From Rhodosorus marinus CCMP1338 (lineage: Eukaryota; Plantae; Rhodophyta), in NCBI GenBank assembly GCA_029953675.1, contig JAMWBK010000003.1, forward strand, positions 744,001 to 808,000: 64,000 nt of DNA. The letters run 5' to 3'. This document shows positions 1 through 64,000 of this stretch, piece after piece (positions within the stretch are counted from its first letter, which is position 1; every line of letters begins with the position of its first letter). The notes beneath the pieces are model-generated. The model saw only the letters and a list, made by a program, of their open reading frames with translations, had not been told where the DNA came from and made no database searches. The translations under genes and the position numbers were made by a program.

Positions 1-331
1 GCAGGGGACTGCCGCCTCCAGAAATGCGCAGCTTAGTAGGAGCAATCGACGGACTTACATTCCGGGAAACATTCTTCCCGGTGTGTCCCTGGGGTTGAGT
101 GTAACTTCAGAAGTGCGAAATAATGGCTACGGAAACGCACAGTTGTGGTCCAGCTATTCCAACGGTCCTCACACCCTCAATTTAGGTTACGCGAACGATG
201 CGGACGCCGTTCTACAGCAAGGGGGTGGGGGCGTTCCGTTCATCCGTTTGCAACCTTCGCTGAGGTTTGATATTGATGCGCCGTACATGTGCTCCGAGCT
301 TCAGAAGAGGCGACAAGGAGGGCGAGGATAA
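1..331 (+). CDS. Possible 3' end of a protein-coding gene entering from the left edge (unidentified)
   Basis: Frame is open from position 2 to TAA at 331 (QGTAASRNAQLSRSNRRTYIPGNILPGVSLGLSVTSEVRNNGYG...); no family recognised. Confidence 0.3.
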   Translation, partial: QGTAASRNAQLSRSNRRTYIPGNILPGVSLGLSVTSEVRNNGYGNAQLWSSYSNGPHTLNLGYANDADAVLQQGGGGVPFIRLQPSLRFDIDAPYMCSELQKRRQGGRG

Positions 332-1683
332 GCAGATTTGCGAACGAACGCTAACAAGATTTTGTATAAAAGATAGATGAAAAGTTTTGCCTGACGATCC
401 GTCAGATGTTGGAGGTTGGCCACATCTCCGCCTTGGAGGTCTCTTATCAAGTCTTCTCATTCAAAAATCCAGCGCTGCTCTGGTTCGTTTGCGCGCTTAC
501 AACTGCGCGGGTAGAGCCCGGGTTGACATACTTTTAAGGCTCTAGCGTCTGAAACCCCACGATGGTAGAAAACGCAGATTGAACGCGGGTTTCTGATCAC
601 CCCTTCCTCGCCGGCGCCTGCTTTCTCGTCTATGGTCTGCAATCGATTTTTTTGTATTCACGGAGCGCAATCTGGCTTTTGGAGTGCGAGAGATTGTAGC
701 GTCATCGCGCAGATCAAGCAAGTAAACCCTATTCAGTTTGCTCAAGCCTATATATCGATCCCTTCACGAACAAACTCCAAATCGGGTCTTCGGTGAAAGA
801 GTCTTGCTAATTTGCGAACGCCGTGCTCATGCTTTAAGAGCAGTAACAGCGCTTCCAATGTCTCAAGCGTTTGGGCTCTGTACAACAATGCCTTTCTCCG
901 CTAGAGTTCATTGTCATCATCATCACCACACACTCGACTATTCAGAGACACCCCAACCCCAAGAGGGGGGGGGGTTGGAAGTTGGGTGAAACATGATAGG
1001 GAAACGGGCCTCGAAAACTAAGCTGGCGGCGTCAGAGCACCACAGAAAAAATACTTCAGCGAATTGAGAAAGAACTCGAGTGATTGTCATCGCGTCCGCA
1101 AAAACAGCCCACGAAAAAGCCGATCCACACCAAAACTTTCGATCAACCCGAAAGGACCAATTCGAACCTCAAACGACAGGCGGGACAATATCCGCGTGTC
1201 ACAGTCGATTGCAGGGAGCTCACGTTTTCGTAAAAGTCTCCAGAGTACACATCCTCCTTCTGGCGACGCATCATTCCGGCAGTTGACGCCACGGCTCCCC
1301 ACCCCCTCCCCCAACGCCTGGCGACAGCCTGTCCCATGCCATTTTGACTGGAGAAGAAGAGGAAACGAACTGCTCATTGTCGGTGACAATGGGGGATAAG
1401 ATGTGGATGGATGTTTCGGCTTTGGGACGTGAGGGCTTGATGTTTACGTAAGATAATTTTCTCTGATAATCGCTGAGTCTGGTGTGAAAGGAGCTCTAGC
1501 CTGCAGAAGTACGCGCAACTTTTTGTACTTGTGGTAGAAGTGCTTGTTCGGGAAGGTTAGGATTTGGTTTGAACTAGGACGCCCCGAGAGGGGGAAAGGC
1601 GGGGGGGGTGTTGGGTACCTGAAGACCTGGCGGAAGACGAGGCTTTGGACGGCGGCAACTAGTAAAGGTGGGAGGTGGTTATC

Positions 1684-2289
1684 ATGATCATTCCCGTGCG
1701 TTGCTTCACGTGTGGCAAGGTATGTTTGGTGTGTTCCTACTTGTTTGAAAACCTTCAAGGGCATGGCGATCGTTGGAAATCCTGATGTACAGGGCCTATC
1801 ATCAAGCGGATTCGTGTGGAAGAGGAGCTTGGACGCAGCTTGTCTTAGGATCTAAATGTTTAAGGCTAAAAAGTCGGTGCTCAAAGTCATGTTTCTCGTA
1901 TTTTTTCTCTTTTGCTGTCTCTTTATCATGGGAATAGGTTGTCGGAAACAAATGGTATGCGTACTTGACTCTCCTGAGTGAAGAAAAGACGGAAGGGTGA
2001 GCTCTAGAATTACAACCGCCTTTTTGTCCCCTTGTGATTACTACTTAGCGAGCTCTGATGAAGCTTCACTGGCTCCCGACGGGGGATTGTGGACGTAGAG
2101 CATCCGAAGGCATGCGTCAGGGTCTGAACCGTTCTGCTCTTATTTATTATGTCCTCCATATTCGCTCTGACTAGGCAAGCGCTAGACTTACTTGGGCTGA
2201 CGAGATACTGCTGTAGAAGAATGGTTCTTACCCACGTTGATCTTATCGAGAAGCTACTTATGTACAACACTTATGAAGCCCGGGAGTAA
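1684..2289 (+). CDS. RPB10: RNA polymerase I/II/III common subunit RPB10 (RPABC5), 3 exons: 1684-1719, 1938-1996, 2175-2289
   Basis: Spliced translation [12 protein letters not shown]|[20 protein letters not shown]|[37 protein letters not shown]; CxxC and YCCRRM zinc motifs; GT-AG introns. Confidence 0.97.
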
Positions 2290-2319
2290 CTATACAGTAA
2301 ACGCATCCAATAATTGCTT

Positions 2320-3282
2320 TCAAACTTGTGTGTCTTTGAACCATTGGAGAGTGTCTTTCAATCCAGTTTCCAGTGAAACTGGCTGACCAAACTCTGGAAA
2401 TGCTTCCGCGAAATTTGAATCAACCACGAAGTCCGTGTCGAACATGTAGCTCATCTCCATTACCTCCCTAAGTGCGGGCATAAACAAGGACACAACGGAC
2501 TTCAAGAACCCTGGCATCTCCGATGTCGCTCCATTCTCAACACCTGCGAGCTTCGGAAAGTCCTCAAACTTTGCTGGTGGAGCGTTCGGAACGTGCCATG
2601 CTTTCCCCCATGCTTTCTCGTTCATTCCAGCAATCGCTAGAGCCTTTGCAAAATCGTCGATGTGGGTGACGGAATGAAGCTTATTCTTCCTCACCACCAC
2701 AGACGCTGATTTCCCCTTGGCCAGCTTTGAGAAGAACATGGAGCCGAGATGTGAATTCGTCACTCCGGGCCCATAAAAGTCGCTTGCACGAACCATTGCA
2801 GTCTTGCATCGCCCAGCTTTTTCAGCATCTTCAAGCATACGGCACAGCTGTGCTCTCAGAAAAGACTTCTTGTACTTGCCATTGAAATCGGAGGTGGCGT
2901 ACGGAAGCTCTGTCGTAACCGTCTTCGCGTCAATGACCTTCTCGGGGTCGTAACAGTACAGGTTGTCCGCCAGTACGAGCGTTGCTCCATTCCTCTCCGC
3001 AGCAGTGATACTGTTCCCTACAGTTTTTGGGAATCCCTCAGACCAGCTCTGGAAGGAGTATTTGAGACCAACGCAGTGGTAGATGACAGAAGCACCCTCG
3101 CACGCCTTCAAGAGCTCGCTCTCAACTGTCGCGTCAGCCGAAATGTGTGGCAAGTCCAACCCCTTGACGCTCTGGGATCGGCTCACTGTACGAACGCTTT
3201 TTCCCGCACCTTGCAGGTGCTTCGCCAACTTCACTCCCGACGGCCCGCTGGCCCCTACAACCACGTGCAGACTCATTATCAT
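2320..3282 (-). CDS. NAD-dependent epimerase/dehydratase, atypical SDR of bacterial type, intronless
   Basis: 320-aa ORF with N-terminal VVVGASGPSG Rossmann motif, LVLADNLYCY, VRASDFYGPG and AWHVPNAPP, as recalled for bacterial atypical SDR subgroup 3. Confidence 0.85.
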   Translation of the reverse strand: MIMSLHVVVGASGPSGVKLAKHLQGAGKSVRTVSRSQSVKGLDLPHISADATVESELLKACEGASVIYHCVGLKYSFQSWSEGFPKTVGNSITAAERNGATLVLADNLYCYDPEKVIDAKTVTTELPYATSDFNGKYKKSFLRAQLCRMLEDAEKAGRCKTAMVRASDFYGPGVTNSHLGSMFFSKLAKGKSASVVVRKNKLHSVTHIDDFAKALAIAGMNEKAWGKAWHVPNAPPAKFEDFPKLAGVENGATSEMPGFLKSVVSLFMPALREVMEMSYMFDTDFVVDSNFAEAFPEFGQPVSLETGLKDTLQWFKDTQV

Positions 3283-4099
3283 GCTCTTCGAACGACTCTC
3301 AGATAAACCTCCAGATCCACAGATCCTAACTACCTTACCCTACTACTCCTCGAGCAGGTCGTATCCTCGCGACATGCCCACTCGATTATAGCCACCTGCC
3401 GTTCACCTCCCAGCCTCGACAAACGCTAAAGTTGATAGCCTATCTTGCTGAACACGATCAATACCAAACAATATATCTCAACCGTAGCAGAAACCGAGAA
3501 GAAGATCCTTACCCCTTCCCGTTTTGCGGATAATTTAATTTCTTGCATTTAGAAAATAATTAAGAAGGTTTATGATGTAATATAGGAAAGGTCAATACTG
3601 GGGGCTTCGAGAGTTTAGAAGATATGCTGGAGTGTGCATGAAGTTTCGCGACCATGCAAGGATTCTTCTCTGAAAGAAAGTTGGCGGAAGGTCCACACTG
3701 TGTAATAGACTTGTCATGGCTTTCTCGTACAATGTCTTTCTAGCCTTCTGGCTCATCTTTCTTTGTTTTTTTTTCTGGAGTTGTTGGTGACACAGGGTTG
3801 TTGCCCCCTCCCCCCACCCCTTCCATCCAGTTCCCTTCTCACGCGGAAAAGGAGGATATGGCTCCGGCAAGCCTTATACAAACCGTACCATACGGAGCAG
3901 AGCAAAAACTGAGGCGACCGTGGTTGGTTTGATATTGAAATATGGATAACAGGTAAGATTGGAGTAAAAGCATTCCTCGTTCGTCACTTGTTTCACACTA
4001 TTCCCACCAGGAAACCCTCCTCCAACTCCCACGAAAACCTTAATCGCCGGGATTCAAACCAAAGTTGTATGTTTTGTGAATACTTTTTACAAAGTAATG

Positions 4100-4390
4100 T
4101 AGCACATCCAGGTAAACGGGAAAAAAAACAATTCTTGAATATTTCATATTCTTAATCCAGAACAGAATCGGATATGTTTTTTGATGTTTTAGCCATGGCG
4201 ATGTTAAAGACCTTTTTTGAAATTTTTTTATTAATACGAAAAACGGGTTTATTTGGACATCCAGATATCGACTCTAATTATTCAATATTTCATATTTCTA
4301 ATCGAGAATGGATTTTCGATATGAGTTTTTGAATGTTTTTCGACGGCTGAGGTGAATATATATTTTTGAAATTTGTGCAATAGATTTGTC
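4100..4390. repeat. Two degenerate tandem copies of a ~146-152 bp AT-rich unit
   Basis: ATTTCATATT at 4141 and 4287; CATCCAG near 4106 and 4258; similar downstream GATATG...TTTTTGA...TTTTTGAAATTT text. Confidence 0.5.
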
Positions 4391-4849
4391 ATTGTGCAGA
4401 AGTGGAAATTGGGATTGGATTTTGGCAAGGGGGGGATGTGCAACTATTTGTCAAAAGTATTCACAAAACATATAACTTGGGTATGACGACGAGGGGTTGT
4501 GCGGAGTTTGGAGGTAGCTTTTTGGTGACATGGGTTTGCTAGCGAGCTACAGCTGCAAGTGACGAACGAGGATGCTCTATTCCAATCTTAATTTTCTCGA
4601 GATCCCAAATGTTAACAAACGACACTCGCACACGGGGATGAGCGAGTACATATGTTGTTGCTGTTTTTTTTCTAACCGTTGTTGGAGGCTGTCAGTAGCG
4701 GAGCCACCACATTCGGCTGGATAAGTGGAGAAATCAGGGTCTTGCGTTTGTTAAGTATTTCGTAGAGGATCTTGTCAGCAACGCAACGCGCACCCAGCGT
4801 TTTTTTTCTCTGACCCTGTTCTCGGATTTCTTACGCGTCGATGGGGCTG

Positions 4850-5420
4850 TGGCATTGGCGCATAGTGAACCGACTTGACGAGTCGTGAGTTCACTCTGTG
4901 GATGGACAGCTTTTCGACAATTATGTCTCAACCTGTTCCCAATGACGCTACTCATCGTCCGGGCCTGTTTCAGGACGATGAAGATGGTGGGACGGCGTCA
5001 AGAATTTTTGAGCTCGTGGGAAACTGCGACGGTGTATCCAAAGATCTGCTTCCCTGTCAGTAGCGAGCTTTGGCTCGATGGGCAGGTTATTTCTCCCTGC
5101 CGTTCATCGAAACTGATGCATTGCGTTCTTGTTTGCGTTTCCACCAAGCATTATGGTGTGGCTCATACGGGTATTGAGCACTGATGCTGAACTGGAAACC
5201 TGGACCAATGCTTAGTTTGTGGATCCCAGCACTAAGTGATACCATCAACGGCGACTGAATCACGGCTCTGTGAGGTGTTAAGATGTTTCCCATTTGAGGC
5301 GGACGCCTCTGGACAGGGCTTCTGCTCTTGGGATTGAACTCTCAGCCAGAGTCCCGTCCATCGCAAACGGGTACGGGAAAGCTAGCTTCACTAGTGGAGT
5401 CTGCGTTCAAATGGGAACTT
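4850..5420 (+). mobile_element. Decayed Ty3/gypsy-like integrase fragment
   Basis: Frame of ORF 4885-5184 and beyond reads LWLDGQVISP...KHYGVAHTGIEH*...DQCLVC...VIP...EVLR, resembling the HHCC zinc region of gypsy integrases; several stops. Confidence 0.4.
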
Positions 5421-5549
5421 GAGCAGTTGAGAATATAGTTGAATCTGAAAAGCAAGCTTCCCATACGACCGGACAACGTTTCGTGAAAAGCTTTCAAAGC
5501 GTAGTTTACCACGACGCCTTTTCACCCCAAGTCACAGGTTATTCATGTC

Positions 5550-6200
5550 AAAGTTCAGTTTAAATAGCCTATATATACGATGGGATCTCAACTAATGGTA
5601 CTAGCAGAAGCAGCCGACGCAAAGCTAGGAGCAATAGCCGGCTCCGAAGTAGTCTGTCACTGCACGAAAATACGGAATGTGTCTCCTGAGCAAAGGTGTG
5701 CTTGCATATTATCAACATACACCAAGACCTGAAGCAAGAAAGAAGCTGGACTCCCGTCAGCCGGGAACGGGCATCCTACAAGGAACTACATATCGATCGG
5801 GTGGTAGCTAGCTGATGCCAACATAAAAGTCTGCCATACTAGCAAACAACCTAACCAGACGAAAAAAGCCATGTTAGATCTTCCTGCAGAGGCAAGCACA
5901 AAACATACCTCATCCGAAGAAATAAGTCGTCAAATACGTCAGACTTGCAAAATCCCTCAACACAATAAGTTTGTTTGTTTTTCAGACAGGGATAACTGTT
6001 TAGTTTTGCAATCTCATCCTCGTAAATACATTTGTCCGTTAAAAGTGAGAATAAAAACCACATCTCGCACTTAACAAAGCAGCAACCAAAAGTCCTTCCA
6101 GCAAACGGCACCTACCTGATGTGAAAATACACCTGCCAAAACACACACCACCTACCAGATCCTCAGGTTTCCGTCAAAGCTTCTCTTCACGAAACTATCG
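5550..6200 (-). ncRNA. Putative spliced non-coding snoRNA host transcript
   Basis: CAG|GTAGGT donor at 6115 and CTGCAG acceptor at 5884 bracket the snoRNA; a further TTCAG acceptor at 5729 has a CTGAC branch-like motif; no long ORF; GT-rich 5' region like the UTRs of neighbouring genes. Confidence 0.5.
5935..6024 (-). ncRNA. snR38: Box C/D snoRNA, snR38/SNORD1 homologue (predicted guide for LSU rRNA Gm2815, yeast numbering)
   Basis: TACG/CGTA terminal stem; C-like box AGGATGA (6020-6014); guide CAGTTATCCCTGT (5998-5986) directly followed by D' CTGA (5985-5982); D box CTGA (5942-5939); internal TTGCAAAA/TTTTGCAA stem; guide is the exact complement of rRNA ACAGGGAUAACUG. Confidence 0.88.
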
Positions 6201-6423
6201 AATGACATTTAACAGAGATCGCATGATTAGTATTCAAGGAGTCAATGACCATCGAGATCGGGGACTAGGCTAGCAACTATCCCCACCCATACCTCCCCCC
6301 GCACCCTCTTAGCAAGCAGTCCATTAGTCCACCTCCACCGGCGATCGCCATTTCCTTAAAAACCCATTAAAAACCGTCCATTTCATCAAACCGATCAAAA
6401 ATATATATATAAACAACATTTAT

Positions 6424-6716
6424 CTACTCTACCACTTCCCAAAATATTAACCAACAAAACTGCAACACGTGTTACCATAATCTTCATCAATTGGATAAAA
6501 TCTGAAATAGTGGATTACTCCAGAAAGTGAGTAATATCTAATTAAAAACTACCACGTGTTTTAATAATCTTCGTTTATTGGTCTAAATCTGTGGATTTGG
6601 AGAGATGGTAATCACTCTCGCTACTTTACTACTTTTAGAAAGTAACTAATTAATTTAATACACGTGTTGTGTAATTATGTTTTAATTGGTTAAAATGTGA
6701 TGAAGTGGAGAAGTAG
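6424..6716. repeat. Imperfect inverted-repeat element (MITE-like) containing three CACGTG G-boxes
   Basis: Left arm CTACTCTACCACTTC...TTAACCAACAAAAC...CAACACGTGT resembles the reverse complement of the right arm CTACTTCTCCACTTC...TTAACCAATTAAAAC...CAACACGTGT; CACGTG at 6466, 6553 and 6661. Confidence 0.55.
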
Positions 6717-6848
6717 TTTCGTATGGGGACGTCGAGGGTTTTTAGTTTTGGTTGGAATGGTCTTGAGGAAGACGGGGAATGCATGAAAAAAAAAGAGGAG
6801 AAAACGATCAAAATGGGATAATTTTGAAGGTTTCTTTTTGTGGTTTTT

Positions 6849-6878
6849 GGTGGTGGTGGTGGTGGTGGTGGTGGTGGT
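6849..6878. repeat. (GGT)10 microsatellite upstream of the PHR2-like gene
   Basis: Direct reading. Confidence 0.95.
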
Positions 6879-7100
6879 GAGAGTTTTTAGCTTTGTATGA
6901 ACGGGAGGGCTGTCTACGTCCTCTTTGTTTTATTTTTCCAGTTGTTTGGACGACTGAAGGATTTTGTTTTTCTTGTTCAGGAGGGTTTTCGAACAGGGCG
7001 TTAGAGCGGTGTTGTTGCTTTTTTTCTTCCTTTTTTTTGTGGGGGGAGGGGAGAGAGTGGGGTTTGTGTTTGTTTGGGAGTAATCGACAAAACGGGTGAA

Positions 7101-9044
7101 ATGACTGAGGAAGCATTTGTCCCGTCAGTGAATGGAGATCGATCGGGAGCAGGATCATCTCTGGCTCCAAAGAAACATTCTCTGTCGTAAGTTGTTTCCT
7201 TTGAATATTTGTCATACTCTGCGTCTGTGGGTTTTTGAGGGAGGAGGCTTGTAGTTTCCCCTGTGAACGGGTTTGTTTGAGTTGGTCTTTTAAGGCCCAA
7301 AATTTTGAACTGTGTTTGTGTCAAGCAGTAGAATGTGTCCCTTTTTGATTCTAGTTCCTGAACTGCTTTGTCTTGGTGTTGCAATCACAGGGATGGAACT
7401 AGCAAGATTCTCGTGGTGGAAACAAAACATGGCTGTTCATTCCGAACGTCGAAAATGTCAGAGCACACGCCTAAACGGCATCTTCGAAGAGAGAACGTCG
7501 ATCAGTCTGCGAAAACGGCGTGTCCGAGCATCGGCAAGGTGGGGAATTATTGGACACAATGCTTCAGCTTTTAAAAGGCCCTGACTTGGCGATCTAGCAT
7601 TGAAATCTGAAGGTCTCAATCCGTTTCGCGCCTCTCAACAGACCGGTAAGACGCTGATGTGGTTTCGGAATGATTTAAGACTAAGCGCTAACAAGACCCT
7701 TCAGAAAGCGGTCAAAGAATCGTCAGTCCTTCTGCCGGTCTTCTTTTTCGACCCAGACCTGTTTCAGGCTGATGTATTAGAACAAACTAGGACAAGTGAG
7801 CATCCGCTATCGTTCATTGCCGCACGCCATGATTACAATTCTTGAAAATCCGGCCCATTCACCGTTGCGTTTTCCGGATTGTGTTGTTCAATAGGCCCAT
7901 CAGATGTGATGTTCCTGTTGGAGTCTGTGGCTGCTCTCCGAGAAGAGCTGAGAAAGATCGACTCGGACCTGTACATACAGCGCGGAAGCCCAGAGCTGAT
8001 GATCCCAGCCCTTGTCGACCAGTTTGAGTTTTCAACTGTAGTGTTTCAGAAAGGCTTTAGTCGCCTCGACGTTGAGGCTGAAGCTGCTCTCGAGCAGGTA
8101 TGCGTCGTGCTTATTTCAATGGATTTCGATTTAGAAGTTTGACGCTGAAACTAACCGATTTTCTTCTCCTGCGCTGCTTTTTACCAGGTAATGAATGAAC
8201 GTCATCCTTCAGTATCTTTGAAGCCAGTCTTTGGAAACATGCTCTTCGATCCGGACCAGAGCCCGTTCGAGGTGCAGAATTGCCCACCTCTATTCTCGGA
8301 TTTCCGCGATCTTTTGGAAGGAGCTGGAACCATAGAGGTAGTCTCTGACAAGGTTAAAGCTATCCCGCGCCTTCCTCTCTTGTAAGTTGCGAAGCATGCA
8401 ATGAAATCAATTCAGAAGCGGAGCAGTGGCCGAAAAGATATTTTGGTACTGACTACTCTACCAACTTTTTTACTGAACTTGTGTGCGTTATGACTATCAG
8501 GTACGAACGCTCCGATGACTTACCGACCGTCGAATCGATTAGTGGGGTCAAGTACAGCGGTGAAAATAGGAAGCAGAAAGCTGGTGAAGAAGCAGCAATT
8601 GCGGAAGTGACATCATTACTTCGTGAGATGCAGATCGAGCTTCAATCCGAGAATGTGCTATTCGGTTCAAAGTATCAGAACCAGAAAGACGACGAACTGA
8701 TACCACTTATCAAGCCATGGCTGAAAACTGGAGCGATAAGCCCAGCGCAAATCTTCTCGCTCTGTGACGAAATACATCCGCGGGTGAGCTTTCGAACCAA
8801 ACATGACGAGTTTCCTTTGCGCCTTGCTCTTAGGCTTTTGGTCTAGAATTTTCCTACTGATGAGATCAAAGCCCCTTGCTTCGGTGAACAGATTACGGAG
8901 AGCGTTGTCTATATGGATCTAGTCTACGCCGAATTTTCGAAGCTCTCCAACCTGAGGAGACTTGCGGAAGAGTTGGCGGAAGAGGAGGCAGTAGGATTGA
9001 ACACACCCGCGGAAGGTAGCAAGCTTCTCGCAACAGCGGGCTGA
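7101..9044 (+). CDS. PHR2: Photolyase/cryptochrome family protein of PHR2 type (antenna domain, truncated FAD domain), ~7 exons
   Basis: Spliced frames give LMWFRNDLRLSAN, LLPVFFFDP, VMFLLESVAALREELRK, FGNMLFDPDQSPF, AGEEAAIAEV, IKPWLKTGAISPAQIF; the protein ends soon after (TGA 9042-9044). Confidence 0.85.
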
Positions 9045-9139
9045 GCGGCGTTTCTTTTGAGTAAGTTCTTTTTTGATTTTTTTTTCGTAGGATGTACATA
9101 TTAATAGATAGGTATTCAAGGCATGGTTTTTCCTTTGTC

Positions 9140-12100
9140 CTATTCCCGGGGCTTGTCTCCCTTGCGTGCTAGAGTGCTGTTTGTCTTATCGGCAACTGGA
9201 ACAGGTCCGTCCTTGTTGAGTGTTACACCCTTTTCATGATCTAGCCCGGACTTTATCCACTGCTTCGCCGTGAAGGAAGCAGTCCATGGTTCTAGAAGGG
9301 ATTCAACCACCACCTTTTCCAATCTCCAATCCTAAGATAGATACATTTGGAAGCTCGTTAGACGCCGCTGTCAATAGGATGCTAGATATGAACGTGGAAA
9401 CTGCAAGCTTAGGCTTACGAGCGATAGTCCGCTATTATAGTGGCCTATGGTCATGCTTTTGATTGGAGCCAGTGACGACTCAATTAGGATACAGAAGACG
9501 TCCACAGACCCAGCAGAGAAGCTGTGCTTCCTCCTGTTCAAGTACATTACCGGGGAAGAACCTCCGTCAACACCTTCGAAAGTTATCCAGACCTCCCCGT
9601 CGGTCCCCGAGCCCATGTGATCGCTTGTCTCAACGCTAATGAGCACCGGACAATGCTTTTCCTTAGGGCAACCATCTTCTTTCTTGCGTTTCTCCGGAGA
9701 AGATTCTGCGTAGGTTTTGTAGAAATTAGAGAGGAGGTCAGCAGCTCTGTTAGTGAAGGAAAAATATCGTCTTCCAACGTGAGCTATGCCTATGAACACT
9801 GACCTACGGAGTATAGAGCGAGCCCTCTGCTGGTGCTCGCATCATTTCCGTGCCTTATCTTCTCCACTAGAGCTTCATGTCCGAGACGAATCTCCATTGC
9901 ATTCTTTTGGATTGTGTCGAACACCTCCGAGCTGAGCTTCCGAATCGCCTGCAGCAACTGGATATTTTCAGCCTTCTCAGAGTCTTCGTTCCTTTGACGG
10001 AAATTGTGCTTCATTCTCTGCACTCTGTCGGTCAGTAGTTGATTGATTGGGTTGATGAGCAATTCGCTAGGCGCGCGGGATAAGGTTGGTGTCAGACACC
10101 GATATCCAACCCAGCACCGCGCCCAAACCGGTTTGTCATCATGTTTGTCCATGATCAACGGGATCCAGAGCTCGCGCATCCTCATACTTTGTCCTCCTAT
10201 TTTGGCCGTGAGACGTATATCAGTTAGCAAGCGGCTCGGAGTACAGCCTCCAATAAGCGGTGTGATAAGGACGGACGTACTCGTCAATTGTAAAAGTGCT
10301 CTCCCCAGAATAAGATCCGACGCAAGGAGCTCCTTGCCCAGTACCAAGATGTTCAACAAATCCGTCGACGGGTCATTGACAGGGAATGTGAAATGCTCAT
10401 CCCAAACCGGTTGTTGAGTATCCTTCTGGACCTTGGTTACACGAGTTGTTGGTCCACAAATGATCTCGCATTGGAAACTGTGCTCAGAGGGCCATTGCGT
10501 TGATTCAAGAAAATCAACCTGCAGCGAACCAGAAGATAAAACCCCCAGCATGAGATACGCCATTCACGTGGGCTCCGACAATGAAGCGATGACCCTTCCA
10601 GCCTGCCACTACTTACCACCCATTCACCTTCTACAAGAGTATCTCGTGCTGCCTCGGAAGAAGCTTCCGCCGCAGGGACCGGGTCATTGTCCGGTTGTTG
10701 CGAAGGTACGCCTCGTTCAGGTGGTGCAAACGTTCCTTGATTTGACCCTCCTTCCATTGCACGAGCTTGATTCAAAGAGCGTACATCGAGTTCCTCACTG
10801 GAACCGACATATTCGTCGCTTGCAAACTTTTCACCCCGTTCATCATTGGACTCGAGTGCTTGCTCTTTTGCAGATGCCGTTCCTCCCACGTCCTCGCTGT
10901 ACTGCGGACTACTCCTACGCCGATGTCGGGAGCGTCTGTAAAAGTGCTCGGAATGGCTGCTCAGCCGGTGTTCGTTGTTGTCAGGAGAATTTGCACTCTT
11001 CTCTGAACTATGCCGATGTAGAGAGGGCCTTCGATGGCCCTCTAAATGTCCACTGAGCCGATGCAACACTTTTCCGTGAGAGTGGTTGCTATTTTCCGAG
11101 CAACCCTCCTCGTTTCTCGGTGAATTATTCCCATGCTGGCCAGGCTGATGCTCGGGCACCTGCTCACTTCCCTCTGGATCATGCTTATGCCCAGTGCTAC
11201 GTCTGTGTTGCCGACGTTGTCCCGTTTGAGCCGCTCTTTCATCGGGATGCTCTGGGTCCGCGCCGTACTTGCCGTTTCGAACGCGATTTGTGACCTTCTT
11301 CACACGATCAGCTACTGGTCTCCGTTTTCGATCGTCATCTTGACGCGCGAACTTCACGAAGGCCATCTGCACCCGCACCATTCCAACGCCTTCATCTGCC
11401 TCGCCGGAACACGTTCCCTTCAAATGCACCCACACAGGTACTTTCGCGGCCTAGTGAATCGGTAAATGGAGGCGATTAAATTACGGTTTCGCCTCTAGTC
11501 AAAGTGGCCGAACGAGCAAGGCAAGGGGCACAGGTAGCCCAACTCATACCTCCTGAATTTCCTCAATGGATATCCACGCCGATCCAACGACCTTTTCTCC
11601 GAAAACGAGGTTTTCCACGGCGTTTCCATATCCCGCAAGTAGCTGAACGCAGAGAAACCTTTCGTTCTTCGATACAGGAACATACAATCTCTCGTTGAAG
11701 ATAGCATCTCTACCCGTGTCGGCGTCGTGACCATCACGGTCGTGGTCCGTATCTCGGGATTCCTCACCAACCCGGAGCCTTACTATCGGGTGAAAGTTTT
11801 GTGACATTTGTTGCCCTCCCAAGTCAATCCCTTCTATAACCTTGGCGGAGATAAAACCTGGGGAGTCATCTTCTGATTCGTTCCTCATTTCTTTTTGCAC
11901 GCGGGCGTCAAAGTTCAAATGGCTCTGACTTGGACGAGAATCTATGATTCCCCCGACGGCTCTTAGCAGCTCGAGCTGTAAGTAAGTATGCGAGATTGTC
12001 TCAGCTTGAGCTTTGAAACTGCTAACAATATTGCTGAGGAAGCTCTTTGTTCGCGACCTCTCTTTCCGCAGCTCGTCGCTCTCAGCTGCATTATTAGTTC

Positions 12101-13383
12101 GCAGAGTTATGGAGACCGCATTTGGGAAACTCATGAGTTCGGAAAGAAGAAAGTACACGAGGTCGTTGAACCATTCTACAATCTTGTTGCCTCCGAGCAG
12201 GTCGATTCCAGACGCGAATGGGACTACCGAAAGCTTAACTATAGGCCTCCCTACGATGCTGATCGACATCTTTTCAAGGTTGATCCTGTCCTCGCATAAA
12301 GTCAAAACCTGAAGTAAACACGCGCAAGAAAAGGAAGCATAGAAACACGGTAAGGAAAAGTCTCAGAGGTAGATTGGCTCCGGCTGGCAGACCAACTGCT
12401 GCGATCTAAAAACAAATCAACAGAAGCCCTGAAATCAAAAGCTGAAACAATTGGCTTCCTCTAAACTAGATTCAGTTCCGATAACGAATTGCATCTCCTC
12501 TGCTCATTCGCGCAAACAAAAAATTCCTCTTGCACCACAATGAGAGCCAGCAGTCCAGAGTCCAGCACTTTCCGCCTGGCTCTACGCAAAAGATTGAACC
12601 CGGTTCTCTCGCGTTCTTGTCTGATGCTATTGGAGCTTCGGTCGAAGTGCTTGTCTCCAATAAGGACTAGATGGCAAGACGGTCTCTAAGGAATTGTTAA
12701 CTCAAACAACATAAACCAGCTCCCATAAAGCGGGCAAATGGTCACTACTTTCAAGAATCGCGGATAGGGAGGTGATGATCGGATTTTGGAGTACTTACGA
12801 ATCTAGTACGTGCTTTGATGGAAAGATTGCTCGCTTTCAGTACATGAGGTCCGTGTGTTAGGCCAGTACGTAGAGTTACCTGGTTATCCCTGTCATGTTT
12901 TTGAGATAGAATTTTAGAAGTGACTCTGAAACCGAACATGAGTTGGTGTTGTCCTTACGGGGAAATCCATTCTAGCAGACAGTCCACGATCAAAGTTCGA
13001 GGGTCCGGATTGGAAAACGTCTTGACTGAAACAACGTAGGGAGGCTCAGTGCCGATGCTAATGTCACTTACTGCAAGGTAGGGGAACACAGCCGGTTTTG
13101 CTTCGACCACCATCGGGTAGATCAGCTTGAGAATCTCATCCTCTAGATTTGTAGCCCATTGCGACCAGAACTTGAATAAAAGAACCGCAATCCATATCAC
13201 AGATTCCTCTTTCTCGTTCTTCAACACGTCTCCTTCATCCGCGTCTTGCTCCTCGTCGAGTACTAACCGCGCAGAGTTTTTCCTGAAGAAAGTTGCGTCC
13301 AAAACTTTAATAGCTGCGTAGGCTACTGCAACGGGGAAAAGAAATGAGCTGCTCGCCGCCTTCCAAAGAAACCCCAGATTCAT
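9140..13383 (-). CDS. Extended-synaptotagmin/tricalbin-like protein: TM + SMP + C2 + disordered linker + C2 + PLAT, multi-exon
   Basis: SMP-like LAVSDISIGTEPPYVVSVKT and LVYFLLSELMSFPNAVSI; C2-like HPIVRLRVG...AIFNERLYVPV and TQQPVWDEHFTFPV; PLAT-like VETSDHMGSGTDGEVWITFEG...FSAGSVDVF and FTAKQWI. Confidence 0.78.
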
Positions 13384-13799
13384 AACGCCCAACAAAAAGA
13401 TTTCCGCATTTAAATCAGTAGGGAAAAAGCAAAAGCAGAGAAGACGATCCCTACGCCCGACGATAAACTCCGCTCGCTCTCAGTGCACAAGTCTCCAAAT
13501 CTTCTCAAGCGATTATCTCCCATTTCCGGCACCAATAGCTGAGCAAGGAAGCCGTAGTAATCTCGAAACTCAAAGAATGGCTAGATTGAAAGCTCAATTT
13601 TTACCGCATGAACGTGAACACCTCCTGATTCTACTAGGACGTTCAAGTGTTGCTACCCTTCCTCAAACCCTTACGATTCTCTAACAAACCAGGCAGTAGA
13701 CAGAAGATCCAAAAGTCGAATGTCGGAAACTTATACGTCCTCCCAGCTTGGTCTACCGGATGCCACTGCCTAACTCACAGTAAAGTCAACTGACTTTCG

Positions 13800-14500
13800 T
13801 TTCACTGGATCCTACCGGCCAAGGTATTGAGGCGCATGGTACCTTGAAACTCAACAACTCGTCCACTCCAATATCTCGTTTTCCAATGAATTCTAATGGC
13901 CAAGGTAGTGTTGCGCATGGTCCTCCGAAGATAAAAAAATAGCGTCCAGCAACGTCTCGTTTTCCAATGAATTCTAATGGCCAAGGTGACGTCGCGCATT
14001 TTTCTCCGAAGAACAAAAACAACCGTTCACCAACATATTTTTTTTTAATGAATTGTAATGGCCAAGGTAGTGTAGCGCCTGATATTCTAGGAACAAACAC
14101 AACCTTTCATCTATATGTCGTTTTACAATGAATTCTAATGGCCAAGGTAGTGTGTATAGCATGATACCCCCAAAGAACAAACACAACCGTTCACCAATAT
14201 ATCGTTTTACAATGAATTCTAAGGGCCTGGTGGTGACCAATGCTACGAAGTCGTGAAAGTAATTACTGAGCCTTGTCTCCTGTTTGACGAATTTCAATGG
14301 GAGAGGTCAGATGGTTCATATCACCCTGCGGAATGCAAATATTCAACAATCTGTTTTTTTTTTTGGAATGAATTCGTAAAGGCCAAACTAGCATGCCGAT
14401 TGTTACCCTTTTGCTTGGCAACACGCCCTATTGTGTATCCTTTTTTATCAATGAATTGTAATGGCCAAAGCTGCTCGGCTGATGATGATATCCGTTCTTG
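13800..14500. repeat. Tandem array of ~9 degenerate ~81-bp units with conserved core CAATGAATTCTAATGGCCAAGG
   Basis: Core at 13885, 13966, 14047, 14127, 14211, 14367 and 14450, with degenerate copies near 13804 and 14290. Confidence 0.9.
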
Positions 14501-15575
14501 AAGCAGATACATATTGGATGATGCTCATCCTCTTTTTTCCGAAATCTTTTCGTAGGGCAGAAAAGGCCTTGATTTCGATTCAACACAGGCGAGAGTTACG
14601 GAATGGCGATTGAGCAGTTCAAACCTCGGCTGCTGGAAGGAAGTGAGTATTGTTAAACAGGGCAGTCCACGTGAGAAAAGCGCGGGTTTTAAAAGAAGTT
14701 CCAAACGTTCTCGTTGAAAGTGTCTGAGGAGCCTGAAGCTCCGGCCCTGGTCCCGCCTTATCTGCCAACTCGGATGATGTCGAGCTGTCAATGCAGGACA
14801 TCGTCCGATTGTTACCGTACACTGGGTTGTTTCCAGGAGATGCCCTGAGGCAGTGCTCTTTCCCACTCCAGACATCACTTTAAACACTTACGCCCTCCAC
14901 AATAAGCCACCGGCAGTCCAAAATACCGATTCGCCAATCTGGTAAATAACCCTCAAAGGACTGGGAAACGCAAAACCCGGAGTCACTGTGCAACAGTGTA
15001 GACCCCAAAGGTGCAATGCCCTCCGCTTGACTGGAAGGTAACGTTGGTTACTCCAGAATGCTACCCTTGCCAAGGATTGCCTCATCGAAATGTCCGCATT
15101 CTTGGTGTCAACTACAGTGAAAATTTTCGGGCAGATAGCCAGCTGTAGCCCGAGAAAGGAACTGTTGAAGAGCCCCCCTCCACAACTGGTCCCGTACCGT
15201 TTTGAGTGCGTAAGCTTGCACTGTGGAATCAATCGCCAGAGGAGAGCTAAGACGCCCCTCAAGTCGATCCTAGGCAGATCAAGGTTCTATGATTCTTATT
15301 AACGCACCACCAGCACAAACCAGCACGCTTCTTTATCCGATCAAAGTGCGTAGACTCTTGCCTAGCCCCTCGTGTCTTCTTTCCTAATGGGGTTGAGCGA
15401 GGAGAAAAGTACGGAAGGAGAAACTACCATCCAGGTCGTCACTCGGCAATATTTCTATTCATCTGCAAAACCCGATGTGTTGGTTTAAAAACCTATATAT
15501 ACACCTTGGCGTGATGACGGAACGCAAACACAGCGCGCAAGCACAAACCAAAAGAAAAATTGTCGAGGCCACGGC

Positions 15576-17827
<2,252 letters not shown>

Positions 17828-19362
17828 CTTGCCGTACTTTGTTTACTCAAAACGTCCTCGAGCCCCTCCCAACCCTCTCCAGGAAAAAAAACCACAGTCC
17901 CTTTACGGAACCCTCTGAATCGCCCTCTCCCCCTCGGCCTATCTGCTCAAACTACCACACACACACACACACCCAAAAGAACTCCCAAAACTCTGACCAA
18001 AACAGCAATTCTCAGACCCTTCCAAGCCCCACTACGCCCAAAACAATCTTCTTCAACCTTTCCAGCTCCTCCCTCATGTCCTCATAAAAACCAAAACAAA
18101 CCAAAAGAAAAATTAGCAGCCCCTCAAACTATAAACAGTCGTACACAAACCTCTTCATGGACTCTCTTACATCTCCACCGAAAACATGATCCTCGTTCGT
18201 TCCTCCCCAACCCCGAAAAGGTTAACCCAAGTCAACTAGGGATGCAAAACATCCCCCGCACCCCACCAGAGCAGCCTCAACAGTCTGTCTACCAGAGCAC
18301 GTCCTTCTAAGAACACCCAACGAGGAAGAAGATCTTTTGTAAAATCAAAAAACGCCATCATCTCCGAAACTGAACAGGAAACGATCTTCTAAAACGCCGA
18401 CGCGCATGATCAGTACTATAAGGGTGGTGTTGTTATCTCCTGAACACGGAGTTGTTGTTGAGGACGAGGATAGTTGAGTCAAGGCAACCCTCTTTCACTC
18501 TTTTTCAGTGAAGACGATAAACCCTATCTGTTTCTCACGACGGATTTCTGTTATCCGAAGCTCACTACAAAAACCGCAGATGTTGTGGTTTGTCGACCAC
18601 TTTGGGCGGTTGTTGTCGATGACCACGATAGTTGAGTTCTCTTCACCGAAATCTCTGCGGTTGCGAAAGTAGAAACTTCCGGACGGTACTCAGGCTTTTG
18701 GTGAGGGAGATGGTTCACTAGGACGTCCAATCTTTATACCTCTTGTTCGTCAGGACGTGGCTTGTCAGTTGCAGACTTCAGTGATCGTTAAGGTTTTGGC
18801 AGATCTAGAGAGGCACAGGTTTATGCTCACATCGAATAAGTAGAATCCTCACTGAAGCGTAGACGGAGAGCGTTTCCGGGTAATACAGTACCTGCCTCCT
18901 CATTGATAAGGCTTCCAAAAAACCTTGTGGATGAATGGACAGTAGGACAAGTAGACAATACCCGCAGTTGGAGGAGCGGTGAACGGTGTGAACTTTATAT
19001 GAAGCTGGCGGTGGATGAATTGGCAATCCGGCTTGTGGGTCAGAAGCTCCCGTCAAAGAATAGACTGATCCGGGACGAAAACGTGAGCTACAGACAGAAG
19101 TTTATGGACAGCAGTCGATTTCAGTTTGGTTTTTAACAAGAGTGCTGGAGTGCTGGACGGGAGTCCCGCTTGTTGAGGAATGGAAAAAAATAAGAACTCA
19201 TCAAGAAATGACTAAGTCAAGACTTTTCGAGTTAGACCTCGACGGAGGTTTTGTCTCATGACCGCAGGCGACGAGTAAGCAAGTCTTTGCTGAGGTCAAA
19301 AGTTGTTGCGGCGAGGGGCTGTGGGCTCGCGGTCGCAGGTTGCGAGCTTAGTAGGTTGTGTC

Positions 19363-20112
19363 ATGAGTGCTGTTGTGCAGCTGTCTAGATCCACCAACGT
19401 CGAGGACGTTGTAAGGGGGGAGATAGGGGAGGACCCAGGTTCGGAAAGCGTTGGGAGCTTGATCGTGTTCATGCTTGATGCGACGATTCCTAGTGGATTC
19501 TGGTTCGACTACCTCAATAGAATATATGGCTTGGTGGCTATGGAAGACCCGAGACGGGATGTGAGGGTCATGGTATCCGAGCTCGCGGTAAAAAGGCAAG
19601 CGAAGCCTGACGTGAGAGAGGCAGAAAAGAGTCTGACAGAGTCAATGCCGGAACTCAAACGCTACAAGACCGTCGCAGTTGGTGGAACGTTCGATAGACT
19701 ACATGCTGGGCACCGTCTCCTCCTCGCCGCCAGTGCCCTAACAGCAACTGAACGCCTAATCATTGGCATCAGTGGACCTGAGCTTCTGAAGCGCAAAAAG
19801 TTTGCTGACCATATACAAAGCTTTGCGGAACGGAGCAGGGGCGCCGAGGAATTTGTCCTGAGTGTCAATCCTCATATTACAGTAGAAGTGACGGAACTTA
19901 AAGATGCTTCTGGACCAACGCGGACTAGGGAAAATCTTGATGCTATCGTTGTGACAAAAGAAACTCGTCGTGGAGCCGATGACATAAACCGACTGCGGAC
20001 TGAAGAAGAAGGTCTGCATCAGTTAGAGGTGGTCGTTGTGGGGCTTCTCTACCCTGCGGACGGCACAGAGAAACTGAGCTCCACGAGGTTTCGCGAATAC
20101 GATGTTCGCTAA
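19363..20112 (+). CDS. PPAT: Phosphopantetheine adenylyltransferase (eukaryote/archaeal type), intronless
   Basis: VAVGGTFDRLHAGH (HxGH), LIIGIS, DAIVVTKET, KLSST. Confidence 0.92.
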   Translation: MSAVVQLSRSTNVEDVVRGEIGEDPGSESVGSLIVFMLDATIPSGFWFDYLNRIYGLVAMEDPRRDVRVMVSELAVKRQAKPDVREAEKSLTESMPELKRYKTVAVGGTFDRLHAGHRLLLAASALTATERLIIGISGPELLKRKKFADHIQSFAERSRGAEEFVLSVNPHITVEVTELKDASGPTRTRENLDAIVVTKETRRGADDINRLRTEEEGLHQLEVVVVGLLYPADGTEKLSSTRFREYDVR

Positions 20113-20443
20113 GCCAATCCAGTACTTGAGAGTCGAGCAAAACGGATCTTGGTCCACGGCCGCGGACGTCGACAAAACCGGACGAATGATTGCGAAAGTT
20201 TTCATGCCTTGCCAACCACCGCAGAGGAGCATTTCTAACAACTCGTTTCGATGTAATCACCATAACCGGCGCGGCGGATACTGTCCACGCAAGTGCTGAC
20301 GGTACTCGAGCGATGAAAACGTCCTCGAGCTTCAGTCAAGGATTTGCTTCCAACCACCTACAAAAGCGTCGTTCCACGCAGATATAGAATCGCGCTTTCT
20401 TTCTTCTCCATTAAAAGTTATTCTACAAACTCGTTACGTAGGT

Positions 20444-21831
20444 TCAATTGTAACCTTTGTTAAGCATATCATCAAGATATCCAGCTACGGATTTCACCGC
20501 GCTGTTAGCTGCCGAAGTCAGATTGCCGATTGTTTCGGCATACTCGTCATCTTCCTGTGCGTAGGGATTGCTTCTATAATGGCCTCCCATGTTATTTCTA
20601 TGATACGCGTCCGACGAAATATTCGTCGATCCACTGAATCGCATCGACAAATCGTCCATATTGGCCTGCGGGGCAGTCTGGTCTGGGAAGAAATCCGCGG
20701 AAGATATTCCTTTTCGGTTCTGGTATTTCTCTGCATCCATCGTTGGAGCCGCGGTAGTCGTCCTGGTCTTTGCCGCCTCTTGACTCAACGCGCCGGCACT
20801 GACCACTGGTGAGTTCTTGCTCATCGGCATCCTTGGGACGGGCGGTACAAGTGGCTCTGGCCCGACTTCCGAGCCGACCTTCGACCAATCGATTTCAGAG
20901 CTCGGCTTCTAATGGCAAGCGATAGACAGGACGAGGGCAATCAGCACCATACCCGTCGCTCACAAGATATGATTTTCACATGCTTCTCTTTTACCTTCTT
21001 TGTCGCAGTCTTCCTTGCGCCGAGACCTCCACCTTTCTTTGTATTTCGCTTTCCCGCCGGGGCGTACAGCGATGTACTGGGCGCTGGGAGCTTCCCGCTC
21101 TCGGGTTTCAGTTTCGGAGATTTGATCTTTTCCTCTTCCATTTGTTGTACAGAATGGGGAACTGGAACCTCCTCATGATCAGATTCCTCAGGGGCCAAGG
21201 CCTTCGCGTCTACGTGAACCGGGAAATCTCCCAGAGACTCCGTACTGCGCAGTTCAAAAGCAAGCAAAAGCAAGGCACCGTCAAGATCGTGCTGAAGTTT
21301 GCACCTACGTGCGGGTAGACTCTGTGCTTAGCTACTCACCTGCCAAGAGACTGTGTTACTTTTCTTTCCAGGCTCATCTTGTACATTGTACTAACGTTTC
21401 CCGTGTACTTTTGCAACAGCGATTGATTGGCTTCACCTCGCCATCCGTGATCTTTATAAAACGCGAAGGCTTTAGCATTTCCACCCTGAACCATTTTTTC
21501 CAAGTCCTTCTTCGTCCATGTGTCCATGTTAGTCGACCTAACAAACGTGATATGTGTCCCCATCTGTCTGTGGGAACCAGAGCAATCCAAGCAGATGAAG
21601 ACACCGAACGATGTTGACGCCCATGTTGGATTCTTCGCTCCACAATCGAAGCAAGACTATGCCGAGCAATCAATTCCAAAGAACATAACGCACACGAAAT
21701 CCGCCATTTAAGCATCCATATGCCGACTGCTCACCAATTCCAGCTCAGCTTACCTTGTTCTCAGGCTTTATCCGCAGACGCCGCAAAACTTCATTCGCGT
21801 TTTCAGCAATCTCTTCTTGCTGTGGAGCCAT
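20444..21831 (-). CDS. ADP-ribosylation factor GTPase-activating protein, Glo3/ArfGAP2/3 type, multi-exon
   Basis: [26 protein letters not shown]|[47 protein letters not shown]; GGGLGARK motif. Confidence 0.93.
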
Positions 21832-23099
21832 GGTACACACTCTTTGCGACGCTTAAGAACAGGGATTCCAGACCAAACAAGCAAGAACAATGACTTCTCA
21901 CCGCTGCCGAGCCCTAACCCTACCTCCCTCCCCGGACAAAGACAAATAGCTGAACTCAACCAGCCTAGGAGAATTCAAATCCAGTTCAGAATACGAAGAA
22001 TAACAGGCTCTCCAACCGAACGAGGGAAGTCCAAGCTCTCTACCATGCCCACACCAAGCCCCCCGCCCCGCCTCCATCGCGATCCGAAGAGACCTTCCTC
22101 AGGCCCAGTACATTAGCCGTGACTAGAACTGTACCAAAAAGGGAAAATTCCCCAAAAAGATCATGATTTTGGATAGTAGGATCTAATTAAGATATATGAC
22201 TTCATATTTTGATTGATATCAAGTATTTATTTTACAATTGCCAACACGGTTTTCTAACTTGAACTTAATCTGGACTCATAATCATGTATGCCAAATTCTG
22301 AGGGTGACTGTTAAAAGTCGTCTAGTCCCCAAACCTGTACTTATAGCGTGTGGGTATACTTCTTGTATGAGCGTCATATTATTGAATATATGTACTTTGA
22401 AGCCCCTAAATTGCGTAAAGAAAAATAAAAAACAACCCCTCCCAAACTGGCGTTTAGGTAAATTTTCTCCTCAAACACCGTCAGCATAGCCCAGTATGAA
22501 GACACGTGGATATTTTTTGGTAGAATATGGCCTCCTCCAATTTCTGTTGTGAACCCTTCTTTTTTCTCCTTTTTGAAGAATATATTGCAACTCTTGTTTT
22601 TTCGTTACCTTTTTCAACATTTTCTACCATTCTGCATATCTCTACTTTTCCCCTCATAAAAGTCAAACAATCATATGGAGAGTTTCCACCCCTAAAACTG
22701 AAGAGCATCAGAAAAACGCTCTGGTAGTAAGATAAGAGGGGCAGGGTGGAATTTGCCACGTGCCAACGTATAGCTTTTCTTAGGGGTCAGGTTCCAACTA
22801 TAGCGCACACCGGCTATTCCGAGGACCCAATGGGGGGGGGCGGTGTTTAGAGCAACAAAAAATTGCCACGTGTCCGAGTACTTGTATCGAATTGTGTTAG
22901 AAGTAGATGGGCTTAGTTGTGGAAGTCCATGTCGCGAATGAGATGCGCTATAGCAAGTCACAACGGACGCGCCTCTAGAACTAAGGCAGTGTCACAGCGC
23001 CAGAGTTTCAGACTCAAATAAGCATGCAGTCGAGGAAGATCAGCAGGGGCGTTGAGTGTAGGCACGCACGCAACCAAGCACCCCCCGGCGTTGTTTAAG

Positions 23100-23620
23100 A
23101 ATCGGAGGACCTCGATCAAGTTATCTTGTTATTATACGGTAGTGCGCACATCACAGAGACTCTCTGAGATAGAGCTGGTGTTGAGGGCGTCCGAGTGAGA
23201 ATTTGGCCTTCACCAAATCGAATTTAGGGTTCATCTCTTGGAGGAGGTTATCCGGCTACCATATCCACTGACGTTAGCTGGAATCAGGAATCGAGCCCCG
23301 CAGCAAAAATGGTAGCAGTCAAATTGCTCCTGGACTTTCACACTTTCTGAGGGACCACGTTTCAGATGACCCTCGGAAAGGTGGTTCTCTTACGAACGTG
23401 GGTTTGCAGAAGTCGGGTGGTTAGGAACAGAAGGTGTTTGACCTACTGATACAGGCAGTTATCGAGGCTCTTCGCGTGGCTTACTGGATCAGGGGCTATC
23501 ACATGCGGCCATGGCGTATGAAAGCTCGACAGCAGCCTGTATACTCCTCATGCAGAAGCTCGAGGATCGGTAAATGCTGATCCCGTTCTTGTCGCAAGGG
23601 TTCAACAAGGCAGAGCCCTG
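23100..23620 (+). mobile_element. Decayed Ty3/gypsy RT-RNase H fragment
   Basis: Frameshifted pieces ELVLRASE*EFGL...HLLEEV...LAGIR; EQKVFDLLIQAVIEALRVAY; YESSTAACILLMQ...IPFLSQGFNKAE resemble the RT thumb, connection and RNase H consensus in the correct order. Confidence 0.55.
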
Positions 23621-24256
23621 TCACACGCATACGAGCAGGAGCTATGTGCACGATTCTGTTCGGACGGTCAATTTCCCCCCACTGAAAGTAGATGCGGCAA
23701 TGCATGACAACTAAAAACCAGCGGACATAAGAAGCTACTCCGATCCCATCAGCATCCCACAACCGACATGCGACGAACAAAACCTAGTTCAAGGGGTTGG
23801 GGGGGGGAGGGTGGTGAGAATACGATCTGAAAGCACTAGTCACCTTACTTATCTTTCGACAAAAAGATCACCTAATCCACTCCTCCCAATTCTTCTCTAC
23901 AAGAACCCGCCCAACGCCTTCAGGCAAAAAAAACCCATCGACGTTGTCAGGTAACAATCGTCAGGAACATTCGCCCTGCGCGGGCCGTGTGGGCCCGCGC
24001 AATGGCAAATGTTAGCAGTTCGCATAATAGCCAATCACAAACAAATATCAATGTTTTTGGACCAATCATAGGCACGCAAAAAGTTTCGGAATGCTATAGT
24101 TGACGAGGAAGAGGTTTTCTAGGGCTTTTTTTAATGGACAGCTGTTTGGGAATGTTGAGGCGGGCGGCTTAGCTTGTGACGGTAAACATAGAGCAGGTGT
24201 TGTGTTTGCTGCGTTGGGAATTTTTGTTTGTTTCCTGGGAGGCCGTTGTGATACTC

Positions 24257-24259
<3 letters not shown>

Positions 24260-24301
<42 letters not shown>

Positions 24302-24303
24302 AT
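24260..24303. repeat. (TA)n microsatellite just upstream of the GMP synthase start
   Basis: Direct reading. Confidence 0.95.
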
Positions 24304-24339
24304 CTGTGAAGATAGATTCTGAGAAGCAAAGAGTTGAAT

Positions 24340-26499
24340 ATGGATGAACGCGTGGAGAAGAGTCATGGACTGATCCTCATCTTGGATTTTGGATCTCAGT
24401 ACTCGCATTTGATAGCGAGGAGGGTCCGAGACGCGTCGGTGTTTTGTGAGCTCGTTGCTCATGATATCTCGGCTGAGAAGATTAAGGTATAGGCAAACCA
24501 GGCAAATCCGTCGTGGGGTGGATCGCCGTATTTATTTTGTGCGACGGCATTTCAGAGCCTAATCGATCGTGTTTTGACGGAATCTTGTGATGTTCTAGAC
24601 CCTGAATCCCAAGGGGCTTATTCTTTCCGGGGGTCCCGCTTCTGTCTATGAAAATGATGCTCCGCATCTGTCGCCAGGTGTACTTGATCTGGATATACCC
24701 GTACTAGGGATCTGCTACGGACTACAGGAGATTACTCAAACTTTGGGAGGGTCAGTAGTCGCGCACGAGAAGAAGGAGTATGGTTACGCGCAGCTCACAG
24801 TCTCTACTCTTGGAAAGGAGGTATGCTCTTTTCGCTGGACTGAATACGTACAGCACCCTATCGTTGAGCAAGCAAATTCGCAAGCTTACCCTTCATGGTT
24901 GCAACAGGCCTTGTTTAGTGATCTGGAAGATGACTTTTCCGTTTGGATGAGTCACGGGGACAAAATTCATCAACTCCCAGAAGGCTTCGTAGATTGTGGC
25001 ACAACCTCAAATACGGAGCACGCAGCGGTTGCCAATATCGAAAGGAACATTTACGGTCTTCAGTTTCATCCGGAAGTGACACATACAAAGTTCGGGACGC
25101 AGATCCTCAGCAACTTCGTACACGAGATATGCCACTGCGTAGGCGATTGGAGTATGAAGAATTTCATCGAGGAGGTGAGCACAAGAGCGGATTGGGTTCA
25201 TACTGTCCTAGTCCAGCTGGATTGAGCTTGTCATAGGGGAACTAATTCTTGCTGGCCTACCTCCCGCGCAAATCAGGCCACTGAGGAGATTAGGAAGATG
25301 GTTGGAGACGAACTTGTGATAGGTGCCGTTTCCGGAGGAGTGGACTCTACTGTTGCAGCAGTTCTCATGAAGAAAGCAATAGGGGACCAGTTTCAGGCCG
25401 TTTTCGTAAACAACGGCGTCCTCAGAAAGGACGAGGACACTGAGGTGTGCAGCGTTGAACAGTCGAAACAACCTTTCTCCTGTTATTCATGAACGCGGCC
25501 TGCATCGCCAAGTTTTCAAGACGTTTTACTCAAGGGGAAAGCGCTCTTCTACGCCAATAGGTTCAAATCAGGATGCGTGACAAATGCGGTGTCCACCTCA
25601 CCTATGTCGATGCATCCGAGGAGTTCTTGGCAATGCTCGCCGGTGTTACTGAGCCGGAGACGAAACGAAAGATCATTGGAAACACGTTTATTGAGATATT
25701 CGAGCGCGAAGCGAAGGCGTCAGGAGCAAAATTCCTTCTCCAGGTATGTCCGCACGGACCAGCTTAAAGAGCAACCTACGGCGGGGTAGTATTTTACCGT
25801 TCTCGGCGAATCCCCTTCTCGCCCAATAGGGTACTCTGTATCCAGATGTGATTGAGTCCGTATCACACAAGGGCCCCTCTGCAACCATCAAGACGCATCA
25901 TAACGTTGGCGGCTTGCCGGAAAAGATGAACTTGAAGCTTGTTGAGCCCCTTCGACTTCTGTTCAAGGACGAGGTGAGAACTCTAGGATTGATTCTTGGG
26001 ATCGAAGAGGACAGCATATACAGACATCCCTTTCCGGGTCCGGGCCTGTCCATTCGAATCCTCGGTATGTACTTCCCTGTGCAGACAAACCCAATATGTT
26101 TGGTAGGAGCGATGCTAACCTAAAGGTTCTCGCGCTTTGCGTCATTGTTCGTGTTTGGCAGGAGAGATTACGAACGAACGGCTAAGCGTCCTCAAAGAAG
26201 CAGATTCTATATTTATTCATGAACTGCGGGAGGCGGGGTTGTATCGCCAGATCGGACAGGCGTTTGCTGTTTTGTTGCCTTGCAAGGCTGTAGGAGTCAT
26301 GGGAGACTTCCGCACATATGAGGAGGTTATTGCTCTTCGAGCGGTTGAAACAACTGACTACATGACCGCTCACTGGTTCAATCTCCCATATGATCTACTG
26401 CAGCGAGTCTCCACTCGCATTGTGAATGAGATCCGTGGCGTCAATCGTGTGACCTACGACATCACTTCCAAGCCGCCTGGAACTATTGAATGGGAGTAG
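24340..26499 (+). CDS. GMPS: GMP synthase (glutamine-hydrolysing), multi-exon
   Basis: [90 protein letters not shown]. Confidence 0.98.
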
Positions 26500-26719
26500 C
26501 TCGAATTCTTGAAAACATTGGATTGTAATTTCAATTAAAGAAGAATATATATTATAAGCCGCAATCCCAAAGTCCGCGACCATGGCTAAAGGCTTCTCTG
26601 GCTCCCATCCTGCTAATGTCGTCTCTACGAGATGAACCGACCAGATGTTATAAGCAAATGGCAAAAAATTTCACGCGCCCGTTAAGATTCGTTTCTACTA
26701 AGTGCCGCGATAGTCTACT

Positions 26720-27445
26720 TCACTGGACTCGGGCTTCTCGCGCTAGCTCACTCTGCAAAGCGGCAAATACCCTGCTTGGTTCAAGTTCACGGGCTTCTTC
26801 AACAACCCACTTCAAACCATGCTCTAAGTCGGTGGAAACCATGGTTTCCGAAATTCCGTCGTGATAGATCTCCAAGGCACAGCTGGCCCACTCCAAGCCT
26901 CTTCTCTCTAGAGCCTTTCGCACATCTGGAAAAACCATTTGGACTCGGATGGTCCTGTTCAAGAAGTGAACAAAGCGATTCAAGGTGACCGGGAAGACTG
27001 CTCGAACGACTTCAGTACCCTTTAATACGAAAGGTTTATAACCATTTTCCGCAAGCTCCATCTCGAGACTCCGTTTTTCTTCCGGCGGTAGCTGGTCAGT
27101 TTCCTTGTTTCCCATTGCGACGCCTACAATCCACCGACATAGTGCATCGGTACCGTACGTATCCTGCACCTTGTACGGGTTGTCGTAGTAAACGAAAACG
27201 AGCCTCACGCACCTCCTAGCCCCGCTCCGAAGTTTGAATTCCTCAAGTAAACTTTGAGTACAAGATGAGACGTTCGCGTACGGGCCAACGTGACATTTGT
27301 ACCAGATGGGAAGACACTGAAAGTCAGTCTTCCCAAACTCAATCTCGGGTTTATCGAACGCTCCAACATACGAGAATAGCGCAAGAACAAGGCCAACACT
27401 CAACGCCAAGAAGATCGCCACCCCGCTGACCTCGATCTCCATCAT
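26720..27445 (-). CDS. TEX264: TEX264-like membrane-anchored GyrI-like protein, intronless
   Basis: N-terminal TM helix, then WYKCHVGPY, VYYDNPYKV, CRWIVG, NGYKPF, VVRAVFP and ALEIYHDG, matching recalled TEX264 motifs (YKFHMGLY, VYYDNP, CRCAVG, VVTATFP, RLEIY). Confidence 0.72.
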   Translation of the reverse strand: MMEIEVSGVAIFLALSVGLVLALFSYVGAFDKPEIEFGKTDFQCLPIWYKCHVGPYANVSSCTQSLLEEFKLRSGARRCVRLVFVYYDNPYKVQDTYGTDALCRWIVGVAMGNKETDQLPPEEKRSLEMELAENGYKPFVLKGTEVVRAVFPVTLNRFVHFLNRTIRVQMVFPDVRKALERRGLEWASCALEIYHDGISETMVSTDLEHGLKWVVEEARELEPSRVFAALQSELAREARVQ

Positions 27446-28419
27446 TCACGAGATCTATTCCTCGATATTCTCAACAGACTCCATTTTCTCCTTCTCCCCA
27501 ACCAGCTCCCCTCCAATCTGAAAACGGGGCTCGTCTCGACAAAAAAAACCTCACCGCCAACACTCCTTCATCAACCGATTTCCTCATAAAACTGGATCAC
27601 CAAAAAAAAGGTTGCTCCTCCCAGCGCCTCCCAGCCCACAAAACCCGCGAACAGCACAGCAACCTGAATAACAAAAGAAAAGGAGGGGGGAAAAAGACCA
27701 GAACCAACTTACAAATAAAAAGGTCCAAAAAAGAAATCACGGCTCTAGTCCTAATCCTTTCCCTACTAAACTCCCATTCCTCCCTCCTCCCACCTCCCCA
27801 CCTCCCCACCTCCCCACCTCCTCCCCACGCAGAAAGAAAAACAACTCTCACGAGACATTTTTGTACTTTTTCTTCAGACGATAAGAATTCGTCCAACATC
27901 ACATGAAGATGTTTCCTATCTTTTCCAGACATGTGGGGCAAAAAAATAAAAAGCTAAAGGCGTTTTCCATCGAAAAAGGCGTTTCCCGTCAACAAGCGAA
28001 TTGTTGCTAAATAAAAAAGAAAAAGAAAAAAGAAAAAGATCATTTCATCAAAATGTTTTAGCCCTTTTTACTTAATCGTTAAATAAATTACTTAAATTCA
28101 AATCTTGTCCACCTAAAATTGGGGGTAAGATATTTGAATTTTAGAAATAAGAACTTGGTTGAGAGTGTTTTCTTGGTCGGAAAATGGAATATTCCTTGCC
28201 CTATATCCTAATAATGGATTTATTACCTACCCTTAGAACAGTTGTAGTAGTTCGTCTAATATCATCGATATAGTTTCTGGTTTTTATATTGTTTGGTTTG
28301 GAGTAGGAATTTTTCAGGGGGTATGTGGTTGTGTGTGTGTATACAACCTTTTTTCCGGGATTTATGATGAGTTTTGTTTTTTGTTTGTTTTTTGTCAAAT
28401 GCTGAGGGAAAGCGATGAG

Positions 28420-29558
28420 GCGCTGCTGTCGGTTCGGTTGGTTCGACGATGAGAATGTGATCTTTCGTTCTGTTTATGATCCCGTCATAGCTTATCAGGT
28501 AATTAGTTCCATATGTGGGCAAGATGTGTGTCGTCATCCAGATAAGACCCGCTGAGCATGGATTGAACGCCCGGCCACTGGCCACGCCTTCGTCAGCTCT
28601 CCGGCTCGTGTAACACTCCTAATGATATACGGGGCCCAGAGTAGCTTCGAGAGTAACCAGCTGGGACTGTATATCGGGAGAACCAGGAAACGCTGGTCGA
28701 CCTGCGGATCAGGGGCAGCAAAGGAGGTCTACCGAATTCTTCGTGAACGGTTCTGTGCTAGCAGTATTGGTTGTGCCGCTTCCTGGAGTACCTCATTCGG
28801 GACCTTAGCCTCTGATTAAACCGATTCATTCATGGGTTGTGTTCGCCTTGGCCGATTACTATAGAGCTTGACGGACGTTTTCGATTGTAAACGTTCCTGC
28901 GTGTCGCTCGACAGGTGCTCCCCGCGTTCCGTGCGGATTGGACGGACATTCCTAGATGAAATACCCCCTAGCCGCCGCAGTACACATGGTGTACAACATT
29001 TCCACCATTGTTCCAGCTCGACCGGACTTTGGCCGCGCATGCACGACGAAAGTTGCACCGAACTGGCGCGGGAGCTGAACCGCCGGAAACTCATCGATAA
29101 GCAAGAACTGGAAAGCTACTTCGAGAACTACCGGCTGCGACGGGATGTTGTTGATACTCGTCCGAAGACGTTCCAACGGTTTGCTCTGGATGCTACTGTG
29201 ACATCGTTCCTGCAGGGCTAGAGTACCCGAACCGGAGTCGGGCTGAGAACGATTTTGGGCAAAACTAGCCGAGAGTTCCAAGCAGTCCCACTACAAGGAG
29301 GCGATGTCTAACGAAAAGCCAGTCGAGAAGTTCATCCCACCAGCGATCGAGACTTTTGGACGTACCGGGCGATTGGCCCAAGAGTTCTTGCGAGACAGCT
29401 GTAAGCACCTACTAAACAGGACGAACGAGCTGAGCGACGCACGAGCTCAAATGGGCAGGACGCTTTGGCAAGGAAACGCCGAGCTTGCGATAGGAGCTTT
29501 GCGTGTGCGTCAGATGGACAATCCACTGGTCCCTATTTCTCTTTCCAACGTAGCATGA
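28420..29558 (+). mobile_element. Degenerate, 5'-truncated non-LTR retrotransposon with restriction-like endonuclease (CRE-like/RLE class)
   Basis: Zinc-knuckle-like HGVQHFHHCSSSTGLWPRMHD; PD-(D/E)xK-like RRDVV...RFALDATVTS; after a frameshift FIPPAIETFGRTGRLAQEFL; in-frame stops. Confidence 0.72.
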
Positions 29559-29576
29559 GACCCCGATAGCGGGGTC
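29559..29576 (+). other. Perfect 7-bp hairpin immediately 3' of the retroelement stop codon
   Basis: GACCCCG-ATAG-CGGGGTC. Confidence 0.7.
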
Positions 29577-29891
29577 AACCTGACCTTTCCCCTTATAGGG
29601 ATAGAAACGGTGTTGTGCCCCAGTAGGTAGCTGCCCAGTAAAGGTTACGGTTACAGCTCTCCCAAACAGCAACCGGTCCCTCTTTGCGTGCGCTCCTGCC
29701 ACCAGCATCGTCGTGTCTCGGTTCCTTACATTTCGCGTCGGGCTTGCATCTGACTAGGTACTCGTGTTGAGGGTTTGCTCCTATGCATGGCAAGTTCATG
29801 TAGTAAACGGGGGAATGGCATAGCTTTGAAGTGATTTACATGATTTAGCTCTTCCGTATGTGTCGCTCACTGAAGAGGTCTATATCTCAAC

Positions 29892-30814
29892 TTAGTCAAA
29901 GGCATCTGGGGGCAGGAGGGTGCGCAGGGTGGTTTCAAGTCCCCTTGGAAGAGTGACATCTCCTAGAGGAATTTTGTCGAAATACATCTGCTCCGGCAGA
30001 ACAAAAACAGAAAAACACGATTTTTAGGACCTTTCCACGTGCGAACAATCCATGTAGTGGCATCAGATAAACCTCAAGCCAACGCCCTCCAAAAGGTATT
30101 GCGAGCGACTGCAGAGGTAAACAGAACATTTTTGTCGTTCGCTCAATGCAGCTTAGAAATAGGACACGTACCTGCTCTACCAAGTGAAAGGCTATCTCCT
30201 TCTCTCGCGTGCCGATTGACTTTGAGCAGACATTCAGCAGTATATCGTAGCTGCTAGCTGTCGGTGTCCTGCCAGTTTTCTGTGACAATGCAAACGCACG
30301 GAACTGAGCTTGAAAATCCTTTCACAAGGAAGGAGAGCAGTTATCAAACCTTCATCAGAGTGAGAAAGTAGACTCCTTTTTCCAAGTCTCCCTGATCGGC
30401 CGCTACTTTTATCAGAGTATTCCATTCTTCTACGCTTGCGCTCTCATCTGAACCAGTAGACTCAGATATTCTCAGCCAACACGAAGCAAAGTGTCATCCC
30501 TTGAAGTGAAAGACACGATTCAACCACCTCACTTACCGCTGTCCTTCATCTTCTCCGCAAGCTGATGCCAGAGCTCATCCAGCGACTCCGAGGCCGCGAC
30601 CATGCGCACTCTCGTTCTCCTCACGCCCTGCACCAAAAGAGAAAAACACAGAGCAAACACAAACTCTGGTTCAGTCAAACCCATTTTCTCCTCAAAAACT
30701 TTCCGATCCCCTCCTGCATCCACTCACCGACAGTCTTCCACTGCTCCTGCACACCGCATCGTACTTCAAATGCTGGGCACCAAGAAACCCACTCGTACCC
30801 ACAAACCCAATCAT
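29892..30814 (-). CDS. Small plastid-targeted protein with two PPR-like repeats, 5 exons (~160 aa)
   Basis: MIGFVGTSGFLG... transit peptide; WNTLIKVAADQGDLEKGVYFLTLMK and PTASSYDILLNVCSKS...AFHLVEQM; all joins GT-AG and in phase. Confidence 0.7.
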
Positions 30815-32593
30815 CCTTGGCCAAAAGCAAAGACACCAACAATAAAGACTTTTGAACACAGAAACACAGGAGAAAAAAAAAAAAAAAAAAAAAGAACCAA
30901 ATTCTCTCCACCTCCTCAATCTTCCTTCCTTCGACACTCCCAATCCAAACGAATGACCCTCCGGCCCCTCTTCCCCTTCCCCACCAGACTCCTCATCTCA
31001 ATATCTCCAGGAAGCCCCCCCCCCCCCAAAAAACAAACATTCCTCTGCAATCCCAGTCTATTCAAAAATATCCATAAAACAAAAAATAGCATTCGACATT
31101 CCTTTCTTACTTCTTTTTTCTATTTCTTTCTATTTCATCCTATAAACAAATATTTTGATATAATAACACATTAAAAACAACAGGGATATCCTCAAAAAAT
31201 GAATTATTCTATATATTTTAGCCAATAAATGTAGCGATGAACGGACATGTGCCAATAAAAGATCGCTCAGCAAAGAGTTTCTCAAGAAGGGAGTTTTTTA
31301 TTCTTATTATTAGAATAGAAATCGTCGGTCGTCGACTTTGGTCCGCTCTCGACGATCTCAAATAGATTGAAAAATGGTCAATTGATTGACTAAGGATTAT
31401 GATGATTGATTACTGTCGACGATGGAGGTTGGACATGGGCAAACCTATGCTTGGGGATGGTGCAAACTTAAGAAGAGGCTTTTCCTTAAGATTTGAGTGT
31501 TGGCTAGACATCGTGGAGATTTTTCATGATTTAGTAAACGGATCCATTAGACGATTTACTTTGTGTAGTTCTGTTGAAGGGCTGGATTAGGCGTCAGGAA
31601 TCTCCCTCTCTGGGTTTCTGCAAGTGGGCTCGTTCCGGGCTTTTTTTCTCACTGAATGAGCTGTCGGCGATGGATGCTCTCTAGATTGAGGGCAGAGCTA
31701 TTTATTCTCTTTACGAGTTGACGAGGTTAATCCTCGGCCACCTGAATATCATTGGCAGGCAGTCGTTACCATATAACTTGTGAAAAGTGTTGTGGGAAAT
31801 CTTCCGGGACAGTGGCAAAGAAAAAACGTAGATAAGAGGAACAGGACGCCCGACCTTCACGAACATAAACTGCACATTACTTTATATATATATCTTTGCC
31901 TCTTCGTGCCCATTCTGTTAAAGATCCCGGGAAATTCAAGTGAACTCTGCGCTCTGCCCGACCCGCTCATCAGGGCCTTTCCTTTTCGTGATAATTTGAT
32001 GACACAAACGAATCTCTGCAGTGCCATACTCGGTGGTAGCTGTCTTTCCGCAATCGCTTCTTATAAGACCACGTCCGGTCATGAGGGAGCGTGTATCTCA
32101 AGAACGGCATGAACCTTTCCCAAGCTGCTGATCATCAACAAAAAAAGGAAAACAATATGAATTGTAGAGAAAAACATAATAACCGAATTCAATGAGTCTC
32201 ATTGAAACTTTTCAATGGTTCTATCCAGTTCGATGTAATGATTGGACAGACTCAATCCAACATCACGAGATATCAAATCAAGAGCGATTACGGATGAATT
32301 TTGATATGATCTATCAAATTAATTTTAATATTAAGTAAGTCCGTGAGAAGGTATGAATCCGTTGAGGACCTGCTTTGCAATGGGTTTGAACCAGCCATAG
32401 TTGCTGGTGGGATAGACTTTGTTGGTACTTAGATGCTGCATAAAAGGGAAAGAGATGCCCTGGGTGTATGAGGATGTCTTCAATGATACAAGGTGATTAA
32501 AAGGGTACTTGGATTTCACTGATACGTAAATGAGAAAGGCTCTTGTCTTGGAGGTGGCGTGGGGAATTTCGCTGGGCTGCGGGGAGGATCGTA

Positions 32594-35115
32594 ATGAATC
32601 GATGGCTGGGAGGGGTCAGCGGGGGTGGGGTTCTGGACATGGCCTTGAGGTATGGCGGTAGACGTGGATATAGGGCTATGACATACGGTGCTCTGAGAAA
32701 ACCGAGTGGAGTTGCGTTTACGCGCTCACGGGGGCTTGAAGTTGTGTACGATCCAATGATCAATCAGGGCACGCATTTCAGCGATGTTCTTAGAGAGAGA
32801 ATGCACATACGGGGATTGGTACCGCCATCTGTTCAACCCCTCGACATGCAAGCTCAGAGAATCGTGAAGAGCCTCAATGATATCGAAAAACCCATTGACA
32901 AGTACTCGTTTCTCCAGCAGCTGCTGGATAGGAACGTCGTGCTCTTCTACAAAGTATTGGTGGAACATTTCTGCGAACTCGCTCCAATCGTGTATACTCC
33001 AACCGTTGGGCAAGCATGTCAGTTTCTTGACCTGATCTACCGCCGAACAAAAGGAATGTGGTGCGTCTACGAAGGAAAATGAAGAGGAACCAACTATACG
33101 AACTTCCAACAGCACTATCGGGTTGCTCAATAGTCCCCGTCCCCGTTTGATCTCTAGGTTTTCTGTCTACGACATCGGAATGATGAAGTCCATGACCTAC
33201 AACTGGCCAGAGGACGACGTCGATGTCATTGTGGTGACCGATGGCGGTCGAATTCTCGGTTTGGGTGATCTTGGATCTAACGGCATGGCAGTAAGTCACA
33301 AAGTTCTGATCATCAACTTCTGTGTGACTATTGGAATCTTGTACTGTCTACAAGCTTGAGAAGAGTAGCAGTCGCCCCTTCTCAAGGCGGGAGTATTGCA
33401 GTGGCTCAGCCCTTTGCTTTTCGCGTCTCTGCCAACAGATCCCAATCGGTAAGCTAAACCTGTATGTTGCTGGAGGGGGCCTCCACCCCAAAAAGACTCT
33501 TCCGGTGACGATAGACGTTGGAACAGACAATGAGACGTTGTTGAACAACCCGATGTACCTTGGAGTCCATAGGAGAAGACTAGAGGGAGAGGACTACATG
33601 CGGTTTGTCGAGGAATGGATGGATGCGGTCACCACTCGGTGGCCGAATGCGTGCATTCAGTTTGAGGATTTTGGTACCGCGAATGCTTTTGCCCTCCTGG
33701 AGAAGTATCGGGATCGATACCTCTGCTTCAACGACGACATTCAGAGCACGGGATGCATTGGTAAGCTCTCACCGTTTCACCTGGAAAAAAAGGAATCGAA
33801 AGAGTAGGATGCACGGAGCATGGAAGGAGAACCACGTCTTGCCTCTGGACAAGCGCGTGGATGAACTTCATTTCAGTACACTGTCCAAACGCGGCCATCG
33901 AGACAATCAGATAAGGGGTTTCGGACCTGATGCTCGCCTTGAAATGGGTTGTGTAAAGGACTTCTCTGAGCTTCGAATCAGGAGATGGCCTGCTCGATGA
34001 CGACCATACTCCATTAGGATTCCCTGCTCTCCAGCAGTATGGATATCTAACTTTTCTGTTTCTTTGTCTTCACAGCTCTGGCAAGCGTTCTAGCGTCGCT
34101 GCGAGCAAGAGGGCTGAGCTTTGGAGACCTCGTAGGAGAGAGAATTGTAATCGCTGGGGCAGGTAGTGCTGGTTTGGGTGTTTGTGAGCAAATCGTTCAG
34201 GTTCGTACAGCTCAGGAAATTTTTTGTCTACCGCTTCGGATAGACTTAGTTCGCAGTTTAAATTCGTGGTAACAGTATGTCGCAAGCAAAGGCGTCGACT
34301 CAAAGGAGGCATATGCACGATTCTGGATGCTGGACCATCATGGTCTGATTGGAAAGGGAAGACCAGCAGAGGATTTACTCTTTTCGCAGGGCTCTTTTCA
34401 ACGCAGTGATCTTCCCTCTGGAATGGGACTCCTCGAAGTCGTCCGCGCTGTGAAACCCACGATCCTCATTGGTCTTAGCGGCGCTAAAGGAATTTTCACA
34501 GGAGACGTGCTGCGGGAGATGTCAAAGCATGTAGAAAGACCCGTGATTCTTCCACTTTCCAACCCATCGGACAATTCGGAGTGCACCGCAGAGGAGGCAT
34601 GCAAGCATACGAAAGGAAAGGCTATTTTTGCGAGCGGCAGCCCATTTCCGTCCGTGAAGATGTCGGATGGGAGGGTCATGCACACGAACCAGTGCAACAA
34701 CATCTACAGCTTTCCTGGTAGGTGACGGACCCCTTATGCGAGGAGCGAGGAACAGCAGGATCGGATCGAGAGCTGCCCTCGGAACGAACGCTCACGTTCT
34801 TCCACGTTCTTCTGCGTAGGTATGGGGCTCGCCGTGAGCACGTGCGGACTTCGCAGGGTCACCGATAAAATGTTTCTTGCGTCTGCTGTGAAAATCGCTT
34901 CCCTCATGAGCGACGAGGACGTTTCAAAGGGTATTCTATTCCCACCTTTAGCACAGCTGAGAGATGTCTCCGCTCATGTCGCTGCCGCAATTGTCGAGGA
35001 GGCCATGAAGCAGGACTTGCTTCGGGACCCACCTCCTCCGGATGAAGACATCGTTGATTTTATGGCAACCTCCATGTGGACTCCATACTACGATGTTCTG
35101 GTTCCAGTTCACTAG
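32594..35115 (+). CDS. NAD-dependent malic enzyme, mitochondrial (plant type), multi-exon
   Basis: Arg-rich presequence; PIVYTPTVGQAC, NWPEDDVDVIVVTDGGRILGLGDLG, IQFEDF, FNDDIQSTG, IAGAGSAG, LSNPSDNSEC, FASGSPF, NQCNNIYSFPG. Confidence 0.96.
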
Positions 35116-35389
35116 CCCGCTTCACGGCTTGTATGAAAGCCTTCTAATTACTTCTAACAGATACACAATTACAAAGGTTGCAATCTACGCATTCTCATGA
35201 ATCTCCCTCGACGCAGACTATTCTGCATGATGCTGCTTTGTCGCTTCCAACTAGCAGCTTAGCCAGAGTGTTTCGGTCACTGCCGCTCGCTAGTGGGTGT
35301 CTCATTTAAGTTTGCCTAGCAGAAGCGTCAGTTGCTGTTCGTCCGCTTCCGTTGGCAAGTATTTCCGCAGGCGGCGAGGTGATCCGTCA

Positions 35390-36733
35390 TCAGCTGTTGA
35401 TATCCATAATCGCGGCCGGATGTAAGAAACTTGGAGCGTCCTTTGGGTGCGCAGTTTCCCCTTGTTCTCCTGGAAGTCGAAGGAGTCTAATAGACAGAGG
35501 CTTGTTCCACCGCATGGCTAAAGCGCCGACGTCCATCACGACCTTCGAGATCTCTTCCGCCGTGAGCGAATGTGATATTGGGATGGTATCTAGCCCAACG
35601 CCACAGACCGACGATAGTTGCAGAAGGGACGAAAGCCCTAGCGAAGCATCGTTCACGCGCTTACAAAGGGTGATGTCTTCGAGCACGGGGAGCATAACTC
35701 CAGCGTAGCCGACCGTTTTCACATTGAGCGTCCTCAGCGCACTGCTGATTGCTGCAACGACCGAAATGGATCCCACAGAACCTATCGGCCGGTTTTTTAA
35801 GCTGATTTCAATCGCCTTTCCGATGCTAGTCTTGCCATCTATACAAGGATTCGCAGACGGATCGATGCCGCAGTATGTTGCTACAAGTTTGCGTGGCTCT
35901 GTACAAGTCTTCAAAGTCGTCACCACAATCTCTTCTATCTTCATGAGGTGCGGCTCCAGCAGTTTCTTGACGTTGTTATGAAGCTCTGAAGGGCACGTCG
36001 AGATTTCTGCGGCTTGCTCAAGGATGTCAGAGTTTTCAGTTGCAATAGAAATCAGGAAAGCGGACTCCTGAGACGTTGAGGTAGGAACTTCTCGGGATGC
36101 GACCGGCAGGAAAGGAATATTGTCAGGCATCGGTCCACAGGATACACAGAAATTAAAGCCCTGTCGCCAATCCAATGTGCTTATCACCTCGGAAAGCTTC
36201 AGCGCATGATCTTCGTCCGGAAGCTGCTGGTGTACTGCACCGTGCCTCAAGTGCGCCGAGCATGAGATCCTTGGAGATATCTCGATAAATCTCGGAATCC
36301 ATTTCAAGTCTTCATCGCTCATCGCTCTTCCGAGAGAGATGGCATCGATATCGAGCTCTTCGAGCTCACGTGCCAGGGACTCCAGATCGACGCTTTGTAC
36401 CCACCTCCCGAAGGGGTCAGTCCCCAGTCGCACAAAATCAGTCGGAACGCCTTGATCTTCTAGCGCGGCCTTGATTTGGACCCCAGTCCAGTTTGCATCT
36501 CGTAACCTCTGCCTCAGCAATGACCAGTCCTCACTGCCACAAAGCCCGACTGTCACAGCCCTCACTCTCATCTTGGAAGAAGGACAGACCGTTCTTATGG
36601 CTCTTTTTTGCCGATGATCGAAACAGGTAGTAGTTGTCTCCGTTCGACAAGCATCCAGTTGTTCCTCATCGATGGAGAGCAAGATTTTCTTCCTCCCGGT
36701 TGATAAACCCGACAGCTCGAAAACTCTTTCCAT
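35390..36733 (-). CDS. DUF711 (UPF0210) family protein, intronless; true start may be at MRVRAVTVGL
   Basis: VGYAGVMLPVLED, SSVCGVGLDTIP, DVGALAMRWNKPLSIRL are recalled DUF711 motifs. Confidence 0.85.
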   Translation of the reverse strand: MERVFELSGLSTGRKKILLSIDEEQLDACRTETTTTCFDHRQKRAIRTVCPSSKMRVRAVTVGLCGSEDWSLLRQRLRDANWTGVQIKAALEDQGVPTDFVRLGTDPFGRWVQSVDLESLARELEELDIDAISLGRAMSDEDLKWIPRFIEISPRISCSAHLRHGAVHQQLPDEDHALKLSEVISTLDWRQGFNFCVSCGPMPDNIPFLPVASREVPTSTSQESAFLISIATENSDILEQAAEISTCPSELHNNVKKLLEPHLMKIEEIVVTTLKTCTEPRKLVATYCGIDPSANPCIDGKTSIGKAIEISLKNRPIGSVGSISVVAAISSALRTLNVKTVGYAGVMLPVLEDITLCKRVNDASLGLSSLLQLSSVCGVGLDTIPISHSLTAEEISKVVMDVGALAMRWNKPLSIRLLRLPGEQGETAHPKDAPSFLHPAAIMDINS

Positions 36734-37730
36734 TCAAGAAGACGTTTGCCATAGAAAATCGAAGGGGGGAGTGGGGGGGGGCGGTTGTGGATGCCTTCAG
36801 AATTTTTTCTATGCCGGCCCTCCTTTACATTTCCCGCTCGGCCTGCACCATCCCGTTGTCAAAGACTATACGCAAAAAGCGTCTTCCGGAACCTGAAGTC
36901 CTGACCTCTCATCACTTCAGGGTATGGTTCAGAAAAAGAACTCCGGGATCTATGTGATGAGCTCTCTAGTACCCTTTTCAAGGAGTTCTAGGCTACATCA
37001 ACTATCGATAGAGTGCAGCCTCACCCAAGTAGCTTAAGCACTCCTCTCATTTGAGTCCAAGATCAAGCCACAGCTGCAGATCGTCGACATCCGACATCCA
37101 CAGATATACGGTTAAAATATTTTCATGAACACATCTTTTTTAATATATTTACGTAAATATAAAGCTATAGGCTTTTTATTCATCTTAATACAATAAATAT
37201 AATTTGTAAAAACAAAGTAATTATGGTTAGGCTTTTTTATTTTGCGTTATGAATATTTTATTCATGAATAATAAATATTATATTTCGTTTGAGCTTTTCT
37301 TCCTTGTTTGGAGGAGATTGTCTCGCTGAAACCCGCTTAATGGTTTCGAACAGCCGCCATAAGTTGCACGACTTTCGGTATAGCAGTTGGGTTTCTTGGT
37401 CTGGTTGTTTGCTCAACAAGCTTTCCCGTCCGGAGAAATGCATTGCCAAGTGGCACTGGTGGATGAGGCTTCAATCTGTTGACTCGCGTGTGGCTTGGCA
37501 ATGTCCTGGGGCGCCATGTCATGTTGAAGAACCGCTTCCCATTGCGAGGTTTTCTGTTGAAGTTGCGATCGTATTATCGGTCTGGGCGCAAGCAGCCAAA
37601 GCATTTAGTATTGAATTCGATTGACAGCAGGAATAGTATCGATTGTACTTGGGAAAAGCTTCTACTTGGTTTAGTTCAGGCTCTCAGTACAATGTCTATG
37701 GTAACTTTTCGCAAAGCACCTGCGATGGCT

Positions 37731-38222
37731 TCAGATCTTCTCCATCACTGTCGCCGCGCGGTCGTAAGCAGAGCGGCCAACATTTACGCAAACGAAGAGG
37801 CACAGTGCTGGCACCGAGCTCATTACAATGAAAGATCCGAGGCATATCAGTCCAACACCTGCAGCCCCCAGGACAGCACAGAGTCCAAGGCTCAGGGTAA
37901 CGATCAAGGTCAACAGCACAAATCCAGCAAAGCTCAGTACGGCTCCAACAAGCACAGATCCAACAAACACAATGTACGCTGAGATACAAACGAGAACGTA
38001 GAACATTGCAAACGATTTAAAATCGTCAAAGACACTGGCAACCCCTTTCTTCGGAAGCTCGTCAATGAACGTCACAACGTTGTTCATCCCATCCTGACCA
38101 GCCTTTACCACAGCACCCTTCACCTGTTCAATGTCTAGGGACGCGACCGAGACCGTTTCAGGGGTCGAAGTCTCTCCGTTTCCATCCGTGACTTTCACCG
38201 CGGGAGCTACTGCCTCAACCAT
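37731..38222 (-). CDS. Small protein (163 aa) with one ~75-aa uninterrupted hydrophobic segment; promethin/LDAF1-like hairpin candidate
   Basis: MVEAVAPAVKV...FAMFYVLVCISAYIVFVGSVLVGAVLSFAGFVLLTLIVTLSLGLCAVLGAAGVGLICLGSFIVMSSVPALCLFVCVNVG; intronless; UTR-like skew upstream. Confidence 0.6.
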   Translation of the reverse strand: MVEAVAPAVKVTDGNGETSTPETVSVASLDIEQVKGAVVKAGQDGMNNVVTFIDELPKKGVASVFDDFKSFAMFYVLVCISAYIVFVGSVLVGAVLSFAGFVLLTLIVTLSLGLCAVLGAAGVGLICLGSFIVMSSVPALCLFVCVNVGRSAYDRAATVMEKI

Positions 38223-38330
38223 CTCCCTCCAATCGCAATAGCAAAACGAAAAAGAATACTCAAATAAAGAACAGAAAAAAAAAGAAAAAAAAGGCAAAGA
38301 AAGGAATTCCAAATCAGTCAACGGCTCTAT

Positions 38331-38360
38331 CTCTCAAAATCTCTCAAAATCTCTCAAAAT
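38331..38360. repeat. Three tandem copies of CTCTCAAAAT
   Basis: Direct reading. Confidence 0.9.
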
Positions 38361-39496
38361 CTCACAGATACCCTTCCGACGTAACAACAAATCAACAGAG
38401 ACAGGTAGACCCAACACCCCGACTCTTCCCGTCAACGCTCCTAATAGTCTCAACACAAGCAGACGCACCTAGCGAATGCCGGATTCCGTTAAAACCGGTA
38501 ATCTAAATACGCCACAAGAATTCTACCCGACCCCTAGTTGAAATCCATATCAATATAAACTGACCAAATCTAAACCCCCCTTTCCAATATAATTGCAAAC
38601 TGAACAAAAACAAAACTATAAATTTTATTGCCTGTTTAGACTGTTTTAAGTACCCCTGAGGTGCTGCTATTTAGATTACGAAGGAGTAGCGACTGACGCG
38701 TGTTGTAACTCCTAAGCTTGGGAATGTCAGTAGATTCTATTCCATGACAAATCTAGGTCACCGGGTGAGGAATCAGCGCCATGAGGCGTTTTTGGGAGTG
38801 TACTCCTGGATCCATAATTCTAATTTTAGAGTATGTCGTAGCGGACTAAAAATATGAAAAAAATGGTCATATTAATTCAGGAGCTACGTATATTTGGAAT
38901 ATATCTAGCTTTTTTTAGTTTGTTGGGACAGCCGGACGGGAGTTTACGGCTTTGTTGAGCGAGACGTAAAGATATGGCGGTTTGATTCTATTCGTGCTGC
39001 TTCGATCCTTTGCAAGTATTGCTATGGTTGAAGGTGGTTGGTGAATCCTACCCACCCCGGCCAATACGCTTGAAAGGACTCCCGATGAAAGACGCCTGGA
39101 ACACTGATCAAATGTGCCGATAGGGCATCAAGTGAGGTAAGCACGAACAGGCCTTGATTTACTTTTCCAGAAATTTACCAGGAGCAGGAAAAAAGCAATA
39201 AGGCAGGCTTCTGTCAAAAACGTCATCAATGGCAGAGACTGTTCGATATCCTCTACCAGGATCCGCCCCCTGTCCTTCACCAGGAGACCCAGCCACAGCT
39301 AAGCTAGCTCAACGAGCTCTACCGATATCCGTGGTGATGGTGACAGGAATACCTCCTGTGTAGGCCCTTAAAATGTTCGGCATGCCCACCACTAGCTTGT
39401 GGGATGACAGGCAAAGATAGCAAGTCTTGCCTCGATCTCCTCAGGTCGGCTCTTCCCGCTCACTTTCCCGCCGCAGTTGGTTTAGCTTTCTGTTGG

Positions 39497-40550
39497 TTAG
39501 TTGCATTTTTCATCGAGTACGTTCACAGCTTCAACTTCCGCTGCTAGAGCGTCTCCAGGGTTAACAGGCGTATCCTCTTCCTCCTGTTCAGGTACTTCCC
39601 GCACCCCGTCAGCTGCGGCGTTGTTTTCAGAGCCAGTCGCATCCGTCTCCTTTGAGCTTTGATCTGCTTCCTCAGCTTGCAAAGCATTTACTGAGCTCCC
39701 CTGCTCGCCTTCTTCCTCTTTTTTCTTAATTAATTCTGGGTGGATGTTGGAAATGTTGAGATAGGCCTCCACGAGCTCTTCAGTGGTGGCTTGCTCCCCA
39801 ACCAGATCCACCAGGTGCTGGCGGAACCTGGTGACGTGAGCTGGGTAGGCCTCGTAGAACTTGTTCATATTTACACGGAGCGTATCTTCAATGAATCCCC
39901 TGGTGGTTTTGGAATGCCGAATACCCAACAAGCGACTATGTCAGATTCAATTCCGCTGAGGGGGCGGGAGGTTATGGGGGAAACATACGATACGAAAGGC
40001 AAATTCACCTCTGTTTTCCCTTTGACGACGTGCACACACTTCTCAGGGTTCTCCGGGTGTTCAAGAAGGCTCAGAGTTCCAGTTGTTTTGATGCTCTCTG
40101 TTAAGAAGGTCGGCGTTACTTTGTAGTCCAGTCTATACTTATCCACGTCCCGATTCCAAGACTGTTCATCCAAAACCTCCAGTATAGTCTCTCCCAAAAG
40201 CGCCCGAACAATGTCCGGAATCTCAACCGTTCGTGGTATGTATGCACACTTCAGGTGAACGGATCCATCCGGATCGTCCCATTCCGCTTCTGCGTCCATT
40301 TTGTACAGTGCTTTGTCCTCTACTAAGAAATCAAAGAAGGCTTTCGTCGCCTTGACCTTGTCAAATGTAAAGAGAGAACCCAAGACCGAACAATCCGCCT
40401 CTCAGAAACCAGACCCAAACGCAAACTTCAATCACACCAAACACAAAGGGAAAAGTGTGGCAAAAAAATAGTTTTCCAAGGAGTCCTCACCTTCCAGTAG
40501 GACTCGCGGTCAAAGTCCAATTCACATACAACCTCGAATTCCAGCACCAT
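39497..40550 (-). CDS. START/SRPBCC-fold (DUF2505-like) protein with acidic tail, 3 exons
   Basis: MVLEFEVVCELDFDRESYWK|...IPDIVRALLG...YKVTPTFLTESIKTTGTLSL...VKGKTEVNLPFV|...FIEDTLRVNMNKFY resembles the DUF2505 pattern. Confidence 0.62.
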
Positions 40551-40809
40551 CGTTTCTGCTTCCCCCTCAACAACAAAAACAAGCAAAACCGAAGCTAAGG
40601 AAACAATCTACTTTTCCTACAAATACAAAGCGTCAAAACTCCAGAAGAGTTCTAAACGCTACAATAAAAAGCAGATTTCTAAGTTCAACTAGTAATCAAA
40701 TATGCTTTGCTGAAACACTTTACTCCAGCATCCGTTCCATTCTTCTCCTGATCCACATAGTGAAGACCCACTCCCTACTTATACATCTTCCCCCTCACAA
40801 TGAAGATTT

Positions 40810-41800
40810 TGCTCACCGTCCACCGCACACAGCTTTTCGAGCTGTATTCAGCGGCAGTCCGGGACATTGTTCGACTGGGTCCGGTTTAAGAGAATGGACT
40901 GAGGAGAAGGTTCGCTGTTTGGTTATGCGTAGCTACACATGACTCTTCCTCGTCATCTTCGCCAGCCAGTGGTCACGACAAACCTCCATCTAGCATAGAT
41001 TTTTTTGCTGTCTGCACGGCGTTAGTCCGGGACACTGTTTGACTGGGTCCTGTTTAAGAGAATGGACTGAGGAGAAGTTTCGCTTTTTGGTTATGCGTAG
41101 CTACATGACTGTTCCTCGTCATCTTCACCAGCCAGTGGTCACGACAAACCTCCATCCCGCATAGGTTCTTTTGCTGTCTGCTCGGCGATATTCCGCGATG
41201 CTGTTCGACTGGGTCCTGTTTAAGAGAATGAACTCGGGAGAACGTTCTCTGTTTGGTTATGCGTAGCTACATGACTCTTTCCTCTTCACCAGCCAGTGGT
41301 CACGACAAACCTCCACACTGCATAGATTCTTTTGCTGATTGCTATCTGCTTTAGTCTGGGACTCTGTTCGGCTGGGGTCCTGTATAAGACAAGAAACTGA
41401 GCAGAAGGTTCGCTGTTTGGTTGTGCATAGCTACATGACTCTTCCTCGCCATCTTCACCAGCCAGTGGTCACGACAAACCTCCACCGCACATAGCTACTC
41501 GAGCTTGTATTCACTGGCGAGCAGTCCGAGTCAGTGTTCGACTGGGCCTGTTTAAGACAATAAACTGAGGAGAAGGTTCGCTGTTTGGTTAGGCGTAGCT
41601 ACAAATGACTCTTCCTCGCCATCTTCACCAGCCAGTGGTCATGACAAACCTCCGTCCTGCATAGATTCTTTTACTGCCTTCTCGGCGTTAGTCCGGGACA
41701 CTGTTCGACTGGGGTCCTGTTTAAGACATTGAACTGCGGAGAAGTTTCGTAGCTACGCATGACCACTCTTCACCTGCATGTAGCCAGATAAACCTTCATC
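40810..41800. repeat. Tandem satellite of ~6 units of 161-170 bp
   Basis: GGTCACGACAAACCTCC-like motif at 40971, 41137, 41298, 41467 and 41637; sixth unit truncated. Confidence 0.93.
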
Positions 41801-42585
41801 GTATGGTGGGTACGTTGTTCTACTGCTTGTCCGCGAAATCCCGGGCCCGGGATCAACAGTCCAAGTATGATTCGGAAGAAAGAAAAGGATCCGTGCGGTT
41901 GTCGCTTTTTTGGAGTGTTGTGTAGACTACGGATGATCGTTCTACTCCACCTTCATTCTGAGGTAGCTGTACAAAACCTCCGAGTACACAGCGTTCTGTT
42001 TCTATAGTTAGTGCCCCAGACTCTCATACGTCCCCATTTTCCAAAGCAGCAAAAGCGCCCGGAAGGCTTTCCCATCCGATCAGAGAGTTGACAACCGTAC
42101 GAGTCCAAGGAGACTTTTCCCGCGACGCGCGCTGAGCTTTTATAGCTCTTGCTGCTTTCGGATAGGCACAGTGCTCGGGAACAGCACAAGCACATACGCA
42201 GAAGCATGTCCACGCTCCTTTCTAAAAGCCAAGCGTCCGTGGTGTAATTCAATGAACATTGCCACAGGCTTTTCCTTTTAATTGCTTCAACCTTCCTCTG
42301 GCGTTCGAGGAACACGCTGATATTCAATCGAATTCCTCGAATTCCTCTGTTTCTCCTACCTTGAACAAGCTGGCCAGTGTATCGACCCTCGTGCTCATCT
42401 ACTTCTAGGAGCTTTGCATTTTGTACTCTCCATTCATGCTACCTTCGCAATCCTCTAAAGGATACTGCAAGGGTCAAGATGGCATGCTCAACAACAGGAG
42501 CCGACGCTCATAGGCAAGAGAGAAGCGTTCTGAAAGCCGCAGCAGCCCTCTTGAGATCTTCTAGAAAAGCAGGCTTCTGTCCTTC

Positions 42586-44214
42586 TTACTCCGGTGCGCG
42601 GTAATAGCGCGCTTCGACAAACGGCATCTTCACAACCGTGGCCTTGTTCATGCGCCCCCTCACGTTCACCTGAACATCGGTTCCGACCTTGTTGAATGGT
42701 TTGTTGAGATAAGCCATGCAGATGGGCTTCATCAGCGTGGGGCTGTATGTGCCACTAGATATCGTTCCAATCAGATTCATGTCCAAGTCAAAGACCCTCT
42801 CACCACCTCTGTTGCATAAACGCACAAAGCATACGGGAGAGAACGAAAACACAGCTTGTAGTGAGCTTTCAACTTTAAAGTGTAGGGAAGCAACTAAGCT
42901 CGATGGAACGAACCTCGCCGGGGCGCCGGTGATGACAAGTCCACACCGTTTCCGGTCGGTTAATGTCTTATCCGCGATCTGTGAGAGTATGATTTTGTCT
43001 CCGAGGAAGCCTCCAGATGCTCTTCTCGACTTGGCCACCACGAAGTTGATGTTCGCCTCGACCGGAGTGGTCGTCTCGTCGATGTCCGATCCATAGAGAC
43101 AAAGACCAGCTTCTAAGCGAAGAGAATCTCTGGGTCCCAATCCAGCAGGACGAACCCGCTCATCCGCAAGCATCCCGGCGAAGAATTCCTTTGCGTTCTC
43201 GCCTGGTACAGATATTTCAAAGCCGTCCTAGATATTGTAAGCAATCCAAGTTGGGTTCAGAAGATAAGCCTCTGAAGAACTCTTTGGTAGGTTTGATGTG
43301 CTCCGTACTTCACCAGTATAGCCGCAACGGGTCACGTGGCATGGGATGCCCATGACATTGGCTGGTTGTGCTGTCATGAAGTTCATCTTGACGAGATCAA
43401 GGTCCTTGGCGTCGACCATCCCGCTCAGAACTTCCATCGCCTTCGGACCCTGCAGAGCCAAAAGTTCGTGGTCGTTAATGATCTCCAGGTCGACATCCAT
43501 GCCGTTCTTCTTGGCGACTTCCAAGTGTTCTTTGATGTGCTCGATGTCTTTGTCCTTGCATCCGGCATTGATGACAAGTCCGCTGGGGGGGTTGCAATGC
43601 ACAAGACAAGGCGATTGAAAATTCAGAGAGCTGATATCTTTTCAGATATTGTCTGAGTAGGACCTTAGAAACTTACACTTCATCTCCAAGGTTTGTAATG
43701 ATCGTATCATCAATGATCGTGCCCTTCTCAGTGGTGAAGACGGAGAGGTTCGCAAGTCCTAATGGCGTATTTCCAACGTCAGCGGTAACGAGCTTTTCAA
43801 TAAATTCCACACGATCCTTTCCGCGAAGTCTGGTAGGGGTGCGATCCCGATCCCGCAACAAAAAGCAGACGAGAATAAGAGAACGCGACACCCAATTGAC
43901 GGATATCATCTGGACATGAAGAATACAACAGTACGCAAAAAAAAAAGGCAGACAAGACCGCACCTGATCTGACCCATATGGGACACATCGAACAAGCCTG
44001 CAGATGCGCGAACCCACAAGTGGCTGTCCTTAATCCCATCTGGATACTGGATCGGCATCTCATAACCTGCAAACTCCGCCATTTTTGCCTGAAGCTCCTT
44101 ATGGGCGTCGTACAAAACGGTCCGCTTCAATGCAGCAGTTGCCATCCCGCACTTCCCGATGCCACCACTCCCAGACTGAGCAGCCCGAACCAACTGAACC
44201 CCGCTTCGAATCAT
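42586..44214 (-). CDS. AMT: Glycine cleavage system T protein (aminomethyltransferase), mitochondrial, multi-exon
   Basis: LKRTVLYDAH, FAGYEMPIQY, GLFDVSHMGQ, GTIIDDTII, LALQGPKA, VTRCGYTGE, GLGPRDSLRLEAGLCLYG, KMPFVEARYY. Confidence 0.97.
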
Positions 44215-45943
44215 CGCTTCTTTCCTCAAACTCTTCAAGCCTACCTAACACCTACCCCCCAAAAACAGCAACAGAAACAAGCACACACACCCAGAGTTTT
44301 TGCAAAACACTATCCAATACCTTTGCTAAACAGGATCCACTATTCTCTTTCACCCTCACTGTTCTCAGTCGACACTGATCACCACCGTCTCAAGCCTTGT
44401 CCTCAACCAGGTAGCCCATAGCCAATCACTTCCTATCTCCTCCACCGAACCTCACCAAAACTAAATAACGCAGGACTTCTTTTTGCGTCATCAAGTACAA
44501 TATCTGTCTCCTCAATATATTCAATATATTTAAAATTTATACAATATATGTACCAATTACAAGAAATATTTAGAAAGTATTATTATAAACATATCGTAGG
44601 CTGAGAGTGACAGTAAACCATTGCAACCGTATTTTCTGTGTAAATATAACTATAAAAAAGGAAATATGGTTTGCAATGCTCGCATCCACAGATAGATGGA
44701 GTCCATCACGTCCAATGAGAATTTGAGAGGCTCATATTGTTTTGTCTTTTTTTGGATCGGTTGGAGTGCTTTTTGGGGTTAGCAATCTAATTTCTTTCTT
44801 GAGACAAGAAGTAGATAAGGGGTTGATTTCGAAGGGTTTTTAGTAAGTATGGATATCTGTCGTAATCCACGTTAACGTATATAAGGAATAAAAGAGATTA
44901 TTTAGTAAACTATTTTACTTTTTTTAGATACTTATATAGTAAAATTATATATATACGGTTTGGATGATGGTGACAGGCAAATGCCTTCAGAAAAATATGT
45001 AGATCTCATTTTACTGTGTTTTTGCATACCCTCCTCCACCTTGTTGTATGTGTTCAGATTGAAATTCGCTGACATCGCGACGTCTGCGGAAATAGGCTTA
45101 AAATAGTTTAAAAAGATGATTATTTAGAAAGTTATCTGAACGACTAAGAGGGGGATATATATTACTCTCGTACGAGATTGGACTTTTGCAAGGGGGGTAT
45201 GGATCGTATTTGCTGAATTGCGCGGGCTTTCTAGTCTGCTAGTGGAAAGGGTTTCTGTGCAATTCGTTACGCAGTGGGTGACAACTGGATTTCAGCGCTG
45301 GACTGTGGTGGCATTGGTTCGGGTTATGTGATCGGTAACCGTTAGAGAAGTTTATGGCGGCGGCAGTGTGGATTCGTGGGTGAAATCAGTGAAATTCTTC
45401 CTCTCCTATCGATGGGTTCTATTTTGCTTTTGGGGGGGGGGGGTGGGGGAGGGCAGCTTCTCTGTTGTTCTTGCGCTAAGCTATTAGACCCATTCAGTTG
45501 CACAGTGGAGGCAAACGTCTGAATGAATTGGTACTCTGATCCCGTCGCTGAACGACAATTGAGATCGTGGGAATGCTCCTCGCCTTTTGTCCGCTGGGTG
45601 CTGTGCGGGATCACCATGTTGGGCCCTTACATCAAGGCTGTTCTGGATGCGTTTCCCTCTGACCTGCACTTGGGCGCGGGCCATGAAGTCGGCCGATTCC
45701 TGTCAAGGCCTTTCAGGTTGTGAAGATAACACCGTTTTCTGACCAGGTCCATTGGCGTGATAATCAGTCTCACGATCAGAGATGACGGTGCGCAAAATAT
45801 GAATCGATATGTTTGAGATATGGCATTCTGGATTGAAGGTCACGTTCATTCTAGAGTACCGGTATCCACAGTGAGTTTATTTTCAGAGAACGGACGATAG
45901 CAGATTCGACACTTCCATTTCGTAGGAAGTGTGTATGAACTTG

Positions 45944-46802
45944 TTAGCGGTTATATTCACGAATAACAATCAAAGCGAAAACAAAATCATAGAGAGAGTG
46001 TGTTAAGATCGGAACGACTACATTGTTGGAGGAGAGCAGGAACTCCCACCCGAAGAGAACTCCGGCAAGGCCACTTAGAACCGCATAGGCGGGACTAGCA
46101 AAATGTGTGAGCCCGAACAGCAGGCTTGAGATTGCTAGCCCAATCGATTCGCTGTTTGTTAAATAGTTAACGGTGTCCTGAGGGAGAAAAAGAAGACATC
46201 ACAAGTAAGGCGTTTGGCTGCACTTGCTCTTCTCTTTGCAACTTGATCGCCACGCAGAGGGCGGAGGGGGAGCCTACCAAAATGATATTTCTGAAGAGCA
46301 GTTCTTCGCCTATCCCAGCAGCAGATGCAAAGAGAAACAGCTCGAAGATACTACTGTTGCCTAGCAGTTCATCGACTACTTGCCTAGTCAGCTTGGTCAG
46401 ATCTTGAAAAAATGGCAGAGGGACTTTCGACAGCCCGAATCCCATGATCAGCAACGGCACGGTGAACGCTAGTCCGGTAGCTCCCGCATTCACGTCCAGC
46501 GATATCTGGCTGAACCAGGAAGTATGTCCAGCTAGAGAGGGGGGGAGAATTAGCACCGCCGCTCCCAAGCTCAGCTCCCCAGCACAAAGCGCCGCCAAAA
46601 CCAGGTCAAACCTTTTCGGAAACAGCGGCAACTGCACCTCTGGCTTCTGTGCGCCATTATCCGAGGTCTGCTGATGCGCCTCGGACATCATCACGCGACC
46701 CTGTCTCAACGGACATCGTCGCGCTAACCCATTCCCCCGCGCTCCCCTCACAGCAGGCGCCAACCCAACAAACCCACTCTCAACACTTCCAAAGCCTAAC
46801 AT
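45944..46802 (-). CDS. CPBP/Abi family intramembrane glutamic endopeptidase, plastid-targeted, 2 exons
   Basis: Transit peptide MLGFGSVESGFVG; AGIGEELLFR|...LLFGLTH...ILTHSLYDF motifs. Confidence 0.88.
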
Positions 46803-48386
46803 CGCTCTCCACACCACCTCCTAAACAAACAACACTGGGGCTTCAAATCCCCTCCAAATCCACCAACCAAACAAACAAAACCTGAAGAAGAAGAAAATGA
46901 GAACGAGATCTACTCTCCTCCTTCACGACGAAAAGGAAAGTGCAAGGTAAAAACAAAACGTCAGAGTCTTGTCATCTCGAGCCAAAACCGACCTACCTAC
47001 GTCTCCAACAAAAAACAACAAAAAAAGCGGAAAACGAAATGGTGTGAGATTCCCCCCCCCCCCTGCGATAAACAAAAAGTGGGGAAGAGCTTCTTATGTG
47101 ATGATTAGCTTTTTACCGTAAAGAGGAAGGAAGAAGAAGGACGAAGAAGAACAGATTGACGAAATCCTCCAAAACCCCTCAAAAGTCGCGGATCAAAATC
47201 AGAACAAATTTAAATAGATAAATAGATTGGGAAACCCCGCCATGCATCAAAATTTCTCGTGTTTTCACGCTATAAATGTCCACATGTAAAATATTCATCA
47301 ATTGAGAGTCTTGTTTTCTTTGGCGGGGTTTCTTCAGGGGGGGTTGGTGGTGGTGGGGTGGGAAGGAAGTCGATCGATGGGAGTGCTTTTGGGGTGATTG
47401 GGGATGGAAAGATGGGATGGGTTTGGATGGGATCGGCGTCTGGTTGAGTACGGAATTGTAGTTTTCATGTAGGAGAGAAGGGGTCAGGAGCAACTTTAGC
47501 ATTTTGACGTGAGACAGGACACACGAGGCTCGCTAGGTTTTTTTTTTTTTTAGTTTTGAATTGTTTGTTTCTGACACGATCTGTGTTCCACGGAGAGGGA
47601 GGAGAGCTGTGCGTGAAGGAGATTCGGTGATGACGACGTTATGGGCGGGCAATCTTCGTCGAGTCTCGTACGCTAGTGTTAAGTTTTTCCAAAGGAACGC
47701 GGAAGGAAAGGCGTTGTTTTGGGTTTGCGGAAGACGATGCGTTGGTATGAACAGTTTCAGGGATGCTTTCTCCCTGAGCAGCCGGGCTCATTGAAGAGGA
47801 GCGATTTGTGAGGCTATAGTCTGGTCGTAAGGAGCGAGTAGTTCTCTCCTTCTCTTCCCATAGCTCGGTGTAGTTCGTGCGTGCATTGGTTGGCTACCGC
47901 ACGCCAGCCCTCGTGGCGGGAACCGCCGAGTTCATTTACTGCACAGCTTTCATGTAGGTCGAACCCGTGCATTGACGCCGTCGCTAGGACTGGTGTCTTG
48001 ACACTCGGGCGGCGGGCTATCGAAACATCCATGGTCCACAGTCCTGCCAGGCCAGTTGCCGTCACAACACCGTGGTCAGCTTTCCTTCCTACCAAGAGTG
48101 CAGGACCATTCCTGAACGCTCCACAGGCTTCTTCGAGACAAGGAGAGAACCCACAACCTTTCGTGAACGGCAGTCACTTCTTCGCATTCTTTAATTACAC
48201 GAACACTCATCAAGCTTCAAGCTGAAATTGTTCGTCCATCAACGCGGACGGTTGCGGAGCAATGGAGTCTCTTTCTCTTTTTCTGTTCCACAGCAAGCGT
48301 ACGCTACTAAAATACAAGGCGACGCACGGCGATCAAAGCGCCCCATCGGAAAGGCGGCGACCGAGCATCTCCACAGGGTTACAAAA

Positions 48387-49542
48387 TCAGTTCATTTGTG
48401 CTACAAGCTCGTTGATGTCTTCACCGCGACTCCCGTATTCGCCTCCCTTGGCGAAGTTCTTCAACTTCTTCTCCCTCGTGAAGCCCTTCTTCGGAGCTCC
48501 CAACTGAAACGGGCACAGAAACTCTGATACTCTGTCAAAGTTTTCATCTACAGACGCCAGCACGTGCACAAGGTCCTCGGTCTAGAAACACACGGGAAGC
48601 ACGTCGTTAGCGCTTCTCAAAGTGGATGCTACGTTCCAAGCCGCAATCGGCGAAGCAACCTCCTGTAGCACTTGTGAAACTAGAAGAACAAACAGCCCAG
48701 ACTAGAACGCCGAGACAACCTCGCCCACGGGAGCTCAGTTCGCAAAAGTTCGCCTCGACTGGTTTGGATGGCCGGTGGAGAAGATAAAGCTTACACATAT
48801 GATACCACAGTCACCCAACTTCTCTTCGATAATTGTATTGTCACTCAACGGCCTCTTCACCTTGTCAACCCGTGTGTATCCGCGCTTATGTACAAGGTCT
48901 TTGATCAATTTAAGGTTTGGGCTGCCCCAGGTCACGTATTCCTCGATCTGAGTTGAACAAAATACCACGAACAGATTTCAGAACAAGACAATCGAGTGTC
49001 GAATCTTCAATGCGGGTTGCGTGGGAACCACATACTGTTTTGAGCTTCTTGAGGTTGTCCTTGTTGTGTCGAATGAGTCTCGCGCTGAAAAGCTTGTTCA
49101 GGGAGAATTTCTTAAGCGTCTTTGCGTAGATGCTCGGAATTTCGTCCTTTTTACCAGCCCTTATGCGAATAACAAGGAGGACCTTGTCCGCTGGAGCTAT
49201 GGTAATTCGTTTGGAACTATCGGCTCGTTTCCCCTGGATGACGCTCTTCGCTCGTCGTGTCGATCGCTCCTTGTTCCTAAACTCTGTTACGAACTTCTCG
49301 GCTCGCTTCACAGAGGTCTCGAGCTTACTCTTCGTCTTATTGCTCCTCTTCTTCTTCGAATTCAAAGCAGCGGCAAAGCTGGCAGCCCTCTTCCGTTTCA
49401 GAACAGTCTCCGGCACCCGTAGGGCGCTAAAAACCCACACCGCAACAGAAAGCGTGATAATTAATCGTCAAAAACATCCCAGGAGGAAGCAATAACAAAG
49501 ATAAGGTCGTCCAGCTTACCTCTTCAAGTCCATTTCCGACAT
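48387..49542 (-). CDS. RLP7: uL30-family ribosome biogenesis factor, RLP7/RPL7L1-like, 4 exons
   Basis: VPETVLKRKR, VLLVIRIR, IEEYVTWGSPNLKLIKDLVHKRG, LSDNTIIEEKLG, GGEYGSRGEDINELVAQMN; clearly diverged from canonical RPL7. Confidence 0.8.
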
Positions 49543-50532
49543 AACTTCCCTCCTCCCAAACACCTCCAAACCCGACCTAACGCAACCCCCAAACCACACC
49601 ACCCAGCACGACGACTGTCCGCCCGAAAAAGTTCAGTCCTCCAGAATACCAAAAACAGGTTTTGCAAGCCTCCCCACCAAAACAGTGACACACAACAAAA
49701 AAAAGCAAAAAAAACTTGTAGCACTTGTAGCAAACAGCAATTCTCTAACTCCGCTCTCACTGTTGAATACTCATGCCTTCGATGAGATGTAGACGTAACC
49801 CATCCCCAAAAACTACCTCCTCAAACCAAAAGTTCTCCCTTTCTCCCACCCGTAACATCTTCCTCGCCGACCGCTTCGCCAAGACCTGAAAACTGAAAGT
49901 CCATTAGTGATTGAACTGAAACGAACAACAACTATACATGAGCTTCAATATAATATCCTATTTCATTATATTTATTTTGTAATATAAACATAAAAACAAG
50001 GGTTGATTTTAATTTCCAATTAATGATTATGGGTGGACGAATTATATTTGAATTCATGCTTTGCGTCGAGGAGGGTGGGCATGTGTCGGAGTTCTGATGT
50101 CTCAGTCTTGTTCCGCGCGCATGTGGCGGTGACTCTGTGTACGCAGGATACCCTTTCCGTAGGGCCAAACTTGCTTTGCCCATACTGCGCTGATTTGATT
50201 TTCTTCAGCAAAAAGTCGTTGGAAGAAACTGATCAGGAACGCGCCGTAAGTACCGTCGGCGCTTCCGACCGTGGGTGTTTCAGCCGGCCATAGTATTTGC
50301 TGGCAAACGCTTCGTTTTTGATCGACAGCTATCCTGTTGGCTCGCTGAACTGACACTCTCTACGCTACGGACAGATCCTACGGTGCAGTTTAATCAGAGT
50401 TCATTCCCGGATGAAAGTTAAAAGACGGTTTTTTTAATCGAGCCACTGCATAAAAATCGTGCTCCTGATGGACTCGTAAAGTCCATCAGAAGGCTTTCTC
50501 GGAGTTTTCGCAAGCGATGGGTGCTTGCGATT

Positions 50533-52834
50533 CTATTTCGTCTTTGCGAACATGTTAGAATACAGGCTTTTGTCTGCTTCATCTTGCTTCGCGATTATTC
50601 TACTCAGCTCTGCAAGTTTTCTCTTCACCTCGGTGTTCTCCGGCTCAACTTCAAGAGCGCGCTTAAAGTCCTGCTCCGCCTTATAAAAATTGTCCAGCGC
50701 CAAGTACGCACATCCGCGTCTGTACAAAGCCTACGGATGGCAAAGGAGCAAACGCATGTACGTGTTAATGCCAACCGGCAATTAATGACCACACCAGGGC
50801 TGCAAACTTTGGAAGTTTCTCATCAATTCATACCTTGACGTTTGTTGGTTCTATGTCTATAGCTTTCTTCGTGTGGACCAAAACCTTGTCCATATTGTTC
50901 TGCTTCTTGTAGCAAGCCGCCAAGTTCAAGTGACATGCCATGGTCAACTCGTTCACTTCCTTGGCAACCTCAGGAGATAACTCCGCTGTTCTGTACTCGA
51001 ACAAGCTGGTTCCGATCTCATAGTGTCTGCGTCGTCCGGTATTCATAGAGTGCAGCAGTTCGTTAGCAAAACGCATGATCCATGCCAAAGATAGCGCCTT
51101 GTGGCGGGGTTGCATACCTCATGGCGAGCTTCAATCGTCCAACATTGTACAATTGATTGCCTTTCGCCTTCCTCGCGATGATTTGCTTTTTCTTCTCATC
51201 AACGGATAGACTCCATGAGTCTTTGGAGCGATCAAAAGAGAGCAGCTCTATTTTTACCTCCAGATCATCAGTGGGCTTGATTCTCGGCGGACACATGTTC
51301 GGGCAGGAGCCAAACGCATACGGGGCTTTCAGATACACAATCGCGATCTCGTTGAGCTTCATTTTCTGGACCGCCACGTCAATGCCTATTTGGAAAAGAT
51401 AAGTTTCATCGAAAACCGCGTCAGCAAAGTGAAAACCGCAAAATTTCACAGAACAGGAAAACGGGAAGTATCCAGGGCTCAAAGTTAAGAAAGTGGACCT
51501 AAGCGTGTACCTTCAGCCACCGCTCCATCGATGACGGTGAATATGAAGGGCTCATGCTTAATTGCAACATCTCCAGCTACGCCATTAGTCACAACCCTGT
51601 ACTCAATGTTCACTGACACAAACGCCCCTTCGTTTGGGGTTTCCCATCCGTCTCCCTCCCTCAAAACTTTCTTCATTACTCCGTGGTCTCCAGAAACATC
51701 CTCTACCTTGAGCCAATGCAGCAAGGTGATGTCGTACTGCACCTTTGTCACGTCTGCTGGTACAAAGTCCAAACCTAATTTGCCACCAAGAGATTACAAT
51801 GTGGATGTAAGTTGTACAGCCCTTGGGCACGGCGTACGACCGAACTCGCTCTTGGACCCAGACACTGACCTGGGCCAGTCACACACGGCGGTGTGCAGAT
51901 CAAGCTTACGCTTCCGTCCTTCTTCATGTCCTGTACGATCTTATCCCAAGCCTTGTGTGCAGTACCCGTTCCCACAGAGAAGACTTTTTCACCGTCAAAC
52001 AAAACCTTCCCAGGACCAGGTTCCAACCTCTTGGCTACTATTTTGCATGTGACTTCCGAGAAAATTCCCGGTCTCTCCCAACCTCCGCCTTCGGTTTCAC
52101 TCGCTTTCATCACTGACCCATCCCCAAACAGATCCTTTGAGCTTATCCAGTTCTCAAGCTCCATCTCAAATGTTAGAGTTGCGTTTGGAGGGATTCGAGG
52201 AGGGGAACCTGTCTCTCCGTAGGCATAAGCGGGAGCGAGAGTTACCAAAGCCTTCTCTCCCTTTGCCAGAGTTCTGGTTACCAGGTCCCACCCTCGAATA
52301 ACTAGGAAGCGAGCAACGACATTTCACTTGAATTAGAAACAAGGACAATCCCCAGGCGATCAAACCAATAACGAGTCCCGCATTTGCGACTAATGCCTCG
52401 AAATGCTAACACAAGTAGGATCCAACACTACCCAGGAGACTCCACTACCCAGGAGACTCCGAAATTGTCCAGTTGAGGGGGGGACCAACGTACCACTCCC
52501 CTTGCCAAGCTTAAACTTAAATGCCTGTCCACGGGTTCGACTGCTGTCAACAATTGATCCGTCCTCCAGCTTACCCACGTAGTGCATGACGATCTACACA
52601 GCAACGCAATCCAGGCACAAGAACTCAGACTCAAGTACATGCCATCCAACCCACCAGCTAGTGCTCAAAAATTAGACTTTGAAGACAGCACTCGATCAAA
52701 AAATCTCTCACCTCATCCCCTTTTTCCGGGCGTTCCGCGCCTCTGCCGGCCTGGAGAATCTCCTTGATCACTCCGCCATCTCCAGTCAAGTCGCCGCTCT
52801 GCTTGAGCTCACCGACGTCCTCCATATTAGACAT
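50533..52834 (-). CDS. FKBP62: Multi-domain FKBP peptidyl-prolyl isomerase with three FKBP domains and TPR (FKBP62/ROF1-like), multi-exon
   Basis: DLTGDGGVIKEILQAG, HYVGKLEDG, AYGETGSPPRIPPNATLTFEMEL, KDLFGDGSVMK, VSGDHGVMKKVLREGDGWETPNEG, KAKGNQLY, CHLNLAACY, YRRGCAY. Confidence 0.94.
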
Positions 52835-54229
52835 AACGTCGCTTCGAATAAAGATAGCTTATCCAAGCCTCGCCCTCCCTGCTCCTCCGCAAAAACTCCT
52901 CAACGAAAATCAACCATCCACCAGTAGCTCCCCCCCCCCAAGCAGAAAACGCTTGAAAAACAACTCAAAGGAATCGTTAAGCTCAACAAAAACAGCCGAA
53001 TTCTCCTTCAGATCGTTCTCCTCAGACACCCTAAGTGCATTGAACACTGCATCCACCCTCCCCCCATCCTCCCCAGCACCTCTACGCCTTCCCCCCCTAT
53101 TCATCCACTAACTAAACGAGATCCTCTATTTGTACATAAAGAAATTATGTCGCTTCATGGGTTTTTCCCATTTGTTCATCAAACAAATCGATCATGGGAA
53201 GGTCAAAAACAACCAAAAAACCTTTTCTATGCACTAGATCGACCCTATCGGATGAAATATGGGATTGACCTGTTCTTTTTCTGTCTCTATTGTCCGTAAT
53301 CCGCCGTTCAATTCTTCATTATTTCAATCACAAATGAGTAGTTCTGGAAACGCTGACCTCCTTTTTTTTGCTAATATGACTTAAAAAAAGAAGGCTCTAG
53401 ATATTCCAATCATAAACTTCTTCCCTAGAATAATCTCAGAAACTTAACATCGGTCGAAAAAGCTAATTCTAGACATAAATCTCAGATGTTGACTAAGCAG
53501 GTTGTAAAGAAAGGAGGGAATTGGGCAGACTGCATCGAGATTTGAGGCCCTAGGAAAACCTGTAAAGATAGAAGTATCCGTTACAATTGATTTTATTTCA
53601 ATTTTTATTTGTGCCGTGCGGAGTTGGATGGGGGAGGGTGCTTTGAGTCTCACGACAATTTTTTCGGATATATTTGGTCTTAATTAGACTCGTGAAGACG
53701 AGGAAGGGTGGCTTGCCTAGGACCTGGATTTCAGATTTTGTTTAGCATGATTGAAGGATATTTGTTTAAAATTTGATATATTTTATAGGGTTTGCCCGAA
53801 CGAGGACGAATGTTGAGTAGGGGGAGGGGGGGTTGTTGGCAGCTGGTCAGTTTTGTAGGTCAGCGACACTTTGTAATGCGCGTCGGACAAGGACTGCTTT
53901 CGGGCGCAGTGCCCTGTACATAAGCTACCGGTAGGAATACCCGAGTACATATTTTCATCACGGCCTCTGGATTCATGGGCAAAAAATGGGCAAATCCCAA
54001 GACGGCCTGGTTTGCCCGCTGGAGGTAGCAGAGAGTCGACTTGGGTGCAGTGTTTGTGGTGGGTTCCTGCGCCTACCTAGATCCCTATGGAACAATACTG
54101 TGAAAGTTCCAAACGGGGAAACGACTCGGACTCAGGGTAGGACCTGAGGGCAAATATGAGCTTCCTGAAACGCTCCCCATCCTTTCTGGCCTCCCGAGTT
54201 GACCGCTTCTGAGCTACGCACATATTCCC

Positions 54230-54830
54230 GAACTTGAAGCCGTGCCCGGGAGAAGCGGTGGCGAGGACCTGCTATCCAACCTCCAAGCTGGGAGCAAAAA
54301 AATCGTTGCGATCGGGTGCAGATTGGGTGTCGTCCGTTGCTCAGTTTTGTCGGGATTCCAATTTTCGCGGCAAATTAGTCTGGTTTGGCTCTCGAGAATG
54401 TGGATATTCAACGCAAAACGCTCAGCCGTCGGCGTGAAAAAGTGCATCTCTCGCTCGGCTCGTATTGGCATTACAAGCTTCTTTGAAGATGCCAGCTTAA
54501 CACCGCACCGCGATGAACCCTCAAGCGAGTGGTTCTCGTTGATAGTCCGCAATATCAACCCCCGCAAAAGAAAACCTCTATAAGTGCGGCGCGAGTTGTG
54601 GCAGCTCTGAAAGGCTCAGCTCTTGACTCACGCTCACGCCGACACCGTGTATTGACGGGAGCGCATAGGGCGTTCCCCGTCTGCTATTTGGATCGGGTGT
54701 TCGATCCCGGCTGCGCAGACCACGCCGTTACATACTCCCGAGGAACTCGTGGATCAGATATTTCTCCACATTGGGCTTGCAACTCCGTGTCTTCAGAAAA
54801 CTAGCTCAAAGGAACAAGTCCAGCAGCTCG
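54230..54830 (+). mobile_element. Highly decayed Ty3/gypsy-like integrase fragment
   Basis: KLGAKKSLRSGADWVSSVAQFCR (zinc region-like), GVPRLLFGSG and STLGLQLRV (core-like) in the correct order, with stops. Confidence 0.35.
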
Positions 54831-56271
54831 ACTTCCATAGCAGGCTTGGCAGTCCTGGAGTTTGTTCCTCACCTTGTCTCATGGATATGAACGCACGAGG
54901 TGTACGTTCGACAGGATGAAGTTTATTTGGAGACTAGAACGGAAAAGCCCAGGGGGGAAGATAGACTACTTGCAGGTGTGCAACTCTGCGCCACAGCTGG
55001 TTTTCTCGTCACCAAATCTGGTAAGTAATAACATAGTACAGGTACTATTAGGAACTAAGCATCGTCGAGAGTTGTTTTTGACCACTGCAGGATTCGGATG
55101 CAGTCAACATTGCGGAAAAGTTGAAAGATAGACCAACAAAGAGAGGATTTCAAGTATATTGATTGACAGGGTTCTTGCTCAACCTGCGATTCGTTTTCAG
55201 TTTTAGAGCCAGCTGTTGATGCTTAATTGGCTCTTTTACGAACTTGGCACATCTTAATTGGCTGTGAACAATCCAGGTGTGCCATACACTTGTGGATGTC
55301 ATCTAACGGCAAAGAATCCCCACCCTTCTCGCGGACCGCTCATGAAACAAGTTCTACTTTCTAGTCAGAAAACTCCGTTTTGGTAGACAATCACCCAATT
55401 ACAACCCCCAGGGAATTCTGAAATATCCACACCGTATATGCCCTACTATTCAACCCTTGGCACGGATCCGTAATTCTTGGTTTCAACTCTTCCTACCCCC
55501 ATGTCAAGGTATCCACCATCCACTACATTACTAAAATAGCTCATCGCTATTGTAGCCGATTCGACAAGGGGAGTAACTTCGAATCAAACACCATCCAAAG
55601 CATACGACGCAATAACGGGGGTGCTGAGAACTATCGGAAATAAATTTATCCATTTTTCAAGTCCACCGGAGCTACCGAGAGATCGACGAAATTTTTCCTG
55701 CAATAGATAATTTCAACGCGTACTGATTACGTTTAATTCCCTGGATCTCGTTGGACGTGAGCACAACCAATGGAAATTACATTCACCATACAAATCCCTT
55801 CCTAGTAGACGGAACACAGCGCAGGAGCAGGAGGAAGTAAGGGCGGGGTGGGGGGGGTAAGGTGTAAATACCAATACATGTGAAACAAAAAAATGTTAAA
55901 AAGTTACGAAACAACCATTTTGAGCTTTCGGAGAGTGAAAAAGGGGGGTAATAAAATGGCTCTTATTCTGTGCACAAACAAAAAGCAAAGCGATTTCGTG
56001 GGTGAAGAGCGTTTCCGTTTTCTTGACGGGTTTAGCCGGTCATCATAATTCCTTTCTTCAAATTTTTTGGGTCTTAGTGAGGATGACTGGTGTTCTATGT
56101 CTTTTGACGGGTGCAAACATCTGATGGGAAGGGCGGGGGACTTGGGAGAAAGTTTGCATGTTATCTCTGGGGTATTGTTTTCTTGGGAGGTAACGAGGAA
56201 GGGGTAGAGTTTGTATTTTTTTTGTAGAGGGAGAGGGAGTGTGTGGTTATTTTCCCAAGACGTTTGATAGG

Positions 56272-56852
56272 ATGGCATTCGTGAGTGGATTGACCTTTGC
56301 GGTGAAGAGCCCCGCTAGAGCGGATAACGCATGCGCGAGCAGACGTTCGTCCGTGGTTATGAGCGGTGAGGGAGGTAAGTGTTTTTTTGAAGAAAAAGGA
56401 ACCGTTTGCCGTTCAGAGTTTGTACCTCCGATGTGGAGTCTTGTCTGTTTGGTCTTGCTTCCTGAGGGGTGAGATGCGGGGTGGGAGGGGGTGGGCTGTT
56501 TCTTACTTGATTGTTCGTCTGTTCGCTTTTTGCCGTGTTAGAAAACAAGTGGAAGACGCAGTTGGCTGGAGGCTTCCCAGGTGGAGAAGGATTCTTTAGG
56601 AAGTGGCTTGACGAGGGTATGACCGGCTACGTCCCTGATCTTGATGATGAAAAGCAGGTTGGATCCAAGCCGGCAGGCAGCGCAGCATCAACCCCGGCAG
56701 CACCTACCCCCGCAGCACCTACCGCAAAAGGAGAGGCTGCGGTCAACCCACCAAAACCCGTAGTTCCGGAGGCCGTGAGCGGAGATACAGAGCTTGTGAT
56801 GGAAACTGACGCAAACGGTAAAACGCGATTCGTCATGAAAGCAAAGGAGTAA
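56272..56852 (+). CDS. Small plastid-targeted protein of unknown function with a GGFPGGE motif and Pro/Ala-rich linker, 2 exons
   Basis: MAFVSGLTFAVK...VVMSGEG|ENKWKTQLAGGFPGGEGFFRKWLDEGMTGYVPDL...; GTAAGT donor and in-phase acceptor. Confidence 0.8.
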
Positions 56853-58799
56853 TCCGTTGCGAAATAACCTTTGTTCTTCGAAAAGCGTTTGATTTACGTA
56901 AAGCAGCAGTATGATGTGAAACTGACCCCGGATTCACAGTGAATACCTCGTACGTGATGAAGAAGTTTTCACCTTCTCGTTACACGTCAATTCTCCCGCC
57001 GAGATGTTTCCCAGTGAGGATCTCTTACGATTGAGTGACCGCTGACAGCCTTTCCCAGAGGAACGCGTCACAACTCTCACGGTCTGTCAAAGGCGAAGGA
57101 GAATCCCCTTTGCTCCGTGAGCGCTTCGTCAAACTAATTCTCAACAAGCTTGGGAAGCCTCCATCAGCAACTGCGCAACTCGCTCAAGCGCAACATCACA
57201 AGCGGTGCTGAGGCTTGGCGACGCGAATTTCTCTTGTTAGAGTCCACTATCAATACTTTCGCAGGAAAGCGGAGCATATATTGGTGTTTCTGTGTTCGAG
57301 TGTTCCATCAAGACTGTCGATACCATATACATTCCGTTCACATTCAGCTCACATTCAGCGAAGCATGCATGGGTAATATCAGAGCTGCCCCGAGGCTTCA
57401 GTGAGTCGCTTCTGACTACAAATCAGACCGCTACCGACTTCGGACTGCTCCATCTGGGACGTCCCGATCTGGACCAGATCAGCTTTCGTAGAATAGCGAC
57501 AAGGGCGACCTAACATGTGTTCTCTACCAGGGCCTTCGAAATAAATCGGTGCGTGGATCGCACCTCATGGACTCCCATGTCTCGAACGGATCATAGCGAT
57601 GATAAAGTCCTTGTCAACACATTAAATCCTTCTTGCCATTTAATCGACACTATGATGTACAGGATCCACACAGCTCTCAGCAACACGATTCCCGTGGGAT
57701 TTGCACCCTGAAGAGCCAAAAGAATGACTTCCACTGCACGGTGATCCAGTTCAGAACCTCCCTTCATTGGGTAGACTATCCTCCTCTCCGAATCAGCAAG
57801 CTTGATCGGGTCGCGGCTTCAACATCCGCACAAGGAGCAAGCGCTCTCCTACAACTTTGATCCAGATAACTTGAAACGATAATGACCGGAAGCAGAAGTT
57901 GGATATCTACTCTATGTTTAAGAATAGATCCTTTCTGCTCTCCGCAACCAAACCACAGCTATATACCCTTCCCAAAACGCAGTTCCATGCTTCTCGGATA
58001 CCTTCCATTTTAATTCCAACATCTCTAAAATACCTTCGAATTTCATCTATTGAGAAAATAGTATCCTTTTTCTGTGTAGATTTGGTCCATAAGTTCAAAC
58101 TTTGATTCCTACGCTCGCAGTTTAATTCTTTTTCTTAGAATTTTTGTTCTGCGAGTGCATAATTAGGGCCTTCCATGGATTTTGGCCAAGATTTCTGGTG
58201 ACGAGGTGACGAAGGCGTACAGTCTCCTGTTTAGTGGCTTCTCATTGCCCCAGATCGTCAATGGCTCTGAGCTTCGGCTCGACAGCTTGAGTAGCCCCAG
58301 GCAGACATTTCTGCTAAAATTTAATATATATGTGTCGCGTTGAGGCACCCAGTACTTCTCTGGATGGTGCTACCTTCGGTTCGATGAGTCGAGCCCAAAG
58401 TGAGCTATGACATTGCCATGAAATTGTAGGACCTCAAGGGTTATTGCAGTATTACAGATATCTAGGGGACTGTGAAGGTTGGTTATGATACTGACTAGTG
58501 CTAGAACCGATATGAGAGACTCTGACAAGCGTCCCCGCTGTTGCAACGCAGATCTTCTTCTGCTGGAATTGGCTTTTCCGGCGAGGACTGGTTATCGTCG
58601 GGATTGGTCCATGAATATCCGAGATCTCTCGTGGCGGACGGCGAGAGCTTGTCTTATCCTGGTAAGTCAAACTATGGTGTGAATCCTTTAGAAAGCATGT
58701 TCTGCCAGAACAGTACGCCCTCGTGTAGAAATTGATTTCTTCCCTGCGTGGTTTCCGTAGGATATTCAACAGCTGGAAGGGTAAGGTTTAGATCGTTGC

Positions 58800-59250
58800 C
58801 ACTCTAGATCTGGAAATGAATGGCTCTGGCTGAGAAAGGTGGAGAGTGGTGGTCCTGATGTTCCAAGAGCAAGAGAACACCGCCTTGAAGGCCGTGGAAT
58901 TTCCTGGCGTGGTTCAATCAATTCCCAACCCGCCAAAACTGGACCGTCCAGTCAAGCACCAGAATATGACACCCAGCCTTGGGTTGTCCCCAATGTCACT
59001 GGAACCGGCGAGTCTCGTGTTCCTTGCTAAACACTTACAAGATCTCCACGATTCATCCCATCTTCTCTCTTAACTTCCAGAGTGACGCAACCCTTTCAGC
59101 TGCGAATCATCTCTTGAATCGAAGCCCAAGCCCTGCATCGCATGAAACGGACTCAAAAGACCAAAACAAACGAAAACGAAAGCACACGAGGCTGTTTGCC
59201 GTGAGTTGTACCAGCTTTCACCCTGAGATCTCTTCACCACAACGGCAGGC
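58800..59250 (+). mobile_element. Decayed Ty1/copia integrase fragment; weaker gag/protease-like traces upstream to ~57100
   Basis: EKGGEW (cf. DNGGEY), RGISWRGSI, ATLSAANHLLNRSPS (cf. AVxTAxHLLNRSPS), HTRLFAVSC (cf. HLRVFGC). Confidence 0.55.
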
Positions 59251-59991
59251 TGCTACAGGGCTTGACGGAGAAGCAGCAGGTTCAGCAGAAACATTAAGGA
59301 AACGAGGAAGTGCAGAACAGAGCTCACCTTCGTTGCAAAGTCCCATATGGCTTCGCCCGCCCTTTCTTGGGTAGACGAGCGGCAGAAGGAACGGAAACAG
59401 CCTGTGCAGCGGTTTTGTCAAAAAAAGGACCTTCGAACATGCTGATTGGGAACCCCCCGAGGATCCAGGATCTCCACGGAAAGAGACGATCAACTACGCA
59501 GCTATATATCTGTAGATCTGCATCGCATCTTGTGCGCAACAGTGCTCACAACGAAACAAAAGCTGAGCTTTGCGAGACGCGGTGGTTGAATGCGCATCGT
59601 GTTTTGCTGTTCAGTCAGTTCATTGAAGGCATATCTTCTGAAGCAATTCACAAAGGGGCTTCGATGATGTCCCCTTGGCTCAGTCAGGGCGCGAATTCCT
59701 GCTTTGTCAAAGTCAACGCTCGGGGCAGTTCATGATGACGACAACAGAAGCTGCCTATTCGTGGTACTTGAGACCATCGGGCGAAGAGCTGTAACGTAAG
59801 CCTTCCAAGATCTGTTCACCTTCAACGGAGCTGGTTTTTTCGTCAATCGCTGAGAGACAACCGAGGTGATGACAACACGATCGTCATCGGCCAGGCTCAC
59901 ACATGTGATAGACTGTACGAATTACATTCTACAGGAACACAGCCTCCTACCGATCGCCCTGGTCAGGCGCACACCGGTGATAGACTGTTAA

Positions 59992-60331
59992 GAATTACAT
60001 TCTACAGGAACATAGCCTCCGGGATGCCATACGCGAGCCCAGCGAGCTGACGTTCCGATGGTGTTTCGAAAGACATGTCCGAGCAGAACGGGATTCTTGT
60101 TGGACATGGTAGCGGTACGCTTTCAATTACAGGGGAAATCGGTTCCAAAATGTGCCTTTATGAATTACATTCTACAGGAACATAGCCTCCGGGATGCCAT
60201 ACGCGAGCCCAGCGAGCTGACGTTCCGATGGTGTTTCGAAAGACATGTCCGAGCAGAACGGGATTCTTGTTGGACATGGTAGCGGTACGCTTTCAATTAC
60301 AGGGGAAATCGGTTCCAAAATGTGCCTTTAT
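59992..60331. repeat. Perfect tandem duplication of 170 bp, plus an earlier partial copy of its 5' part near 59906-59948
   Basis: GAATTACATTCTACAGGAACATAGCC...TGTGCCTTTAT at 59992 and 60162, identical by eye. Confidence 0.95.
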
Positions 60332-60405
60332 GTCTGACTGTCACTCTATGTCTTTTAGCATTTGGTGCTTGCCTTTCCCGCTGAGGAAACTTCCACAAAA
60401 AAAAA

Positions 60406-60849
60406 TTAGTAGCTGACGGCCGAGTTTAGGATCACGGCCTTGACCGCTTCGTAGGTAATTTCATCAGTGTCTGTCGCCTGCACCATAGTCTGGATGCCCT
60501 CCAAGTTCCCTTGCAACGCAATTTTTGAGGAAGCGTACATCATTTTGGACTTGATTTTGGAACTTTCCGGAGTCCAGCAGATCAACACCACCCGGCTCTT
60601 CTTGATGTCGGAGGCAACGTACTCGAAATCGTAGATGAAATACCGGCACTCATTCTCATTCAGCATCGATGCGTACGAATCGTACTCCGCTTCCGCGGTC
60701 GTCCCTTCCTTGGGCGCCAAGGTTTGGTCGATCTCGATTTGGGTCAAATCATCAGAAATCTTCAACACCAGCCCACGATACTGCCTCTTAACAAGCAGAC
60801 CCTGAAAAGCGGGTCCCACATCCTTATCAATTCCAATTCCAGATGCCAT
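60406..60849 (-). CDS. ADF: Cofilin/actin-depolymerising factor, intronless (147 aa)
   Basis: MASGIGI..., ECRYFIYDFEY, WTPESSKIKSKMMYASSK, VQATDTDEI. Confidence 0.96.
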   Translation of the reverse strand: MASGIGIDKDVGPAFQGLLVKRQYRGLVLKISDDLTQIEIDQTLAPKEGTTAEAEYDSYASMLNENECRYFIYDFEYVASDIKKSRVVLICWTPESSKIKSKMMYASSKIALQGNLEGIQTMVQATDTDEITYEAVKAVILNSAVSY

Positions 60850-62634
60850 CGTTTCTTCGCGCAAACAACAACAAAAACAACAAATCCAAACGCAAACTCC
60901 CTCTAAACAAAAAAAGAGCAAAACAAGTTTTCCTCGACACTCTTCCCTTCCACCTTCCCCTCTCCCCACACACACAGGACACAAATATCCCCGCAAAACA
61001 CAGATCCTACAAACTCCCTTCCCTCACAACCCCTTCCTCCCCTTCCTCCCCCCAACTAACCCCCAACACACACCCACGCCACCCCCGAAACCCCAAAGTC
61101 TAACCACACTAATCTAAATCAATATAATCTTCCCTCACATTACTAAAACATTTCCAAATATCCACAAATTCGGTACCCCCCCCTTCCCCCCTTCTCTCAT
61201 CCCCTCCTCCCTTCCCCAACACCCCCCTCCACAAGACATCGAAAGACCGTCCTTACCACTGCTGGCCTTTTTCTTGTGAGTCTGTTCTTTCCCACAATTT
61301 CAAAACCAGCCACTCAAATTTATGTTTTGAGAAATTAATCAGAAAAAAAAAACACGCGCACAAGCTATGAAACTATAAATCTTCAGGGGGGATGGTTGCA
61401 TACCAATTAACTCGATATGATAAACTTGTATAGGGGGTAAATATATTTAAATACTTTGTTTTACTAATAAACATTCTAGTTTTGTTTCTTGTTGACCCCC
61501 TTAACCTTGAATTGGGATGACATTGTTTTGTTTAGGGGGGGGGGGTTGAGGTTAATTCGACATGCTCGATTTCAGTCAGTGTAGATCGTGTCTTATATCC
61601 AAATATTTCTAAATTATATTAACTTAATGACAATGCTAATTTCGCTTGAAGTTCCCGGGGGGACGGACTTCAGCGACTACAGGATAAACAGTGGCTGCTT
61701 TGGGCTCTATTTAGAGGAACTGACGATTTAGCGGATCCATTTTAGGGGTAGGAACGCGGGTTGGAAAGGATAAGTCTTCCATTTTATTGTCGATTACCCG
61801 GTCTGATTCAACGTATAGACAACAACTGGTCCTTCTGATAGATGTTTTATGATTATAAAATTAGATATTGGAGGACATTTTATATCGTATTTATTGATAA
61901 AATTGTTGATAAATGTCTGGGCATGTCGGGATACTATCGACCGGGGTCCCGCGCGAGTTCGACTAGACCGACGTGTAATCGGGGAAAATGATTTTTTTGA
62001 AATGAATTTAAACGTTTCTCTTACAAACACGTGTCCAGAGATATTTTTTTTCCGGGGGGTAATGGGGGAACAACGAGCGCGTGGTGCGTTTTTACTATTG
62101 TTCACGTGCTGAGTGTCATGAGAGGCATATCTTACGGGGAATACGTAAATATAAGACAGATAGTTTCTTAATTTGTTCGGACAATGTATTACGGTACGCA
62201 GGGGGTCAATGTAGAAGCAAAAAAGAGGTTCCTAAGATTGAATAAAAGTTGAAATACAGATATACTTATGGTATATTCATATTTTGCAAAGGGTGGGTAG
62301 ACTATTGATCAAATCGCAGATTTCTATATTTTGGATTAATGAGCCTTTGATTTCGAGACAACACCTAGTACGGATCGTAAAAACCATGCCCTACAATCAG
62401 CTACCGCCCTTGAAGCCGATTGTCGTTGAGAGCCTGCAGGTCCCTTTCGAGCTGGAGCGGATTAAGAGCGCCCGGCCAGCTTTGAATTCCATCTCTCCCT
62501 ACTCCTGAGTCATGGGCTTACGAGGAGGATGTCCAGGAATGCAATATTTCCACACACACACCCGCAGCAAACCTGGAAGGACTTGGAGGTTGACGAATCG
62601 GGCTCTCCCAGCTGGTGGGATACCGTTAATGCGA

Positions 62635-64000
62635 TCATAACGAAAACGCTGACATCCTTGAAAAGCGTCGAAGCGAGGGTGAACATTGAGTCTCGTACTC
62701 CCCAAGCGCTTCCGGAAGGAGCCCTTCCAGCGTCGTGATTCGCCTATCGTCGGCGGGATGAGTGCTCAGGTACTCTGGAATCTGTGGGGGAAGCGCAAGA
62801 CCAAGTCAGACGTATGAAGCATGCTGTACAGCCCACAGCTGCATGAGTAGAAAGCAACGCCTTGCCTTCATCGGATTTTGTTTCGCGTATTCTCCGAGCT
62901 TGGTGAAAATTGCTGGACTTCCACGTGGATCATAGCAAGCTTTCGTCATTAGTCGCAAACCAATATAGTCCGCCTCCATCTCGTTCCTTCTCGAAGATGG
63001 AAGTACTACGAACAGGTTCACCAGAATATCATTGAGTATGTAGGTATCCAGGACGAACGCCATCAGCAATCGAACCGGAATTAATATGAACATTTTGGAA
63101 ACTTGCTCCGCGCTATGTCGTGCCACGGCGTGACCAACTCTGGAGCAAATGGGACAGGCAATGATTTGTTAAGTATGTTTCGCATGCATCAACCTGAATC
63201 TTAGGACTGCGCTAAGCCTACTCATGTGCCAGTACGGCCGCGAGCTCATCATCGGTATCTACAAGGTCCAGCATGCCGGTGAAAACACCGATCTTCCCTC
63301 CAGGCAGGCAAAATGCATTCGGCTAAGGTGAACGCGAAAGAACTATTCAGTATCGAAAGAACAGAAGTTCCAGCTAGTTCTTCTCCGGTTCAACGTACTT
63401 CAGCTCTCTCGAAAACGACAAACTCCCAGTCATAGTCCTCTTGCTCTGAGACGCTGGCAATTCTTCTACCTATTCTCTCCACGCGCCTTGACGGGGGGCT
63501 AGCTTGGCTCAAGATATGCCCCGTAAACTGATTCTTCAGCTGATTGAACTGGGATTCGCCTAACTTGAGTTCATCTTCCCTCCTCATGTCAATCATTCGA
63601 CGTCGATTCTGCGTGCACCGATGAGGGAGGAGCTCGTCTCAGCGTTTCTCCACTGAACAATAGTGCTTTCCGTAGTTGCTAGAGCCCTGCTACGAACCGT
63701 GTAAGGGACATTTTCCAAGTGACCTCGATAGTAGCTGTAACATCCAGCAGCAGTCACACCCTGTTCATCAACGAGAAAATAAAGATGAGCAGACAGTCTA
63801 GCGAGTCAAGGTCTCCAGAAGATGAAGAGCTCACCAGCAGAACTTGGTTTCGAGGTTTCCGAAACGAGTACACGAAATCAACCAATCGCTGAGTGCGGCT
63901 TCGGTGCGTCTTGAAGTGTCGGTAGCCCATCCTTCAATCTCGACCGAGATTAGTTGACCGCGAGAGCGTCGAGTTGTTGCCCTGCGCACCACAAAGCCGC
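62635..64000 (-). CDS. OMA1: Peptidase M48, OMA1-like mitochondrial metalloprotease, multi-exon; 5' end at ATG 63930 or beyond the window
   Basis: ENVPYT, WEFVVF, NAFCLPGGKI, AAVLAHE|VGHAVARH (HExxH), SRRNEMEADYIGL, ACYDPR, PEYLSTHP. Confidence 0.92.

Follow-up and report, generated by a model that had tools for sequence, protein, structure and literature searches.

An unannotated box C/D snoRNA gene of the snoR38 family predicted in the red alga Rhodosorus marinus, with a possible second guide for 5.8S rRNA

Box C/D RNPs, composed of Snu13, Nop56, Nop58 and fibrillarin, 2'-O-methylate the nucleotide pairing with guide position 5, counted upstream from box D or D'. For the snoR38 family of guides, Rfam entry RF00213 has been equated with AtsnoR38Y of Arabidopsis, human snR38A (SNORD1) and yeast snR38, and its row is marked X in all three blast-mapped-hit columns of the table of C/D snoRNA modification targets of the last eukaryotic common ancestor (LECA) (PMC3511168). 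These snoRNAs share one site in the LSU rRNA, known as Gm2815 in yeast, as Gm2816 in Arabidopsis (guided by AtsnoR38Y and mapped by RiboMeth-seq) and as Gm4392 in human (PMC8583080 Table 1). The yeast member resides in an intron of TEF4 and the human members reside in introns of SNHG16. From the nucleomorph of Guillardia theta, GtNM-R10 has been described as a homologue of SNORD1/snoR38 whose D' guide is directed to the corresponding LSU G (PMC6461891); because this nucleomorph is derived from a red alga, the snoR38 guide was already known from the red lineage. A catalogue of red-algal nuclear snoRNAs was not found in the literature that we searched.

In this study, we analyzed a 64-kb stretch of Rhodosorus marinus DNA (JAMWBK010000003.1:744001-808000, assembly GCA_029953675.1), referred to here as the window, in which contig position equals window position plus 744,000. 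An original prediction had placed at 5935-6024 an intronic box C/D snoRNA of the snR38/SNORD1 type, of red-algal origin and missed by annotation. The organism is R. marinus, as the supposed origin implied, and no gene is called at the snoRNA. A cmscan search of the whole window with Rfam 15 matched RF00213 at 5932-6027 (minus strand) with 49.9 bits, exceeding the gathering score of 45 and thereby bearing out the assigned type. This alignment, the very Infernal/Rfam comparison that the prediction had put forward as a check, runs end to end over the model (positions 1-91 of 91), with E = 2.4e-5 for the 64 kb window and E = 5.2e-6 for a 14 kb segment. The 96-nt minus-strand stretch 6027-5932 reads AUUUACGAGGAUGAGAUUGCAAAACUAAACAGUUAUCCCUGUCUGAAAAACAAACAAACUUAUUGUGUUGAGGGAUUUUGCAAGUCUGACGUAUUU. 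All the features that had been listed within 5935-6024 are found there; their strand, on which the prediction was silent, is the minus strand. From 5' to 3', the gene and its elements are:

5932..6027, minus strand: whole snoRNA gene by the bounds of Rfam RF00213, with a stem-bounded core at 5935-6024
6024-6021, minus strand: 5' arm of the terminal stem, UACG, pairing with CGUA; recovered by the box C/D scan and present in the minimum free energy (MFE) fold
6020-6014, minus strand: box C in the variant form AGGAUGA (consensus RUGAUGA; U2 replaced by G, GA dinucleotides kept)
6011-6004, minus strand: 5' arm of the internal stem, UUGCAAAA, a perfect complement of 5952-5945
5998-5986, minus strand: D' guide of 13 nt, CAGUUAUCCCUGU, directly abutting box D' and conserved in the Rfam consensus
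5985-5982, minus strand: box D', CUGA, perfect
5963-5957, minus strand: degenerate box C', GUGUUGA, with 1 mismatch in the UGAUGA core; aligned to UGauGA of the model
5956-5943, minus strand: D spacer of 14 nt, GGGAUUUUGCAAGU, exactly filling the distance from C' to D; candidate second guide
5952-5945, minus strand: 3' arm of the internal stem, UUUUGCAA, lying within the D spacer
5942-5939, minus strand: box D, CUGA, perfect
5938-5935, minus strand: 3' arm of the terminal stem, CGUA, forming a 4-bp stem with UACG

The terminal stem of 4 bp (UACG/CGUA) directly adjoins boxes C and D. Degenerate C' boxes are usual in eukaryotes, and box variants such as AGGAUGA are common among working snoRNAs. 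The internal 8-bp stem (-7.8 kcal/mol) is present in the MFE fold; a perfect stem of at least 8 bp also arises in 141/2000 shuffles of the 96-mer, which places the internal stem alone within chance. The fold of the whole molecule is within chance as well (z = -0.94), which is what one expects of a box C/D RNA. The signal rests on the boxes and the guide rather than on the fold.

RF00213 is the sole Rfam match in the window at gathering thresholds, and no second match appears at E<=1 in 1-14000 or in the 21-kb locus L001. With up to 2 mismatches permitted, the window has a single occurrence of the 17-mer formed by guide and D', and 0/100 dinucleotide-preserving shuffles contain this 17-mer; no second copy of guide plus D' was found in the 64 kb. 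Neither Rfam (1-14000; L001) nor the box C/D scan shows a snoRNA cluster or polycistron near 5935-6024, and scans of viral contigs for rDNA or snoR38 homologues were empty. Run loosely, the box C/D scan yields four weak box-plus-stem candidates in the window (18006-18091, 36194-36539, 40065-40178 (-)) with non-consensus C boxes and without Rfam support, which are probably due to chance.

Every sequence-level feature by which membership of RF00213 was judged is present and none is missing, so that a well-known family gains a new, previously unannotated member. Judged from its sequence, 5935-6024 (minus strand) is a genuine but ordinary snoRNA gene of the ancient snR38/SNORD1/snoR38 family, and it very probably encodes a box C/D snoRNA guiding the predicted methylation of a G in the peptidyl-transferase loop.

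The targets of this snoRNA were sought on surrogate rRNA, namely eukaryotic rDNA contigs present as contaminants in prokaryotic assemblies (at least 120 loci), and the Rfam scan of the 64-kb window shows no rDNA. Two surrogate units, L013 and L024, have complete SSU, 5.8S and LSU genes according to Rfam; all three of their rRNAs were scanned, with a Watson-Crick pair required at guide position 5. Both the LSU and the 5.8S target described below are thus located on the rRNA of other eukaryotes, not on that of R. marinus itself. The surrogates are an observation in their own right: at least 120 contigs (L003-L122) of 'prokaryotic' GTDB species-representative assemblies bear eukaryotic LSU rDNA, a contamination of bacterial genomes or MAGs, and some of them, such as L013 (Motilimonas pumila assembly) and L024 (Streptomyces mutabilis JCM 4400), hold complete 18S-5.8S-25S units.

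In both surrogate units the best match of the D' guide is the LSU segment ACAGGGAUAACUG, with 13 Watson-Crick pairs from position 1 and a duplex energy of -22.4 kcal/mol. The 13-nt perfect LSU complement directly before CTGA, noticed beforehand in the letters of the locus, is thus recovered on the surrogate rRNA. The runner-up sites have runs of 10-11 pairs including 3 G.U and score 8.5-9.5, compared to 13 for the LSU site, and at least 120 rDNA contigs of eukaryotes contain the pattern that includes this site. At position 5 of the D' guide (window 5990), the rRNA partner is the second G of GGG in ACAGGGAUAACUG; in the plant-type LSU of L013 this is nucleotide 2818, matching Gm2816 of Arabidopsis. 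The prediction that the D+5 rule points to the second G of GGG, equivalent to yeast G2815, agrees with both the rRNA scan and the published tables. This GGG is part of GGGAUAAC in LSU domain V, and GGGAUAAC corresponds to E. coli 2445-2452, in the peptidyl-transferase loop. The consensus of RF00213 contains ACAGUUAUCCCUGUCUGA, and the D' guide is consequently the conserved core of the family. Following the box C/D mechanism, the RNA would guide a methyl group to the second G of GGGAUAAC, within the peptidyl-transferase loop of the 25S/28S rRNA, and the 25S rRNA of R. marinus would be expected to carry ACAGGGATAACTG as target segment.

The D spacer offers a less conventional match. When SSU, 5.8S and LSU are scanned, its best rRNA match is located in the 5.8S rRNA, at AAUUGCAGAAUCCC in L013 and at AAUUGCAGAAUUCC in L024, and among 33 rDNA contigs with a recognisable 5.8S this site is the top D-spacer match over the whole contig in 24. 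On the surrogate 5.8S rRNAs the pairing comprises 12 contiguous pairs (positions 3-14) with 1-2 G.U, one of them at position 8, and a mismatch at position 2; the partner segment is AAUUGCAGAAUYCC, and the quality of the match varies with whether the 5.8S of the alga has UCCC, UUCC or UUCA there. Spacer position 5 (window 5947) faces the G of AAUUGCAG, which is G74 of the plant-type 5.8S as delimited by Rfam. With an offset of 5 nt, G74 becomes Arabidopsis G79, and positions 47 and 78 are then occupied by A and U, respectively. Arabidopsis 5.8S rRNA carries Am47, pseudouridine 78 and Gm79, the last of which corresponds to human Gm75 and has no listed yeast equivalent (PMC8583080, PMC8351944). 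Shuffled D spacers match rRNA equally well in 88/5000 cases for L013 and 173/5000 for L024, a modest significance (p 0.018-0.035) for a resemblance that had been noticed before it was tested. Depending on the 5.8S variant, the duplex reaches -12.8 to -19.3 kcal/mol, compared to -7.8 kcal/mol for the internal stem.

Because its best rRNA match is the 5.8S Gm75/Gm79 site, the D spacer, with the stem arm that it contains, possibly serves as a guide besides being structural. The internal 8-bp stem of the original prediction is therefore retained as a pairing, while its role is put in doubt by its overlap with a D spacer that matches 5.8S rRNA and possibly acts as a second guide. We give close to an even chance to the D spacer being a guide for the 5.8S G equivalent to Gm79/Gm75, and a chance slightly short of even to the full reading, in which a single red-algal snoRNA would methylate both the G of the 25S peptidyl-transferase loop and the 5.8S Gm75/Gm79 equivalent. 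The internal stem would then be a weak self-pairing (-7.8 kcal/mol) that is displaced by binding of the 5.8S target (-13 to -19 kcal/mol), and the 5.8S rRNA of R. marinus would be expected to read AATTGCAGAATCCC, or to be a variant with at least 11 pairs to GGGAUUUUGCAAGU. A metagenome scan for a 5.8S perfectly matching the D spacer returned one plant-like contig (L002), which is uninformative on red algae. This contig (Ga0123341_1040365, 1-1193) holds a plant-like 5.8S with substitutions, including GCAG to GCAA, beside a poorly scoring gapped SSU match, and looks like a decayed rDNA copy.

The same spacer may be explained without a second target. The molecule would be a single-guide snoR38 snoRNA, in which the D-spacer stem is structural and holds the C/D motif together and the 5.8S match is a coincidence. 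The stem is indeed perfect over 8 bp and part of the MFE fold, the RF00213 consensus shows no conserved D-side guide, the 5.8S match holds one mismatch and 1-2 G.U, and 1.8-3.5% of the shuffled spacers do equally well on rRNA; moreover, an alternative reading of C' as UUGAGGG leaves a D spacer of only 11 nt. Against this stands that the stem is within chance and much weaker than the 5.8S duplex, and that position 5 coincides exactly with a methylation site that plants and human share, which contributes an extra factor of about 50-fold over the shuffle test. This explanation is a serious competitor, whose chance we likewise place just under one half. A different doubt concerns the activity of the gene as a whole, which could be a decayed, non-functional copy (a snoRNA pseudogene) with the functional snoR38 located elsewhere in the genome. 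The non-consensus box C AGGAUGA, the degenerate C', the shortness of the terminal stem and a margin of only 5 bits over the threshold would fit such decay, yet the 13-nt guide and boxes D' and D are perfect, box C retains its GA dinucleotides and the 64-kb window has no second copy, making a pseudogene quite unlikely. The short length of the element, and nothing else, speaks for a chance resemblance or an antisense rDNA insert, which we regard as hardly credible given the E-value of 2.4e-5 for the full model and the absence of guide plus D' from the 100 shuffles. An antisense rDNA fragment was rejected because the rRNA complementarity ends after 13 nt, where the flanks are boxes and not rRNA.

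The snoRNA lies within a 3.8-kb gap (3283-7100) that has no called gene in the gene calls for this assembly. The neighbouring genes and the candidate splice sites around the snoRNA are:

2320-3282, minus strand: epimerase gene (320-aa ORF) by gene call, downstream of the snoRNA on the same strand
5884..5886, minus strand: candidate 3' splice site, pyrimidine-rich ...cucugCAG, from a pattern scan, 47 nt downstream of the snoRNA; speculative
6110..6115, minus strand: candidate 5' splice site, cag/GUAGGU, from a pattern scan, 88 nt upstream of the snoRNA; speculative
7101-9044, plus strand: DNA-photolyase gene by gene call

Ten ORFs of the gap (3.3-7.2 kb, both strands) contain no Pfam domain, and on this ground a protein-coding host in the gap was rejected. 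The reading frames around the snoRNA are all closed, and exact look-ups in public assemblies of the three ORFs that overlap or flank it returned no transcript contig. The word 'intronic' in the original prediction is therefore unproven: no called gene spans the snoRNA, the gap ORFs lack Pfam matches and GT/AG sites occur at chance frequency. The genome average is about 1 gene per 3.7 kb, and the gap could hold an unannotated non-coding host transcript.

The candidate GT-AG pair (6115 + 5884) would enclose an intron of 232 nt. Its size and site type are similar to those of five putative photolyase introns read by eye, which have GTAAGT, GTGAGC or GTATGC sites and lengths of about 90-450 nt. Strings resembling 5' splice sites number 9 in about 1 kb near the snoRNA, versus about 4 expected by chance, which we treat as roughly chance density, and at such a density the pair is not evidence for an intron. 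A non-coding host is nevertheless plausible, given that the family members of yeast and human lie in introns. Excision of the snoRNA from an intron of about 232 nt in an unannotated, apparently non-coding host transcript is put forward tentatively, at somewhat less than an even chance; only remotely possible is that the epimerase gene, which lies downstream on the same strand, has a very long 5'-UTR intron containing the snoRNA. Alternatively, the locus may be an independent Pol II mono-cistronic snoRNA gene whose ends are trimmed from a short precursor, as holds for the mature ends of most yeast snoRNAs. Such a unit is in line with the lack of a called gene across the snoRNA, with flanks devoid of coding potential and with splice-like strings at about chance density, and an A/T-rich TTTTTAT is located at 6057-6051, 24-30 nt upstream of the 5' end. 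This string is not a canonical TATA box, however, the yeast and human relatives are intronic, and a well-formed cag/GTAGGT ... pyrimidine-CAG pair flanks the gene at a typical intron size. The independent unit is thus also a tentative proposal that falls short of an even chance, and we consider it and intronic origin about equally likely.

Other elements of the region deserve mention by themselves. Between the photolyase start (7101, plus strand) and the snoRNA, three palindromic CACGTG cores in the context of AACACGTG lie within about 200 nt (6464-6668). The window has five matches to AACACGTG, with 1.6 expected for its whole length, and 4 of the 5 fall in 6464-6668; a (TA)n run is found beside the cluster, near 6400-6412. 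The stretch 6464-6668 may act as a promoter of G-box type, possibly in both directions; one reading is light control of the photolyase gene. Just upstream of the photolyase gene, a (CAC)n microsatellite at 6830-6870 (minus strand) gives rise to a spurious poly-His ORF (6808-7215, minus strand). Farther away, at 13817-14227, an 81-nt unit is tandemly repeated about 5 times (72-76% matches), with LPWPLEFI-like translations recurring in minus-strand ORFs.

To a specialist, membership of the family is in itself unsurprising. The value for annotation is that a previously unannotated R. marinus locus becomes a clean anchor for a red-algal snoRNA catalogue, and that Rhodophyta proper joins the lineages carrying a snoRNA family that is traced to the last eukaryotic common ancestor. 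By implication, the Gm of the peptidyl-transferase centre would be conserved in Rhodophyta. The putative second guide towards 5.8S rRNA is the sole element that goes beyond routine homology. If the dual guide is true, it would illustrate, on a small scale but clearly, how guides are recombined or shuffled between snoRNA families of LECA age, and the 5.8S Gm75/Gm79 methylation site would extend to Rhodophyta.

The comparison with the described systems summarizes what is shared and what sets the R. marinus gene apart. Saccharomyces cerevisiae snR38 (RF00213) has the same box C/D organization, the same antisense element upstream of D' and the same LSU target, Gm2815. It is embedded in an intron of the protein-coding gene TEF4, whereas the R. 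marinus gene has no annotated host, and the latter further differs by its box C AGGAUGA and by a D spacer matching a 5.8S site without a listed yeast equivalent. Human SNORD1A/B/C (snR38A-C) belong to the same RF00213 family and target 28S Gm4392 (4362 in the old numbering); their three paralogues occupy consecutive introns of SNHG16, in contrast to the single copy in 64 kb of R. marinus, but SNHG16 is a non-coding host, and such an arrangement agrees best with the ORF-free surroundings seen here. GtNM-R10, which we liken to the R. marinus snoRNA by its description, is encoded in a reduced nucleomorph and has extra predicted targets in the LSU, not in the 5.8S (PMC6461891). For the 5.8S side, the relevant systems are SNORD96A, the predicted guide of human Gm75, and snoR39BY, the guide of Arabidopsis Gm79; to their 5.8S segment the D spacer is complementary, its position 5 facing the G that they address. 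They have no sequence-family relationship with the R. marinus snoRNA, and neither family is matched by Rfam at E<=1 in 1-14000; with RF00213 as the only family matched, we claim at most a shared 5.8S target and not membership. In Arabidopsis, AtsnoR38Y (At3gCDbox100.1 / At5gCDbox100.2) is of the same family as the R. marinus gene and targets 25S Gm2816 (2805 in the old numbering), as mapped by RiboMeth-seq, but 5.8S Gm79 is served by the separate snoR39BY, which also guides 25S Gm814 (PMC8583080).
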